From the NCBI GenBank assembly GCA_030601705.1, contig JAUWBM010000002.1, positions 1 to 63,832 of the forward strand: DNA of 63,832 nt. Reading direction: 5' to 3'. Below the pieces are notes generated by a model. That model was not told the DNA's origin. It did not search any database and was given only the letters and a program-made list of their open reading frames with translations. A program made the position numbers and the translations under genes. Numbering within the stretch: position 1 is the stretch's first letter; each line of letters opens with the position of its first letter. The stretch is from Thermoplasmatota archaeon (lineage in GTDB: Archaea > Thermoplasmatota > E2 > DHVEG-1). Below, one piece after another: positions 1-63,832 of the stretch.

Positions 1-533
1 CCTCCAGCAATAGCTCTACTACGTCTTTTACAATAGGCAGAAATACAGATTGACAAAATTAGATATATCAATCCTAGAAATATACTAAGTAAAATAAATC
101 CAATATAACCTGCCCAAGATTCTGGACCTACTGTTGCTGCAATGATAACTCCTCCAAAACCAAATCCAATAAAAATTGATGCGATTAATACTGAACCAAG
201 TCCAAAAAATTTTCCAAGTAATACTTCTATACGTCTAACAGGATATGATAAAACAACATATAATGCACCACTTTCTGCCTCACCAGCAATCGTTGCGAAA
301 CCAAGAATAATAGCAATTAGTGGAATTAATAAAGGAGAAATCATAAGTAACCCCATAACTGTTAATTCCATATTTCCTAATGATCCATCCAATCCTGCAC
401 CTGCCACATAAGAAAAAACAATTATTAGAAGAACAAAGATAATTGTTAAAACAATAATCCATTTATTTCTAATATTATCTGTAAATTCTTTCTTTGCAAT
501 AGTATAAATTGCCTTAGGATTTATTCCAACCAT
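1..533 (-). CDS. ABC-2 type transporter permease, truncated by window edge
   Basis: Absent from ORF track (no stop in window). Own minus-strand translation from ATG 533-531: MVGINPKAIYTIAKKEFTDNIRNKWIIVLTIIFVLLIIVFSYVAGAGLDGSLGNMELTVMG... Hydrophobic, multi-TM. Start overlaps the stop of the upstream ABC ATPase by 1 nt (TAATG). Confidence 0.7.
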   Translation of the reverse strand, partial: MVGINPKAIYTIAKKEFTDNIRNKWIIVLTIIFVLLIIVFSYVAGAGLDGSLGNMELTVMGLLMISPLLIPLIAIILGFATIAGEAESGALYVVLSYPVRRIEVLLGKFFGLGSVLIASIFIGFGFGGVIIAATVGPESWAGYIGFILLSIFLGLIYLILSICISAYCKRRSRAIAG

Positions 534-1624
534 TAAGTACCACCGTCCCCAGTAGATATCAATTTTACAAATGCCTCTTCGAGAGAAGGTTCAATTGTTT
601 TAATGCCAGCTATTTTTAACCCTGCTTTCTCAAGATTGGTAATAACTCGACTACGGACAGAAGACTCACAATTAACAAAGAGCGTGTCATCTTTTGCATC
701 AACATCCTCCACGCCTTCAAGATCACGGATTACATCTGGCACCTTTCCATTTAATCCAGGAATAGAAATTTCAAGACGTGGTTTGATTCGCAGATATTTG
801 TTCAAATTAGATATAGTATCTTCAGCAATAAGTTTACCTTTATCGATTATTGCAACTCTATCACAAAGATTCTCTACCTCGGTCAAAATATGAGAAGAAA
901 AAATTACCGTGGCGCCCTTCTCATTTAACATTTTAATCTTCTCCCTAATTATTTTTACCCATCGTGCATCTAAACCTCCCATGGGTTCATCCAGAATATA
1001 AACAGAAGGATTCCCAATCGTTACTTGAGCTATACCAAGTAGTTGAACCATACCTTTTGAGAAGGTACCAACTTTCCTGTTTATAGCGTCCTCAAGTCCA
1101 ACTTCTTTTATGAGGGGTTTTACAATGGATTTATCCTCACCCTTTAACTCACAGAAAAAATTTAGTGTCTGCAAAGGAGTGAGATTCTCGAAAAATGCGA
1201 CTCTTTCCGGAAGAAAACCGATATTTTTTTTGGCTTTAATATCATCTTTTTTTATGTCGAAACCATTGATTTTAATTTCACCTGAATTGGCATGAATTAA
1301 ACTAAGTATTGCCTTTAATGTTGTAGTTTTTCCAGCTCCATTAGGGCCCAAAAAGCCAAAGATTTCTCCAGTTCTAACATTGAACGAAAGGTTATCTACC
1401 GCTGTTAAATCTTGATATTTTTTGGTAAGACCAGCAACCTCTATTGAAAAAGAATCAGTTGTTGTTTTTGATTCAGATTTTTCTTCTGGAAATGTAAATA
1501 CGCCTTTAGTATTACATTTAGGACACGTGATATGGATTTTTTCTCCAGGATTGCCCTGAATTGTACTTTCGTTTTTACAATGGGGGCACATAACTGTTTT
1601 TGTGATCATAGTTTTTAACTCCAA
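533..1624 (-). CDS. ABC transporter ATP-binding protein with N-terminal zinc-ribbon extension
   Basis: Walker A GPNGAGKTT, signature-like FSKGMVQLLG, Walker B YILDEP, H-loop SSHIL. The first ~45 aa carry CPHC...CPKC. Confidence 0.9.
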   Translation of the reverse strand: MELKTMITKTVMCPHCKNESTIQGNPGEKIHITCPKCNTKGVFTFPEEKSESKTTTDSFSIEVAGLTKKYQDLTAVDNLSFNVRTGEIFGFLGPNGAGKTTTLKAILSLIHANSGEIKINGFDIKKDDIKAKKNIGFLPERVAFFENLTPLQTLNFFCELKGEDKSIVKPLIKEVGLEDAINRKVGTFSKGMVQLLGIAQVTIGNPSVYILDEPMGGLDARWVKIIREKIKMLNEKGATVIFSSHILTEVENLCDRVAIIDKGKLIAEDTISNLNKYLRIKPRLEISIPGLNGKVPDVIRDLEGVEDVDAKDDTLFVNCESSVRSRVITNLEKAGLKIAGIKTIEPSLEEAFVKLISTGDGGT

Positions 1625-1860
1625 TAATTGGGTTGTCCGAATGTATTAATGGTTAATTAATTCTGTTGAGTAATTAATATTCATGTATGATGTATCAAGA
1701 TTGGTGCCGTTCATAAAAAGGAGATTATATACCTAATAACACATAAGAGAAATCTATTTAAATTAGTTGTTAATGCAGATACTCGCAAATGAACATAAAC
1801 AAAGGTTTTACGGCGTCATTCGAACCTTTGAAACTTTTTGTTTTCGTTCTTTTGTTATGA

Positions 1861-1884
1861 CTCAGATAATATCGTCTGAGGAGG
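1861..1884 (+). promoter_or_regulatory. 5' leader hairpin overlapping the csp ribosome-binding site
   Basis: CTCAGA (1861-1866) pairs with TCTGAG (1875-1880). The 3' arm overlaps GAGGAGG (1878-1884), 7 nt before ATG 1892. A second stem AAAGGTT/AACCTTT lies at 1801-1829. TATA-like TATTTAAATT at 1755-1764. Confidence 0.35.
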
Positions 1885-1891
1885 TTAAAAA

Positions 1892-2083
1892 ATGAAAGGA
1901 ACCGTCAAATGGTACAACGCAAGAAAAGGATACGGATTCATCGAAGGTGAAGACGGAAAGGATGTCTTTGTCCATCGATCAGCCATACCAACAGGAATAT
2001 ATATCAATGAAGGAGACAAGGTTGAATACGAGGTCGAAGAATCAGAAAGAGGACCAAACGCAAAAGACATAAAGAAGTTGTAA
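1892..2083 (+). CDS. csp: cold-shock protein (CspA family)
   Basis: 63 aa with RNP1 KGYGFI and RNP2 VFVHRS motifs and a strong SD. Confidence 0.9.
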   Translation: MKGTVKWYNARKGYGFIEGEDGKDVFVHRSAIPTGIYINEGDKVEYEVEESERGPNAKDIKKL

Positions 2084-2294
2084 ACATCCCAATTTTTAGA
2101 AATTACAGTACAGTAGTAAAACATCTCATTTCTTTTGGCTTTTTTAAACTCTCTTTTCTTTTTTTAAAAAAGTTACAAATGTTTAAATAGAAATAGGCTA
2201 TAATTCGATTAAAATCTACATATGAAAGGGATGCGCTCATTAATCAAACGTGCTTCTTGTTTCATAGGTAGAAAAACATCGAGAAGGAGAAGCA

Positions 2295-2843
2295 ATGAAG
2301 GTTGTAAAAGAGGAAGATAGGGTTAGCATATCGTGCGAAATAAAATTAGAAAATGGTGATCTCTGTTTTAAAAACGAAGAAGAAAATTACATAGAGGTAG
2401 TTGTTGGAGAAGGAAAGTTCTTTCCACTAATAGAAAACGAGTTAAAGGAAATGGAGGAGGGGGGAACAAAGACGATAACCCTTGAACCGAAGGATGCATT
2501 TGGTCCATATATAAATGATCTTGTAATGGAGGTCCCAAAGGATGTCTTTCGTTCTGATGTAGACTTGGATGTTGGTTCAAAAGTCAAGATAGACGCCCCT
2601 TCAGGAAAAACATACTACGGTACTGTTACCAATCAGAGTGAAGAGAATCTCACCTTAGATCTTAATCATCCCCTCGCAGGAAAAAAGATTATGATTACTG
2701 TAACGGTGACTTCAATAGGGGAAAAGCAACAATCTTCAACTGAAAAAAAATCTCGGTTTCCACGGTTTCAATTGAAAATATCAAAGAAGAAACAGAAAGT
2801 AAAACCGAGGAAGTCTACCGTTAACCCATTAAAGACCAAATAG
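2295..2843 (+). CDS. FKBP-type peptidyl-prolyl cis-trans isomerase (SlyD-like) with Lys-rich tail
   Basis: LDLNHPLAGKKIMITVTV matches the FKBP/SlyD C-terminal motif. Basic K-rich C-terminus. 23-nt convergent overlap with purL. Confidence 0.8.
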   Translation: MKVVKEEDRVSISCEIKLENGDLCFKNEEENYIEVVVGEGKFFPLIENELKEMEEGGTKTITLEPKDAFGPYINDLVMEVPKDVFRSDVDLDVGSKVKIDAPSGKTYYGTVTNQSEENLTLDLNHPLAGKKIMITVTVTSIGEKQQSSTEKKSRFPRFQLKISKKKQKVKPRKSTVNPLKTK

Positions 2844-5181
2844 AATGCTTCCAGTGATGCCTGATGTCATCAACACTCAGGTCAACAACTCTGTCACTAT
2901 TATCATGTATAACAACATTGTTGTCTTTTGTTGATCCGATTTTTTTAAACGGCGTATGATGTTTCATCAACAACGATTCAAACTCGCGGTATTTTTCGTG
3001 TTTCACTTCAAGTATCCATCGAGTATTTGATTCTGAAAATAACTTAAAATCAGTTCGTAAACCTGGACTGATTTGTGACATATCAATCACTGCACCAATA
3101 TCACCACCTGTTGCCATCTCTGAAAGGCAGACGCCTATACCCCCTTCACTTACATCGTGACAAGATACAATGTAATTTTTATCTATCGAAGAAAGAATTC
3201 CATTCATGCAGTTTTTGAGCATTGCTACATCAGTCTTTGGAACGTTTCCGCCATCGATTCCAAAAGCCTTATAATATTCAGAACCACCCATTTCCTTTTC
3301 AGTCTGTTTTCCTACCAAGTAGATGTGATTTCCCTCGTTTTTGAAATCTGCTGTTATACATTTTCTAATATCAGTAGCAATCCCTATACCCAGTAACTCA
3401 GGAGTTGGTGGAACTGCGGTTTTTATAGATTCGTTGTAGAAACTTACATTTCCAGATATAAATGGTAAACAAAGTGCTCTGGCCATGTCCCCAAGACCGC
3501 GGCATGCTTCATAGAATTCTCCCATACGTTCAGGTTTCTCAGGATTTCCAAAATTAAGACAATCGAGAAGGGAGTCAGGTTTAGCACCAACAGATACAAG
3601 ATTACGACAAACTTCATCAACTGCAGAACAAGCACCCCGATATGGGTTACGTTCCATAAAACGAGGGTTAACATCGGCTGTTACTGCTATTCCTCTAAAT
3701 GAGTTCTCGAGAGGTTTCAAAACAGACGCATCTCCATGGGATTCAACACCAAGTTTCCCCTGAAGTGGTTTAATGACTGTATTTCCTCGCACCTCATGAT
3801 CATACTGTCGAATTACCCATTCCTTTGAAGCAATGTTAGGGGAATCCAATAATTTTTTTAACGCGTCATTGAGATTAGGCATCTTAAAACTTTTTTCTTT
3901 TTCTTCATGTTTATCTGTCATTGGTTGAGCAAATGGCCGAGTACAATTATCATAAACGGGACCACCAGTTAAAAAATCCATGTCCATCTCAAGAATCTTC
4001 TCATCCTTGTAGAAAACACGTGTTATTTGTTCTTTTATCACTTTCCCAACAGGATTTGCAGTGACATCCCATTGTTTGCAGATGTGAAGAACTTTTTCTA
4101 CGTTTTCTGGTTTTACAAGAAACATCATACGTTCTTGACTTTCCGAGATCCAGATCTCCCAGGGATGCAGTCCTTCTTCCTTCAAGGGAATATTATCAAG
4201 ATGAATCTCTGCACCAAGACCAGCAGAATAAGCGAGTTCTCCGCAGACGCATGAAAGACCGCCGCCGCCAAAATCTTTTAACCCCTCAAGCAGCCTTTTT
4301 TTATTGCATTCAAGTGTTACATGGATAACAGGTTCTTTTGTAATTGGATCTCCGACCTGCACAGCAGACCTGCTACTTTCTTCACTTTCATCTGTAAGCT
4401 CTGCTGATGCAAATGTTACACCGTGAATACCGTCCCGGCCAGTTTTTCCACCGACATAGACATAAACATTTCCGGGGGCTTTTGCTCTGCTATGGATAAG
4501 TTCATCTTTCTTCATAACTCCAATACAGCCTACATTAACAAGGCAATTACCAGTATATCCCTCATGAAAATATACCTGACCAGACAATGTAGGAATACCG
4601 ATACGATTTCCATAGTCCCGTATGCCGTCAACCACTCCCTTGAAAAGATATCGTGGATGTTTTACCCCTTTCGATAGCTGTTCAAATGAAAGGTTTAAAG
4701 GACCAAAAAACAACGGATCGATAAATGCAATAGGTTGAGCGCCCATACAAACGACGTCTCTCACTATCCCGCCAATACCCGTAGCAGCGCCACCATATGG
4801 TTCGATAGCAGAAGGATGGTTATGTGATTCTAACGCAGCGCAATAATAATGATCATCATCAAATTCTATGACTCCTGCGTCTTCACGCGTTACTATTTTC
4901 TTTTCTTCTATACCATAAATGTATTTCTTTAATGGAACCTTTGAAGATTTATAACAACAATGTTCGGACCATGCCTGCCCAAGTGCTTGTAATTCAATGT
5001 CAGTGGGATTTCTGTGTTTGCTTTGAAAATACTCCTTGATGCGTTTCATTTCTGTTTTATCAAGTGCAAGGCCCATTTTGTCGCTTATTTCTTGTAACTG
5101 ACTATCTGTTGCAGAAAAAAGATCTATTTCACAATAATCAAACGAAACATCCTTTTTTTTAAATAAACTGCCTAAATCCAA
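2821..5181 (-). CDS. purL: phosphoribosylformylglycinamidine synthase subunit PurL
   Basis: 786 aa with ESHNHPSAIEPYGGAATGIGGIVRD and duplicated AIR-synthase-like domains. Directly downstream of purS. Confidence 0.95.
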   Translation of the reverse strand: MDLGSLFKKKDVSFDYCEIDLFSATDSQLQEISDKMGLALDKTEMKRIKEYFQSKHRNPTDIELQALGQAWSEHCCYKSSKVPLKKYIYGIEEKKIVTREDAGVIEFDDDHYYCAALESHNHPSAIEPYGGAATGIGGIVRDVVCMGAQPIAFIDPLFFGPLNLSFEQLSKGVKHPRYLFKGVVDGIRDYGNRIGIPTLSGQVYFHEGYTGNCLVNVGCIGVMKKDELIHSRAKAPGNVYVYVGGKTGRDGIHGVTFASAELTDESEESSRSAVQVGDPITKEPVIHVTLECNKKRLLEGLKDFGGGGLSCVCGELAYSAGLGAEIHLDNIPLKEEGLHPWEIWISESQERMMFLVKPENVEKVLHICKQWDVTANPVGKVIKEQITRVFYKDEKILEMDMDFLTGGPVYDNCTRPFAQPMTDKHEEKEKSFKMPNLNDALKKLLDSPNIASKEWVIRQYDHEVRGNTVIKPLQGKLGVESHGDASVLKPLENSFRGIAVTADVNPRFMERNPYRGACSAVDEVCRNLVSVGAKPDSLLDCLNFGNPEKPERMGEFYEACRGLGDMARALCLPFISGNVSFYNESIKTAVPPTPELLGIGIATDIRKCITADFKNEGNHIYLVGKQTEKEMGGSEYYKAFGIDGGNVPKTDVAMLKNCMNGILSSIDKNYIVSCHDVSEGGIGVCLSEMATGGDIGAVIDMSQISPGLRTDFKLFSESNTRWILEVKHEKYREFESLLMKHHTPFKKIGSTKDNNVVIHDNSDRVVDLSVDDIRHHWKHSIWSLMG

Positions 5182-5196
5182 CTTAACTCCCCAATA

Positions 5197-5445
5197 TTAT
5201 TTTTCTTCAATTTCTATCTTATAACTATGAATTACTGGATTGGTAAGCAAGCGCTGGCACATTTGTTCAACATCTTTTTTTACTCTATTTTTGTCTTTAC
5301 CTTCTATTAAGAGATCAAAGGTTCTAATTGTTTTAGCGTCTTTTACCTTATCAAAACCAAGCAAATGTAATGCCTTGAGCGTGTTTGCTCCTTCAGGGTC
5401 TGAAACGCCTTTTTTAAGCGTAATTGTTACTTTTGCTTCAAACAT
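5197..5445 (-). CDS. purS: phosphoribosylformylglycinamidine synthase subunit PurS
   Basis: 82 aa with the KKGVSDPEG motif, 15 nt upstream of purL. Confidence 0.9.
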   Translation of the reverse strand: MFEAKVTITLKKGVSDPEGANTLKALHLLGFDKVKDAKTIRTFDLLIEGKDKNRVKKDVEQMCQRLLTNPVIHSYKIEIEEK

Positions 5446-5494
5446 TATAATCTGTGCGCAAAATCTTAGAATGTATTGATTAAGTTATCGCTTT

Positions 5495-6037
5495 TCAAAG
5501 TTTTTGTAAAACTTCGTCAACTTGCTTTCGAAATTCATCAATACTTCCTTCATTTGGAATAACAATATCAGCTGATGCAATGACATCACCAATGCCCCAC
5601 CGTAGCTCTCTTTTGTCTCGTTCTTCTACATTTTTTATATCCTTGCTATCATCTTTTCTTCCACGAGATAGAGCACGTTTTTTTCTTAACCCATCAGGGG
5701 CGTTGATAGCAATAATGGCAAAATCGTTGCTTAATTTTTTTTTAAAAAAATTAATCTCTTCAACATTACGTATTCCATCAACAACAATATAATCTGTTTT
5801 GTTGAGTGATTTAATCTTATCAACTGTTCTTTGTGCCCATATGTCTTTACCGTATTTATCACGCATGCTATTAGCTACTTCTCCAACGTTTTTGTCATTC
5901 AGTTCTAGTCCTTGATTTTTTGTCTCTGCCCAAATCATATCTCCCATTCTAATTACTTGGATTCCTTTGTCTTTTGCAATGCGTACAGCTTCTGATTTTC
6001 CTGAGCATGGCATTCCTGTAAATGCTACTATTTTCAT
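5495..6037 (-). CDS. P-loop nucleotide kinase-like protein (archaeal UPF0200 / dephospho-CoA-kinase-like)
   Basis: MKIVAFTGMPCSGKSE P-loop. I place the start at the second in-frame Met (6037) rather than ORF-track 6058, which would abut the tRNA 3' end. Confidence 0.6.
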   Translation of the reverse strand: MKIVAFTGMPCSGKSEAVRIAKDKGIQVIRMGDMIWAETKNQGLELNDKNVGEVANSMRDKYGKDIWAQRTVDKIKSLNKTDYIVVDGIRNVEEINFFKKKLSNDFAIIAINAPDGLRKKRALSRGRKDDSKDIKNVEERDKRELRWGIGDVIASADIVIPNEGSIDEFRKQVDEVLQKL

Positions 6038-6108
6038 CTTTTCACAACTAGCATACAAATTAGTGCAGGGGGAGCGATTTGAACGCTCGAAGACCTACGT
6101 CACAGGGT

Positions 6109-6465
6109 TTCTTAGTGTTAAGGCATGGAACATGCCCAAATTTGGGCTATTCTCTGATTTTTATGCGGGGACTTTTTATTGTAACCGGTTACCAAAACGC
6201 TCCCATCATTTCTTAAACTTCTAAGATGCGTTCTCACGGTCGAAGCTGAAAGATCTAGAGAGTATGCTATATCACGAACAGTCATATTTCTCTTCTTCAT
6301 CATCTCTAATGTTTTCCTGGCTGGTATAACGTTATATTGATGGTTCCATCAGCTCCTATGGCGCCTTCGTCAATTATCGCTTGAACGATTATCGCCATTG
6401 CGGCATCCTTATTGTTTTTCGCCATTTTCAATATTCTATTCATTTAGTCCATGCCTCAAAGCACA
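6109..6465 (-). other. tRNA intron (bulge-helix-bulge type), 357 nt
   Basis: RNA sense: ...CAGGG CUUA GG|U GUG CUUU GAGGCAUGG ... CCAUGCCUU AA CAC UAAG AA|A CCCUG. There are two 3-nt bulges flanking the 4-bp helix CUUA/UAAG, an outer helix GUG/CAC, and a 9-bp closing helix. Confidence 0.8.
6118..6303 (-). CDS. intron-borne small winged-helix/HTH protein (hypothetical)
   Basis: 61 aa. TVRDIAYSLDLSASTVRTHLRSLRNDGSV fits an ArsR/MarR-like HTH. Lies entirely inside the tRNA-Leu intron on the tRNA strand. Preceded by a 39-aa ORF (6306-6425) in another frame. Confidence 0.35.
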   Translation of the reverse strand: MMKKRNMTVRDIAYSLDLSASTVRTHLRSLRNDGSVLVTGYNKKSPHKNQRIAQIWACSMP

Positions 6466-6569
6466 CCTAAGCCCTGCCCCTTTGACCGCTCGGGTACCCC
6501 TGCAGGTTTTTAGATCCTTAATATACATAGCACTCAAAAATCTTTTTAAAGAAGTTTTCTTAATCCGAT

Positions 6570-6806
6570 CTACTTTTTCATTCCTTTGATAAGAATACGT
6601 TCGCCATATTTTGTATAGCAATTAGAACAAAATTTACGTGCAATGAGTGAATGAATATGTTCTTCTACTCCTTCTTCCAAATAATAAATCTCATCTGGAG
6701 CTATCTTACTGTCGCAATTAGTACAAACAGTAGGAAATTTTGATTGTTTTTTAACTAAGCGGGTTTCAATTTCCATTTCTGTCATACGATCTCCCCATAT
6801 CTTCAT
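6570..6806 (-). CDS. small zinc-ribbon protein (hypothetical)
   Basis: 78 aa with two CxxC pairs (CTNC, CSNC). Confidence 0.5.
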   Translation of the reverse strand: MKIWGDRMTEMEIETRLVKKQSKFPTVCTNCDSKIAPDEIYYLEEGVEEHIHSLIARKFCSNCYTKYGERILIKGMKK

Positions 6807-6870
6807 TTATCATGGTCTTTATAATCTTTTCTTTCTTGAATCTTGACTCGATAACATTTATAAAGGAAAT

Positions 6871-6880
6871 CCTTATATTA
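6871..6880 (+). promoter_or_regulatory. TATA-like box upstream of initiator tRNA
   Basis: CCTTATATTA centred about 32 nt upstream of tRNA position 1 (6908), preceded by the purine-rich BRE-like AAAGGAAAT. Confidence 0.35.
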
Positions 6881-6907
6881 CAAAAAATCGTGGATATTTT
6901 AGTAAAT

Positions 6908-6982
6908 AGCGGGGTGGGGTAGTCAGGAAATCCCGACGGGCCCATAACCCGTAGATCAGTGGTTCAAATCCACTCCCCGCTA
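6908..6982 (+). tRNA. initiator tRNA-Met (CAU)
   Basis: AGCGGGG-TG-GGGTAGTCAGGAAATCCC-G-ACGGG-CCCATAA-CCCGT-AGATC-AGTGG-TTCAAAT-CCACT-CCCCGCT-A. A1:U72 pair and G29G30G31:C39C40C41 are archaeal initiator hallmarks. No encoded CCA. Confidence 0.9.
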
Positions 6983-7037
6983 CTCTTTTCTCATTTTAGC
7001 ACCAGATTTATAAACCAGAGTTTTTCTCCATAATCTT

Positions 7038-7778
7038 GTGAAAAGTGGTTATAAAGAGAGATTTTGGGAAATTGATTTCATACGCGGAATAGCAATCAGT
7101 ATGGTGATTTTTTTCCATATTCTTATCGATCTCAACTTTTTTAATATCTATAAAATTAATGTCTTTTCAGGTGTTACGTTACCCATTGCATACACTGTCG
7201 CCACGACATTCTTATTGCTTGTCGGTATGTCGTTGACACTGAAATTTTCAAAAATTAAGTATACTCCATCAAAAAAAGGGGAGCGATTGAAAATTATTCT
7301 CCGCGGATTGGAAATTTTTGGAATCGGGCTTTTGATCACTCTCGTCACATGGCTTTATTTAGGCGAAGGTTTCATTATCTTTGGGGTGCTTCATTGTATT
7401 GGTATATCAATCATTTTTTCCATTCCTTTTCTAACATTTCGTGTACAAAATCTCATTTTAGGATTGGTGTTTATTTTTCTTGGACTCATCCTCAAAACGT
7501 TCACAGTTGATTTTTACTGGTTGGCATGGTTAGGATTCAAACCAACCACCTTTTACACCGTTGATTATTATCCTCTGTTACCTTGGTTTGGTGTCGTATT
7601 AATTGGCATATTCTTAGGAAACAGTTTGTATCCAGAAGGTAAAAGAAGGTATGCTGTAAAAGACCGTTCAACGGTAAAAATCGTAAGTTTTTCCTGTTTC
7701 CTAGGAAGACATACCTTGATTATTTATCTCATTCATCAACCAATAATAGTAGGACTTATCTACATCCTATTCCTATAA
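7038..7778 (+). CDS. DUF1624 / heparan-alpha-glucosaminide N-acetyltransferase-like membrane protein
   Basis: GTG start. ERFWEIDFIRGIAISMVIFFHIL matches the family N-terminal motif. Multi-TM. Confidence 0.65.
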   Translation: MKSGYKERFWEIDFIRGIAISMVIFFHILIDLNFFNIYKINVFSGVTLPIAYTVATTFLLLVGMSLTLKFSKIKYTPSKKGERLKIILRGLEIFGIGLLITLVTWLYLGEGFIIFGVLHCIGISIIFSIPFLTFRVQNLILGLVFIFLGLILKTFTVDFYWLAWLGFKPTTFYTVDYYPLLPWFGVVLIGIFLGNSLYPEGKRRYAVKDRSTVKIVSFSCFLGRHTLIIYLIHQPIIVGLIYILFL

Positions 7779-7782
7779 ATGG

Positions 7783-8808
7783 TCAATAGTTCAATCCTAG
7801 TTTGGGAACTTCAACACCGCTTCCTTCCTCAATCCTCCCAACAACTTTGATCTCAACAGAAGCATATTTGTTGAGAATCTTGAAGGTATTATCAACGTCT
7901 TTCTCCGACACAATCACAGCAAATCCCATTCCCATGTTAAACGTTTGATACATTTCTTTGTCGTCTATGTTGCCCTGTTTTTGAAGGAAAGTAAAGATAG
8001 GCTGCGGTTCAAAAGGATCTTCGATAACAAACTTTATGTTTTTGTTTAATCTTGGAAGATTCCGCAATCCTCCACCGGTTATATGTGCCAAACCATGAAC
8101 TTCTACTTCTTTCAGCAATTTCACTATTTCCTTTACATATATCCTCGTTGGTGTAAGTAAAACTTCACCAATTGTTTTATCTGGATAAAATCCATCAGGA
8201 AATTTATCTTTATAGGATAGGTTAGAAAATTCTATAACTTTTCTTGCAAGTGTATATCCATTAGAGTGGATGCCGCTACTCTCTAGTCCGATAATAATGT
8301 CGCCAGGAGCTATCTTTTCACCAGTAACAATATCACTCTTTTTTACATAAGCAAGACAGGTTCCTGCAAGATCAAAACCGTTAATAATTTCAGGAAGTGA
8401 TGCTGTCTCTCCACCAATAATTGAAATATTAGATAATTCTGCGCCCTTTTCCAGACCTTTTCCAAGTTCTTTTGTTATTTCTGGTTTTGGGTCATCTATT
8501 GCTAAATAATCGACAAAAGCCAGAGGCTCTGCTCCTACGCAGATAGCGTCATTGACGTTCATAGCTATACAATCGATACCTACCGTGTCCCATTTCTTTA
8601 GTTCAGATGCAATTTCAACTTTGCTACCAACGCCATCAGTACATAACACAAGCGCATAATCGCCAAATTCTACCATTCCTGCATAGTGCCCACCAAGAGG
8701 TTTACCAATTCCTTTCCTTTGCGATTTGATACTTGAAAGCATTCCTTTTATTGCTTGTTCCTCCTTTTCAATGTCAACTCCACTTTCTCGATATGTCATT
8801 TTCTTCAA
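7783..8808 (-). CDS. purM: phosphoribosylformylglycinamidine cyclo-ligase (AIR synthetase)
   Basis: MTYRESGVDIEKEE..., LCTDGVGSKVEIA, and the PurM N and C domains. Confidence 0.93.
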   Translation of the reverse strand: MKKMTYRESGVDIEKEEQAIKGMLSSIKSQRKGIGKPLGGHYAGMVEFGDYALVLCTDGVGSKVEIASELKKWDTVGIDCIAMNVNDAICVGAEPLAFVDYLAIDDPKPEITKELGKGLEKGAELSNISIIGGETASLPEIINGFDLAGTCLAYVKKSDIVTGEKIAPGDIIIGLESSGIHSNGYTLARKVIEFSNLSYKDKFPDGFYPDKTIGEVLLTPTRIYVKEIVKLLKEVEVHGLAHITGGGLRNLPRLNKNIKFVIEDPFEPQPIFTFLQKQGNIDDKEMYQTFNMGMGFAVIVSEKDVDNTFKILNKYASVEIKVVGRIEEGSGVEVPKLGLNY

Positions 8809-8887
8809 TGTATCGCCTCGTTATTAATTCGCGAAAACACTATTGTTGTGATAAACTTTTTGAATGAAGATGTTCTTGTAGTTTACT

Positions 8888-9874
8888 GTGAAAAAACTTT
8901 CAGAGTTAGGAGAAAGAGAGGCCATACGTCTTATTTCAGACATTTTGTCTAAGGGAGATGTTGCAGTTGGTATCGGTGACGATTGTGCTGCTTTCGAGTT
9001 TGGAGAGGAATATTTATTAGTTACTACAGATATGATCTCACAAAAAACTCATATACCTAAAGAGATGACGCCATTTCAATTAGGATGGTTTATTGTTGCA
9101 ATTAATCTTAGCGATATAGCCGCAAAAGGAGGGGGACCCCTGGGGCTGGTTTTATCTTTTGGATTGCCGAAAGAAACATCGGAGACTTTTCTAAAAGAAT
9201 TGACGAAAGGAGCAAATACATGCGCAACAAAGTTTGATACAAGTATTGTTGGCGGCGATATGAAAGAATCGGATGACATTACTATCTGTGGAACAGCCAT
9301 TGGTGTTGTTAAAAAAGAAGAATTTATGCCGCGGATAGGAACTAATCCAGGAGATGTTATTGCTGTAACTGGCACATTGGGGAAAGCAGGTGCGGGACTT
9401 TATAATTTGAAAAATAAAATTCTAGACAATGACATATCTAAAGCTTTGTTAGAACCTACACCAAAATTAAAAGAGGGAAAAACACTCGCAAGACAAAAAT
9501 GTGTAACATCTTGTATGGATATATCTGACGGTTTATCTTCCTCCCTGTATCAACTTCAAGAATTAAATAACGTGGGTTTTGAAATAGATCTTACTAGTAT
9601 ACCGATATCTTCAGAATTGATTCAACTTCACAGGGAGCAGAGTGGTTTGGATATTTACAACATAGCATTGCATTTTGGTGGAGACTATGAACTTTTAGTA
9701 ACTATTCCAGCACATAAGTTTGAAAAAGCAAAAGGGACGCTGAAGAAGAATGGTACAGATCTTATGGCTATCGGTAAGGTTACAAAAAAAAAAGAAATCA
9801 TTATTAATGATGGTAAAGTCAAAAAAATACTTGAAAATAAGGGCTATGAACATTTTACGAGCCGTGCCTTTTGA
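8888..9874 (+). CDS. thiL: thiamine-monophosphate kinase
   Basis: GTG start. GIGDDCAAF, LLVTTDM, NLSDIAAKGG. AIR-synthase-related fold. Divergent from purM. Confidence 0.85.
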   Translation: MKKLSELGEREAIRLISDILSKGDVAVGIGDDCAAFEFGEEYLLVTTDMISQKTHIPKEMTPFQLGWFIVAINLSDIAAKGGGPLGLVLSFGLPKETSETFLKELTKGANTCATKFDTSIVGGDMKESDDITICGTAIGVVKKEEFMPRIGTNPGDVIAVTGTLGKAGAGLYNLKNKILDNDISKALLEPTPKLKEGKTLARQKCVTSCMDISDGLSSSLYQLQELNNVGFEIDLTSIPISSELIQLHREQSGLDIYNIALHFGGDYELLVTIPAHKFEKAKGTLKKNGTDLMAIGKVTKKKEIIINDGKVKKILENKGYEHFTSRAF

Positions 9875-9977
9875 AGTTTTTTAAGATCTATGTATAAATT
9901 TGGAATTTAGAAAATATGGGTAATAGTTGTTAAACAAACGTTTTAAAGGGTTAGAATCAACATATTATAAGAGCATA

Positions 9978-11282
9978 ATGGATAAAAAGCTGATTGCTGC
10001 ATTCATAGTAGTTTCATTACTCGTTACTCTATTCTCTGGATGTTTAGGCGAAGATGCAGAGGAGCCTAACGATAAACCCATCATCGCAATTAGCTATCCA
10101 ACTAATAGCATGAAAGTCTCAAGTCTCGTTATGATAAGCGGTACTTCTAATGATCCGGATGGAGATGGCGATTTAATCCGGGTGGAAGTAAAAATTGATG
10201 ACGGGGTATGGGAAACAGCAGATGGAACTACAAAATGGAGTTATGACTGGAGTACATATGAATATGAAGATGGGAGTTGCACTATTAATGCAAGATCCTG
10301 GGATGGAAAAGTATACTCTGACGTACAAACAATAACTGTAGAGATTAGCAATCCTGAAACCGTTGAATCTGATTCTCATAAATGGGCTATTTTTATTGCC
10401 TCTGCTAATTTTCCAATGGAAAATGAAAGCAAGCTTGGAAACGGTGGATTATATCTTGCTGAAGAGATGGCAGCATATCTGATTGAGAATTGTAACTACG
10501 CCACATCAAACATTATTATTTTATTTGATGATGGATGGATTAGAAAAGACAACGGCTATGGCAAAAAGCTAAAGACGTTGCAGGAACGCAATCATGATTA
10601 TGATATTACCTACGGCGGCGCTACTAAAAACAATGTTGTAAACTCTTTTGATCACTTAATAAACGAATCCAATAAATATAGAGACAGCGAGGTGTTCATA
10701 TGGATTTTCAACCATGGTTATGGCGATTTGAATAATTCGCTTACTGGTGGAAAACTTTTTGAAAGAAGTCAGATTTTTCTCTGGGATGATATGATCGACG
10801 ATAAGGAACTAGGAAATATCTTAGGTTCTTTAAAATCAACAAAAGTTTCTATAATTGTTGATGCATGTTTTTGCGGTGGTTTTGCAGATAAAACTATCGT
10901 TAACCTGCCTACTTCTTTAATACTTAGATCTGGTATCCCCCGTTCTGGAAGAATAGTCATTTCAGGAGCAAGTAAATTTAGAAAAGGATTTGCAAGTACG
11001 ACACAAGGTCCGTTGTTTTCTTTACTTTGGTTTGAGGGATTGAAAACAGGTAAAGCAGACGGATTCAAACCAGGTTTATTGAAAATGGGTAGATCAACAT
11101 ATCTCAAGATTTTCAAAGATGGAAAAGTCTCTGTTGAAGAAGCATTCTACTATGCTCGCTATATGCTCCAGACCGATGAAAATTTCAAGGAATACAAATC
11201 TATGCAACCCCAGATTACTGACAGATATCCCCTTCGTGGTCGCCTCTTAAGTCACAGGGAAATGTTTCTTGGAGAAGATTAA
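9978..11282 (+). CDS. exported lipoprotein: Ig-like domain plus clan CD cysteine peptidase (C13 legumain-like)
   Basis: Start moved to MDKK (the ORF track starts at TTG 9927). Lipobox-like LFSGC. His-Gly FNHGYG and Ala-Cys VDACFCGG each follow a hydrophobic strand. Confidence 0.6.
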   Translation: MDKKLIAAFIVVSLLVTLFSGCLGEDAEEPNDKPIIAISYPTNSMKVSSLVMISGTSNDPDGDGDLIRVEVKIDDGVWETADGTTKWSYDWSTYEYEDGSCTINARSWDGKVYSDVQTITVEISNPETVESDSHKWAIFIASANFPMENESKLGNGGLYLAEEMAAYLIENCNYATSNIIILFDDGWIRKDNGYGKKLKTLQERNHDYDITYGGATKNNVVNSFDHLINESNKYRDSEVFIWIFNHGYGDLNNSLTGGKLFERSQIFLWDDMIDDKELGNILGSLKSTKVSIIVDACFCGGFADKTIVNLPTSLILRSGIPRSGRIVISGASKFRKGFASTTQGPLFSLLWFEGLKTGKADGFKPGLLKMGRSTYLKIFKDGKVSVEEAFYYARYMLQTDENFKEYKSMQPQITDRYPLRGRLLSHREMFLGED

Positions 11283-11309
11283 TAAGTACGAATTCTATGA
11301 AAAGTTGGA

Positions 11310-12320
11310 ATGAAGAAAGAGGCTAGATTTTGGGAGTCTAACGGTAATAATAAGGTCCAATGTTTTCTCTGTCCACATAATTGCAAAATAAATATAGACG
11401 AAAGAGGTGTTTGCGGAGTACGCAAGAATGAGGGCGGTAAACTATACTCCCTGATTTATAGTTCTTGTTCCTCAGTGGCAGAAGATCCTATCGAAAAAAA
11501 ACCTTTATATCATTTTTATCCAGGCTCAACTGCTCTTTCATTAGGTTCAGTAGGTTGTAATTTCAGATGCGATCATTGCCAAAACTATGGAATTTCTAGA
11601 GCTCTTCCAGAGGACAAATTTTTGAATGAGATTCCCCCCCAGACCGCAGTAGACTTAGCTAAAAAGCATGGTTGCAGGGGTATTGCTTGGACATATAATG
11701 AGCCCACAATTTGGCATGAATACACCTTTGATTCTGCAAAACTGGCAAAGGAAGCAGACCTCTACACCGTGTATGTAACTAATGGATATATCAATGAAGA
11801 ACCGCTCAAGGAGATATCTCCCTATTTGGATGCTATGAATATTGATGTTAAGGCATTCCATGAAGATTTTTATAAAAAAATATGTAAAGCTCGTTTAGAA
11901 CCGGTCTTAAATACATGTGAAATTGCAAAAAACTTAGGAATTCATATCGAGGTGACCTATCTTGTTATATCGGGAGTTAATGATTCTTTAGATGAAATAA
12001 GAAAATTTTGTGGATGGGCTATTGAAAAATTAGGGGCAGATACCCCGGTTCATTTTTCACGTTTTCATCCAGATCATAAGATGACAGACGTGCCAGCAAC
12101 TCCAATTGATACTTTATTGAAAATCTATGATATTTCAAAAGATGTTGGGATTCTATTTCCTTATATTGGCAACGTCCCTCATGGAAAATATGAAAATACC
12201 ATCTGTCCTGCCTGTGGTAACAGAATTGTTGAGCGCCATGGTTTTACAGCAAATATGATTGGCTTAAAGAACGGCAGATGTAAGCAATGCGGTACAAGCA
12301 TTCCTATTGTTATTGACTGA
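11310..12320 (+). CDS. AmmeMemoRadiSam-system-type radical SAM enzyme (AmrS / PflA-like)
   Basis: CFLCPHNC...GVCGVR N-terminal cluster, CNFRCDHCQN (CxxxCxxC), C-terminal CPACG...CKQCG. Confidence 0.8.
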   Translation: MKKEARFWESNGNNKVQCFLCPHNCKINIDERGVCGVRKNEGGKLYSLIYSSCSSVAEDPIEKKPLYHFYPGSTALSLGSVGCNFRCDHCQNYGISRALPEDKFLNEIPPQTAVDLAKKHGCRGIAWTYNEPTIWHEYTFDSAKLAKEADLYTVYVTNGYINEEPLKEISPYLDAMNIDVKAFHEDFYKKICKARLEPVLNTCEIAKNLGIHIEVTYLVISGVNDSLDEIRKFCGWAIEKLGADTPVHFSRFHPDHKMTDVPATPIDTLLKIYDISKDVGILFPYIGNVPHGKYENTICPACGNRIVERHGFTANMIGLKNGRCKQCGTSIPIVID

Positions 12321-12463
12321 TATAAAAATGATTATTTTTACTAATTAAAAGTTTATAAATATATAAAATAAAGGAAAAATTTAATAAAGGCAAAAACATA
12401 CTTATAAATATAGAAAGATAAAAATCATTTAATTCATATCGCACGGTAATAAAAGGTAGACAT

Positions 12464-13234
12464 ATGATAAACCTAAAAAAGAATGACAAATTAATAATAA
12501 TTGTTGCAGTTGCAGTAATAATTATTGCTGCAATTGGAATTGCAGCATACAACTCCCCAGAAACAAAAATCAATGGATTCCTGGAGACCGGTGAAAATAT
12601 GTACACAGTTACCTGGGAAGAAAAAACAAACTCCTTATCTCCTATTTCAGATTTTGCTGGGAAAAATGCGCCATATGAAAATACTATTTCTATAAATCAT
12701 GGAAATTTAAAAGAGATAACATTCAATCTCAGTTGGGTTGACAATAAAGCAACGCTGCTTGGCAGATTTGGACTGGACAAATTAACATTAGAAGTAACAA
12801 CACCTGATGGAACTATATATAAAGAATCTGATAAGAGTGCTAGCAAAACCAAAGAAGGAAATGTTGCAATATCTGTTCAAGTCAACTATGATGTGCCATC
12901 TACTGACTCGATAGAAGCAGAAGATTACGATGAAGCTGAAGAAAAGCTCAACGAAGATCCTTATTTCAATGACAAATGGGTAAATGAAGACTTTACAATA
13001 AAAGTATCTGTACAAATCGGAGAAATTAGAATATTGAAAAAACTCGCAGACAAAGGGAACAATTTCGACCTAGAAATAACCTATGAGTATTACTACGGTT
13101 CTTTAATGGAAGAAGAGACAGAAGGAACCGGGTCAGACGGGGGCGACGACTCTTTTGATAATTTAAAAGAGGAAGAATATGTACCGCCTTTCTTATCTAT
13201 GATAATTGGAACTGGGTGTGGCAAATACATTTAA
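12464..13234 (+). CDS. N-terminally anchored acidic protein (hypothetical)
   Basis: One TM helix (IIIVAVAVIIIAAIGIAA), then a beta-rich ectodomain and a D/E-rich tail. Confidence 0.5.
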   Translation: MINLKKNDKLIIIVAVAVIIIAAIGIAAYNSPETKINGFLETGENMYTVTWEEKTNSLSPISDFAGKNAPYENTISINHGNLKEITFNLSWVDNKATLLGRFGLDKLTLEVTTPDGTIYKESDKSASKTKEGNVAISVQVNYDVPSTDSIEAEDYDEAEEKLNEDPYFNDKWVNEDFTIKVSVQIGEIRILKKLADKGNNFDLEITYEYYYGSLMEEETEGTGSDGGDDSFDNLKEEEYVPPFLSMIIGTGCGKYI

Positions 13235-13235
13235 A

Positions 13236-14288
13236 TTAAAGTTTAAAACGGAGAATAGCAGCGACACCGCCTATCCCCTCGAATTTTTTCCCTGCTTCAT
13301 GCATTGTATTTATTATGGTAAATTTACTGTTTGTTTTTCTTGCTAGTTTTAAGAGTTTTTCTCCGTTTTCACTCCTAATTAAAATATCAGAGATAAGAAG
13401 TCTTTCTACCGCTCCTTTACTTAAAGCATCTTTAACTTCATTCTCACCATAGGATGCTAATCCATCTTTTTTAATTTCTTCAAAAAGTTTTTCGATGAAC
13501 TGCGTCTCAAGTGACACTCGATTATTCTTAGTTATTTGCTCCACAATACCAATCTTTAATGCCTCATGTATACCATTCATGCCTGATTGTCCTGTTCCAT
13601 GGCTTATACAATTCTCAAATAGTTCAGGCTCCCTCATTTTGCCGTATTTTATAAAATGCTCTCGGGCAAAGCCAGATCCAATAATAATTAGAGGAGATTC
13701 CTTTTTCTTATATGTCTTTAAAACAGATAGTACTTCGCCATAATACTCGTGTTCATTTTCTTTACTTTCATACATTTTTCCAGATCTTTTAGAATCTATA
13801 TCAGTGATAAATTGTATACCACTTTGGCGGAGAATGGCTATAGTAGCTTTATCCTCATCCAAAGACACAAAAATCAGAATAGATTGCAATCGTTGCTTTA
13901 CCGCCTCGTCAATTCTTTCTAATTGATGATATTTCCATTCACTTTTAACTAGAGACATTTTATTCATTTTTTCTGCATCAATATTTAGCGTATGATACGA
14001 GCCAAGATCCTGAGGCCCTTCCTCTATTGTTCCATGTACTCTCAGTCTATCTGAAAATTCATGAAAACTTATTTTTTCAACCCTTATACCCAGCTTCATT
14101 CGTTTTTTTTCAGCTTTTTTTGACCGTATCTTATCATCTTTTTGCTCATCGGTTCTAAAGGTAACAGCGCGTATTAGATCTCCTTCCTCTATTATATTAT
14201 ATAAATGCCAAATATCATCAAGATTTTCGGGAACAAGTTTTATTTCACCTTTCTTGAAATCTTTAAAGAGTACCTTCACATCCGCCAC
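13236..14288 (-). CDS. pelA: mRNA surveillance protein Pelota (aDom34)
   Basis: 350 aa with an N-terminal Sm-like region (EIKLVPENLDDIWHLYNII) and an eRF1-like central/C-terminal part. GTG start immediately after the NFACT stop. Confidence 0.9.
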   Translation of the reverse strand: MADVKVLFKDFKKGEIKLVPENLDDIWHLYNIIEEGDLIRAVTFRTDEQKDDKIRSKKAEKKRMKLGIRVEKISFHEFSDRLRVHGTIEEGPQDLGSYHTLNIDAEKMNKMSLVKSEWKYHQLERIDEAVKQRLQSILIFVSLDEDKATIAILRQSGIQFITDIDSKRSGKMYESKENEHEYYGEVLSVLKTYKKKESPLIIIGSGFAREHFIKYGKMREPELFENCISHGTGQSGMNGIHEALKIGIVEQITKNNRVSLETQFIEKLFEEIKKDGLASYGENEVKDALSKGAVERLLISDILIRSENGEKLLKLARKTNSKFTIINTMHEAGKKFEGIGGVAAILRFKL

Positions 14289-16244
14289 CTATTTGAATTC
14301 AAATCCTATAGTTTTGACAATATTTATGTCTCCTGGTGGGAGAACACGCTCAATAGCCGGTATAGAAGCATTAAACACCCCCGATAGTTTACTGGCGATA
14401 ACACTTTTTTTGGTAGCCCCAGATTTCAAAATCACATATTTATCTGATCTTGCTTTCACTGATTCTAGCGGACCTCCCATTACCTTATTTGTATCATTAA
14501 TTTCTATTTCTCCCACTGCAACTTCTATTTTGCATTTATAGTAATTTCTTTTTCCACGGATAACAAACGCACCCTTTGGCAGAAATTCTCCACTTTGGGG
14601 AGTTTTGCTTACCTGTTCAGGTAAAACCCAATATGCTTGTGCTTCGCCAAATTGTTTCCAAGCTTTTGAATAAGAAGCGGCAAATATGCAGGCTTCCTCG
14701 AGTGTTTTTTCTGATATCAGGAGTTTATTATCATTTGTGTCCATACTTTTAACTATACAACTCGGAGCACCATGAATGTCAGCATGTGCATATCTATCTC
14801 CTTCTTTGAGATATTTTTTTACTACCTGCTCATTGCTTTTTGCATCTTTACCTGCTATAACGATGTTTCCTTCTGTTGATATAAACCATCTAAATCGCTC
14901 GAACCAAAATTGTTTTTCACTTTTGACTTCTTTTTCTTTTTTAGTGATATCTTCTCCTACTGTTTTTATTTCATTTTTTGTATTCTTTAACGCCTCTTGT
15001 GCACCCTTTAATTTTTCTTGAAACTTTTTTGAAGCATGATATGCATCTTCAGCATTTTTAGGAACAGTTTTACGAAAATCTAGCTTCACTTCTCTTGTTT
15101 TTCCTTTGCCATCTTGCAGCAACACAATAAGTTCATTTGAGGTAGGATCGAAATTTTTTACAATGTTTTTCTTGCTTATCTGTCTAATTTTTTCTTCCTT
15201 CTCTTTTTGTTGTAGCAGGAGAGTTATATCACGTAACAGTTCTTGGCATGATTGAAAGTTTAAATAGATAATGTCTCCTTCGATCTTTTTTTGTACGATT
15301 TTCTTTTTGAAATCCTCGATAGTCTCTTTCTGTTGTAATAACTGCCTTTGCAATTTCTCGATTTTCTTCTGATGCTTACTTTTTTCTTGTTTTTTTCGTT
15401 TTCTTGCATCAACAAATTCCTGAAGTCCCCTGCTGAAACTATCAGTTTTAACAAATTCGCTTTCTGCATAGCTTTGAAATGGTATCGGTAAAATATCTAC
15501 TATTTTCTCATCTTTTTTCACATATATTGGCTGGAATGCTTTTTCTTTAAAAATATCTAAAAATTTTTGTAGGATAACATAAATTTTTTTGATGAACTCG
15601 TCACTTAATTCTTGTATCTTTGTGTTTTTATCAATATCGACTCTAAAACACAGTTCCTCGGCATAAGCACCGCCTAAATTGACACTTACAGCCAAGGTTC
15701 TTACTAGATCTTTTTTACTGTTTTTCAACAAATCTATAAATTCTTCCTGATCTAGAGTAAAAGGGCTAATCTGAGATGGAGGTGAAACATAAATTTCATG
15801 GGATTTTAATGTTCGATGTGCCCAATGCTGTTTAATCAGTGGCAATATTATTTTTTTATCAGGGTCCAATAATATGATATTCCCATTGGCAAAAAGTTCG
15901 AAAATGATGGTGTACTCTCCATCTTTCTTTGCAATCTTAATCTTTATTATCCTATCAAATTCGTGTTGGGTTATTTCGCTAATTCTTCCATTCAATAAAT
16001 ATTTACGCAGAGTCATTGCAAATGTTGAGGGGTTTTTTGGAACGTCAAATTTTTTTTGTGTTCTAAATAATAGCTCGCCGTTTCTAACAAAAATGATTTC
16101 TTTTTGACTTGTCTTTCTATTGTTTATTTTAATAAGTAACTCGTCACGAGTAAGTTGATATATTTTATCTATGTAACTTCCCTTGAGATCTTGCAGTTCT
16201 GAAACAATTACATAGATGTCAAATGATGATAATTCTCGTTTCAT
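14289..16244 (-). CDS. NFACT-family protein (FbpA/RqcH/NEMF homolog)
   Basis: NFACT-N (MKRELSSFDIYVIVSELQDLKGSYIDKIYQ), a long K/E coiled coil, and NFACT-R/DUF814 (NIVIAGKDAKSNEQVVKKYL...YAHADIHGAPSCIVK). Confidence 0.88.
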   Translation of the reverse strand: MKRELSSFDIYVIVSELQDLKGSYIDKIYQLTRDELLIKINNRKTSQKEIIFVRNGELLFRTQKKFDVPKNPSTFAMTLRKYLLNGRISEITQHEFDRIIKIKIAKKDGEYTIIFELFANGNIILLDPDKKIILPLIKQHWAHRTLKSHEIYVSPPSQISPFTLDQEEFIDLLKNSKKDLVRTLAVSVNLGGAYAEELCFRVDIDKNTKIQELSDEFIKKIYVILQKFLDIFKEKAFQPIYVKKDEKIVDILPIPFQSYAESEFVKTDSFSRGLQEFVDARKRKKQEKSKHQKKIEKLQRQLLQQKETIEDFKKKIVQKKIEGDIIYLNFQSCQELLRDITLLLQQKEKEEKIRQISKKNIVKNFDPTSNELIVLLQDGKGKTREVKLDFRKTVPKNAEDAYHASKKFQEKLKGAQEALKNTKNEIKTVGEDITKKEKEVKSEKQFWFERFRWFISTEGNIVIAGKDAKSNEQVVKKYLKEGDRYAHADIHGAPSCIVKSMDTNDNKLLISEKTLEEACIFAASYSKAWKQFGEAQAYWVLPEQVSKTPQSGEFLPKGAFVIRGKRNYYKCKIEVAVGEIEINDTNKVMGGPLESVKARSDKYVILKSGATKKSVIASKLSGVFNASIPAIERVLPPGDINIVKTIGFEFK

Positions 16245-16334
16245 TGTTCTAAAACATTATATGTTTAACCATTAAAAAGGAATGGGATTATTGCTAACCT
16301 TTAAGTTTTATTATTACAGCATCTAAACTGGTTT

Positions 16335-16650
16335 TTAGATGGGACCGAGGTACCCCTTGTAAAAGGGAAGATGGGATGCATGGGGAGGAAAGAGGTACCT
16401 CATTCTTAGGAGAAAGGGTCGTAAACTAGTGTGTTCTTGAGATGGTGGAATCACAGAGATGGGATTTTTAAATTCTGATGTACGCGGCATATGGGTTATG
16501 ATCCCCCAAGTTTTACTTGCTTAGCATCATTTGCATGTAAATTGCAGAGATTACGCTTAATTGAAGTGATCACTGAACAGGTGATACGCCTCTTCATATT
16601 TTATCCCTTCACCACTTTTCGCCATGCATTTATGCTTGGCAAAACCCACA
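16335..16650 (+). ncRNA. candidate structured ncRNA in GC/purine-rich intergenic island (identity unresolved, RNase P-like motifs)
   Basis: No ORF of 60 aa or more on either strand across 16245-16723. Visibly more G+C than flanks. GNRA hairpin CCCTT-GTAA-AAGGG at 16354-16367. GGGGAGGAAAG at 16382-16392. CACAGAGA at 16452-16459. GCCTCTT at 16588-16594 is complementary to AAGAGGT at 16390-16396. AGATGGGA occurs three times. Confidence 0.35.
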
Positions 16651-16726
16651 TGAATTAATTAATATATAAATTTTTCTGTCTTTGCATGGCATAAGTGATA
16701 ATCAAAAACGAAATGCATAAATAGTG

Positions 16727-17665
16727 ATGTTTTTATCTAATTTTGTGGAAAGTTATCAAAAAGAACTGGCCTCAATCAAAAGTATTCTTAAGGAAAGTCC
16801 CAGAGGCATGACTGTAACGGACATATCAAGAAAAATGAAGATTAATAGAAATTCTGTCGCAAAATATATGGACATTCTCTTGATTTCGGGGCATGTAGAG
16901 ATGGTTACTTTTGGTCCAGCAAAAGTATTTTTCCCATCTAGGAGAATTCCCATATCTACCATGCTAAATTTTACATCAGATTTTATGATATTGTTAGATA
17001 AAGAGCTTAAGGTTGTACAGGTAAATGAAAATTTTCTAAGCCTGATGGATATTGAACGTGAATCTATTCTGGGCAATAGAATCAATGATTCTTCAAAGGC
17101 ATTTTTTAAAAATCCCGAAGTATTAACAAACATAAAAAATGCCCTAGATGGAAAAGAATCGACAATCGAAACAAGTTTTCTAAATGGACCTGATGAACTT
17201 TACTTTAAAATAAAACATATTCCAACAACTTTTGATGATGGAGAACCTGGGGTGATCTTAATTATTGAGGATATCACCAAGCAAAAAAGAACAGAAGGAA
17301 AACTGACACAAGCAGTCAAAGAATGGGAAACTACGTTTAATTCAATAACAGACATGATCTCTATTCATGACAAAGATTTTAATATTGTTAAGGTAAACAA
17401 AGCTTTTGCCGAATTTTTACAAGATAAATCTGAGAAATTCATTGGAAAAAAATGCTATGAAATAATTCATGGTACAAAAAAATCACATTCAAATTGTCCA
17501 TGTCAAAAAATACAATTAATAAAAAAATCCTCTATTGTTGAATTTTTTGAACCACATTTAGGAAAACATCTGGAGGTTTCAGCATATCCAATTATCAATG
17601 AGGAGGGAGAAATTTCTGGCTCTATCCACATTATTAAAGATATAACTGAACGAAAGAATTCATAA
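16727..17665 (+). CDS. winged-helix DNA-binding protein with two PAS domains
   Basis: N-terminal wHTH (MTVTDISRKMKINRNSVAKYMDILLISGHVE). Two PAS-like repeats, the second with CYEIIHG...HSNCPC. Confidence 0.75.
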   Translation: MFLSNFVESYQKELASIKSILKESPRGMTVTDISRKMKINRNSVAKYMDILLISGHVEMVTFGPAKVFFPSRRIPISTMLNFTSDFMILLDKELKVVQVNENFLSLMDIERESILGNRINDSSKAFFKNPEVLTNIKNALDGKESTIETSFLNGPDELYFKIKHIPTTFDDGEPGVILIIEDITKQKRTEGKLTQAVKEWETTFNSITDMISIHDKDFNIVKVNKAFAEFLQDKSEKFIGKKCYEIIHGTKKSHSNCPCQKIQLIKKSSIVEFFEPHLGKHLEVSAYPIINEEGEISGSIHIIKDITERKNS

Positions 17666-17697
17666 AAGGAAAAAGTTTATTTTTAGATAAAAATCTT

Positions 17698-17955
17698 TTA
17701 TAAAGAAGATAATATCCGAACTGTAACTAGCACTAACAGTGTTAATATTGAGTTTGTTTTTAAGTCGAATATTCTTACCCATTCTAGTATAGCCAAAATT
17801 ACATAGGACAAAACAAGAATTACAACAAGTTGAAGAATTATTACGCCAACCGCATTCACTAAATTAGAATAATCTAGATTGAGAACTAAATCCCACATAG
17901 TAGCAAAATAAGCCAACAATCCAATTGTTATCTGAGCTTTAGTTACATCTCTCAT
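17698..17955 (-). CDS. small membrane protein (hypothetical)
   Basis: 85 aa with 2-3 predicted TM helices. Confidence 0.4.
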   Translation of the reverse strand: MRDVTKAQITIGLLAYFATMWDLVLNLDYSNLVNAVGVIILQLVVILVLSYVILAILEWVRIFDLKTNSILTLLVLVTVRILSSL

Positions 17956-18026
17956 ACGGTATAGTCAGTATTTTTTTCTTTATAAAACTTTTTAACGACA
18001 ATCAAATCTTGATTAAATAAAGGAGT

Positions 18027-18731
18027 TCATTTTAAGCTTGTTTTAATTGCTAGCTTAACTGCCTCAATCATTGTCTCCAACTCCATGCCATCAGGGTCCT
18101 GGGAAGACAAAAGCGGAACATGAATAAAACCTGCTGTTGTAGGAATTTCATACTCCTTAATAAAACCTAATGTCCCATATAATACAGCATTACACACATA
18201 CAAACCAGCAAAAAAACTCCGACGTGAAGGAATTCCCGCCTCTCTTATTTCTAACACTATTTCTTTTGTATGAAGAGGTGATAGATGAATAAAAGGGCCG
18301 CAAGGATCTAGCCTATGGGGGATAAACCACATGCTTTCGTTACGGGGCAACCACTTTAGATTTATACCACATTTTTCTACATTAATTTTATGTGTGCGGG
18401 GAGAAAGACCTATGCTTATCACAAGCAACGGGTTGTAATCAGTAATAGCCTGAGTGACAACTTCAACTGATTCATTAAAGTTTACAGGTAAAATAATACC
18501 AATTATTTCAGTCCCTTCAATATTCTGTCCATCAAGTGCCTCAGCAATCAACTGAGAAGGGTTAATCTCGTAAATATCAAAAGGTTCAAAACCTGTAACC
18601 AAAACGATCGGTGTGTTAGAGGCGAATTCGTTGCTAGTATAAAAATTTGTAAAAGTGATACCGCATGCTAAAGAAGATGCAACAGTAAGAAAAATTGTTC
18701 CTGCAATAACGATATTTCTGATTAGCCTCAT
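18027..18731 (-). CDS. pcp: pyroglutamyl peptidase I (C15) with N-terminal membrane anchor/signal
   Basis: VLVTGFEPF, catalytic Cys context GLYVCNAV, His context AGFIHVP. Hydrophobic N-terminus IVIAGTIFLTVASSLACG. Confidence 0.85.
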   Translation of the reverse strand: MRLIRNIVIAGTIFLTVASSLACGITFTNFYTSNEFASNTPIVLVTGFEPFDIYEINPSQLIAEALDGQNIEGTEIIGIILPVNFNESVEVVTQAITDYNPLLVISIGLSPRTHKINVEKCGINLKWLPRNESMWFIPHRLDPCGPFIHLSPLHTKEIVLEIREAGIPSRRSFFAGLYVCNAVLYGTLGFIKEYEIPTTAGFIHVPLLSSQDPDGMELETMIEAVKLAIKTSLK

Positions 18732-18777
18732 CTATGTTTTTATATGTTAATATCATATAAAACTATTACTATTCTTG

Positions 18778-19257
18778 TTAATTGAAGGTGATTGATATCC
18801 AAATACCCACATAGTGTGTAATAACTATGACTAATAATGCGATAGCGAGATGTTCTAAAATTGATTTCCAGGGCTTTGATTTTCTTAACTTTGCAGTGTA
18901 GTAACTAAATATACCAATAAGAGAAAAACCCCAGGCTAGACTGATGATTATTGCTGTTGAGAGTGACAGAAATAGAATAGGAATAATGAAAGATATTGAA
19001 AAAGTAAATTTGGACAAAAGAGTAGAGATTGTTGACTCCCATATCTCCCTAGTACTGTGCTTACCCTCAGATTCCTCACAGATATGAATGCCTATTGAAT
19101 CTGAAAAAGCATCGGCTATCGCTATAGTAATTATACCGCCAATAATAACGATCCTTGAATGTGTTCCAGAATGTAAACCTACAATAAGTCCAAGCGTCGT
19201 AATTATTCCTGAAGTTAGACCGAAGCTAAATCCTGTTTTCAAAGAATGTCGCATCAA
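18778..19257 (-). CDS. VIT1/CCC1-family (DUF125-like) membrane protein
   Basis: FGLTSGIITTLGLIVGL and AIADAFSDSIG motifs. About 5 TM helices. Confidence 0.6.
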   Translation of the reverse strand: MMRHSLKTGFSFGLTSGIITTLGLIVGLHSGTHSRIVIIGGIITIAIADAFSDSIGIHICEESEGKHSTREIWESTISTLLSKFTFSISFIIPILFLSLSTAIIISLAWGFSLIGIFSYYTAKLRKSKPWKSILEHLAIALLVIVITHYVGIWISITFN

Positions 19258-19487
19258 AACAGTTTAATATACTTAGATTAAATAAAGCTTTGTCAATTAC
19301 AAATTTGCATATAGGATTAATTCTAATAAGAATTACGTCAACCATTATAGACAAAAAATTATGAAAAAATTTAATTTTTAAATCCATAAAATATAGGTTA
19401 ATCAAGCTTATTAAACAGCTAGACTATTAATGATACATAGACTATAAAATGAATGAACTGATGAGAATTTAAGGCGGGTTAAGAAAG

Positions 19488-20942
19488 TTGAATGAAAATA
19501 ATGAAAAAAAAGATAGAGAGTATAAAATAATAAAAGGAAAAGTTCCCACTCTTTCCAAACGGAACATCTTTTTTATTGTATTTGCATTTTCAGTGGTTGC
19601 ATTGATTTATTTTCTTCCTGCCCCGGAAGGTTTATCTCATAACGGAAAGATTATGATTGGTATTTTACTAATGGGAGGAATTCTTTGGGTTACTGAACCA
19701 ATCCCATTAGCCGTTACTGGCCTTCTGATAATAATAATTCAGCCCATGTTGGGTATTATACCTGCAAAGGATGTTTTCTCATCATTTGGTAACCAAGCTG
19801 TATTTTTCTTAATAGGTGCTTTCATTTTGGCTGCTGCATTAGAAAAACATGGATTACATAAAAGAATAGCATTGAAATTACTAAGCTATTTTGAAAAGAG
19901 TCCTAAAATCTTTACTCTTGGAATAATGTCTTCTTGTGCATTTTTATCTTTTATAATGCCTGAGCATGGTGTAGCTGCCTTGTTTTTACCTATTGTAGCA
20001 TCTATCTTAATCGTCATGAAGATAACTCCGAGGAAAAGTAATTTTGGCAAAGTTAGCATGTTATCAATTGCATATGGGTGTTCGATCGGTAGTCTAGGTA
20101 CACTTGTAGGTGGTGCTAGAAATCCATTAACCGTGGGTATGCTTTCTGACTTAAATCCACCAATAATTGTAACTTTTTTTGACTGGATGACATATTCAAT
20201 GCCCATAGTATTTATTGCCCTACCCCTAGTTTGGATTGTTTTGCAAATCTCTTTCCCCATAGAAATAAAAAACATTACGACAGCAAAAAGAGAGATTAAT
20301 AATCAAGTAAGTATAGCAGGAAAAATGGGAAAATATGAAATAGTGGTTTTATGTATTTTAGGTCTGACTGTTTTTCTGTGGATTTTCTTTTCATCGCCAC
20401 AATATTTTGGACTTGCGGTTATTGCAATATTGGGGAGCGTCCTATTATTCTTCACAGGATGTATTACATGGAAAGATGTTGAAAAAAGAGTTCCTTGGGG
20501 AATTATATTACTATATGGTGGAGCAATAACGCTTGGAATTGGTATGCAAAAAACAGGTGCTGGAGCCTGGACAGCCCATCTCATATTTGATGTAGCAGGC
20601 AACAATCCATATCTAGTTATATTTGGGCTAATTATTTTTACAATTTTGTTAACGAATATGATGTCAAATGTAGGGGCAGTAGCAATACTGCTACCTATAG
20701 GACTTGCGATAGCAACTGAAATTCCTGGAGTGAGTCCTCTGCTCGCGTCACTAATAATTGCTCTTAGTGGAGGGTTAGCATTTATGTTCGTTATAGCTAC
20801 ACCAGGTAATGCCATTGCCTATTCCTCAGGATATTTTTCAAGCAAAGACTTGCTTAAATCAGGAGTTGTTGCAAATATTATCTGTATAGGGGTTATTTTT
20901 ACTGTAGCAATTATTTATTGGAAAGGAGTATTGGGCTTATGA
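19488..20942 (+). CDS. SLC13/DASS-family anion:sodium symporter
   Basis: 484 aa, about 12 TM helices, inverted-repeat architecture with GGARNPL- and ATPGNAI-type hairpin motifs. TTG start in the ORF track. Confidence 0.75.
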   Translation: MNENNEKKDREYKIIKGKVPTLSKRNIFFIVFAFSVVALIYFLPAPEGLSHNGKIMIGILLMGGILWVTEPIPLAVTGLLIIIIQPMLGIIPAKDVFSSFGNQAVFFLIGAFILAAALEKHGLHKRIALKLLSYFEKSPKIFTLGIMSSCAFLSFIMPEHGVAALFLPIVASILIVMKITPRKSNFGKVSMLSIAYGCSIGSLGTLVGGARNPLTVGMLSDLNPPIIVTFFDWMTYSMPIVFIALPLVWIVLQISFPIEIKNITTAKREINNQVSIAGKMGKYEIVVLCILGLTVFLWIFFSSPQYFGLAVIAILGSVLLFFTGCITWKDVEKRVPWGIILLYGGAITLGIGMQKTGAGAWTAHLIFDVAGNNPYLVIFGLIIFTILLTNMMSNVGAVAILLPIGLAIATEIPGVSPLLASLIIALSGGLAFMFVIATPGNAIAYSSGYFSSKDLLKSGVVANIICIGVIFTVAIIYWKGVLGL

Positions 20943-20984
20943 AAAATATAAATATTTTAGAGATAATGGAGGTTGTTTATTACT

Positions 20985-21842
20985 ATGTTTAAGAATATTT
21001 TAATCCCAATTTCTTCAGAGTTTTATCAAAAAGAAGTATTTCAAACTGGAGCTTTTCTAGCTGAAAAATTTAACAGTACAATGACTTTACTGTATATAAT
21101 AGAAGAAAAAACTTTAAATCAGACAGATAAACTTTCAGATGTTTATAGAACGACTCACGAAAGAGCGGAAACAAAGAAGGAGATAATTAGGAGGTATGTA
21201 CAATCAGCGGATAAAATTATTTTTGATGACGCGGAACTTTTTTTCAAGAATAAAAACGTTGCTTTTGAAGAAGAAATAATAAATGGGGAATTCAGTACAG
21301 TCATAAAAGGCCAGCTAAATAAAAAGAAATACGATTTGATCCTAATGGGTTTTGAGAAAGAATGTTTGTTAAATTACCGGCTTTTAGATGAAGTAAATAT
21401 CCCCATCTGGATAGAATCCGGCTATAAGAATAACTCCATACTTGCGGTTTGTTCCAATCTTGCTCCAAATCAAAGGGTACCAGAGGTTAGTGTTAAGCTT
21501 TCTAAACTCCTAGGATGGGGTTTAAATATGCTATATGTAGTTGATACACAAGATACTGTTGAAGTAGACGAAATGGGTAAGAGATCAGAAAAAAAACCTG
21601 AAAAAACGTTGACTGATAGAGGAAAACAATTTGTTTCTGATATGCATAAAAAAGGGATAGATGTGCGGTTGGTAAGAGGTATCTTGGAGAAAGAAACAGC
21701 TAAAGCTGCTGAAGATTTTGGAGCAAAACTTGTTATAATAGGAAGAGAGCAGAAGAAGAAAAAGATGCTAGGTTTACCAATAAAAAGTGTTAAAAGAAAA
21801 ATGGCAGAAAAATGTAGATATTCGATATTGTTTATTAATTAG
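20985..21842 (+). CDS. tandem universal stress protein
   Basis: MFKNILIPISS... and a second repeat SILAVCSN...AKLVIIGRE. Start moved to ATG 20985. Confidence 0.6.
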   Translation: MFKNILIPISSEFYQKEVFQTGAFLAEKFNSTMTLLYIIEEKTLNQTDKLSDVYRTTHERAETKKEIIRRYVQSADKIIFDDAELFFKNKNVAFEEEIINGEFSTVIKGQLNKKKYDLILMGFEKECLLNYRLLDEVNIPIWIESGYKNNSILAVCSNLAPNQRVPEVSVKLSKLLGWGLNMLYVVDTQDTVEVDEMGKRSEKKPEKTLTDRGKQFVSDMHKKGIDVRLVRGILEKETAKAAEDFGAKLVIIGREQKKKKMLGLPIKSVKRKMAEKCRYSILFIN

Positions 21843-21910
21843 TTTCTAACCATTTTTTCTATGTTTTTAGAATAAAAAGAAGAAAATGAGAGTGAATTCT
21901 CATTGAAAAC

Positions 21911-24286
21911 TTATAGCCCAAGTAGGTTTCTAAGTATTGGAAAAGCCCTTGGGAATCTCTCTAAAAACCTTAGGAACAATACATCCAGTGAACTCTTGTT
22001 CTTCGGCATGGTTACTTCGAGTGTTCCCCAGTTACTATCATAACCCCAAATGTCTTTGGCTTTTGCTCTGACTACATAAGTGCCCTTTTTATCCCAGGTG
22101 TGACTGAAGATAACTTCTTCACCGGAGGCATAAGGCCCAATCCATTCTTCCGTAGAGCCATCACCCCATTCTATGTAGTAAGTGATATTGTCACCATTTG
22201 GGTCAGTTGTCACGAAGGTATAATCATATGCCGTTCCTATGTTTCCACTGGTTGGACCGGTTATATTTGGGATATTTGGTGGATCATTTTCAATATTGCC
22301 AACTTGTATATCTTCAAGCGTGCTGAAATCTCCCCATTCGTGTTCAGCGTTATAGCCTTTTATTCTATAATAGTAAATTCCCTCAGACTTGCCATTCACC
22401 TCATAATATGGATCCACGATAGTGTTTGAAAGGGTTGTTATTGAAGCAAAATCGGCTAACGGTGAAATATCATCAACATAGAATCCTTCTTCCTGGGTCA
22501 TTGAATCAGTCGTATACCGGAAACGTATGAAGATAGATTCGTCAACATAGTCATCTAAAGCATATTCTTCATAGGACCATCCATCTGATGAACCAGTGAA
22601 TGTATCAAGTGTTTCGTAGTATCTTCCATCTCGACTTACTTCAACGATGGCGTAGTCCCATTCTAATTCGATATTGTACCAGCACCAGAATGATAATTTC
22701 ATTCCAGATGTAACTGGTAATGGAGTAACTGTGGTCATAGATGAAACATCCTCGTGAGTATAGCGAGATTTGAAGCTATGACTAGACGAATGGGATCTTA
22801 ATGTCGAAAGTGAGAAACCATCAAGTGTCCATGAATTTGAACCAGATTCAGCGTCATCAGTAACAAGGGATATGTCAGTCATCTCATCGAGTTGGAAGTA
22901 ATCCGGCTCTGCATCAGGGTTTTGTTCCTCCCAAGAGATCGTATAGTTACCATCTGGATCTGTAGTCATTTCATCGATAACAGGAGGTATCACTCTTGGT
23001 ACTACCGTGTCTCGGATATTTTCAGCCTCTTCAAGGAGATATAATGCACCGTCAAAGTTTTCAGCACAAATCTGATCAAGATAACTCGCGGATGGATGGA
23101 ACGAAGAACATGCCTCAATGGTATATGCAAAGGTTGTTCGCCCCTGGACATAATGACCATATCCATATGCCCAATCAGTTGTATCTCCCGTGGTGCCATA
23201 TAGGGTGCAACTTTGTTGGGGTGTATATGTTTCTGATCCGCTTTGGAGTGTTATTCGCGAAGCAATCTGCTGTCCAACTTGAGACATATAAGTAACATCA
23301 GGGGCAGAGCTAGGAGTGTAACCCCACGGCCACAAGACAAGTTCACCGTAAGTGTGCCACGTGATGCAGGCGCAGATATCATTCTCGAGGAATACATCGC
23401 GTATCACCTGCGTTTCAAGCTCAGACATGGGGCCAGGCCCACAATAAAGCTCATTATCAGAATGATGAGTCACGTGACCAGAACCAATTGATCCCCAAGC
23501 CCCCCAGGGATCTCCATTACTTGAGCCGCCATAATTCCGGTTTAAATCAACACCATACGTATCAAACTCGGGGAAATAATGTCGGTTCTTCCGCCAGTCG
23601 TTACCCTGGTCATGACAATAATAGTAACCATCAGGATTAACACAGGTGACAAGCCATAATCTACAATTGTCAACAACATCTGTAATATCAGGATCCGATC
23701 CATATTTGGATGTGAGTTCGTCTGCAATATGTAGGCAGATTTCGACAGTTGGCCACTCTCTTGCGTGATGGAGTCCCATAAAAAATACACCAGGTTCCCC
23801 TTCATTTACTCCAGGATTGTCAGTAATTTCTAAGCACCAAATATCACGATCTTCATAGGTTGTTCCTATGCTGTAAAGACTCGTTATATCAGGATAATCA
23901 TCTGCGATGTCTTCCAGAATATCTTCCATTTCAGCAAGGGTGTGATACTGACCCGCAACATTTCGGCCGTAAGCATCGATATCCCAAATGAGAACCGAAT
24001 AGTTAATATTAGAATCCGAAAGCTCAATGAGTCTAACCCGAGGAATAATAATATCAATCCATTCACCGGGTCTGCCTCCTACTATCTCTATGTCTCGTGG
24101 AATTGAGGCAGGTTCTTCCGTCGTATCGATTCTTACTAGAAGATTAGTAAAAAATGGATTGTAACTGTATTCATCTATAATCGTTGATTCAGATGGTTGT
24201 TTCTCGCTCCCAGTTACTGATAAAGAAGTAGTTATCAATATCGCGAAAACCAAAATGCAAATTAGTTTACTTTTCATAATAATCAT
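21911..24286 (-). CDS. secreted M14 metallocarboxypeptidase with C-terminal PKD-like domain
   Basis: Signal peptide. Zn ligands GLHHAREWPT and TWHTYGE. DLNRNY. Catalytic Glu region AYTIEA. PKD-like YYIEWGDGSTEEW...THTWDKKGTY. Confidence 0.88.
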   Translation of the reverse strand: MIIMKSKLICILVFAILITTSLSVTGSEKQPSESTIIDEYSYNPFFTNLLVRIDTTEEPASIPRDIEIVGGRPGEWIDIIIPRVRLIELSDSNINYSVLIWDIDAYGRNVAGQYHTLAEMEDILEDIADDYPDITSLYSIGTTYEDRDIWCLEITDNPGVNEGEPGVFFMGLHHAREWPTVEICLHIADELTSKYGSDPDITDVVDNCRLWLVTCVNPDGYYYCHDQGNDWRKNRHYFPEFDTYGVDLNRNYGGSSNGDPWGAWGSIGSGHVTHHSDNELYCGPGPMSELETQVIRDVFLENDICACITWHTYGELVLWPWGYTPSSAPDVTYMSQVGQQIASRITLQSGSETYTPQQSCTLYGTTGDTTDWAYGYGHYVQGRTTFAYTIEACSSFHPSASYLDQICAENFDGALYLLEEAENIRDTVVPRVIPPVIDEMTTDPDGNYTISWEEQNPDAEPDYFQLDEMTDISLVTDDAESGSNSWTLDGFSLSTLRSHSSSHSFKSRYTHEDVSSMTTVTPLPVTSGMKLSFWCWYNIELEWDYAIVEVSRDGRYYETLDTFTGSSDGWSYEEYALDDYVDESIFIRFRYTTDSMTQEEGFYVDDISPLADFASITTLSNTIVDPYYEVNGKSEGIYYYRIKGYNAEHEWGDFSTLEDIQVGNIENDPPNIPNITGPTSGNIGTAYDYTFVTTDPNGDNITYYIEWGDGSTEEWIGPYASGEEVIFSHTWDKKGTYVVRAKAKDIWGYDSNWGTLEVTMPKNKSSLDVLFLRFLERFPRAFPILRNLLGL

Positions 24287-24457
24287 CTTACAATCTATTA
24301 TACTAAATATTGTATATATATACTTTATTATAATATAGATTTCCCATATTTTTGTTCACCCAATATTAAACTGAAAGATAGCCATCAATATTTGCTGTTT
24401 TGTATCTCCATTAAATAAAATAATGATGAGCCGCGTGTGTTTCGTCCTCAGGGCGTA

Positions 24458-25342
24458 TCAGTGTGGTATAGTTGTGGATTTTAACTCTCCGTGTACCTCA
24501 CCGTTTGGCATAGTGGCATCGATCTTGACGAGGTTTCCAACAGATGGTGCATAATAGTATTCAAAGAATTCACCAATTATCGATGAGATTTCCCATGCAT
24601 CAAAGGTCCCTGCTTCAACAGTAATACTTTCTTTACTCCAGCACCAAAACGCGAGGGGTGTCCATGAATAATGGATTTGAAACGTTACAGGTATCTTAAT
24701 AAGTCCAAAGATCCCGCCGAATTGTACATTCATTTCTACATCGATATCTGGTAGTGCCCAGGGTTTCAGTGCGTGTAATGGAAAATCAAAGATAGGAAAC
24801 ACAGTACTCAAATCACCATCTAGGGTTAATTTAAATGGAATTGGAAGTGGTATAGGGATTGGTGAGATTGTTGCCATGGTGATACCTTTTATTTCGGCAG
24901 AAATATCTTCAATTTCTAAGTCGGATTTGGTAAAAGTAATGGTTCCCGCCAAATGAGTTAACGTTGATTTGAATGTGCCTGTAACATATAACGTGGCAGA
25001 TGGCGAGGAAAGATAAATTTCATAATCTGCAGTGAGCTCACCGGTAAAATCTACCTTGTAGCTACTGCCGCTGGTGTCTATGACAGTCCATTTAAAATCA
25101 TCTATTTTTCCATCCATAAACATCTTTTGACCACTTTCGTCGTAATCCACGGTAAAATCGTTTATTGTAAATGTCCAACTATCACCAACATTCCAAGTAG
25201 GGACATCGTCATCAAAAGAAGTAGTTCCTTTCGATATCTGTTTAATCTTAATAGGCTCAGCTACAGCTGCAACACTCAATATCACTAGCATACAAACCAT
25301 AATTCCTAGGATTTTAGTCTTCATATTTTTCCACCATGTCAT
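24458..25342 (-). CDS. secreted beta-rich protein (hypothetical)
   Basis: Signal/anchor ILGIMVCMLVILSVAAVA. No recognisable motif. Confidence 0.5.
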   Translation of the reverse strand: MTWWKNMKTKILGIMVCMLVILSVAAVAEPIKIKQISKGTTSFDDDVPTWNVGDSWTFTINDFTVDYDESGQKMFMDGKIDDFKWTVIDTSGSSYKVDFTGELTADYEIYLSSPSATLYVTGTFKSTLTHLAGTITFTKSDLEIEDISAEIKGITMATISPIPIPLPIPFKLTLDGDLSTVFPIFDFPLHALKPWALPDIDVEMNVQFGGIFGLIKIPVTFQIHYSWTPLAFWCWSKESITVEAGTFDAWEISSIIGEFFEYYYAPSVGNLVKIDATMPNGEVHGELKSTTIPH

Positions 25343-25551
25343 ATTAATTATAAAAATATCTATTTAAATCTATCGAACGGATGATTTTTTGTAATTGTTT
25401 CAAACTACCAGTTTTATAAAGAAGAAAATGTTATTGAATTCTAGGTTAAAAAGAGATGAAAGATATGAATAAATATTTGAAAATAGGCTTGTTAGGGTTC
25501 CTATTGTGGCTGATATGAATGATATTGGAAAAAAGGTAAGGAGATAGTAAC

Positions 25552-25995
25552 ATGAAGATTTGTATTGCATATGAGTCGAAATTTGGTAATGGGAAAGGAT
25601 GTATGGAATATTTGCAAGGCGTAATGAGCAAGAAAGATCATGATGTAGAAATGTTTTCAGTTCGTGAAAGAGAACCAACATCACTACCACCGGCAGACCT
25701 TTATATATTTAGTTCACCGACCCAAATCGGTAGTCCTGCAAGGAAAATGAAAAAATTCCTCAAAAAATTGGAAATTTCGCAAGAAGGTGCAAAATACGCT
25801 CTTGTAGCAACTTGTTTGAGTTCGAATCCCAAGGCAAATACCCTGGAAAAAATGGAAAAACTACTTCAACCAAAGGATATATCTAAGATCACTGATGGTT
25901 TAATGATTAAGGTAAAAGGTATAAAAGGACCATTAGAGAGTGGTTATAAGGAGAAACTTGATACATTTGCAGAAGATATTTTGAAGTCCCTCTAA
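25552..25995 (+). CDS. flavodoxin-like protein
   Basis: MKICIAYESKFGNGK (FMN phosphate loop-like) and LYIFSSPTQIGSP. Confidence 0.55.
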   Translation: MKICIAYESKFGNGKGCMEYLQGVMSKKDHDVEMFSVREREPTSLPPADLYIFSSPTQIGSPARKMKKFLKKLEISQEGAKYALVATCLSSNPKANTLEKMEKLLQPKDISKITDGLMIKVKGIKGPLESGYKEKLDTFAEDILKSL

Positions 25996-26090
25996 TAGTA
26001 TCCTTACTTAAAAAAGACATTATTTCTGTAAAACAACACCTCATCTTCCATAACTTTTATATCTATGAACTGTAATAATATAATGAAGAA

Positions 26091-26657
26091 ATGGTAAGCA
26101 GTAACAGAAAAAAGCAACTGGATAAACAAAGAACAGAATGGAGAAAGAGACATAGAACTCTCAAAGGGAAAATTATCATTTACCCGGAGAAATCTCCAGA
26201 ACATATAAACGCTAGAGCCAGTAAGGTGTACAACTGGTTCTGGAAAAAGATACTTCTAGAAATAGAGCTGCAAGAAATTCCAGCAGTAATTTCTGGCATT
26301 AAAGATCGGATTAAAACTGAGCAGGATTCCAAAAAGATACAAGTATATCGAACAATGATCGGAATGGCAGAAGATGCATATCAGTTCAAGAAGTTGGAAG
26401 ATATTAAAGATTATGACACAGAATTGAAATTAGGAAATAGATTAGTATATAATTCGGGAGAAGGAATTATCTATAAGAGCGGGAAAACATACACAACTGA
26501 TTATAATGAAAATGAAAGTAAAATCCTTTTGCGAGATATTGAAGGAATAATTGTAGATGCCTTTTTTTCGGAAGATAAAAAACAAAGAGTCGGGATTAGA
26601 AATAACATTTATAAAAACTGGAATTATATTGAGAAAACTGGGTTCGCCAATAGATAA
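26091..26657 (+). CDS. hypothetical protein
   Basis: 188-aa ORF with a basic N-terminus and no recognisable motif. Confidence 0.4.
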   Translation: MVSSNRKKQLDKQRTEWRKRHRTLKGKIIIYPEKSPEHINARASKVYNWFWKKILLEIELQEIPAVISGIKDRIKTEQDSKKIQVYRTMIGMAEDAYQFKKLEDIKDYDTELKLGNRLVYNSGEGIIYKSGKTYTTDYNENESKILLRDIEGIIVDAFFSEDKKQRVGIRNNIYKNWNYIEKTGFANR

Positions 26658-27222
26658 TATCTTCTATTTGTATTAAATTTAAAAGTCTTTTATGATGTAT
26701 AGATTTTGAAAAAAAACGTTTTGAATAAGAATGGGGAAAACCATGAAAAATAGAACGTGGCTTTACGTCAGAAAACAGGCAAAATAAGGAAAAGTATAAA
26801 ACATGATAAAAAATTCTTTTTTTTGGTGAGATAATGGAGATGTTGTTGCAAGAGGATTGGGAAAAAACCTTTTTTTATTTAACTACGCTATCCTTAGTTT
26901 TTATTTTTGGTTGTACTCTAAGGTTTATATTGGGCTAAAGCAGTAGTTCCAAAGGTATGGAATCGCTAGATTATTTTTAACAAATGTTTTACTAAGTACA
27001 AAGAGAGAGGGGGATCGTAGAACTTTTATTTTAAGAATAGTGGTGTAGTTTAAATGGGGAAGAAGGGGGAGGTAATGAGAATGAATATTCTAAAAATTAC
27101 GGCTCATTCCCCATTCCAACTACTGTATATTTGAACATGGGATAAAAGTTCATTATATAAATCTTTCTATATAATTTTTACAATATGTTATCCCGAAATT
27201 ACTTTCTCCTGGAAGATAAGAA

Positions 27223-27684
27223 TTAGAACTGAAATTCTTTATTAAAAATTTTATCTAAAATAAATTTTCTAACGGCATTCATATCTGAATCTAGATAAAC
27301 GGCTCCAATCAAAGCTTCTAATGAGTTGGCAAGATTCGTACGATTGCTGGCTCCATTCTGTTTAATCTCACCTTTTCCCAGCAAAAGAAACTTGCCAATG
27401 CCCAAATTCTTGGCCTTATTAGCTAAAAAATTATTATTTACTCCAATAGATCTCCTGCGGGTAAGTTCACCTTCAGAGAAATATCTATTACTTTTATAAA
27501 GTTGCTCTGCTACAATAAAATTAAGAATGCTATCTCCCAAAAATTCTAAACGTTCGTTATATTCAAGAGGTATGTTTGCCTCAAAAGCATAGGTCTTATG
27601 CGTGAGAGATTCTTCTAGCAATTTTTTATTACTAAACGTATAACCTATTTTTTCCTGGAGCACTTTAAAATCATTTTTTTTCAT
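27223..27684 (-). CDS. rnc: RNase III catalytic-domain protein lacking dsRBD
   Basis: NERLEFLGDSIL signature and LEALIGAVYLD. 153 aa, ending right after the catalytic domain. LANSLEA sits where bacterial RNase III has LADxxEA. Confidence 0.85.
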   Translation of the reverse strand: MKKNDFKVLQEKIGYTFSNKKLLEESLTHKTYAFEANIPLEYNERLEFLGDSILNFIVAEQLYKSNRYFSEGELTRRRSIGVNNNFLANKAKNLGIGKFLLLGKGEIKQNGASNRTNLANSLEALIGAVYLDSDMNAVRKFILDKIFNKEFQF

Positions 27685-27723
27685 AACAAATTAGGTATAC
27701 AACATCCCTAAATTAAAGTATCA

Positions 27724-29436
27724 CTAAAAATTGATATATTTCAATATTTTTCTACCGATTTCGGAATCATCAAAACACTCAATTAATTTTTCTTTGTTCC
27801 TAAAAGGCCTTTTTGATAAAATTCTAATGGCCCTTTTTTTACCAATACCAGGAATTGCCTCAAGGGTTTTTCGGGATGCAGTGTTTATATCTAAAGGAAA
27901 GGGTATTGCTGTAACAGATCTATAGCCGTAATCTATCATTTTTACATCAAAAAATTTGTGTAAAGGAAGAACACCGGGAATGCCTACGAGCAATGGATAA
28001 CTACCAATCTGCCTACCAAATGTCAATTTACCATCATAGACTTCCGTAAAAACGTTCTTTAGAACAGTCCTTCGTGGAACAATTCTTTCGAGCATGGGTC
28101 GCTCTATATTCTCACGGACTTTTCTTTTAAAACGTTGAAATTCAGTTTTATTTTTCTTAACATTTTTATTGCCAAACGTAAACATCTTTGTGCCAGGAAT
28201 TGGTATAACCTGACGGAGATTGATTCTTCTAACAAGAAGATCGTTATCATATATCTGCTTTAAAAAATCATAATCAAGTTTAAAGGTATTTTTTGTTTCG
28301 CCTTTCAGTCCAAAAACAAAATTCAAACCTGGTAGTAGTTCAGGTAAACCATTAGCGCCTCTTTTTGAGCCGATCTCATTCAAAAGTTTTATTGCTGTTA
28401 GAACTTCACTAGGTGATGCCTTGAGATTATTCTTTTTAGCCACCATAGGATCTACACTTTCCACCCCAAAAGCAGCAACGTCACCGGGAGTGTGATACTT
28501 AACAATACTTTTTGCAATACGCTTGCATTCCTCAGGATATCGGGCAATCACTCCAGGGTTTGCATTATCAATATGAAGGGTCTTTAAATCGGGGGCAATA
28601 GCACGAATTCCTTTAAACAACTTCTCAATTGCATCAGGGTTTGGTTCTGGAAATTCTTGCTCATCTGCACCTTTTGACATATACGAAAAAATGCATGGTT
28701 GATTACCAATGCGAAAATGTCGAATTCCTGCAGTATAAAGCGAACTAACTTCATCAAGAATATCTTCAATAGCTCGAAAACGGGGAGGGCCTTTACTTGG
28801 TTCACTGCAAAAAGAACAACCACCAACTATACTTCTTGGACATCCCCGATATGTTTCGATCTCGGCAATCAAATAATCAGGAAAAAAAGGATGCTGTTTC
28901 ACTATTTGTGAGCCGTACACAGCGAAATTCCTGAAAGCGCTAGGGTTTGATCTGCACAAAGAAGAATTCGTCGTATCAATTACAAGATTGTTTTTCAACA
29001 GTTCTGATATAACAATTTCACCATCACCGTCTGCTATCATATCAAAAACGTCTTCAACAACCCGAGTATCTCTAACCCTCCTACCGCCAGATATCCCAAA
29101 ACCGTATCGTGCAGCGGGACCACTTAATACCTTCACAGGCTTATTTAAACTACTTAGAAAAGATTTAAGTTCATTAGGGCTTACAGGAAAACCAGACAAG
29201 TACCTCCCTGGAACAGACATACCAGCGATGACGACAAGTAAATCAGATTTAGACAGAACGTCTAGGAGAGACCGGTCACTGCGAATTTGATCAATAGTGC
29301 AATAAAAAATTCGAGAATGTTTATCATAACACCAGATAGCGCCAGCAATATAACGGGGATATGGACCAATATAAGGTGGAACACCAAGACATGTAGGCTC
29401 ATCTACGTAACCATCGAGTATTGAAACGTTCAACAT
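27724..29436 (-). CDS. radical SAM protein with N-terminal Rossmann/B12-like domain and C-terminal helix-hairpin-helix
   Basis: YRGCPRSIVGGCSFC (Cx7CxxC), AAFGVESVD (GxES-type), C-terminal LEAIPGIGKKRAIRIL HhH. Confidence 0.65.
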   Translation of the reverse strand: MLNVSILDGYVDEPTCLGVPPYIGPYPRYIAGAIWCYDKHSRIFYCTIDQIRSDRSLLDVLSKSDLLVVIAGMSVPGRYLSGFPVSPNELKSFLSSLNKPVKVLSGPAARYGFGISGGRRVRDTRVVEDVFDMIADGDGEIVISELLKNNLVIDTTNSSLCRSNPSAFRNFAVYGSQIVKQHPFFPDYLIAEIETYRGCPRSIVGGCSFCSEPSKGPPRFRAIEDILDEVSSLYTAGIRHFRIGNQPCIFSYMSKGADEQEFPEPNPDAIEKLFKGIRAIAPDLKTLHIDNANPGVIARYPEECKRIAKSIVKYHTPGDVAAFGVESVDPMVAKKNNLKASPSEVLTAIKLLNEIGSKRGANGLPELLPGLNFVFGLKGETKNTFKLDYDFLKQIYDNDLLVRRINLRQVIPIPGTKMFTFGNKNVKKNKTEFQRFKRKVRENIERPMLERIVPRRTVLKNVFTEVYDGKLTFGRQIGSYPLLVGIPGVLPLHKFFDVKMIDYGYRSVTAIPFPLDINTASRKTLEAIPGIGKKRAIRILSKRPFRNKEKLIECFDDSEIGRKILKYINF

Positions 29437-29623
29437 TCTTTTTATTGCAACTCATCATTTACTAAAAAATTTATTGTTACAATAGTACTCCGGAAGTATA
29501 TTTTGATTTTACCTGGCAGAAACAATCTTAAAATTCTAAAAATTGTCTAAGTATCGGAAACATCCATGGATACCGTTCTAAAATTCCTCCTTGTTTAAAT
29601 ACTGTATAGATCATTCAATTTCT

Positions 29624-29767
29624 ATGGGTTTTAAATTTTGGAAAAAGAAAACGCCAACGACAATAGAAAACTACAAGATAATAAAGAAGGAGAAAAAAGG
29701 AGGAAAAAACCTCGATAGTCAGCAGAGAAAACTAGCTAAGATGCAGGAGAGGGAACGAAAATCCTAG
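29624..29767 (+). CDS. possible small basic protein (47 aa)
   Basis: Own reading: MGFKFWKKKTPTTIENYKIIKKEKKGGKNLDSQQRKLAKMQERERKS. Followed by an extended hairpin at 29796-29855. Below the ORF-track size cutoff. Confidence 0.2.
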   Translation: MGFKFWKKKTPTTIENYKIIKKEKKGGKNLDSQQRKLAKMQERERKS

Positions 29768-29892
29768 ATCATACATTACAGGAGAGATATTGTAAAAAGG
29801 GGTCAGAAAGGGAGGAAAGAATAAAAATTTCTTTTCCAAAAGGTTTGACCCCTTTAGCGGGTGTTATAATTATTTGGTTAATAAAGGTAACC

Positions 29893-29912
29893 TTTGTGTG
29901 AGCTCACACAAA
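29893..29912. repeat. perfect 20-bp palindrome TTTGTGTGAGCTCACACAAA
   Basis: Read directly. Lies in an ~880-bp noncoding spacer. Function unknown (operator or hairpin). Confidence 0.6.
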
Positions 29913-30316
29913 ATAACGAATATATTTTCATGTATACAGTTATATACATAACGGCACATTTTAAACTTTTTGAGTGGCACTATACGAAATGAAAGAAAGT
30001 GCGTTAGAGGGTTATTTATGCTGTTTTTTCAACAAATTCAACAGTTTTTTCATAGGTAATATGCTGATTCTCTAATATGGAGGTTTTGAGCCAACTTTAA
30101 CGCGGAGAGCAGAGCCAAGATAGTAATAGACGAACTGGTCATCATGTATTCCACCATACAATACGATTCCTGTAAATCCATTTTTAAATTATTTGACCAA
30201 TTAGCTTTTGACTTATTGGTCAGACTTTTTCTCAAATGTATCTCCTAACCATAAGTTTTTACGATAGATAAATTTATAATAAGAACCAGTATACGGCGTG
30301 GGAAATAGGTGGAAAT

Positions 30317-30556
30317 ATGATAAATGCATACATACTATTAACGATGCAAACAGGCGATTCAGAAAAAGCCATCTCAGAAATGAGAAAAATAGAAAACGTA
30401 GAAAAAATCTCGGTGGTCGCAGGAGAATACGATATCGTTGTAAGAGTACATGTAAAAAGTCTGGAAAAACTTTTAACAGTGACAAATAAAATTCAAATGA
30501 TAAATGGTGTGAAAAAAACAACAACTCAGGTAATAGAAAAAGAAATTTCACTATGA
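30317..30556 (+). CDS. stand-alone Lrp/AsnC ligand-binding (RAM) domain protein
   Basis: 79 aa. VVAGEYDIVVRVHV is the RAM-domain hallmark. No HTH. 4-nt overlap with the next gene. Confidence 0.8.
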   Translation: MINAYILLTMQTGDSEKAISEMRKIENVEKISVVAGEYDIVVRVHVKSLEKLLTVTNKIQMINGVKKTTTQVIEKEISL

Positions 30557-31794
30557 AAATAAGAAGAAAATATCTCTTTTATGCGTTAGCATTTACATCC
30601 GCAATTATTACTGCGGGAGTGTCAACCATAGATGCTACAATTAGCGCACGTTATATACCTAATCCATGGGCATTCGGTTTTTCATGTTTTATAGTAGGGA
30701 TATTTATCTCTCTCATTATCGTCTGCATTTTTTCAATACCTGTAAAGGGGAGGAGCCTTGGATCCAGAATTATCGATCCATCTTTCAAGCGACTACGATT
30801 GGTACGAAAAGAAGAACTAAAATATCACATACTTGCAGCAGTAGGAAACTCCATTCTCACCATTGGCTATCTTACGTTACTTTCCATGTTTGGCGATCCA
30901 TCCACCGTACTTCCCTTTTCACAGATTGCTATTTTGTACCTAATACTCATTGAATCAATTAGCGAAAAAAATATACCAACGCTATCTGAAATCCAATCAT
31001 CTCTCATTGTTACGTTTGGGGCCATCCTGGGGTCAATCACCTTAACTGGAACTATAACTCTTGAATCATTTGCCATCGTATTTCTGGTAGTAAATCCAGC
31101 ATGGATTCTATTTTCGATTTACCAAAGAAAATTAAAGCTCTTGAAGATTGACAATAGACCAAATGATGCTCTCAACATTCGATTTTGGAATGTAGTATTT
31201 GCTTGCATGTTTACTGCCATATTGGTAGGCGTATACGATTTAATTGTAGGGACAGGTCATTTTATTGCAGGAATTACTGCATCAATTGACCACTTTAACT
31301 GGGTTGCATTAACAATGGGCATCACGTTCTTTTCATACGTATTTTATATTCGGGCTCTTGGTATTGGAAAGGCAAGCGTCACGCAAGCAGTGCGGGCATC
31401 AACAGTTCTCTTTGCTATTCCATTTTCTCTATTGATATCTTACTTCAATATCATCCCACCATTCTCAACAGACCCCGTAATGATTTTAATTAAAATAATA
31501 GGTACAACTCTAGTGATTCTTGGCATAGTCTCATTTGCACTTTCTCTAGTGAAGGCATATGTTTTCATCAACGTGAAACCAGGTTACCCTATCGAAGAAA
31601 CGATGGATAAATTATGGAGTATCCGTGGTGTGACACGAGTAACTGTAATTGCAGGTACTTATGATTTCATTGTGAAAATAAGAATACGGACATTGGTAAA
31701 GGGCTACGAACGAATCATTCGAAAACTAGAAGGAATTGAAGCAATTAAAAAATACAAATGGGAATCTGTTCTTAAGGAATGGGAAAATATCTAA
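30553..31794 (+). CDS. DMT/EamA-like permease fused to C-terminal Lrp/AsnC RAM domain
   Basis: About 10 TM helices with two EamA-like repeats (GDPSTVLPFSQIAILYLILIESI; GIGKASVTQAVRASTVLFAIPFSLLI). The last ~75 aa contain VIAGTYDFIVKIRI, a RAM motif. Confidence 0.6.
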   Translation: MKIRRKYLFYALAFTSAIITAGVSTIDATISARYIPNPWAFGFSCFIVGIFISLIIVCIFSIPVKGRSLGSRIIDPSFKRLRLVRKEELKYHILAAVGNSILTIGYLTLLSMFGDPSTVLPFSQIAILYLILIESISEKNIPTLSEIQSSLIVTFGAILGSITLTGTITLESFAIVFLVVNPAWILFSIYQRKLKLLKIDNRPNDALNIRFWNVVFACMFTAILVGVYDLIVGTGHFIAGITASIDHFNWVALTMGITFFSYVFYIRALGIGKASVTQAVRASTVLFAIPFSLLISYFNIIPPFSTDPVMILIKIIGTTLVILGIVSFALSLVKAYVFINVKPGYPIEETMDKLWSIRGVTRVTVIAGTYDFIVKIRIRTLVKGYERIIRKLEGIEAIKKYKWESVLKEWENI

Positions 31795-31854
31795 TTCAGC
31801 TGTTAGGAAAACTATTTCATTATTCTCTTTATTTCAACTCTTGAAGGGATAATT

Positions 31855-32961
31855 ATGATTGATAAAAGATTAGAAAAATTAGCTTATATTTTAGTAAACC
31901 ATTCTTTAGAACTTAAGAAGGGCGATTTGTTTGTAATATCTGGTGGTCATATTGCAGCACCGCTGATTAAAGAAGTATACAAACAAGCATTAGAAGCTGG
32001 TGCACATCCCTATACAAGAATGGGTATTGATGAACTTGCTGAAATATATTATAAACATGCTTCAGAAAAACAACTCAAATATATGTCGCCTATTGCTAAA
32101 TTTGAGACTGAACGCATTGATGCACGGCTTGGCATTATAAGTTCAGAGAATACCAGGAGTCTGACAAATATTGATCCGGAAAAACAAGCAATAAGTAGTG
32201 TTGCTCAAAAGGAGATACATCAGATATTTCTTGATAGGGCTGCTAAAAAAGAACTGCGGTGGTGTCTTACCCAATATCCAACCAATTCCGCTGCTCAAGA
32301 TGCTGATATGTCGTTAGAAGAATATGAAAATTTTATATTTAAAGCAGCTCATGCAGGAGAAAAAGATCCTATCAGCCACTGGAAAAAAGTCTTCAAAGAA
32401 CAGGAAAAAATTAGAAAGCTACTTGAACGCAAGAAAAAATTGCATGTTATAGCTAAAGATACTGATCTAACAGTTTCTGTTGATGATAGAAAATGGATAA
32501 ACTGCTATGGGAGAGAAAATTTTCCTGATGGCGAAATATTTACAGGACCCATAGAAAACTCAGCAGAAGGCCGCATCAGCTATTCCTTCCCAGTATCTCA
32601 TGGCGGCAGGGAGGTCGATGACATCCAACTCTGGTTTAAGAACGGTAAGGTTGTCAAAGCAAAGGCGTCTAAGGGAGAGAAATTCCTAAATTCTATGCTT
32701 GATATGGACAAAGGATCACGAAGGATTGGAGAATTTGCCTTTGGTACAAATTACGGCATTAAAAGATACACGAAAAACACCTTATTTGACGAGAAAATCG
32801 GAGGTACTATCCACATCGCGGTTGGTAGTGGATATCCTGAAACAGGAAGTAAAAACAAATCAAGTCTACACTGGGATATGATGTGTGATTTACGTAAAAA
32901 TGGCGAAGTCTATGCAGATGACGAGATCATTTATAAAAATGGAAAGTTTTTGAATATATAA
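31855..32961 (+). CDS. M29-family aminopeptidase (AmpS/PepS/aminopeptidase T-like)
   Basis: MIDKRLEKLAYILVNHSLELKKGD, GGTIHIAVGSGYPETG and HWDMMCD motifs. Confidence 0.85.
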   Translation: MIDKRLEKLAYILVNHSLELKKGDLFVISGGHIAAPLIKEVYKQALEAGAHPYTRMGIDELAEIYYKHASEKQLKYMSPIAKFETERIDARLGIISSENTRSLTNIDPEKQAISSVAQKEIHQIFLDRAAKKELRWCLTQYPTNSAAQDADMSLEEYENFIFKAAHAGEKDPISHWKKVFKEQEKIRKLLERKKKLHVIAKDTDLTVSVDDRKWINCYGRENFPDGEIFTGPIENSAEGRISYSFPVSHGGREVDDIQLWFKNGKVVKAKASKGEKFLNSMLDMDKGSRRIGEFAFGTNYGIKRYTKNTLFDEKIGGTIHIAVGSGYPETGSKNKSSLHWDMMCDLRKNGEVYADDEIIYKNGKFLNI

Positions 32962-33073
32962 TTTTAAAAATAAGCATAGAGAAAATAGCCTAGAAATATT
33001 TAAATATAAAACTTAATATAACAATATAAAAAAATATAAAATATTTAAAAAATTTGAACGGGAGGAAAAATTA

Positions 33074-34885
33074 ATGAAAGATGGCAATACAATTAAAAAA
33101 TTCCTTAAAGCTGTTATAGTAATATCAATCGTATTTGCATTTATAATGCCAGGATCTGCGACTTTTTTTAATGCATCAAAAGAAAAAGAATATTTAGTAA
33201 AGCCTATGGGCATCACTGGAATGTCTGGCGACACAATTTATGTAGATGATGACAACACAGAGGGCCCCTGGGATGGAAGCATAGATTATCCTTATCAATT
33301 TATACAGGATGGGATTGATAATACAAATAATAGTGACGAAGTCTATGTTTTTAACGGAACCTATTTCGAAAATATTGTTGTCTTCAACTCTATAATTTTA
33401 AAAGGTGAAGATAAGGACAATACAACCATCGATGGCAGAAGACAAGGGACCTTAGTCAAAATCACAGTTAATCAGGTTACTCTTACTGGATTCACCATAA
33501 AAAACAGCGGCAGTAATCCAAACGATGCTGGCATTTCTATTAACTCTGAAGAGAATTTCGTTAAAATAAATAATATTGTAGACAACAACTATGGCATTCG
33601 ATTGGTTGAATCAAATAATACAATATTTTACAACAATTTTATGAATAACAACAAACACGCGTATGATGAATGTAATAACGTATGGAATGATAATTCTCCA
33701 GGTGGCGGCAACTATTGGGACGACCACACTGGTGAAGACGATGATGAAGACGGTGTTATAGACACACCGTATAACATAACAGGCGACAGTAACAAGGATT
33801 TACTTCCGTTAATTCACATTTATGGATCAGTAATCAATCTAAATACAAAGAAAGTATTTCTAACAATCAAAAGAGCGATAAACGATTATGACACACTCGA
33901 TGGACATACAATTTTTGTTAAAAGCGATATCTACTACGAGCATTTAATCATCTACAAAGCTATAAACCTGATCGGTGAAAATAAAGAGGGGGCAATAATT
34001 GATGCGCGAGAAGACGATAATGCAGTAAAAATTAGTGATGATGAAGTAACTTTTTCTGGTTTCACTGTTCAACATAGTGGAAATGAATCATACAATGCTG
34101 GAATGGTAGTGACATCTGACAGGAATATCATTACTAACAATATACTAGAAGAAAATTACAATGGAATCATCCTAAGTTGTTCATCTGATGACAACATTAT
34201 TTCAGAAAATTCTATTCAAAATAATGATTGGAACGGGATTTATATAAAATTATATTGTGATAGAAACATCATTTTTGGAAATACTATTGAAAACAACAAT
34301 TATGCAGGCATCGCTATAACTGGTTCTTCTCAAAACGAAATTTATCATAACAACTTCATAGGCAACAGGCACAATGCATATGATGATTCTAACAATATTT
34401 GGGATGATGGATATCCGTCTGGTGGCAATTACTGGGACGACTACACAGGTACAGATGCAAATGGAGACGGCATAGGAGAGACCCCGTACATCATTCCAGA
34501 TGGGGTAAACAAAGATAGGTATCCTTTCATGGAACCCTACAGCAGTGGCGACATAATACCTCCTTATGTAGAAATTACTTCACCACAAAACGGATTTTAT
34601 TTCATGAACCTTAGATTATTACATCGTATATTTAGACAAAGAACGGTAATTTTTGGACCTATCACGATAGCAGTAGAGGCATCTGATTTACAATCTGGAA
34701 TTGAAGGGATTGCATTCTATATTGACAATGTTCATAACCCCAAGTGGATAGATTACAATGAACCATATAGTTGGACATGGAGAGAAAGGTCTTTCTTAAA
34801 GCATAGACATACCATAATAGTTGTCGCATTTGACAAGGCTGGAAACTACAATGGCGACACGTTAATAGTTCGAAAGTATTTCTAA
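33074..34885 (+). CDS. secreted right-handed beta-helix (NosD/PbH1-repeat) protein
   Basis: Signal/anchor. Two repeats of beta-helix modules, each ending in GGNYWDD-x-TG-x-D motifs. Ig-like C-terminus. Confidence 0.7.
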   Translation: MKDGNTIKKFLKAVIVISIVFAFIMPGSATFFNASKEKEYLVKPMGITGMSGDTIYVDDDNTEGPWDGSIDYPYQFIQDGIDNTNNSDEVYVFNGTYFENIVVFNSIILKGEDKDNTTIDGRRQGTLVKITVNQVTLTGFTIKNSGSNPNDAGISINSEENFVKINNIVDNNYGIRLVESNNTIFYNNFMNNNKHAYDECNNVWNDNSPGGGNYWDDHTGEDDDEDGVIDTPYNITGDSNKDLLPLIHIYGSVINLNTKKVFLTIKRAINDYDTLDGHTIFVKSDIYYEHLIIYKAINLIGENKEGAIIDAREDDNAVKISDDEVTFSGFTVQHSGNESYNAGMVVTSDRNIITNNILEENYNGIILSCSSDDNIISENSIQNNDWNGIYIKLYCDRNIIFGNTIENNNYAGIAITGSSQNEIYHNNFIGNRHNAYDDSNNIWDDGYPSGGNYWDDYTGTDANGDGIGETPYIIPDGVNKDRYPFMEPYSSGDIIPPYVEITSPQNGFYFMNLRLLHRIFRQRTVIFGPITIAVEASDLQSGIEGIAFYIDNVHNPKWIDYNEPYSWTWRERSFLKHRHTIIVVAFDKAGNYNGDTLIVRKYF

Positions 34886-35054
34886 CTAATCCCATCTTTC
34901 CTCTTTTTTGTAAATATAAAATTTAGTAGCGTTAGAATGAAATATAGAACAGGGTATATGCAATATTAGAAAAATTGGCATATAATATAATTAATAGTCC
35001 AATAGTTGACTATAAAAAACTTATAAATAAGGTCTTTTCATTCCTTATTTTACA

Positions 35055-36488
35055 ATGTGCGGCATTATAGGCATTATAGGGGGAAGACCAGTCTCTCATC
35101 TTGTCTATCACGGCCTGTTTTCTGTGCAACATCGTGGCCAATCATCTGCTGGAAAGCTAACATATGATGGAAATATCCATGTGACAAAAGATGTTGGCTT
35201 AGTGAGAGATGTCTTTAATGAGGAAAAAAAGATAGATACCCCAGGAAATATTGGAATTGGCCATACTCGATATTCTACAGCAGGCATGGACGATATTGAG
35301 TCATTAAAGAGAAATGCACAACCAGAATATTTGGTAAACCCTTTTTTGGCAACAGTTCACAATGGCAATATTTACAACTGTTCTGAAATGGCTAAAAAAA
35401 CAAAGAGAAAACCACGAACAGTTTGCGATATTCAATGGTTGTTATTAACTATGGCAGACAATTTATATAAAAAAGAGTTAAACGTAGACATAATCTTTGA
35501 TGCTTGTGAAAAAGTAATGCACCAGGTAAAAGGCAGTTACTCTGCTTTATATCTTGCTGATTCTGGTGAAAATCCTTTTCTTTTTGCAATAACTGATCCT
35601 CGTAAAATTAGACCCTTAGTACTGGGTCAATCCGATGATATGTATTGTCTTACTTCTGAAACACGAGTTTTTAAAAAAATTAATTTTGAATATGTTAAAG
35701 ATATCCCTGGAGGCTCCGTGGTCGTAGTTGATAAGAAAGGGAATATCTATGAAAAACAGATAATAAAAAAACAAGAGCTGCCATGTATGTTTGAATTTGT
35801 TTATTTTGCAAAACCTGATTCGCGTATTAATGGAAGATCTGTGCATAAAGTACGTGATGAGATTGGTAGATTACTTGCAAAAGAACAACCTGTTGGAGCC
35901 GATATTGTTGTCCCAGTTCCTGAATCAGGACGAAGATATGCTCATGGGTTTTCCCGAGAATCTGGAATACCCATAGATGAGGGAATAATGAAAGATAAGG
36001 ACGAACGTTCCTTTATACACCAAACCCAGGAGATTAGAGATAAAGTTGTTGAAGAAGGTTTATCTTTTCTACGTTCCGTTCTAAAAGGAAAACGAGTTGT
36101 ACTGCTTGATGATTCGATTGTCCGCGGGACCAATATTAAAAAAATTGTTAAGGGCATTAAAAATGCTGGTGCGAAAGAAGTTCATGTGAGAATTGGCTGT
36201 CCGCCCCTAATTGCACCTTGTTATCTTGGAATTGATATGCGAAGTAGAAAGGAGTTTATTGCCCGAGATAAGCAGGGTAAAATCAGGAATTGGGATCAAA
36301 TAGCAAATGAAATTGGAGCTGATTCTCTAGGTTATATCGGCATACCTGAGTTAAAGAAAGCCATAGGATCTGACATTTGCCGAGGATGTATAGACTTTCC
36401 AGATGGATATCCTCCAGAAATGCAAAATGATGTAGAAAACCTCTTTAAAAACGACGGAAAATTGGCAAGATCCTACGAAAGCATATAG
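35055..36488 (+). CDS. purF: amidophosphoribosyltransferase
   Basis: MCGIIGIIG N-terminal nucleophile Cys. PRTase motif VVLLDDSIVRGTN. Confidence 0.93.
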   Translation: MCGIIGIIGGRPVSHLVYHGLFSVQHRGQSSAGKLTYDGNIHVTKDVGLVRDVFNEEKKIDTPGNIGIGHTRYSTAGMDDIESLKRNAQPEYLVNPFLATVHNGNIYNCSEMAKKTKRKPRTVCDIQWLLLTMADNLYKKELNVDIIFDACEKVMHQVKGSYSALYLADSGENPFLFAITDPRKIRPLVLGQSDDMYCLTSETRVFKKINFEYVKDIPGGSVVVVDKKGNIYEKQIIKKQELPCMFEFVYFAKPDSRINGRSVHKVRDEIGRLLAKEQPVGADIVVPVPESGRRYAHGFSRESGIPIDEGIMKDKDERSFIHQTQEIRDKVVEEGLSFLRSVLKGKRVVLLDDSIVRGTNIKKIVKGIKNAGAKEVHVRIGCPPLIAPCYLGIDMRSRKEFIARDKQGKIRNWDQIANEIGADSLGYIGIPELKKAIGSDICRGCIDFPDGYPPEMQNDVENLFKNDGKLARSYESI

Positions 36489-36516
36489 AGATTATACTTT
36501 CATATTGGTTAAAATC

Positions 36517-36825
36517 ATGATTGAAATTGTTAATGGGACGCGTGAAGAACAGATTATAAAACTTTTACAGAAAATATATCCAATAACTATATCTGATATC
36601 GAGAAAAAACTTCACGTGTCAAGGAAAATGATTTTGAGAGTTTTACAAAAATTTCAAGTTAAAGGTATCGTACAACTAGAGCCCCTAAGTAATAAAACAT
36701 ATATCAGATTATTAAGGAACGATTTTAGTTTTGTAGGTAAGAAAAGGCAACGAAAATTTATAAAACACCATTTAGGAAAGAAAAAACAAGAACCAGAAGA
36801 TTATGACGGCATAATGTATTCTTAG
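36517..36825 (+). CDS. small winged-helix DNA-binding protein (hypothetical)
   Basis: EEQIIKLLQKIYPITISDIEKKLHVSRKMILRVLQKFQVKGIV. Start moved to ATG 36517. Confidence 0.5.
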   Translation: MIEIVNGTREEQIIKLLQKIYPITISDIEKKLHVSRKMILRVLQKFQVKGIVQLEPLSNKTYIRLLRNDFSFVGKKRQRKFIKHHLGKKKQEPEDYDGIMYS

Positions 36826-36964
36826 AGAAAACTTTGTTATTTTTCAGATTATTCCAATCAAAAAAATGTAAAAAATAGAAAAAGATAAAGCAAATAAATT
36901 GTTTTTAAGTAAAACAAAATTTTAAAGCAAAAGACGTATTACTTTGTGCAGTGGAAGGAGAAAA

Positions 36965-38680
36965 ATGGAAGCATCTAGTATAGAAATTAAAGAAAAGAGG
37001 GACAGTAGAAATCCTCTCACTCCAATCGGAAAACCAAAAATTGCCTATTTTTCAATGGAGATTGGGTTAGATAAACACATACCTACTTACAGTGGTGGGC
37101 TCGGCATTTTAGCTGGTGATACATTAAAATCATGTGCAGATCTAAATGTCCCAATTGTAGGAATTACACTGCTTTCTGAAAATGGATATTTTTATCAAAA
37201 AATTGATGAAGAAGGAAATCAAATTGAACTCCCAATTAATTTTAATATTAATGATTTTCTTACGTTGCTTCCAAGTAAAACAAATGTGACAATCGAAGAC
37301 AGAACAGTAAATATTCGTGTTTGGCATTACCGGATTAAAGGAATAAACGGATATCTAGTTCCAGTTTTTTTTCTTGATGCAAATCTTGAAGAAAACGATG
37401 AAAGGGATAGGGAGATTACAAAACATCTTTATGGGGGAGATGACAAATATCGTCTTGCTCAAGAAATTGTTCTAGGCATTGGCGGGGTTAGGATAATACG
37501 AGCGCTTGGCTATAAAACAGTCGATAAATATCATATGAACGAAGGTCACGCTGCTCTCGGCACCCTTGAACTTTTTCGTGAATTAAAAAATATTGAAAAA
37601 GTCAGAGAACAATGTGTATTTACAACACACACTCCAGTGGCTGCTGGTCACGATCAATTTGATCTTTCTTTTGCCAAACCTATGCTTGGAGATATACTAC
37701 CGGATTCTGTTCTTAATGAGATTACATTTGAGAACAAACTAAACATGACCAGACTTGCACTCTTTTTTAGCCATTATGTTAATGGCGTAGCAAAAAAGCA
37801 TGGCGAGGTCTCACGATTAATGTTTCCCGGTTATTCGATAGATTCCATTACAAATGGCGTTCATACACCTACCTGGGTTTCGGAACCATTTCAAAGATTA
37901 TTTGATAAACATTTGCCAGGATGGCGCTCTGATCCTTACATTCTTAGGGCTACATTTAGCATAGATAAACGAGAAGTGTGGGCTGCTCACATGGAGGCAA
38001 AAAAGAATCTCATAGATTTTGTCAACAACAGATATAATGTTGGCATGAACTATGATCATTTCACTATAGGATTTGCCAGGCGACAAACTGCATACAAAAG
38101 ACCTGATCTGTTGATTTCTGATCCAGGAAGACTCGAGCAAATCGCTGAAAAAACAGGACATATCCAGATCATCTACGCTGGAAAAGCACACCCCAAAGAT
38201 AAATCGGGCAAGGAGACTATCAAAAAAATTTTTGATGTTATGAAGTCAATACATGGGAAAATAAAAATTACCTATATCCACAATTATGACATGACGATTG
38301 GAAAAATGATGACTGCAGGTGTTGACCTCTGGCTGAACACGCCTCAAAGACCGCGAGAAGCTTCAGGGACCTCAGGAATGAAAGCTGCTCATAACGGAGT
38401 TCCACAGTTTAGTACATTAGATGGCTGGTGGCTGGAGGGATGTGTTGAAAACATCACAGGATGGGCAATAGGGCCAGAAAAAACAGAAGAGGACGAATCT
38501 GACGATGAAGTCGATAGAAATGATCTTTACAACAAACTTGAAAATTGGATAATACCAAAATTTTACAATGACAGAGACAATTGGATAAGAACTATGAGAA
38601 GTTGCATAGCAATAAACGCATCATTTTTTAATACAAACAGAATGACTCAACAATATGTTCTAAACGCCTATTTTATGTAG
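36965..38680 (+). CDS. glgP: alpha-glucan (glycogen/maltodextrin) phosphorylase, short archaeal form
   Basis: PLP-lysine motif EASGTSGMKAAHNG. HMNEGHAA. Start moved to ATG after GGAAGGAG. Confidence 0.9.
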   Translation: MEASSIEIKEKRDSRNPLTPIGKPKIAYFSMEIGLDKHIPTYSGGLGILAGDTLKSCADLNVPIVGITLLSENGYFYQKIDEEGNQIELPINFNINDFLTLLPSKTNVTIEDRTVNIRVWHYRIKGINGYLVPVFFLDANLEENDERDREITKHLYGGDDKYRLAQEIVLGIGGVRIIRALGYKTVDKYHMNEGHAALGTLELFRELKNIEKVREQCVFTTHTPVAAGHDQFDLSFAKPMLGDILPDSVLNEITFENKLNMTRLALFFSHYVNGVAKKHGEVSRLMFPGYSIDSITNGVHTPTWVSEPFQRLFDKHLPGWRSDPYILRATFSIDKREVWAAHMEAKKNLIDFVNNRYNVGMNYDHFTIGFARRQTAYKRPDLLISDPGRLEQIAEKTGHIQIIYAGKAHPKDKSGKETIKKIFDVMKSIHGKIKITYIHNYDMTIGKMMTAGVDLWLNTPQRPREASGTSGMKAAHNGVPQFSTLDGWWLEGCVENITGWAIGPEKTEEDESDDEVDRNDLYNKLENWIIPKFYNDRDNWIRTMRSCIAINASFFNTNRMTQQYVLNAYFM

Positions 38681-38933
38681 TAAAAACCCCCAATTGCACA
38701 AACAAAATAAAATATGTTTAATAGTTATCAATGTGAAAATACCTAAGATATTCTGAGGTCTATAAAATAAGTTAATTATGTGAATATTTTTTATGTCCGC
38801 ATCGGGATTCGAGCCATAATTTTATGTAACTCTATGATGAAATAAAAAAACGCAGAGAAATATTATCAAAAGAAAAATAACACTGGTTTTATTAATAAAT
38901 AATTATTACAAAGTTTAGATTGAGAGGGTGAAA

Positions 38934-39509
38934 ATGTCATTGATACCTGCTTTTGAAATTGGCATATGGAACGCCTGGATTTTTATGATTGGGTTTTTGC
39001 TCCCTCCAATCATATCGATTTTATGTAGTAAAGGTAAAGCAACATCAAAAAGATGGGCTGTTTCTGTTCCTATTAAACATGAAAAGTTACTAAATGTCAT
39101 TTCTACTGTTATTATGGTTGCAGGTGTTATCTATTCCATCTTTCTGCCATTGCAATTAGGAGAAGTATGGTTTTTCATAGGTTTAGTAATCTTCCTAATA
39201 GCACTTGTTATTTCTCTATCCGCTTCTTTTATTGCTCGGACTACTTCAATTGATAAACCTTTCACCAAAGGACCGTACCTTTACTCAAGGCATCCCCTAT
39301 ATGTAGCAGAGACTTTGATATTTATAAGCATAGCCATAGCCAGTGTTTCATGGGTGTTTCTACTACTTACAGTAATAATGCAAAGTTTTCACATGATATA
39401 TGCACCTGCTGAAGAACAATATTGTCTAAAAAGATATGGAAAAGATTACCCGAAATATATGAAAAGGACACCAAGATGGATAGGAATACCGAAATCGAGT
39501 AAAAAGTAA
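38934..39509 (+). CDS. ICMT/PEMT-family membrane methyltransferase
   Basis: TKGPYLYSRHPLYVAETLIF motif. 4-5 TM helices. Confidence 0.7.
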   Translation: MSLIPAFEIGIWNAWIFMIGFLLPPIISILCSKGKATSKRWAVSVPIKHEKLLNVISTVIMVAGVIYSIFLPLQLGEVWFFIGLVIFLIALVISLSASFIARTTSIDKPFTKGPYLYSRHPLYVAETLIFISIAIASVSWVFLLLTVIMQSFHMIYAPAEEQYCLKRYGKDYPKYMKRTPRWIGIPKSSKK

Positions 39510-39536
39510 TGGTTCTGTTATTAATCATCCTTCATA

Positions 39537-41417
39537 TCAATAAGACAAACGAAATTTGGATACGGGTTTATGTAGTAAAATATTCTCATATTTGGGAGAT
39601 ATGTTTTCTATGTCCTCTACCCACGAGCGAAGTATTTCTGCTACACTCCATGCTTGTGTTATACAACCTCGTGGAAAGTGAGGGGAATCTCCATCGAATA
39701 TTTCATATATGGAACCATCCCAATTATTGCCAAAAGCGTCAAACATTGGTTTTAAAAAATTCTGAAACGCAAAGTCTCTCCATGCCAATTCATGATTTTT
39801 AACCTTAACGAACGCTTTGATGAATGGGCCCATAAGCCAAGGCCATACCGTACCATTGTGATAAGCAATATCTCTGTTATAATCACCAAGATATGTTCCC
39901 TTGTATCTTGAATCATCTGGCGATAGAGTTCGTAATCCAAAGATGGTAAGCAATTTTTTTTGAACATCATTTACTATCTTTTCTTGCAACCCTTTGTTTA
40001 TCATAGAGAAATCAAGAGAAACAAGAAAGATTTGATTAGGTCTAAACGACAAATCTTTGGTATCAATAATGTCATATTGTCGATCAAATTGTTTATTAAA
40101 GTTTTCTTTTACTTTTTCTGCTAAATCAGAATATGTATCATCCTTGCTTGATATGTTTGCTAGATTGCCCATTATTCTAAGTGCATTGTACCATAAAGCC
40201 TGAATTTCAACTGCTTTTTTTGAACGGGGCGTAGGGAAGTAGTCTCCAATTTTTACATCCATCCAAGTAAGTCCTTCCGCATGACTTATGAGAAAATCAT
40301 TGTCCATGTGAATATTATATTCAGTTCCATTTTTGTAGCCATCAATAATAGAATGTAATGTTTCCCATATCTCATCTAGAAAGTTTAGATCATTTGTATA
40401 TTTCAGATATTGATATACTCTATCTACAAACCACAATGAAGCATCTACAGTATTATAAACTGCTTTTGAGTCTCGATCCATAAATGCGTTTGGAATTAGA
40501 CCGTTTTTACAGTGCTCGCCAAAACTTAAAAGCATTTGTTTTGCATCATCAAACCTCTTTGTAACAAGTGTAATTCCGGGTAATGATATCAACGTATCTC
40601 TGCCCCAATCACCAAACCAATGATACCCAGCAACAATCGATTTTTTATTGTTCTTTTTTACAACAAAATTATCAGTTGACAAAACAAGTTTTTCAAACTT
40701 GCTCGGAAGATATGCCTGTTTAAGTAAACTCTTTTTCCTCTGAATTTCCCGTAAAAATATTTCTGAAGGGTTGCTGTCTACATTATGTTCGAGTGTAAAA
40801 ATCAGATAATATTCACTGGAGGTCTTGATAGTCTTATAGAAATCACCAATATGAACACTATTGTCTATCCAAGAATCATTTCTTTCACGATCTTTTTCAT
40901 AATGAAATTCCATCCCGTGCTCTGCTGGCTTATATAAAGAATCTCTAAGTATAATTTTAAGTGTTTTATCTATATTGCTTGGTTTTATACAAACCCCATG
41001 TTCAAAAAAGTCCTGTTTAAATGACACAGATCCTGGTTCAGTTGTATCATAAAAATGCCTTGAATTTATGGCGGGATTATGAATAACTGATATTGGTTTG
41101 TCTGTTTTAATTTCATATCTAACAAATGTGGTATTTTTTTGATACTCCATAAAAATTGTTTTTTTGAGTTTTACTCCTTCTACATCATAAAGAAACGAGG
41201 GAAATACATCAAAAACAAATCTACCTTCGTAGTTTCTTAAATCATAAACTTTATCCTCAATATTTATTCTATCATATACATTTGATACAAACATCCATCT
41301 TCTCGTCGGCGGATTCAAACTTGCTATCAATAAGCCATGGAATTTCCTAAAATTATCGTTAAAATGAGTTAAAGAAGCGTAGCTTCCAAGGCCGTTCGTA
41401 ACTATCCATTCTCTCAT
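39537..41417 (-). CDS. glycogen debranching enzyme (archaeal amylo-alpha-1,6-glucosidase type)
   Basis: MREWIVTNGLGSYAS N-terminus, GYHWFGDWGRDT, C-terminal CITQAWS. Confidence 0.85.
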   Translation of the reverse strand: MREWIVTNGLGSYASLTHFNDNFRKFHGLLIASLNPPTRRWMFVSNVYDRINIEDKVYDLRNYEGRFVFDVFPSFLYDVEGVKLKKTIFMEYQKNTTFVRYEIKTDKPISVIHNPAINSRHFYDTTEPGSVSFKQDFFEHGVCIKPSNIDKTLKIILRDSLYKPAEHGMEFHYEKDRERNDSWIDNSVHIGDFYKTIKTSSEYYLIFTLEHNVDSNPSEIFLREIQRKKSLLKQAYLPSKFEKLVLSTDNFVVKKNNKKSIVAGYHWFGDWGRDTLISLPGITLVTKRFDDAKQMLLSFGEHCKNGLIPNAFMDRDSKAVYNTVDASLWFVDRVYQYLKYTNDLNFLDEIWETLHSIIDGYKNGTEYNIHMDNDFLISHAEGLTWMDVKIGDYFPTPRSKKAVEIQALWYNALRIMGNLANISSKDDTYSDLAEKVKENFNKQFDRQYDIIDTKDLSFRPNQIFLVSLDFSMINKGLQEKIVNDVQKKLLTIFGLRTLSPDDSRYKGTYLGDYNRDIAYHNGTVWPWLMGPFIKAFVKVKNHELAWRDFAFQNFLKPMFDAFGNNWDGSIYEIFDGDSPHFPRGCITQAWSVAEILRSWVEDIENISPKYENILLHKPVSKFRLSY

Positions 41418-41440
41418 AGTCCACTACGTATCCTCACCTA

Positions 41441-42625
41441 TCACATTACTCTCTGCTTCAAATCTTGGAGGATATTCATATAATTAATAAATCCGTCGTA
41501 TGGAGCATCATATGGGCTAAAATATGCATGAACGTTACCATCCTCAAATCCTTTTGTAGAAACGTAATAAAGATGATCAGACGTTTGCAACAGGCGCCAA
41601 GCATGTAGTAAATCATTGTCATCCTGTTTTTTAATCTCTCGTTCAATATCTCTTAATTCGTTGAAGCAAGCAATCTGCATGTCATTGCCAAGCCAAGTGG
41701 ATACATCACGATCTTCATCTGCCCATGAGATGGCCCAAGGAACATCAATTTCTCCCACAGCATTATATCTATCAACTGCTTCGCTAACAGTTACAAAGTC
41801 AAGATGTTTATGTTTAAGTACTTCTCCGGGAAGATGTTTAATAAAATCAAAAATTCCTGTTTCTGTCCATTGATGTTCTCCAAATGTTTCATAATCAATA
41901 AACAGATTTATAACATCACCTTCACAGTATGACATCCAATGTGCATATTTATCTGCTGTCAAAGGAAAACCTGGCCAGTCACGTACTGAGAATCTGAAAC
42001 CAACATCGTCACTTAGTTTGTAATTTCTCATGAGCACTTTAATATCGGCATTAATTGATTTATACAGAAAATTTGGTGAACGCCATCCTAAAACTTTTTC
42101 TGATCCCTCTGTGACAATTCCCTTGTAGCCTAATTCCTCAATTTTTTTTGCAATGCGATTGTCATAAATTGCTTCTGTGTTTCTGAAAACTTTTGGTTCA
42201 TAATTAAATATTCTCTTGATCATTTGACGATGCATTTTCACCTGTTCTTCGAATTCATCGAGTTCGTCGTACAGTGATGATAGAGAATGGTAGTATGTTT
42301 CTTCAATTAAATCAACAGCACCCGTCTTGAATAAATCTTTAAAACTATCAAGAACTTCAGGCATAAAACGTTCGCAGTACTCAACAAACGTTCCCGTTAG
42401 GCTAAATGATATTCTAAATTTACCATTAAATTCATTAATTAAATCAAGTAATAATCTGTTAGTAGGAAGATAGCATTTTTTTGCTACTTTTTCAAATATA
42501 TCTTGGTTTAACTTGCGATCAAAATATGTCGATAAAGAGTCATCATTTTTACCAATATTAAATACTGAAAAATGATTTAATCGCATAGGTTGATGGACTT
42601 CGAAATAGAAGCAAACTGATGGCAT
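41441..42625 (-). CDS. GH57-family alpha-amylase
   Basis: CFYFEVHQPMRL and DYETFGEHQW motifs. Start overlaps the glgA stop by 1 nt. Confidence 0.85.
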   Translation of the reverse strand: MPSVCFYFEVHQPMRLNHFSVFNIGKNDDSLSTYFDRKLNQDIFEKVAKKCYLPTNRLLLDLINEFNGKFRISFSLTGTFVEYCERFMPEVLDSFKDLFKTGAVDLIEETYYHSLSSLYDELDEFEEQVKMHRQMIKRIFNYEPKVFRNTEAIYDNRIAKKIEELGYKGIVTEGSEKVLGWRSPNFLYKSINADIKVLMRNYKLSDDVGFRFSVRDWPGFPLTADKYAHWMSYCEGDVINLFIDYETFGEHQWTETGIFDFIKHLPGEVLKHKHLDFVTVSEAVDRYNAVGEIDVPWAISWADEDRDVSTWLGNDMQIACFNELRDIEREIKKQDDNDLLHAWRLLQTSDHLYYVSTKGFEDGNVHAYFSPYDAPYDGFINYMNILQDLKQRVM

Positions 42626-43734
42626 TATGTTATTCCTCTGTAAACATCAAGTGTTTTATCAGCAACTCTGTCCCATGTAAATAAGTTAATCTCGCGGTTG
42701 CCTTGCTCAGCCAACGTTTTATGTAACGGTTCATATCTCAATAATGATATAATCTTATTTGCCATTTCATCAGTATCCCAGAAATCAACACGGAGGCAAT
42801 TTTGAAATGCTTCAGAGACACCAGCTGTTTTAGAGGTGATTGTAGGGGTTCCAGCAGATATAGCTTCAAGAGCAGTTATGCCAAACGGTTCACTTACCGA
42901 GGGCATTACATAAACACTGGAAATCTGATAGATATGTTTTACCTCTTCTTCAGTAAGTTTGCCTGTGAAGATAACTCGATTTGAAATTCCAAGGTCAACA
43001 GCTTGATTTATCAGGCGAGGAAGCATGTCACCAGTACCAGCAACAACAAATCGGGTATCTTCATGTTCCAGTACTTTTTTAGCTGCTTTTAGGAAAAATT
43101 CTGGGCCTTTCTGGATAGTTAATCTGCCCAAAAATAATACAATGTTCTTTTTTTCACTCTCTCCAATTGGGTATACGGCATTATGTACAACGGTAATCTT
43201 ATCAGGATTTATACCGTATTTTTCAACAATAACTCTCTTTGTGAAATGGCTTACTGCAATTATTTTATTGGCTTTTTCCATGCCTTCTTTTTCAATATTA
43301 ATAAACCAATCGTTAGGGTAAAGCCAACCTGATCTATCATACTCAGTTGAATGAACAGTAAGAACAAGAGGGATGTCCATTTTTTCTTTCAGTGCAACCC
43401 CTGCTTTCATTGTTAACCAATCATGACAATGAATAAGATCGTACTTTCCGTTTACTTTCTGAACTAAAAGATCATTATACCTGTAAACATTTTCAAAAAA
43501 TTGGCCTGCAAGTTTTTTATCCTCAGGACGATCATAAGGAAATATTTCAGTTTCTCCAACCTCTTTTATAACTAAATTATCCTTATCGCTACTTAAGCTA
43601 TGTTTGGTTTTAGGCATGTAGAAATCTATAGATACATTTTTATCGGCAAGACTGCGAGTAAGCCCATAACAATGGGTACCCAAACCACCCACCTTAAAAG
43701 GCGGGTATTCCCATCCGATCATCGCAACTTTCAT
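42625..43734 (-). CDS. glgA: glycogen synthase (archaeal GT-B type)
   Basis: GWEYPPFKVGGLGTH (KVGGL-type) and MPSVSEPFGITALEA. Confidence 0.8.
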   Translation of the reverse strand: MKVAMIGWEYPPFKVGGLGTHCYGLTRSLADKNVSIDFYMPKTKHSLSSDKDNLVIKEVGETEIFPYDRPEDKKLAGQFFENVYRYNDLLVQKVNGKYDLIHCHDWLTMKAGVALKEKMDIPLVLTVHSTEYDRSGWLYPNDWFINIEKEGMEKANKIIAVSHFTKRVIVEKYGINPDKITVVHNAVYPIGESEKKNIVLFLGRLTIQKGPEFFLKAAKKVLEHEDTRFVVAGTGDMLPRLINQAVDLGISNRVIFTGKLTEEEVKHIYQISSVYVMPSVSEPFGITALEAISAGTPTITSKTAGVSEAFQNCLRVDFWDTDEMANKIISLLRYEPLHKTLAEQGNREINLFTWDRVADKTLDVYRGIT

Positions 43735-44374
43735 TATTCTTCTTCCTCACCTAATGGCACAGTTTTCATAGTTGACAAATTGAGCTATTACGAGACTCAC
43801 ATCTCTCCTTTCTAACCTAACTCAAACTAGTATCAATTTTTCTAATGATAGTAAGGCAACCCGTTAGTCGTAAAACCTACTTTTATCTATAAGCTTTTCG
43901 TTTTTTTATACTGCATTTTTAAGAGGTTATTACACAGCAACCTCTTACTCCATTATAACTCTGGTTCAATAGTATGTATACTTTACATTTCCGAAATATA
44001 TGTCTCGACTGCTAACTAATTAATGATATACTTTTTTAGAATATAATTTTATCTGAAAACTATAACATCACTGCCATGAAACAATAATTTTATGCCGCTG
44101 TCACCCAACAATACAAAATGGGTTGGGTGTGATTACAAAACCATCCCAATAAAGCAGCAGCGGAGTGGAAATGCAACTCATATCGCGACAGATGTTTGAT
44201 ACCGTGGTTGTCCTCTTTTTCACATCTTGACGTTTCGTCTATTCGATCTGAGAGGGACCCTAATCGCTATCAATTGTTACCTTGATCTTGCTGCTCCAAT
44301 CACGAATCATGGAGCTCTTCGAATCAAGGCTATTAAAATCATGATAAAGGTTCTTAATTAAAGTTTCGCTCTTT

Positions 44375-45187
44375 TTATCTATATTTGTTAATTTCGCTTC
44401 GAAGAGATAATGCTTTATCCCTAGACACTTCTGAAAAATCTTCATTATTTCCAGCAAAGATTATGCCACGGGAAGAATTAATAATTGCCATTTCACCCTT
44501 AGTGTTTGTACCATTTTTTACAGTATTTTCAATATCTCCTCCCTGTTTACCCACCCCCGGAATGAGTAGGGGCATATTCTCGCCGAGAATAGTCCGTATT
44601 ATCTTTAATTCCCCTGGGTAAGTTGCACCGACTACCGCACCGCAATTATCGTTTTCATTCCACTCTTTTATTTTTTTAGCGATGATTTGATAAAGCGGAA
44701 CTGTTGATACAGGAAGGTCCTGAAAATCACCTGCCGAAGCATTGGAAGTTCTACAAAGAATGAAACTACATCTATCTTTATATTCTAAAAACGGAATGAT
44801 TCCGTCCTTACCCAAATATGGATTAACTGTTACTGCATCGGCATTCAATGTTTCAAACAAAGTTTGAGCGTACTTACGTGCAGTATTGCCGATGTCATTG
44901 CGTTTTCCGTCTAAAATAACGACAATATCTTTTGGTATATACTCAATTGTTTTTTCCAATAAATCAAAACCTTCCTTCCCAAAAACTTCGTAAAAGGCCA
45001 TATTTAATTTATATGCACAGACAATGTCTCTTGTAGCATCGATAATCGATTTGTTGAAATCTAAAAATGGATATTTACTTGATTCAAAAAGAAATTTGGG
45101 CATTTTATCTTTATCAATGTCTAAACCAACACATAGTAAGCTGTTGTTTTTGTGAGAGATGCCTAAAAACTTTTGTTTAAAGTTCAT
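44375..45187 (-). CDS. pyrF: orotidine 5'-phosphate decarboxylase (type 2)
   Basis: LCVGLDIDKD and VILDGKRNDIGNT. 270 aa long form. Confidence 0.88.
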   Translation of the reverse strand: MNFKQKFLGISHKNNSLLCVGLDIDKDKMPKFLFESSKYPFLDFNKSIIDATRDIVCAYKLNMAFYEVFGKEGFDLLEKTIEYIPKDIVVILDGKRNDIGNTARKYAQTLFETLNADAVTVNPYLGKDGIIPFLEYKDRCSFILCRTSNASAGDFQDLPVSTVPLYQIIAKKIKEWNENDNCGAVVGATYPGELKIIRTILGENMPLLIPGVGKQGGDIENTVKNGTNTKGEMAIINSSRGIIFAGNNEDFSEVSRDKALSLRSEINKYR

Positions 45188-45270
45188 ACAAAACCATACA
45201 AATAGAACTTCGCATATAAAAAGATGCTATCCAGTTAGTTATTTAACGTCCTGTCAAATACAAAATGTAG

Positions 45271-46356
45271 ATGGAGATAATATATGGAATCTGCTCTTGG
45301 GGACTTGGGCATTCAACAAGGTCTTTACCGATAATAAGGAAACTGATAAACGAAAACAATAATATGACGATCATATCAAATGGTAGATCCCTAGAATTAT
45401 TAAAAAAAGAACTTGGAGAAAAAGCTCAATACATAGACATACCTGATTATCCGATGTTACTTTCAGAAAATTCTAGGCAGTTTATGGCAAAAAGCGTAAT
45501 TTATTGGCCTTTATTTATCAAGAGAATAGAATCGGGTTTGGTTAAACTTTCAAAATTACTAAGAGAAAAAAAATATGATCTAATAATTTCTGATGCACGA
45601 TATGATATGTATAGCAAGAAAATCCCTTCTTTTTTTATCTCTCATCAGATGCGGATTATGAATCCACTTCGAATAAAGATGTTTGAATCTGGCAGTGAAC
45701 TATTTAATCTCTTTTTTTTCAAAAGATTCTCTGGTGTAATAGTACCAGATTACAGGGAAAATAGTCTATCTGGAGATTTGTCACACAATCTAAAAAAAAT
45801 TGATGAAAATAGGCTTCACTATGTCGGCGCTCTTTCTGATTTTAAGAAAAGAAAGATGAAGAAAGATATTGATTATTTGATATCAATTTCCGGACCTGAA
45901 CCGCAAAGGAGTATTTTAGAGGGGAAATTAGCATCTCAGGTTCAAGATTTAGATGGAAATATTGTAATGACTTTAGGGAAAGTAGAGAAACACTCTAAGA
46001 TAAAGAAGAATAATATTACTACTTATTCATTTCTAACAAAAGAAAAAAGAGAAGAACTTTTGAATAGAGCAAAAATTGTTATTTCACGTTCTGGATACTC
46101 TACAATAATGGACTTAGGAGTAATTAATACAAAGGCTTTGCTTATTCCTACACCAGGCCAAATAGAGCAAGAATACCTATCGGAATATCATAACAAAATA
46201 GGCACTTTTTATTCAGTAAATCAAAGCGAGGTAAATTTAAAAAAAGATATTGAATTTGCAAAAAAAACTACAGGAATAAAAAGAAATTGTGATGTAAATA
46301 AGACTGTAGAGGACTTTATGGATGTAGTTAATTCAAATATAAAATGTTCATCCTGA
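45271..46356 (+). CDS. GT-B glycosyltransferase, MJ1255/MurG-like (GT1/GT28-related)
   Basis: GICSWGLGHSTRSLPII N-terminal motif and C-terminal SRSGYSTIMD...PTPGQIEQ. Confidence 0.6.
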   Translation: MEIIYGICSWGLGHSTRSLPIIRKLINENNNMTIISNGRSLELLKKELGEKAQYIDIPDYPMLLSENSRQFMAKSVIYWPLFIKRIESGLVKLSKLLREKKYDLIISDARYDMYSKKIPSFFISHQMRIMNPLRIKMFESGSELFNLFFFKRFSGVIVPDYRENSLSGDLSHNLKKIDENRLHYVGALSDFKKRKMKKDIDYLISISGPEPQRSILEGKLASQVQDLDGNIVMTLGKVEKHSKIKKNNITTYSFLTKEKREELLNRAKIVISRSGYSTIMDLGVINTKALLIPTPGQIEQEYLSEYHNKIGTFYSVNQSEVNLKKDIEFAKKTTGIKRNCDVNKTVEDFMDVVNSNIKCSS

Positions 46357-46392
46357 TGATTTTAAATATTATAAATAATATACGAATAAGAT

Positions 46393-48252
46393 ATGCCCCT
46401 GATGACTATACCAAAACCTCGCGAAATAATAAAAAACTGGTTTTTCTGGTTAATTGTAATCACAGTTACAGCTATAATTTTGAGATCGCTTCCTGCTTGG
46501 ACAAACGCTGCATGGGGATGTGACTTTGGGATATATTATGGCCTTACGAACTCTCTTGTGGATAATCAGGAGCTGTTTAACCCATATTATGGCTGGGGAG
46601 GATCCTATCAATATTTCCCAGTTTTATATGCTATAACTGGTGCTGCACATTGGATCACAGGTATTGATATTTTAACAATTATGCCTAAAATCGCACCAAT
46701 TTTCGGCGGTCTTTCTGTAATGCTTTTTTACTTTGTTGTATACGAATTGTTAGGTGATAGAAAAAAGGCTCTCCTCTCTAGTCTTTTCTTCGCTGTCATG
46801 CCATTTCATGTTTATCAGACAAGCCACGCTTCCCCTTTAACCATAGGTCACTTTTTCATGATGCTTTCTATTTATTTTTTCATAAAATTCAGACAGGATG
46901 CGAGATTTATAACTCCACTTTTTATCTCAACAATTCTACTCATCATGTCTCACCATCTTACAACATATTTTTACCTGGTTTCCTTAATATTCATTGTATT
47001 TGTTGAAAATGCAAGTAAAAAGGAATGGACAGCTTCGCTAAAAAAAGATGTTTTGTACATATTGGCAGCAAGCGGCCTGATTTTTTCTTATTGGATTTTT
47101 ATTGCTACACCAGTATATGACAGTTTTATGAGGAGCGGGTTTAGTGTATGGATCATAAACATAAACTCCAGTTACACAATTATTCTATTTTATATGCTGT
47201 TCATTTCAATGTTTGGAATTGTTTGGTTGAAAAGGAGATTAAATTTATTCATTGTTAGGGAGAAACCTACTGCTAAATCTGCAATTGTAAAGTTTTTTTT
47301 GACAATGGCCATATGTTTGACAGCCATGGGTATTTTTTCTGTAGTTAAACTACCTTGGACAAACTTCAGTTTCACTCCCTTATCAATTATTTATTCATTG
47401 CCATTGATTCTTATCTTTGCATTTGGAGTTGCCGGTTTTAGATATACCAGATTCATACAAAATGGAAGTTTTGTTAGGGGGTGGCTTTTAGCAATACTTA
47501 TTTCGTTTGTATATGGTTTGCTAACTAACAGCTCAGCCATACTACCACATAGACATTTTGAGTACATTATGGCACCCCTATGTATTATTTCAATATTTGG
47601 CATAAGCGGAATTTTCCTGAATCTAAACTATGAACGACTTTCCAAATTTACTGAGAGATTCCATCATATCAGTAAACCATCTCTTTATTACTTTAAAAAA
47701 TCGAGTCTCTTGCAAAAGCGCCAGTTTATATATATTGCTGTAATCCTCTTTCTTGTTTCTGCAAATGCAGTATCTATTTATCCTTCCCATGTAGCATTAA
47801 ATGCATCATATGAGGTAATAACAGATGAGAACTTTGCAGTCATAGAATGGATGGATGAGAAATTTGATAAAAACAATAGCGTTATAGCTTCAGATCATCG
47901 TCTTGCAAGGATTACAGAAGCTGTTGGATTTAACACTACTTTAGATGAATCAAGCGTTATCTGGATTTCGGAGAATTTTACTGACTACATATATGAATTG
48001 GAAGGAATTGGTAAAAACCACAGTAGAATCACCCACATTATAATAGACGATATAATGAAAAACAAAGTAGTACATGTTGGCTTTGGAAAGATATTCTATA
48101 TGACAAATGAATCTTATGAAAAATTTTCGTACCAACCTTTTGAACTTGCATATAGAAATGCAACTTTAAATCAAGATATGGAAGAAGAACATTGGACGGA
48201 AGTTTATGCTGTTAACTGGACATTTATAGGAGAATTTCTGGAAAAAACATAA
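46393..48252 (+). CDS. GT-C-fold membrane glycosyltransferase-like protein (ArnT/PMT-like)
   Basis: About 13 TM helices followed by a soluble C-terminal domain. No WWDYG motif, so not called AglB. Confidence 0.45.
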   Translation: MPLMTIPKPREIIKNWFFWLIVITVTAIILRSLPAWTNAAWGCDFGIYYGLTNSLVDNQELFNPYYGWGGSYQYFPVLYAITGAAHWITGIDILTIMPKIAPIFGGLSVMLFYFVVYELLGDRKKALLSSLFFAVMPFHVYQTSHASPLTIGHFFMMLSIYFFIKFRQDARFITPLFISTILLIMSHHLTTYFYLVSLIFIVFVENASKKEWTASLKKDVLYILAASGLIFSYWIFIATPVYDSFMRSGFSVWIININSSYTIILFYMLFISMFGIVWLKRRLNLFIVREKPTAKSAIVKFFLTMAICLTAMGIFSVVKLPWTNFSFTPLSIIYSLPLILIFAFGVAGFRYTRFIQNGSFVRGWLLAILISFVYGLLTNSSAILPHRHFEYIMAPLCIISIFGISGIFLNLNYERLSKFTERFHHISKPSLYYFKKSSLLQKRQFIYIAVILFLVSANAVSIYPSHVALNASYEVITDENFAVIEWMDEKFDKNNSVIASDHRLARITEAVGFNTTLDESSVIWISENFTDYIYELEGIGKNHSRITHIIIDDIMKNKVVHVGFGKIFYMTNESYEKFSYQPFELAYRNATLNQDMEEEHWTEVYAVNWTFIGEFLEKT

Positions 48253-48254
48253 CT

Positions 48255-49430
48255 TCATTTGTTTTTATAGAGCTCGATTACGTTTTCATATACTTTTTCA
48301 AATTGACAACCCACGTGGTTCATTGAGTGTTTTTTGATTAGTTTTAAACTATTTTTGCTCATAGTATTTCTAAGATTTTTATCTGACGATATCTTGACAA
48401 TGTTGCTTGCCAATTGCTTGCTATTTTTTGGATTAAATAAAAGACCATTATCTAAGCTTACAAGCTCAGGCACTGCACCTTTATTTACCACAACAGCAGG
48501 CAACCCTGAAGCAATTGCTTCCATTGTCACAATACTCTGTAGTTCGGCTTCTGCAGGCATCACAAACAAATCAGCAAGTGAATATATGTTGATATAATCC
48601 TCCCAATCCAAAAAATCTATGAACGTCGTATTATCAGATACATGTAATGTCTCCGTTAACTTTTTCATCTTTTGTTTATATCCGCCGCCTGAACCGCAGA
48701 AGAGAAAATGAGTGTCTATTTCTTTAAGCACATACGGTATTGCTTTTACAAGGACATCCAGATTTTTTTCACTGCTTATCCTGCCAGTATATAACACAAC
48801 ATTTTCTTTTGGTATATTGAATTTTTTCCTCAAATATTCACCATTATTATTGGGGTTGAAAACCTTAGTATTTACTCCATTTGATATAGGATTTATTTTT
48901 GTTTTTAGACCCCTATCAATATACATATCTGCTCCCGTTTGTGTTGGTATAGTTGCCCAGTCGACCAAATTAAAAAAGTAGACAAGATATGACCACGAAT
49001 ATTTCTTCATCACATTATAATATCGAGAGTTTAAAAATGGGGAAAGCATGTTTTCGGGCAAAATGTGAATGGAGCCAACAATAGGTATCCCATATTTTTT
49101 GGCATGTATCAAAGTACTTATACCTATAGGGTACGGAGAGCAAACATCCACAACGTCTGGTTTGAATGTTTTGATAATCTTTTTTAATTGAAAAATAGGA
49201 AACGGGGAAAAATGATACTTATTGTCCATATAAAACGGTAATGTTAGCCCTCTCATCCTGAATATCGTTGATCCGTTATCTTGTTCAACATTGTTTTTAA
49301 TGGAGAAGCCGGGTGCTAGTACACCAACCTCATTTCCATGTTTTGTAAGTTCATTTACTAAACGGTGTTGGGCAACAGCCCCGCCATCAATATTTGGATA
49401 GTACGACTCAGTTGCGAATAATATTTTCAT
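48255..49430 (-). CDS. GT4-family glycosyltransferase
   Basis: MKILFATESYYPNIDGGA N-terminus and FVMPAEAELQSIVTMEAIASGLP (EX7E-type). Confidence 0.8.
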   Translation of the reverse strand: MKILFATESYYPNIDGGAVAQHRLVNELTKHGNEVGVLAPGFSIKNNVEQDNGSTIFRMRGLTLPFYMDNKYHFSPFPIFQLKKIIKTFKPDVVDVCSPYPIGISTLIHAKKYGIPIVGSIHILPENMLSPFLNSRYYNVMKKYSWSYLVYFFNLVDWATIPTQTGADMYIDRGLKTKINPISNGVNTKVFNPNNNGEYLRKKFNIPKENVVLYTGRISSEKNLDVLVKAIPYVLKEIDTHFLFCGSGGGYKQKMKKLTETLHVSDNTTFIDFLDWEDYINIYSLADLFVMPAEAELQSIVTMEAIASGLPAVVVNKGAVPELVSLDNGLLFNPKNSKQLASNIVKISSDKNLRNTMSKNSLKLIKKHSMNHVGCQFEKVYENVIELYKNK

Positions 49431-49507
49431 AACAATCGATACCCTCAGTCAATTTTGTAATCCAATGGTTGATAAATAATGCTTACTAAAATAATTAAAC
49501 CCATGAA

Positions 49508-50497
49508 TTACTTAAAAAGATAAGGGCTGAGCGAAGAAACAATTGAAATAGGCGATGCAAAAACATCGGTTGCAAAATACTGATACCATCCACATCTCTG
49601 TTCACATTTTTTCATATCTTGCCTTGCTTGTTTTGCCGTATCTGTTTTTAAAAAATCCATAAACGAACCTTCGGTAAAGTTGTACAATCTCTGACCAATG
49701 GTTCTGCATGGATAAAACAAACCACCATCTGAGTCAACAATGATTGAAGATGTTGAGCAACCGTGTGGCTTGTTAATGTTATCTAAAAATCCTTTTGGGG
49801 TAGTTATAATATTTGGATATTTCTTCTTAAGTCTGATTATTTCCTCCCTGAATTTTCCAGGGTCGGGATAATAATCATCTGTTCCCTCCAGATGGCATGC
49901 TGGCATTACAACGGTTCTTGCCCCCACTTCGTAAATTCTTTTTACTTTTTCCTCTAACGCTGATAAAGTATCTTTTGTAACAACCATCTGAATGCATATC
50001 TCTGGACCGAAGCTTTGAAATTCTTCGAGTCTGTTGAAAAAATCTAAGTTTTCATGTCCTTCGTCTATACTTATGTGAAGGTAGTCAATGTGTTTACCAT
50101 ATTCCTCCATAGGCCTCTTATCTATAAGATGCCCATTTGTCGTAAAAAAGAGATAAAATGGTTTTTTATGAGCATACTGTAAAATTTCACCTAGATCTTT
50201 TCTAACCAGCGGATCACCACCCTCTAGGCTTAAGACAACTATACTGGAATTACTGATATTATCTAAAATTTTGAACACATTTTCTTTAGAAAGATCTGGT
50301 GTTTTTTCCATCCATACATTACAGAAACTGCATTTGAGAGAACACTTATGGGTAACTTTAAATGAGGCGTAAAATGGATAGATATTTTCTCTCGCCAAAT
50401 AATTTGAAAAAGCATATTTCGTTGTTTTTAGATATTTTCCAAGAGGTAATTTTTTCATAGATTCACGATGGATATAGAGTAATATCTTACTACACAT
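49508..50497 (-). CDS. radical SAM protein with Cys-rich C-terminal (SPASM/twitch-like) region
   Basis: THKCSLKCSFCNVW (CxxxCxxC). C-terminal GC...PC...CEQRC. The true start may be the internal MKKLPL. Confidence 0.75.
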   Translation of the reverse strand: MCSKILLYIHRESMKKLPLGKYLKTTKYAFSNYLARENIYPFYASFKVTHKCSLKCSFCNVWMEKTPDLSKENVFKILDNISNSSIVVLSLEGGDPLVRKDLGEILQYAHKKPFYLFFTTNGHLIDKRPMEEYGKHIDYLHISIDEGHENLDFFNRLEEFQSFGPEICIQMVVTKDTLSALEEKVKRIYEVGARTVVMPACHLEGTDDYYPDPGKFREEIIRLKKKYPNIITTPKGFLDNINKPHGCSTSSIIVDSDGGLFYPCRTIGQRLYNFTEGSFMDFLKTDTAKQARQDMKKCEQRCGWYQYFATDVFASPISIVSSLSPYLFK

Positions 50498-50565
50498 AAG
50501 TTTTTTTATTAACCCTCAAATTTTTAGACCGCAAGAAACATAAACCATTCCTAAAATAACGACTT

Positions 50566-51633
50566 GTGGATTCAACAGAGAAAAAACCAAAAACAATGAA
50601 ACTTTCCATAACAATCAGTCTCATACTAAGTATTGCAATTATTATACTTATTTTGTTCTTTACAATTGATGCAGAAACGTTGAAATATTTATCAACTCAA
50701 CAGATAAGATATGAATTTTTCTTTGCTGCAATGGGAGTCAATTTCATCTATTGGATATTATGGGGTGCCAGACTAAGAATATTGAGCAATGCCGTTGATA
50801 AAAATGTGAACATAAGTCTGTGGGAATCAACAAAAATAATCTTGGCAAATCTTTTTTTAGCGAATATAACTCCTTCCATGGCAGGTGGAGAACCAGTAAG
50901 AATTCATCTCTTAAACAAGAATGGTTTAAGTGTTGGCAGTGCAACTGCATCGGTACTTGGTGAGCGATTGCTCGATGCAATATTTCTTCTTTTGTGCGTC
51001 CCATTTGCATTTTTTATTTTTAGAGGGCATATAGAGGTAGAAGCCTTAAGAATTGGACTTACAATAGCAATAGCCATTTTTATATTAGCAGTGATAGTAT
51101 TTGCTTATGCGTTAAAAAATCCCAAAAAAACCAAATCTTTTTTGATTTTTTTAAGTAATAAGATAAGTAGATTCTCCAAGAAAAAAGATAGTAAGAGTAC
51201 ACGTATAGAGAGAATAAATAGTGAGGTAGACAACTTTCATGACAGCATGGTCTTTTTTCTTTCTACAGGAAAAAAGGCGTTTATAAAAGCAGGAGTTCTT
51301 ACCGCTGTATTCTGGATAACAGGTTGGATGGTCCCTCCGCTCATCCTTATGGGGCTCGGTCTCAATCCCTTTATAATCGAGTCATGTGCTGCTCAGGTAC
51401 TCCTAATTATAATTGTTATGATGCCAACAACGCCTGGAAGTGCCGGTGTTACAGAGGGCAGTACTGCAATTTTATACAGTGTATTTATTGGTTCATCGTT
51501 GGTAGGCATTTTCGTTATTTTGTTTAGGTTTATAACCTACCATATGGGACTCATAGTTGGTGCGATATTCCAATATAGAATATTCAAATCTGTTGCCTCA
51601 TTTTCATTAGATGCGATTAAAAAACAAAAATAG
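50566..51633 (+). CDS. flippase-like membrane protein (UPF0104 / lysyl-PG synthase TM-domain family)
   Basis: 8 TM helices. ANITPSMAGGEPVRI and PTTPGSAGVTEG motifs. GTG start (alternative ATG at 50596). Confidence 0.65.
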   Translation: MDSTEKKPKTMKLSITISLILSIAIIILILFFTIDAETLKYLSTQQIRYEFFFAAMGVNFIYWILWGARLRILSNAVDKNVNISLWESTKIILANLFLANITPSMAGGEPVRIHLLNKNGLSVGSATASVLGERLLDAIFLLLCVPFAFFIFRGHIEVEALRIGLTIAIAIFILAVIVFAYALKNPKKTKSFLIFLSNKISRFSKKKDSKSTRIERINSEVDNFHDSMVFFLSTGKKAFIKAGVLTAVFWITGWMVPPLILMGLGLNPFIIESCAAQVLLIIIVMMPTTPGSAGVTEGSTAILYSVFIGSSLVGIFVILFRFITYHMGLIVGAIFQYRIFKSVASFSLDAIKKQK

Positions 51634-51901
51634 TACTTTTAAAAAAGATAATGAGATGTCACATTTTAATAAATTTGGGGTTTTACCCTTAAATTGTTTT
51701 TATTAACAACCTTAAAAGTATGTATGTAATTATTTTACTCTCCTCTTCCACGCAATAAATTTTGTAACTTTCTCCTCAATAGTAAGAAAACACCTAAGGT
51801 GTTTTCACTTTAATCTATGTGCAATTTATTCTACAACCTAAAGGTTGGGAATTTTTCACTTTTATAATGTTTTAATTTAATTAACATTAACAACCGAGTT
51901 T

Positions 51902-52123
51902 TTATAATTCCATCTTTGGTATTTTTTTCTTAGAACCATCGTAAATTTGCTTGACATTCTTTCGAGAAATGAATCCATATGCTCCAAATTTTTCTGTTCT
52001 ACCTGTCTTTAAAACACGACCAGTAATAACCTTTTTATCAGTTACATGAATCGCATCATATCGTTCTTTAACCCCATCGTTGTAAACTATTGTGGCGTTT
52101 TTTAATATTTCAATCAATTTCAT
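51902..52123 (-). CDS. hypothetical small protein
   Basis: 73-aa ORF with no motif. Confidence 0.35.
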   Translation of the reverse strand: MKLIEILKNATIVYNDGVKERYDAIHVTDKKVITGRVLKTGRTEKFGAYGFISRKNVKQIYDGSKKKIPKMEL

Positions 52124-52161
52124 TTAAAACCTCCTTAATTTCCTTTTTTTTCAACTCCTTT

Positions 52162-52437
52162 TTACTTCTGTACTAGGACTTCTTTCTCTGCCCAGGTGTG
52201 TTCAAATATATGCTGCATTGAATTGAACTTCGGAATCATTTCTTTCCAATTCATCTGCGAGTTGCTTTGAGCGTTCATGTTGAAAGAATTATTACGTACA
52301 AATTCTCCCCATCTTGCAACGCTATCTGATACTTGGTCAAAACACGGGCTGCACAAGAGGTGTTTCTTTCCCATGGTTGGATGTCGGTAGCCTTCTAACA
52401 TGCCTAATTTCTTACCACATTCTTCACAATCTTTCAT
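52162..52437 (-). CDS. small zinc-ribbon protein (hypothetical)
   Basis: CEECGKK...CSPC. Start moved to ATG (MKDCEEC). Confidence 0.45.
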   Translation of the reverse strand: MKDCEECGKKLGMLEGYRHPTMGKKHLLCSPCFDQVSDSVARWGEFVRNNSFNMNAQSNSQMNWKEMIPKFNSMQHIFEHTWAEKEVLVQK

Positions 52438-52547
52438 GTCTTTTATCACCGGTTCTACATCTAGAAGAGTTAATATAAAACCCAATTTCCGGATTTTTTA
52501 TCAAAACTCTAAAATAGTATATCAATATTTACATTTGAGAAAATATC

Positions 52548-53525
52548 ATGGAAAAACTGGATTTGAAAGATAGAAAGATACTGTATCAACTTGACTTAAA
52601 TTGCAGACAGTCAAATACTCATATAGGGAAGAAAGTAGGTCTCTCAAAGGAAGTTGTAAACTACAGGATAAAACGGATGCGAGACATTGGGATAATCAAC
52701 GGTTTTTGGACTGCCATAAATTCATTGAAACTAGGATATTATGCCTGTAGAATTTATATTAATTTTTTAGATGTTAGTTCAGATATAAAAAATGAAATAA
52801 TTCGGTATTTTAAGAATTACAAAAATGTTTGGACATTACATTCAGCTAAAGGGCCTGTTGATTTAGAGGTTGTTCTATGGGTAGATGACATTTATAATTT
52901 TAATCAGTTTTGGAATAAAACTCTTGATAGATATGGTAATCACTTTGAAAAATACGAAGTTTCGATTTTGACACAAGTGACTTGTCTAAAGAAATCCTAT
53001 CTAATATTGGATGATTACGAAAAATCTGATAGAGAATTTTATACAATAAATTGTAGTGGAAATCCTGTGACGATTGATGAACTAGATTATCGGATCTTAA
53101 ATGAAATTGCTACAAATGCTCGTATCCCCCTGGTAAAGCTTGCTGAGAAATCCAACAGCTCTTCACAAACAATAAATTATAAAATTAAAAATTTGATGAA
53201 AAAAGGTATAATTCTTGCATTTCGTGTAGGAATTGATATTTCAAAATTAGGTCTTCGAAATTGTATGATTGATATATATCTTAAAGACCATACCAAAGGA
53301 ATACAGATAGAGAATTACGTGAAAGGTAATCCATATGTAGAAAATATTATGGATATGACTATAGGTTGGTGTGATCTTAATTTTGAATTAATGGTAAAGA
53401 ATATCGATTCTTTAACTCAAATTATAGAGGATATCGATAGTAAATTTCCTGGTGCTATAAGAAAAACGAATTTTTGGATGGCACATAAAATTCATAAGGA
53501 ACGCTGGTTGCCAGAGTTATATTAG
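52548..53525 (+). CDS. tandem (duplicated) Lrp/AsnC-family transcriptional regulator
   Basis: Two HTH_AsnC modules (LDLKDRKILYQLDLNCRQS...; LDYRILNEIATNARIPLVKLAEK...), each followed by a RAM-like domain. Confidence 0.7.
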   Translation: MEKLDLKDRKILYQLDLNCRQSNTHIGKKVGLSKEVVNYRIKRMRDIGIINGFWTAINSLKLGYYACRIYINFLDVSSDIKNEIIRYFKNYKNVWTLHSAKGPVDLEVVLWVDDIYNFNQFWNKTLDRYGNHFEKYEVSILTQVTCLKKSYLILDDYEKSDREFYTINCSGNPVTIDELDYRILNEIATNARIPLVKLAEKSNSSSQTINYKIKNLMKKGIILAFRVGIDISKLGLRNCMIDIYLKDHTKGIQIENYVKGNPYVENIMDMTIGWCDLNFELMVKNIDSLTQIIEDIDSKFPGAIRKTNFWMAHKIHKERWLPELY

Positions 53526-53763
53526 GAAAATAAGGTGATTCTTTTTCCAATCATCTTCACCTCCATTAGATAATCACGTTTTTCTCCTGATAAAATGTGT
53601 AAACGCTTCAACTTATTTTGTTACACTCGCGCCTCCTAACGTCTTTTTAAAAGATTCCTGGTACCTCCCTATTTATTATAGGTGACCATCCCAATTAAAT
53701 TTTTAAATTATTTAATGGTAGAACATTAATTTTTAATAATAGATATGTTATTCAGCACATCCT

Positions 53764-53928
53764 ATGAAAAAAGCTGAGAAATGCATAACATGCGGTAAAG
53801 GACTGCTTGAACGAGGTTCCACAACATTTCAATGTCCAACATGTGACGAAATTATTGGAAGATGCGGTGGATGCAGAGAACAAAGTACAGAATATGTCTG
53901 TCCTAAATGTGGATTTAAGGGACCTTAG
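53764..53928 (+). CDS. Zn-ribbon protein of the type found upstream of aEF-1beta (COG2888-like)
   Basis: Own reading, 54 aa: [54 protein letters not shown]. Four CxxC pairs. 11 nt upstream of ef1b. Replaces ORF-track 53807-53992. Confidence 0.75.
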
Positions 53929-53939
53929 GAGGAAAGTAT

Positions 53940-54212
53940 ATGGGGGAAGTAATAGCTCTTATACGTCTAATGCCAGATGGGGTATTAAGTGACGATGAAA
54001 TACAAACAATTATTGATGAAGTAAGGAATGTAATAAAAGAACCGGTAAAACTCGGAAAGATCGAAGTGAAAAATATCGCCTTTGGTCTCAGGGGATTGAA
54101 TGTGACTGTTTCTGTACCAGATTCAGAAGGCGGATTAGATCCCGTAGTAGAGGTTTTTTTAAAAATTGATAAAATTGAAAATGTAGAAGTAGTCGACATT
54201 GGTAGAATCTAA
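53940..54212 (+). CDS. ef1b: translation elongation factor aEF-1 beta
   Basis: 90 aa. MGEVIALIRLMPDGV...IAFGLRGLNV is typical aEF-1beta. Confidence 0.9.
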   Translation: MGEVIALIRLMPDGVLSDDEIQTIIDEVRNVIKEPVKLGKIEVKNIAFGLRGLNVTVSVPDSEGGLDPVVEVFLKIDKIENVEVVDIGRI

Positions 54213-54892
54213 GCTGCTGGTGTATTAATATAATCGGTAAGGTTTTCCAACGCCCCTGCACCAATTTCTGTTGCATAGTAAACAGGATATGCAGAGTTAC
54301 TTGTATCTCCATCAACTAATTCTGCCAAATACATTTTATTAATATGCCATTTTACAACGTGATGATTTAGTTCAAGAGCATGTGCTATTTCTAGGAGATG
54401 CTTACCAGGATGCTCATGTAGATATTGCATGATTTCTCGAGCGTTTTTGTTTCTAAGTATTGCCTCTGCTATCGCTTGTTTTCTTGATTCTATACCACCT
54501 TCAACGAGATAGTAAACCTTTTTTCCACCAATATACTTGCTCCGTACTAGATTGGTCTGCTCTAGTTTACGAAGATGCCATGCAGCATTACTTGGTTTCA
54601 AATCAAGCTCTCTGGCAATTTCACGAAGATGAGAACCCGGGCACTCATCAATATATTCATAGAGGTTTTTTCTAATCTCTGTGTCAAGTACATTTTCAGG
54701 TGTAACATATTTTACTCCGCTTGCCAAGAAAAAGAAGGCGATAATAATAGCTATAGCAACTATTATAGCTGCCAGTGCGATCATAACAGAGCTACTGCTA
54801 TTTAATCCCAGTGGAAAAGCAGTTGCATAGTCTACGACAGTAAAAAGAGACAATATAAACAAAATTATTATTAATTTCTTTCTAAACCACAT
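54209..54892 (-). CDS. membrane-anchored protein with two ArsR-like winged-helix domains
   Basis: Two N-terminal TM helices, then SHLREIARELDLKPSNAAWHLRKLEQTNLV and KHLLEIAHALELNHHVVKWHINKM. Confidence 0.6.
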   Translation of the reverse strand: MWFRKKLIIILFILSLFTVVDYATAFPLGLNSSSSVMIALAAIIVAIAIIIAFFFLASGVKYVTPENVLDTEIRKNLYEYIDECPGSHLREIARELDLKPSNAAWHLRKLEQTNLVRSKYIGGKKVYYLVEGGIESRKQAIAEAILRNKNAREIMQYLHEHPGKHLLEIAHALELNHHVVKWHINKMYLAELVDGDTSNSAYPVYYATEIGAGALENLTDYINTPAA

Positions 54893-54952
54893 TGATTATC
54901 CCATCCTTTTTGCATCCAGGCGTGGATATAAATATTAAAAAGCTTAAAAAGT

Positions 54953-56668
54953 TTACTTATGGGCAAAAAAGCCCATTATGGCTTTATTCTGCTTTTCTAT
55001 TCTTACAAAACCAAATCGCTCAAACTGCACAATTTCTCCTGTTTCTAACTGTGAAACCGCTTCCTCTGCAAAACCCTCCACCTTCTCAAGGCTATTTGAA
55101 TTGTAGTTGCCATTCTGATAAAGAAGTCCCGGAACAAAAACACTCATTTTAACAAAGCTTTCAGCTGTCCATTGAATCTTTGCTGAGTCAGGTATTAAAT
55201 TCTCACCAGCATACTCCGCAAAAATCTCATTGTTTTTTTCTTTAATCTTCACATTATAAAGGTCTTTTAACCTGAAGATACCTCCTATGTTTATTTTTTC
55301 AATATCTTCTTTCGGAACAAAAAATGTGTTACCAGTCTTTATGATTCTACTTCCAAGCTTTTCATCAGTTGGATGTAACCGTATTGTTTTCTCTCTTATC
55401 GGAGCGTCCTCAACAACGAGTTTTATCGGGTTTTGCACAAAGAAATATCTTTTAGCAATAGGATCAATTATTTTTCTATTAAAAGCTTCCACAATGCTAA
55501 ATGTCACCGATGATTCAACCTTTGAGATACCTTGAGAGAGTACAAACTGTTTGATAGCTTCTGGCAAAATGCCTCTTTTCTCTAATCCTCTTAGTGTGGG
55601 CAGTCTAATGTCATCATATCCAGAAACCATTCCTTTTTCAATTAACGGCTTTATTTTACGTTTGGAAACAGGCATACCCTCTATAGAAAGACGGGCAAAT
55701 TCCATGAGATGTGGTTTTCTTAATTTGAGAAGTTCAAGCAGATGAAAATAGCATTCATCACGAAGTTCGTATTCCTTTGTCCGGAACGGATGTGTCACTC
55801 CACTCAAACTATCTTCAACAGCACCGGCAAAATCATAAGTGGGCCACACCCGATATTTATCTCCATGCAATGGATGTGATTTATCTATAATCCGAAACAA
55901 GGTTGGGTCACGCATTGCAGTATTTACACAAGTCATATCCCCCTTAAGTCTCAGAACTGCACCTTCTACTGATGAGGAAATCATGTCCTTCCAAAGATCA
56001 AGGTTTTCCTCAGTAGAAATGGCTCTGCAATCGCATTCTTTTCCATGAAAGCGGCCATCTTTAACAGCATCTGGTGGGCACTTACAGACATATGCACCTT
56101 CTTGATCAATTAACTGCTCTGCCAGTTTATAGTGTTTCCCAAGGTTATCTGACGTGTGGTATTCTTCATCCCATTCTATACCAAGCCAGCGTAGATCTTC
56201 TTTTTGTGCGTCATAAAATTTAAGATGTGCATTCTCAGGGTTTGTATCATCAAAACGTAGGATAAATTTTCCATCATACATGCGTGCATATTCGTGATCA
56301 ACAGTAGCAGCCTTCGCATGACCGATATGAAGATATCCATTGGGCTCCGGCGGGAAACGAGTAACGACTTTTCCTTTTTCTGCATCAGGAAGTTCAGGTA
56401 GTGTAAAATCTCTTTCTTTCTTCTCTTTCTTTAAAAGTTCTGGAGCAAGCTTTTCAAGTTCAGCTATTTGTTGTCCAATGGGTATCTTATTAACCTCTAA
56501 ACACGCAGAAACTGAAATCTGGTAAATTTCGTTAGGAGATATATTTTTATCTTTAAAAGCAGCAATTACTTTTCCTGCAACAGCTTTAGAATTAGCCGTT
56601 CCATTAAACCATATTGCATTTTGAAGAGCGTATTTTCGAGCTGTTTTTCTTATTTCCTCAACTGGCAT
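54953..56668 (-). CDS. gltX: glutamyl-tRNA synthetase (archaeal type)
   Basis: HIGH-type PNGYLHIGHAKAA and KMSKS-type MPVSKRK. 571 aa. Confidence 0.9.
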   Translation of the reverse strand: MPVEEIRKTARKYALQNAIWFNGTANSKAVAGKVIAAFKDKNISPNEIYQISVSACLEVNKIPIGQQIAELEKLAPELLKKEKKERDFTLPELPDAEKGKVVTRFPPEPNGYLHIGHAKAATVDHEYARMYDGKFILRFDDTNPENAHLKFYDAQKEDLRWLGIEWDEEYHTSDNLGKHYKLAEQLIDQEGAYVCKCPPDAVKDGRFHGKECDCRAISTEENLDLWKDMISSSVEGAVLRLKGDMTCVNTAMRDPTLFRIIDKSHPLHGDKYRVWPTYDFAGAVEDSLSGVTHPFRTKEYELRDECYFHLLELLKLRKPHLMEFARLSIEGMPVSKRKIKPLIEKGMVSGYDDIRLPTLRGLEKRGILPEAIKQFVLSQGISKVESSVTFSIVEAFNRKIIDPIAKRYFFVQNPIKLVVEDAPIREKTIRLHPTDEKLGSRIIKTGNTFFVPKEDIEKINIGGIFRLKDLYNVKIKEKNNEIFAEYAGENLIPDSAKIQWTAESFVKMSVFVPGLLYQNGNYNSNSLEKVEGFAEEAVSQLETGEIVQFERFGFVRIEKQNKAIMGFFAHK

Positions 56669-56669
56669 A

Positions 56670-57653
56670 CTATTTTTCTCTTTGTATCGAATAATCAGCT
56701 AACTCCTTCAAAATCTCTTTAGCTTCTGAATCTCTAAGAACCTCTAGAGTTTCTTTTGCTTTTTTGGTATAATTGAGTGCAGTATTTCTTGCATAGTCTA
56801 CAGATCCCATCTCTCTAAAAAGTGTAAAAACTCGTTTTATATCATCATCTAAGGCGTTTCTATTACCAAACACCTCATCGAGTAACTTCCTATTTTCGCC
56901 AGTTGCGTTCTGCATTGAATAGACGGCAATGAGTGTTTTTTTACCGTTTCTAATATCATTTCCAATATCTTTTCCCAGTGTTTTTTCATTACTGCTTAAA
57001 TCAAGATAATCATCCCATATCTGGAATGATAAACCTAAGTGTATTCCATATTCTGTAAAAGCATTAATTTCATTCTGATTCCCGCCGCCAATTATTGCCC
57101 CTCCCCTTGCTGCAAGTTCGAATAATACTGCAGTCTTTTTATGTACCATGTTAATGTATTCTTCTTCTGTAACCATTTTTCTTTGTTCAAATTGTATGTC
57201 AAGTTGTTGCCCTTCACATATATCTAAAACACACTTAACAAGACTATGCTCGAGTTCTTTAGATATAGACAAATCGACAGATAAATCATGTATTGCCTCA
57301 AATGATTTTGCAAAAAGAAAATCTCCAGTGAGTATTGCCGTAGGTTCTCCAAATTTGATGTGCACAGTTGGTAGATTCCTTCTCATATCTGATTTATCCA
57401 TAATATCGTCATGCACCAGAGTGAAATTATGTATCATTTCTAAGGCTGCTGCAAAGGGCATTGCACTCTCTACATTACCAAAAACACTTTCACATGCAAG
57501 CATAGCTATACATGGTCTAAGTCTCTTTCCTCCGCCTAAGGTGACATGTCGAGCTGCATTGTAAAGATTAGCTGGTTCACCTTCCGGTAGATATTTTTGC
57601 CAGTATTTATTAAAAACATTGTATCTTTTTTCTAGTTCAGTTTTCAAGTCCAT
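56670..57653 (-). CDS. idsA: geranylgeranyl diphosphate synthase (short-chain trans-prenyltransferase)
   Basis: FARM LVHDDIMD and SARM IWDDYLD. Start moved to MDLKTEL to limit overlap with fni. Confidence 0.85.
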   Translation of the reverse strand: MDLKTELEKRYNVFNKYWQKYLPEGEPANLYNAARHVTLGGGKRLRPCIAMLACESVFGNVESAMPFAAALEMIHNFTLVHDDIMDKSDMRRNLPTVHIKFGEPTAILTGDFLFAKSFEAIHDLSVDLSISKELEHSLVKCVLDICEGQQLDIQFEQRKMVTEEEYINMVHKKTAVLFELAARGGAIIGGGNQNEINAFTEYGIHLGLSFQIWDDYLDLSSNEKTLGKDIGNDIRNGKKTLIAVYSMQNATGENRKLLDEVFGNRNALDDDIKRVFTLFREMGSVDYARNTALNYTKKAKETLEVLRDSEAKEILKELADYSIQREK

Positions 57654-58686
57654 ACTCCACTTCCGCATCAGATAATTTTTCAACATTGTCTACCCCCATT
57701 AAAAACATAGCAGTCCTCAACTCTTTAATGATGACATCAATTTCGAAAATTGTAGATTGTTTATCTTGCGTTGCCGGTTTTAAAAGAGTATGTGCGATAC
57801 CTGCGGCATTTGCTCCCAACACCAATGCTCTTGCAACATCCAATCCATTTCTGATACCGCCGGTTGCAATAATTGGCAGCTCCCAGTTTGTAGCTTCTCC
57901 AACCTCAAGAACCGATGTTGGTGTAGGTATTCCCCAATCCCAAAAGGTTTGACCTTCTCGCATGTTATGTTTATCTCCTTTGATTTTAGCACGATAATAT
58001 TCTACAGCCGAGAAAGAGGTGCCCCCCGCGCCACCCACATCAATACCTGCAATATTAGTTTTTTTAAGACATTCTGCAACTTTATAGGAAATGCCGGCTC
58101 CGCTTTCCTTTATCAGTATTGGCCTGCCAAACTCTCTTGAAAGCATATCAATGGTTTCTAAACAACCTTTTGCATGTGCTTCTCCTTCAGGTTGAATGCC
58201 CTCTTGCAAAAAGTTAAGACACACTGCAAGAATATCGGCATCTATCATCTCAACCATTTTTTCAGCATTTTCTAAAATTTTTTTCTTATCTCCCCACAAC
58301 ACTATTTGAGATGCTCCAATATTTGCTATCTTCAAAGGGATGTTGTAATTGTTTATTATGCTATACGTATCCTTTAACTCAGAATTTTCAAGAGCAGCTC
58401 TTTGGGAACCTACCCCCATAGCAATGTGAAATTTCTCTGCAGTCGCAGCAAGATTTTCATTAATCTTTTTACCTTCTGAATAGCCTCCCGTCATAGCAGA
58501 TATAACCAACGGTGCTCCTAGCTTTTTTCCGAACAATTCTATCGATAAATCAATTTCATCCTCATTTATCTCAGGTAATGCATTATGAATGAGTGTAACA
58601 TCATCCCAGTAATTATAATGCGCTGACACATTTTCTTCTAGTGATATTTTGATGTGTTCACGTTTCCTCTCTTCAGTTTGACTCAT
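57637..58686 (-). CDS. fni: isopentenyl-diphosphate delta-isomerase, type 2 (FMN-dependent)
   Basis: RKREHI N-terminus, GVGSQRAAL, GAGGTSF, ATGGIRNGLDVA. Confidence 0.9.
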   Translation of the reverse strand: MSQTEERKREHIKISLEENVSAHYNYWDDVTLIHNALPEINEDEIDLSIELFGKKLGAPLVISAMTGGYSEGKKINENLAATAEKFHIAMGVGSQRAALENSELKDTYSIINNYNIPLKIANIGASQIVLWGDKKKILENAEKMVEMIDADILAVCLNFLQEGIQPEGEAHAKGCLETIDMLSREFGRPILIKESGAGISYKVAECLKKTNIAGIDVGGAGGTSFSAVEYYRAKIKGDKHNMREGQTFWDWGIPTPTSVLEVGEATNWELPIIATGGIRNGLDVARALVLGANAAGIAHTLLKPATQDKQSTIFEIDVIIKELRTAMFLMGVDNVEKLSDAEVEYGLEN

Positions 58687-59465
58687 TTATTTTCACCACA
58701 AATTAACGTGTGCTTTGTTTTTTTTCCAATCAATGTATCATATAATCTGTTATCTACATTACCGTTCAATAAAACGATGTCTATACCTAAATTAGCAATG
58801 TTTTTTATAGTTTCAATTTTTCCCTCCATCCCCTTGGTAACGTCAGCATACCTATTGGAACTGGTTGTTAAGTTTTCTAACTCATCTATTGTAGATTTTT
58901 CTATAAACTCGGCATTTTTGTCAATTTTTGGATTTGAGGTATATAGGCCGTCTTCGTCTAGCGCAAATATTACTTTTTCTGGCTTGAAGTGTTCCGCAAG
59001 CATTTGTAAAAGAAGGTCACCTGAACAAATCGAAAAACCCAGTTTTTCATCTAATGTTACATCTCCAAAGGTTACTGGAGTGAATCCTTTATCCAGATAA
59101 TTTCTGAATACATTATAGTCCATTTTTACGGGTTTGTGATTGTCAAGTTTTAGTATAACATGTGGAGGAATTGAAACAGCAGCAATGCCATTGTCATGTA
59201 ATGAACTAAGAACCAATGAGTTTAATTTTTGAACCATTGCATGTGTAAGAGAAAAACCTTGCAGCTGCTCATCATTTTTATAACCCTGGTTTAAAGTATA
59301 CTCTTTTGCAAGAATATGTCCAAATGACCCTGCTCCATGAACTAATATAATGTCCTTGTTTGCCTTTTTAATTTCCATGGATAGTTTATCCGTTACTTCT
59401 TTCCTGAAAAAGTATTTTTTTGATTTGTCTGTGATTACGCTACCGCCAAGTTTTACAACAAACAT
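58683..59465 (-). CDS. ipk: isopentenyl phosphate kinase
   Basis: Amino-acid-kinase fold. VVKLGGSVITDK and LVHGAGSFGH. 4-nt overlap with fni. Confidence 0.88.
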   Translation of the reverse strand: MFVVKLGGSVITDKSKKYFFRKEVTDKLSMEIKKANKDIILVHGAGSFGHILAKEYTLNQGYKNDEQLQGFSLTHAMVQKLNSLVLSSLHDNGIAAVSIPPHVILKLDNHKPVKMDYNVFRNYLDKGFTPVTFGDVTLDEKLGFSICSGDLLLQMLAEHFKPEKVIFALDEDGLYTSNPKIDKNAEFIEKSTIDELENLTTSSNRYADVTKGMEGKIETIKNIANLGIDIVLLNGNVDNRLYDTLIGKKTKHTLICGENK

Positions 59466-59525
59466 CCTCTCCTACATTCAATTAGCTATAAAAAAGGATT
59501 TTGATGTCTTTTAGTTTTTTAACCC

Positions 59526-62500
59526 TCATAATTTTTGTTTTCTTTTTAAAACTATAGCAACTATAAGAACAAGTATTGCCAGTACAAACGCAACAAGTAT
59601 CCAAACAATTTTATCTAAAAATGTTTTTTGTTCAGTTTTGTGTGGATAACTAGTTGATCCAAAGGGCATGTGCCCATTAATTTCAATATCTGGATCATAT
59701 CTTAAAGTCTTGGGTCTCTCCCAATTATTGGCATCGCTAAAATCTGTACTAGGAACATACATTCTTAGATCGGGATCTCCGAAGTATACAACGTTTTCAG
59801 CTGAATCCCACCACCACTGTGGAGGACCACCATTATCTCCTAGATATAGAATACCGACATGGCTCATACCCTTTACATATGCCTCCCCCACAGTGTCACC
59901 GAGAATAATGTCTCTTGGGATAGATTGTCGCCAGATAGCTCCATACCACGATGTTGGCCATGGGTCTTGCACCTGGAATACTGAACCATGTCGTATCATC
60001 ATGAGATGAAAGTAGGTATTTGATGTTTGACATATGCTAGTGATGAATCCTGCAGAGTGAAGATTGTCTAATTGATTTTCCATTTGTGTTGCATTTTTCT
60101 TTGCCAATGGGTATTTTGAAAAGCTAAGTGTTCCAGTTAATCCGTCGTATAGATTCTCTGTTTTCAATCTAAACGGAATGATTCTAATGATATCTAAAAA
60201 GTCATTAATTCTCTCCTTAACAGGTTTACGAGCAAGTACCCAATCCATACCCATAGCAGGAATAAACAGAGACCGGTGATTCGTAAAAGGTATAAAACCC
60301 TGCATATCCATTGACATTGTATCTGGTTCTTCAGTTGAACCAAGTTCCCAATCATAGCCCCTCCAAGGGTTTTCTTCTTTGGTAGCACCGGCAAACGGTT
60401 TTATTAATCTATGGTTTTTAAAACCTTCTTCAGGATCCCAGAATAATGTTGTACCTCCGTCATTTTGTAAACCGTGTGAAGCGTGTATCCATAAAATCAC
60501 TCCCTGGTTTAAATTATCTACAACTGCCTCAAGTTTAGTTGAAAAAACAGTGTCAAATCCTCCCTTTTTCAAATAAAATGGAATTACCTCTGTTTCTGAC
60601 ATATCTGGGAAATATGCTCCATCTACTCCATAGTGTTTTTTGTTTACACCTTGATCAATGAGTTCCATCGTAGTTGTTTCTCCAGGGATTAAACCATCAG
60701 CACATTGATATTTTGACCCGTAGTATTTACTCGCTCTTTCATTAAATCGATATTTATGAGTTACAAAAGAGCACAACACAGGATACTTAAATTTCTCATC
60801 TCCAGATTCACGTTCTATAACAAGCGTGTTTAACAAAGGCTTTCTGAGCAGGCCTCTAAATCCATTTCTTTCACTAACACTTCCATTAATTAGTGTTATT
60901 GAATTTTCAGATCCTACTGCGGGGTTTACAAAAATCAGTCCAGGATAAAATACAGAGCGGCTAATCCAATACGATGTATCAATTGGGGTGCCCCATATCC
61001 TACCAGTTTTTGCTTCTCCTACAAAAACACGGTCCCATGGGATACCTATGTCATACTGACCAGCGACAGTAATTATTGTTTCTCTCCCTACCTGGTCGAA
61101 CTCGTTTTCTCTGAGAAAACTGTATACCCTTCGTCCCGTTAACACCATATCAGCTACTGATGGGATGTGTTTATAGCGTTCAGCCACATAATTTCTCCAG
61201 AATTGATTATGCCATACGACCGCTGAGGAAAGTTGTGGATGCATATCAACAAGTAAAACTGGACTGCCATGATGAGCGGCGAGATATGCAGCTGGTCCTA
61301 AAAATAGTGCAGCTTCTGTTTCTCCACCGGGTTTTAATTCTTTAACATACCAATATGTCCATGGGTCAATAGTGGAAAATATCACATCATTACTTTTGGT
61401 AATCGAACGAATGTGATTATATACCTGAGGGAGATCTATAAAATGTTCTTTTATTTTGAAATTATTTTTTATTCTTGCTATTGATTGTGAGGAAAGTTTA
61501 TTCCCTATATCTATAAGATAGACATATTTAACTCCGAGTTGTAATAATGTCTTTTCTGTAATTTCTGGAAGCACATCATGTGACATATACAAAAGTGGGG
61601 CATTAATGGTACTTGCAAGCACTGCCCCTTCTGTTGCTGATGCAAGAGCATTACCTTCTGTTTCTGAGAATTGTTGCTCCCACTCACATTCAATTTCAAA
61701 ATCAATAGGGGCTGTGATATCATCTAATGTAAAAACACTTATAGAGTAGTTTTCTCCAGACAAACATTCACCAAGCTGATGTATGTACATTTCTTGAAAA
61801 TCAGTGTTGCTTTCATTAATTGATGTAAAAATCACTTCCCCACTGGGACCAATGAGTGAAAAACCTAAGCAGACATTCGGATTTTCCCATATTAACTTGA
61901 AGTGTGCATTTCTACATCCAAATGGTGGGTTATCTGGAATATCTATTTCTATTCCAGGATACAAGGTAACATCAACATGATAATTTACTGTACGTCCTAG
62001 TGCCTTCAATAAAGAACCTTGAATTGTTATTAATCCCCCAAACCTACTTTTTCGTGGAGCTTCTCCTTCGGTGGGATAATCTGTTATTCCTATTCTCCAT
62101 GAGCCGGGGTTATATACATGACCGTACGTATATTCATGACCAATTGGCGAATAAACATTCCATTGTGCAACAGCAGCAGTTTGCATCCATTTTCCGTCCT
62201 TTTGGCAGTATAGTTGGAGATCAGGATCCCCAGTAGGAATCATTACTCCTGCCAAGATTATGCCATCCCACCACGCTTCCGCTTTGATGTATTTGTACTT
62301 ACTCTCTACATTAAACTCATGATACACAGGATTTAATGAGTTTGTCTGTTGGATTTCAAAGACGGATAATTCAGATACACATTCTTTTGGAAAGGTTCCC
62401 TTTACAGTGTTTGAAAATTTTTTGTTAGGTTTTTCAAAGTCTTCTTCTATTATTGCAATGACTGCATTGTCCGAATATGACCAATCGTAACTTGCTATTT

Positions 62501-62993
62501 GACTGGCAAGATTATAAGGGTCTGATCCTTCCATGGTAATATAATCTGATGCGTCCCATTCTTTTAGTTTGTCTTTTTCTACATTAATCCCTATTATTTG
62601 ATCGAGTCGATAGTCACAAAATGAAATCCAATCTTGCATGAAATAGTCAATTCCGGGGTATGCGTTTAATATCTCCTCTTTTTTGTCATAATTTTTGATT
62701 CGGTCTTGATAAAATAATAAAGGACTGGATAGTAATTGGTTTCCATCGTTAAAAACAGCAGTGGGAATTGATGCAAGATATGCATAGTCATCCAGGTAGC
62801 TGTTTTCATCATAGTTTACGAATGTAGTTTTTTTTAGAGGAACAACTGGTTTGTATGAAACACCTTGAGTATATCCTTCTGTTTGAATGTCGCTTATGCT
62901 AGCACCGATTGTAGGTATAAGAACATTTGCCAGCATGAAAAAAATAATAATCGAAACAAAAAAGATATTTAACCTATCTACTTTGGAATTCAT
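59526..62993 (-). CDS. 1155-aa exported, C-terminally anchored protein, possible clan CD (gingipain/C25-like) peptidase
   Basis: N-terminal signal/anchor and C-terminal TM plus KRKQKL. VILWIHASHG and GFITSICQT resemble the clan CD His-Gly and Cys strands, but they are ~150 aa apart. Confidence 0.35.
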   Translation of the reverse strand: MNSKVDRLNIFFVSIIIFFMLANVLIPTIGASISDIQTEGYTQGVSYKPVVPLKKTTFVNYDENSYLDDYAYLASIPTAVFNDGNQLLSSPLLFYQDRIKNYDKKEEILNAYPGIDYFMQDWISFCDYRLDQIIGINVEKDKLKEWDASDYITMEGSDPYNLASQIASYDWSYSDNAVIAIIEEDFEKPNKKFSNTVKGTFPKECVSELSVFEIQQTNSLNPVYHEFNVESKYKYIKAEAWWDGIILAGVMIPTGDPDLQLYCQKDGKWMQTAAVAQWNVYSPIGHEYTYGHVYNPGSWRIGITDYPTEGEAPRKSRFGGLITIQGSLLKALGRTVNYHVDVTLYPGIEIDIPDNPPFGCRNAHFKLIWENPNVCLGFSLIGPSGEVIFTSINESNTDFQEMYIHQLGECLSGENYSISVFTLDDITAPIDFEIECEWEQQFSETEGNALASATEGAVLASTINAPLLYMSHDVLPEITEKTLLQLGVKYVYLIDIGNKLSSQSIARIKNNFKIKEHFIDLPQVYNHIRSITKSNDVIFSTIDPWTYWYVKELKPGGETEAALFLGPAAYLAAHHGSPVLLVDMHPQLSSAVVWHNQFWRNYVAERYKHIPSVADMVLTGRRVYSFLRENEFDQVGRETIITVAGQYDIGIPWDRVFVGEAKTGRIWGTPIDTSYWISRSVFYPGLIFVNPAVGSENSITLINGSVSERNGFRGLLRKPLLNTLVIERESGDEKFKYPVLCSFVTHKYRFNERASKYYGSKYQCADGLIPGETTTMELIDQGVNKKHYGVDGAYFPDMSETEVIPFYLKKGGFDTVFSTKLEAVVDNLNQGVILWIHASHGLQNDGGTTLFWDPEEGFKNHRLIKPFAGATKEENPWRGYDWELGSTEEPDTMSMDMQGFIPFTNHRSLFIPAMGMDWVLARKPVKERINDFLDIIRIIPFRLKTENLYDGLTGTLSFSKYPLAKKNATQMENQLDNLHSAGFITSICQTSNTYFHLMMIRHGSVFQVQDPWPTSWYGAIWRQSIPRDIILGDTVGEAYVKGMSHVGILYLGDNGGPPQWWWDSAENVVYFGDPDLRMYVPSTDFSDANNWERPKTLRYDPDIEINGHMPFGSTSYPHKTEQKTFLDKIVWILVAFVLAILVLIVAIVLKRKQKL

Positions 62994-63117
62994 TATGTGT
63001 TCACCTAAATTTTAATAGATATTAAATAAAAACAGATATTAATTATAAATAGTTTTTTATTTATATACTGGAAAAAACTTGGCAAAATAAAAGTATTTTA
63101 AAAATTGGGAAGGGAGT

Positions 63118-63357
63118 TTATTTTCGTTTAGAAAAAAGAGGCTTATCTTTATTTTGTTCATGTATTAGCCAGAGGGCAATAGGCATACCACATCCAGGAT
63201 CTTGCATAGTGCTTCTCGACCATTCCATTATATCATTTTCTGAAGTGTTTTTGGAACATTCTTCACAGACAAAAATTTTGTCGTTAAATACCAGTCCAGA
63301 TTGATGCTCATGTAAATGAAATTTATTTTGACAAATACCGCAAATTTTTTCAGACAT
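63118..63357 (-). CDS. small zinc-finger protein (hypothetical)
   Basis: CGIC...CEEC. 79 aa. Confidence 0.45.
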   Translation of the reverse strand: MSEKICGICQNKFHLHEHQSGLVFNDKIFVCEECSKNTSENDIMEWSRSTMQDPGCGMPIALWLIHEQNKDKPLFSKRK

Positions 63358-63609
63358 ATATACTCCTCATTAACCACTTCTAAATTTCTGTTAGTTGGTA
63401 TCTCTAATGAATTTAAAGATAAAAATCTTTTGGATAGATGATAAAAAGAGAGAGAGGATGGGATGAATCTGAAAATATAATTGGCAGAAATGCCAGCTTA
63501 GTAGGAGGCTGGCATGTCCCCCGCATCTCACGTCTTATTGATCCAGTAAAGTTCTTTTTTATTTATATATATGAGAAGGGGGTAACCGAAAGTATTACCT
63601 GGCTCTGTC

Positions 63610-63832
63610 TCAAAAGTATTCCTCCTCGACGATTTTTCGTGCCAAGATCATGAGGTTATATACGATGATTTTCAATGCAATTTCTACATGTTGAATGTTT
63701 CGTTTTATAGAAGAAACGTAACCTCCAAGCTTTCTTTTCAAAGCTGAAAAGACAGCTTCAATATTTGAACGTTGATGATACTTTTTCATCCATTCATCAG
63801 GATTCTGTTGAAATTGTTCAACCATTTCGGTA
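63610..63832 (-). mobile_element. IS5-like (DDE) transposase gene, 3' portion only (start lies beyond window)
   Basis: YHQRSNIEAVFSALKRKLGGYV resembles the C-terminal catalytic-E region of IS4/IS5-type transposases. The reading frame stays open to the window end. Confidence 0.65.

Follow-up and report, generated by a model that had tools for sequence, protein, structure and literature searches.

A long bulge-helix-bulge intron in an archaeal tRNA-Leu(UAG) gene is probably the decayed form of a homing-endonuclease-type element

Archaeal rRNA introns bounded by bulge-helix-bulge (BHB) motifs can carry LAGLIDADG homing endonucleases (of the I-DmoI, I-PorI, I-Tsp061I and I-ApeI types) and are found in the 16S and 23S genes of Thermoproteales and Desulfurococcales. 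In bacteria, cyanobacteria and plastids, tRNA-Leu(UAA) and tRNA-fMet genes hold self-splicing group I introns, some with homing endonuclease genes, while split and permuted tRNA genes occur in Nanoarchaeum and Caldivirga. A LAGLIDADG fold is also found in WhiA, a free-standing bacterial transcription factor encoded outside introns, with two degenerate LAGLIDADG domains and a helix-turn-helix (HTH). We know of no description of ORF-bearing archaeal tRNA introns, on a limited literature basis that includes a 2014 review of archaeal tRNA introns. That review (PMC4090602) gives a length range of 11-129 nt and medians of 12-25 nt, does not mention coding capacity, and states that the mechanism by which such introns are gained or move is unknown. 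The homing endonucleases of rRNA introns comprise one- and two-motif enzymes (PMC4496867).

The window analysed here is a 63,832-nt stretch of DNA (contig JAUWBM010000002.1). Sequence comparison shows that an uncultured Thermoplasmatota archaeon has here, on the minus strand at 6064-6503, a tRNA-Leu(UAG) gene with a canonical BHB intron at 37/38. We are fairly confident that this intron is a decayed homing-endonuclease-type element, with a presumed course of splicing, homing and decay. The system that it matches is the archaeal homing-endonuclease intron of the rRNA type, here within a tRNA gene and with putative endonuclease activity and splicing. Like the rRNA introns, it is bounded by a BHB, presumably protein-spliced, and in its intact form largely filled by an ORF for a LAGLIDADG-fold protein (here modelled); the likeness extends to a patchy distribution, short degenerate derivatives and apparent horizontal spread. 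Unlike them, it interrupts a tRNA gene, at canonical position 37/38, and its host is a Thermoplasmatota lineage; its protein differs from the rRNA-intron enzymes in joining a single modelled LAGLIDADG domain to an ArsR-type winged helix, in having no significant LAGLIDADG family sequence match, and in being broken in the window's copy. Ordinary archaeal 37/38 tRNA introns share its position, its hBHBh' geometry and presumed EndA/RtcB splicing, but not its length (357 nt in the window, 571-595 nt in intact relatives) or its conserved encoded protein. In WhiA, too, a C-terminal HTH comes after a LAGLIDADG fold, whereas the intron protein is modelled with one such domain, has an invariant acidic pair and resides in an intron.

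Two further systems are set apart by the locus itself. As in the bacterial and organellar group I cases, an anticodon-loop tRNA intron is able to carry an endonuclease ORF; here, in contrast, the junctions are BHB, and searches with the Rfam intron families, at the gathering threshold and at E<=10, gave no group I or group II ribozyme core in the intron. The matches that Rfam gave around here at a permissive threshold, to RAGATH-12 (E 0.58), sR5 and HOTAIR_2, were put down to chance; the sR5 hint of a C/D-box RNA within the intron scored 12 bits where the threshold is 40 and was rejected. With split and permuted tRNA genes the locus shares a break at 37/38 and a BHB formed by the sequences flanking the halves, but its halves stand in collinear order on a single strand with 357 nt between them, and are returned by ARAGORN as a single call. 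The parts of the gene and of its BHB, all on the minus strand, are as follows (a slash within a bulge marks the splice site).

6466 to 6503: 5' exon of tRNA-Leu(UAG), tRNA positions 1-37, with no difference from the same half of intron-less orthologues
6469-6467: anticodon UAG, inside the 5' exon
6109 to 6465: 357-nt BHB intron at 37/38, placed by ARAGORN with introns allowed and by alignment to L087
6064 to 6108: 3' exon, positions 38-73, discriminator A, CCA not encoded
6462 to 6476: 5' strand of the hBHBh', conserved and covarying across 34 distinct introns (stem CAGGG 6476-6472; central helix CUUA 6471-6468; bulge GG/U 6467-6465; h' GUG 6464-6462)
between 6466 and 6465: 5' splice site, inside bulge GG/U
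6103 to 6117: 3' strand of the hBHBh', supported by conservation and covariation in the same 34 introns (h' CAC 6117-6115; central helix UAAG 6114-6111; bulge AA/A 6110-6108; stem CCCUG 6107-6103)
between 6109 and 6108: 3' splice site, inside bulge AA/A
6449 to 6457: 5' arm of the closing 9-bp helix, GAGGCAUGG, with GAGG within it, 10 nt 5' of the ORF start codon
6120 to 6128: 3' arm of the closing 9-bp helix, CCAUGCCUU, overlapping the final codons and stop of the intron ORF

These BHB parts lie where the initial annotation of this DNA had drawn them, and its exon strings (6503-6466 and 6108-6064, minus strand) were exact, with the 357 nt of 6465-6109 between them. The class II tRNA-Leu(UAG) of 83 nt that it had proposed is borne out by ARAGORN, which calls tRNA-Leu(tag) on the joined exons and gives it the variable arm of class II. 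Given the unspliced gene and allowed introns, ARAGORN found it in place with an intron of 357 nt; it sets the splice one base early and so reads the anticodon as UAA, whereas we read UAG because the BHB geometry and the intron-less orthologues agree on it. The initial annotation had also made its call depend on a covariance-model score, and had suggested looking for intron-less alleles in relatives. Such alleles are present at the orthologous locus, among them that of L006, whose 83 nt are identical to the joined exons and score 55.3 bits with the Rfam tRNA model against a gathering score of 29; with both exons and an insertion at 37/38, the spliced product is by this identity above the tRNA detection threshold. 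The intron-less site, as in L006 and L044, reads GGGGCAGGGCTTAGG/ACCCTGTGACG. Since the window exons are identical to functional intron-less genes in related genomes, chance is excluded. A blind spot of tRNA scanners, suspected from the start, is real: default ARAGORN and Rfam cmscan both leave the gene unreported.

The initial annotation had further singled out the intron as a length outlier. This stands against the published range of 11-129 nt (PMC4090602) but not at this site, where the introns of relatives reach 571-595 nt. Comparison with one of these relatives accounts for the window's form: by alignment, its intron is a recently inactivated copy of an ORF-bearing intron of ~592 nt. L087, a metagenome contig of the same species, has the same gene order at the orthologous locus, flanks 97-99% identical to those of the window, and a 592-nt intron ~99% identical to the window's. 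The L087 intron equals the window intron plus 236 nt and minus 1 nt, with 353/356 positions identical outside the deletion, and the intron of L082 is likewise undeleted. The traces of the ORF in the window, again on the minus strand, are these.

6306 to 6443: N-terminal ORF fragment, MNRILKMAKNNKDAAMAIIVQAIIDEGAIGADGTINIT..., 45 codons and a stop, covering residues 1-39 and then out of frame
6328 to 6329: one extra T that the intact alleles L087 and L082 do not have, a frameshift
6310 to 6318: loss of 236 internal nt, its junction lying between 6311 and 6310, with one copy of the 7-nt direct repeat AGGAAAA kept at 6318-6312
6118 to 6303: C-terminal ORF fragment of 61 aa, an ArsR-type winged helix-turn-helix

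The reading frame of the window's own copy is not intact, given the frameshift and the 236-nt deletion; the latter runs between the AGGAAAA repeats and takes out residues ~40-120 of the protein, and together the two changes remove its beta-sheet core. The intron termini that form the BHB are preserved despite the deletion. By tblastn the window matches the intact protein only at residues 1-39 (95% identity) and 121-186. The N-terminal fragment keeps the conserved helix-end motif IIDEGAIGADG, and the 61-aa C-terminal fragment is residues 126-186 of the intact homologue P0002 at 100% protein identity. A word-indexed search with the window's 67-aa winged-helix fragment as query returned no homologue, while an exhaustive HMMER search with the fragment gave mainly repeat and HTH noise together with three true members of the family (P0035, P0048 and P0116). 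Exact look-ups gave no record for the window's two ORF fragments or for the neighbouring kinase.

The intact intron ORF encodes a protein of 186 aa, with about 40 homologues at 58-83% identity; the searches gave 38 of ~186 aa, and 27 metagenome loci. The dN/dS values of the family are 0.08-0.18, by which it is under purifying selection. The comparison sequences are metagenome assemblies throughout, several of whose contigs break within the intron. The ORF lies inside a tRNA-Leu 37/38 intron in all 18 complete metagenome loci, L037 and L087-L094; the sole exception among complete loci is L096, which is also the only related contig without a 5' exon. Several exon lineages of tRNA-Leu(UAG) serve as its host, and in L092 it is hosted by tRNA-Leu(GAG). 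Viral contigs yielded no relatives of the protein. In public annotation the intron proteins are labelled ArsR regulators, and the ORF is at times extended into the tRNA exon.

The model divides the intact protein into a single LAGLIDADG-fold domain at the N-terminus and, at the C-terminus, a winged helix of the ArsR type. The AlphaFold2 model of the N-domain (pLDDT 88.9, pTM 0.80) has an alpha-beta-beta-alpha-beta-beta-alpha topology, and its Foldseek matches in the PDB and BFVD are nearly all LAGLIDADG/DOD proteins, with TM 0.5-0.66 and a probability of ~1 but E-values of only 2e-3 to 1e-1 (named matches: PI-PfuI, I-DmoI, I-Tsp061I, PI-SceI, WhiA and intein/DOD domains). At the sequence level the LAGLIDADG assignment failed: the best match to Pfam LAGLIDADG_1 was E 0.06, in one of 21 members, the Pfam, NCBIfam and PHROG LAGLIDADG families gave nothing significant, a PDB profile search with the intron protein gave no LAGLIDADG match, and hhalign against I-CreI paired EGAIGADGTINI with AGFVDGDGSIIA at a probability of just 1.7%. 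Residues D25 and E26 are invariant in the family, and the model places them where helix 12-26 ends; the motif-aligned acidic candidate is D32, which is missing in P0048. The identity of the putative catalytic acidic residue is ambiguous, D25/E26 by the model or D32 by motif alignment. The winged-helix domain (residues 118-183) is modelled as three helices followed by a two-strand wing and matches Pfam HTH_5 at 40.5 bits (E 2.5e-10) in the intact protein; the ArsR/SmtB match is confined to the ~45-residue HTH core, and NCBIfam ArsR models score 28.6 against a cut-off of 55.

Intron lengths at this site in related Thermoplasmatota are 0, 19-62, 105, 131, 156 and 571-595 nt. The nearest relatives of the window have introns of 592, 62 or 0 nt, and 20 of the 39 species with near-identical exons are intron-less. 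Several of the shorter introns in relatives are demonstrable deletion remnants; the 131-nt intron of L017, for example, stands between flanks ~97% identical to those of L037, whose intron is 591 nt. The introns of 19-46 nt have no demonstrable homology to the long intron beyond the BHB-constrained termini. A comparison of L087 with L103 gave a pS of 0.10 in the intron ORF against 0.69 in the adjacent kinase (58% amino acid identity), the near-identical tract being limited to the tRNA and its intron, and L088 and L108 differ likewise (0.23 vs 0.61). The low pS of the ORF beside the high pS of the host gene indicates horizontal transfer of the intron between L087-type and L103-type hosts, in assemblies where chimeras formed at the shared exons might give the same signal. 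The distribution is patchy and the intron younger than the host flanks that surround it; patchy alleles, an intron-only tract of identity and a decay series are together the signature expected of a homing element.

The same protein could instead lack nuclease activity and work by binding DNA or RNA, as a regulator or chaperone of the WhiA or ArsR kind, with ordinary recombination and deletion producing the patchiness. We regard this as unlikely; it is the likeliest of the alternatives. The top full-length Foldseek match of the intact protein is WhiA itself, a non-catalytic LAGLIDADG and HTH regulator (PDB 3hyi, at a TM-score of just 0.27); its significant sequence matches are confined to ArsR-type HTH families, with none to LAGLIDADG families, and public annotation agrees. 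A regulator does not account as well for a gene that is always tied to a tRNA-Leu 37/38 intron across several host lineages (L096, as noted, lacking the 5' exon), for an invariant acidic pair that ends a LAGLIDADG-type helix, or for diverged hosts that are near-identical over the intron only and that come with a series of decayed forms.

A different doubt concerns the 357-nt form, which might be an assembly artefact in which a true 592-nt intron was collapsed in a mixed population. The contigs that end within the intron point to strain heterogeneity, and no independent record of the window's deleted allele was found. Against this, the junction falls at a 7-nt repeat, well under assembler k-mer sizes, the separate +1 insertion is also present, and in other genomes deletion has independently given introns of 131 and 156 nt; we consider a collapse very unlikely.

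Still less probable is that this is simply a non-coding BHB intron of exceptional length, with no role beyond its own removal by splicing. The initial annotation had leaned this way, taking the intron for a non-coding outlier overlain by spurious ORFs. It was right that the tRNA and the BHB are real, and the full-length ORF is indeed gone from the window's copy. It overlooked the ORF at 6118-6303 on the minus strand, an intact winged-helix C-terminus that matches Pfam HTH_5 at 37.6 bits against a cut-off of 22 (E 2e-9). This bona fide winged helix of 61 aa, the near-identity to an ORF-bearing intron bar one deletion and one insertion, and the purifying selection on the ORF family all speak against this view.

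The BHB itself bears on whether the gene is still used. In the window it has two 3-nt bulges with a 4-bp helix between them, an anticodon stem paired at 5/5 positions, and an h' of 3 bp followed by the 9-bp helix. Over 34 distinct introns of relatives, pairing holds in 96.2% of cells, with compensatory changes in 11 of 14 pairs, a level reached by 0/500 shuffles and compared with 25-52% in slid-register controls. The central helix is paired 4/4 in all 34, h' is 99% paired across relatives with compensatory changes in 3/3 pairs, and the BHB with its covariation is common to all intron sizes in related Thermoplasmatota. Folding of a mini-substrate placed the 5' bulge one register off at the optimum (-31.5 kcal/mol, against -27.0 kcal/mol for the canonical BHB); the canonical register is the conserved one, carrying the compensatory changes in the 34 introns. 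That an inserted element has killed the tRNA gene, so that its product is no longer spliced or used, is scarcely credible: the canonical BHB is not exactly the thermodynamic optimum and one substitution has cut h' from 5 bp in L087 to 3 bp in the window, but the exons are undecayed and identical to functional intron-less orthologues, compensatory changes keep the BHB in all variants, and the tRNA-Leu(UAG) locus is syntenic in dozens of genomes.

For the decayed homing-endonuclease-type element that we favour, the following course can be proposed. The archaeal splicing endonuclease would cut the pre-tRNA at both 3-nt bulges and RtcB would ligate the exons to give a functional tRNA with G37, the released intron probably being a circle. 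The intact protein is probably a homodimeric homing endonuclease. Intron-less tRNA-Leu(NAG) genes would be cut at the partly palindromic DNA of the anticodon arm, and repair would copy the intron in. Once the intron is fixed the ORF would be dispensable and could be lost through internal deletions, while selection for splicing would keep the BHB ends as the ORF decays. Such decay would yield the series of 592, 357, 156, 131 and 62 nt, and the introns of ~20-45 nt and the intron-less alleles of relatives are perhaps also its products. As a broader and tentative proposal, which we take to be a serious possibility, in this Thermoplasmatota clade at least, archaeal tRNA introns at the canonical position can start as mobile homing-endonuclease introns, in which an unclassified enzyme with a single LAGLIDADG domain and a winged helix targets the DNA for the anticodon arm in tRNA-Leu(NAG) genes, spreads the intron between species and leaves short non-coding BHB introns upon decay of its ORF.

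If true, a homing-driven origin would supply a DNA-level mechanism of tRNA intron gain, and would explain both the genes missed by scanners and the mis-annotation of the proteins as ArsR regulators. An isoacceptor may look absent from annotations because tRNA-Leu(UAG) genes of this kind go undetected at default scanner settings. An enzyme that paired a LAGLIDADG domain with a winged helix to recognise a tRNA gene would give endonuclease specificity a new scaffold. The remnant in tRNA-Leu suggests a DNA-level route for archaeal tRNA introns, of spread followed by shrinkage. A single syntenic locus displays the life cycle of a tRNA intron with a putative endonuclease gene, in intact copies kept by purifying selection, signs of interspecies transfer, independent deletions, mini-introns and empty sites, so that the question of intron origin becomes experimentally testable with one protein and one target of ~25 bp.

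The intron that interrupts the window's tRNA-Leu(UAG) gene was read in the initial annotation as plain non-coding sequence, a reading that the alignments overturn. At the same site, the related locus L037 carries a 591-nt intron with an unbroken 186-codon ORF, and a protein search with this ORF retrieved 38 homologues of ∼186 aa (58–83% identity) named, if at all, ArsR regulator or hypothetical protein. One homologue (P0002) is encoded on L087, a metagenome contig of the window's own species with the same gene order (small Zn-ribbon-like ORF, tRNA-Leu, AAA kinase, PurS, PurL, FKBP) and flanks 97–99% identical to the window. Two changes set the window's intron apart from the ORF-bearing intron of L087: the loss of 236 nt, with both ends in a 7-nt direct repeat (AGGAAAA), and a 1-nt insertion upstream of this deletion; outside these, 353/356 positions are identical. 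A second same-species contig, L082, is likewise undeleted. The following parts of the protein remain in the window:

6443–6327, minus strand: residues 1–39, in a different frame from residues 121–186
6318–6121, minus strand: residues 121–186, in a different frame from residues 1–39
6118–6303, minus strand: 61-aa ORF, intact winged-helix end (Pfam HTH_5, 37.6 bits against a cut-off of 22)

The 61-aa ORF is still intact because the deletion is so recent, and its intactness says nothing about function. As a nuclease the window's protein is certainly inactive, since the beta-sheet core is gone.

The gene itself is as initially annotated. Both quoted exons match exactly (6503–6466 and 6108–6064, minus strand; 357 nt between), every BHB (bulge-helix-bulge) element lies where it had been placed, and the joined 83 nt fold in ARAGORN as a class II tRNA-Leu(tag) and, identical in the intron-less locus L006, score 55.3 bits against the Rfam tRNA model (gathering score 29). 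The warning that scanners could miss the gene also holds: in default ARAGORN and Rfam cmscan runs the neighbouring tRNA-Met is the only one reported, and ARAGORN finds the gene in place (6063–6503, 357-nt intron) once introns are permitted. ARAGORN puts the splice one base too early, which turns the anticodon into UAA, while BHB geometry and intron-less orthologues alike indicate UAG with G37. The minimum free energy fold retains the cloverleaf frame and the AAA bulge with the 5′ bulge displaced by one register, and mini-substrate folding gave an optimum of −31.5 kcal/mol versus −27.0 kcal/mol for the canonical BHB. The neighbouring tRNA-Met(CAU) (6908–6983, plus strand) lies ∼400 nt upstream of and divergent from the tRNA-Leu, with a 71–78-aa cysteine-pair (Zn-ribbon-like) ORF between them (6570–6806, minus strand), a layout kept in nearly all related loci (L037, L087–L121 region compared).

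We scanned one genome per species with an exact pattern from the D-loop to position 37, which yielded 86 loci, mostly from uncultured Thermoplasmatota. Exons in 39 of the 86 are within three mismatches of the window's; 20 of these 39 are intron-less, and the other 19 carry a same-site intron of 19–46, 62, 105, 131, 156 or 591 nt. Comparison of 34 distinct introns, with metagenome loci and two further exon lineages among them, showed full pairing of the anticodon stem and 4-bp central helix and 3-nt bulges in every case; the helix beyond the second bulge (h′) is paired in 99% of cells, and 11/14 pairs show compensatory double changes (e.g. CUUA/UAAG to CUGA/UCAG in a tRNA-Leu(GAG)). The observed values were not attained in any of 500 shuffles, and slid registers paired at just 25–52%. 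The canonical BHB is thus under selection, which argues that these tRNA-Leu genes are spliced and used. Separately, L005 and L022 (DPANN-type and unclassified archaeal MAGs) have a tRNA-Leu(UAG) without an intron at 37/38 and with what look like insertions closer to the 3′ end, around the variable arm or T arm (in L022, GGTTCGAAT-TAAGGGAGAATGTCCTCCCTTTAAGAGA-ATCC), which are probably non-canonical introns.

A graded series of shorter introns keeps recognizable ends of the long one, with ORF-derived sequence among them:

Remnants of the long intron (locus, intron length, part kept)
L007/L008, 62 nt: first ∼32 nt, with the start codon changed to ACG, and last ∼15 nt
L017, L026, L121, 130–131 nt: first 32 nt and last ∼75 nt
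L058, 156 nt: last ∼140 nt, still translating as the winged-helix end
Window, 357 nt: long-intron positions 1–154 and 391–592

The flanks of L017 (131 nt) and L037 (591 nt) are ∼97% identical, and a second, independent deletion therefore occurred within one lineage. Introns of 19–46 nt align with the long intron only at their BHB-constrained termini, so their descent from it is a possibility. Turnover at the site can be followed against flank identity to the window:

Intron state by flank identity to the window
L087, L095: flanks 97–100% identical, intron full-length
L114, L120: flanks 91–94% identical, intron ORF-bearing, ended by the contig edge
L008, L007: flanks 89–95% identical, 62-nt remnants
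L044: flanks 77–84% identical, intron-less

Seven metagenome contigs (L114–L120) terminate within the intron ORF, which suggests that coexistence of several intron alleles in one sample makes the assemblies break at this point.

The C-terminal third of the intact protein is an ArsR-type winged helix (HTH_5, E 2.5e-10) that also matched wHTH proteins in a PDB profile search. The N-terminal ∼112 residues match nothing significantly at the sequence level in Pfam, NCBIfam, PHROGs or PDB; in their AlphaFold2 model (pLDDT 88.9, pTM 0.80) the topology is alpha-beta-beta-alpha-beta-beta-alpha. LAGLIDADG enzymes make up almost all Foldseek matches in the PDB (TM 0.5–0.59, probability 0.9–1.0, but E-values of only 3.5e-3 to 0.2), the matches including PI-PfuI, the Tli and Pho VMA intein endonucleases, I-DmoI, the archaeal intron enzyme I-Tsp061I, PI-SceI and WhiA, and a viral structure library returned LAGLIDADG/DOD and intein-bearing proteins (TM ≤0.66). 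From the model, we assign the domain to the LAGLIDADG fold with fair confidence, and regard the intact protein as a putative nuclease. An invariant stretch, QAIIDEGAIGADG, ends helix 1; D25 and E26, invariant across all members, are candidate catalytic residues, and hhalign aligned GADGTI to GDGSI of I-CreI, below significance. Intact ORFs have dN/dS of 0.08–0.18 and a third-position excess, the signature of purifying selection.

At all loci with both exons (L037, L087–L091, 18 complete metagenome loci, and the distant L094 and L092/L093), the ORF lies inside a tRNA-Leu intron of 571–595 nt at 37/38. The host gene is UAG in L094 and GAG in L092/L093 (39% identity); because sequence alone does not fix the splice point, ARAGORN with introns allowed gives some hosts the wrong name: Leu(taa), Phe(gaa) or Ser(tga). 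No family member was found in the viral contigs searched. All host sites share just one sequence, that of the tRNA-Leu anticodon loop, CU[U/G]AGG|[A/C], flanked by stem arms that form inverted repeats, plausibly the target of a homodimeric single-domain LAGLIDADG enzyme. The exception to this intron location is L096 (JGI Ga0209427_10090809, 1–2753), which has the intact 186-aa ORF, the intron 3′ end, the tRNA-Leu(UAG) 3′ exon and the syntenic kinase, with the 5′ exon absent from the entire 2.7 kb contig; it is either a split tRNA-Leu that a rearrangement within the intron produced or an assembly chimera. Upstream are an AT-rich spacer, in which GGAG precedes the ATG by 8 nt, and, on the opposite strand, an unrelated ORF for a membrane protein. 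In public gene calls the intron ORF is often begun too far upstream, in the tRNA 5′ exon, with N-termini such as CRGTRAWSKGQGLGV, AGVPEWSKGQGLGV and MQGYPSLVQGAGLRS (P0001, P0003, P0015, P0020, P0023, P0025, P0026, P0030, P0031 and P0033 in alignment A1); some run through into the 3′ exon (…ALALRDPVA), and in JGI annotation the protein is an ArsR family regulator.

The intron and its surroundings have diverged to different extents. Between L087 and L103, from different samples, flanking DNA is just 67–75% identical and the adjacent kinase 58% identical in protein (pS 0.69), versus 95% for the intron ORF (pS 0.10); near-identity is confined to a tract that begins ∼29 nt upstream of the tRNA and breaks off where the 3′ exon ends. 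The tract holds ∼22 scattered differences and is therefore not one molecule assembled twice. L088 and L108 show a like pattern (pS 0.23 for the intron ORF, 0.61 for the kinase). We consider it likely that a tRNA-plus-intron patch was transferred between diverged hosts, going no further because every sequence is a metagenome assembly; such a pattern is as expected for homing with co-conversion of exons. L082 (JAJISJ010000128.1, 1–680) is a mosaic, its flank (98–99%) and first ∼125 intron nt (98–100%) matching the window's species and its intron interior 98–99% identical to L037, whose flanks are only ∼68% identical; either introns recombined across lineages or the 680-nt contig is an assembly chimera. 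Its MAG (bin38) also contains L036, an intron-less tRNA-Leu(UAG) whose exons differ slightly, and given both loci the bin may be mixed.

In the mechanism that we propose, EndA and RtcB would splice the pre-tRNA, the pre-tRNA or the excised intron, which may be circular, would serve for expression of the ORF, and the intact protein would act as an endonuclease on intron-less alleles. The ORF starts 22 nt past the 5′ splice site and its stop codon lies inside the closing helix, 12 nt ahead of the 3′ splice site. One arm of this 9-bp helix (window 6449–6460, 6118–6128) contains GAGG 10 nt upstream of the ORF start, and the other is the ORF's last codons and stop codon; lying within the helix, this putative ribosome-binding site would be sequestered in the unspliced pre-tRNA.

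The nearest known counterparts are found in crenarchaeal 16S/23S rRNA genes, whose BHB introns code for LAGLIDADG homing endonucleases with one or two motifs and exist in short or partial derived forms too (PMC4496867). The present family differs in its host (a tRNA gene), its lineage (Thermoplasmatota) and its protein (an unclassified LAGLIDADG plus winged helix). Archaeal tRNA introns have been put at 11–129 nt, with the box C/D RNA of tRNA-Trp as their sole internal functional element (2014 review, PMC4090602); neither another review from 2014 nor the paper on tRNAscan-SE 2.0 mentions protein-coding ones, and a more recent description may exist. We classify the window's element as an rRNA-type endonuclease intron, but placed in a tRNA gene; the window's copy is now merely a long spliced spacer, heading toward a mini-intron.
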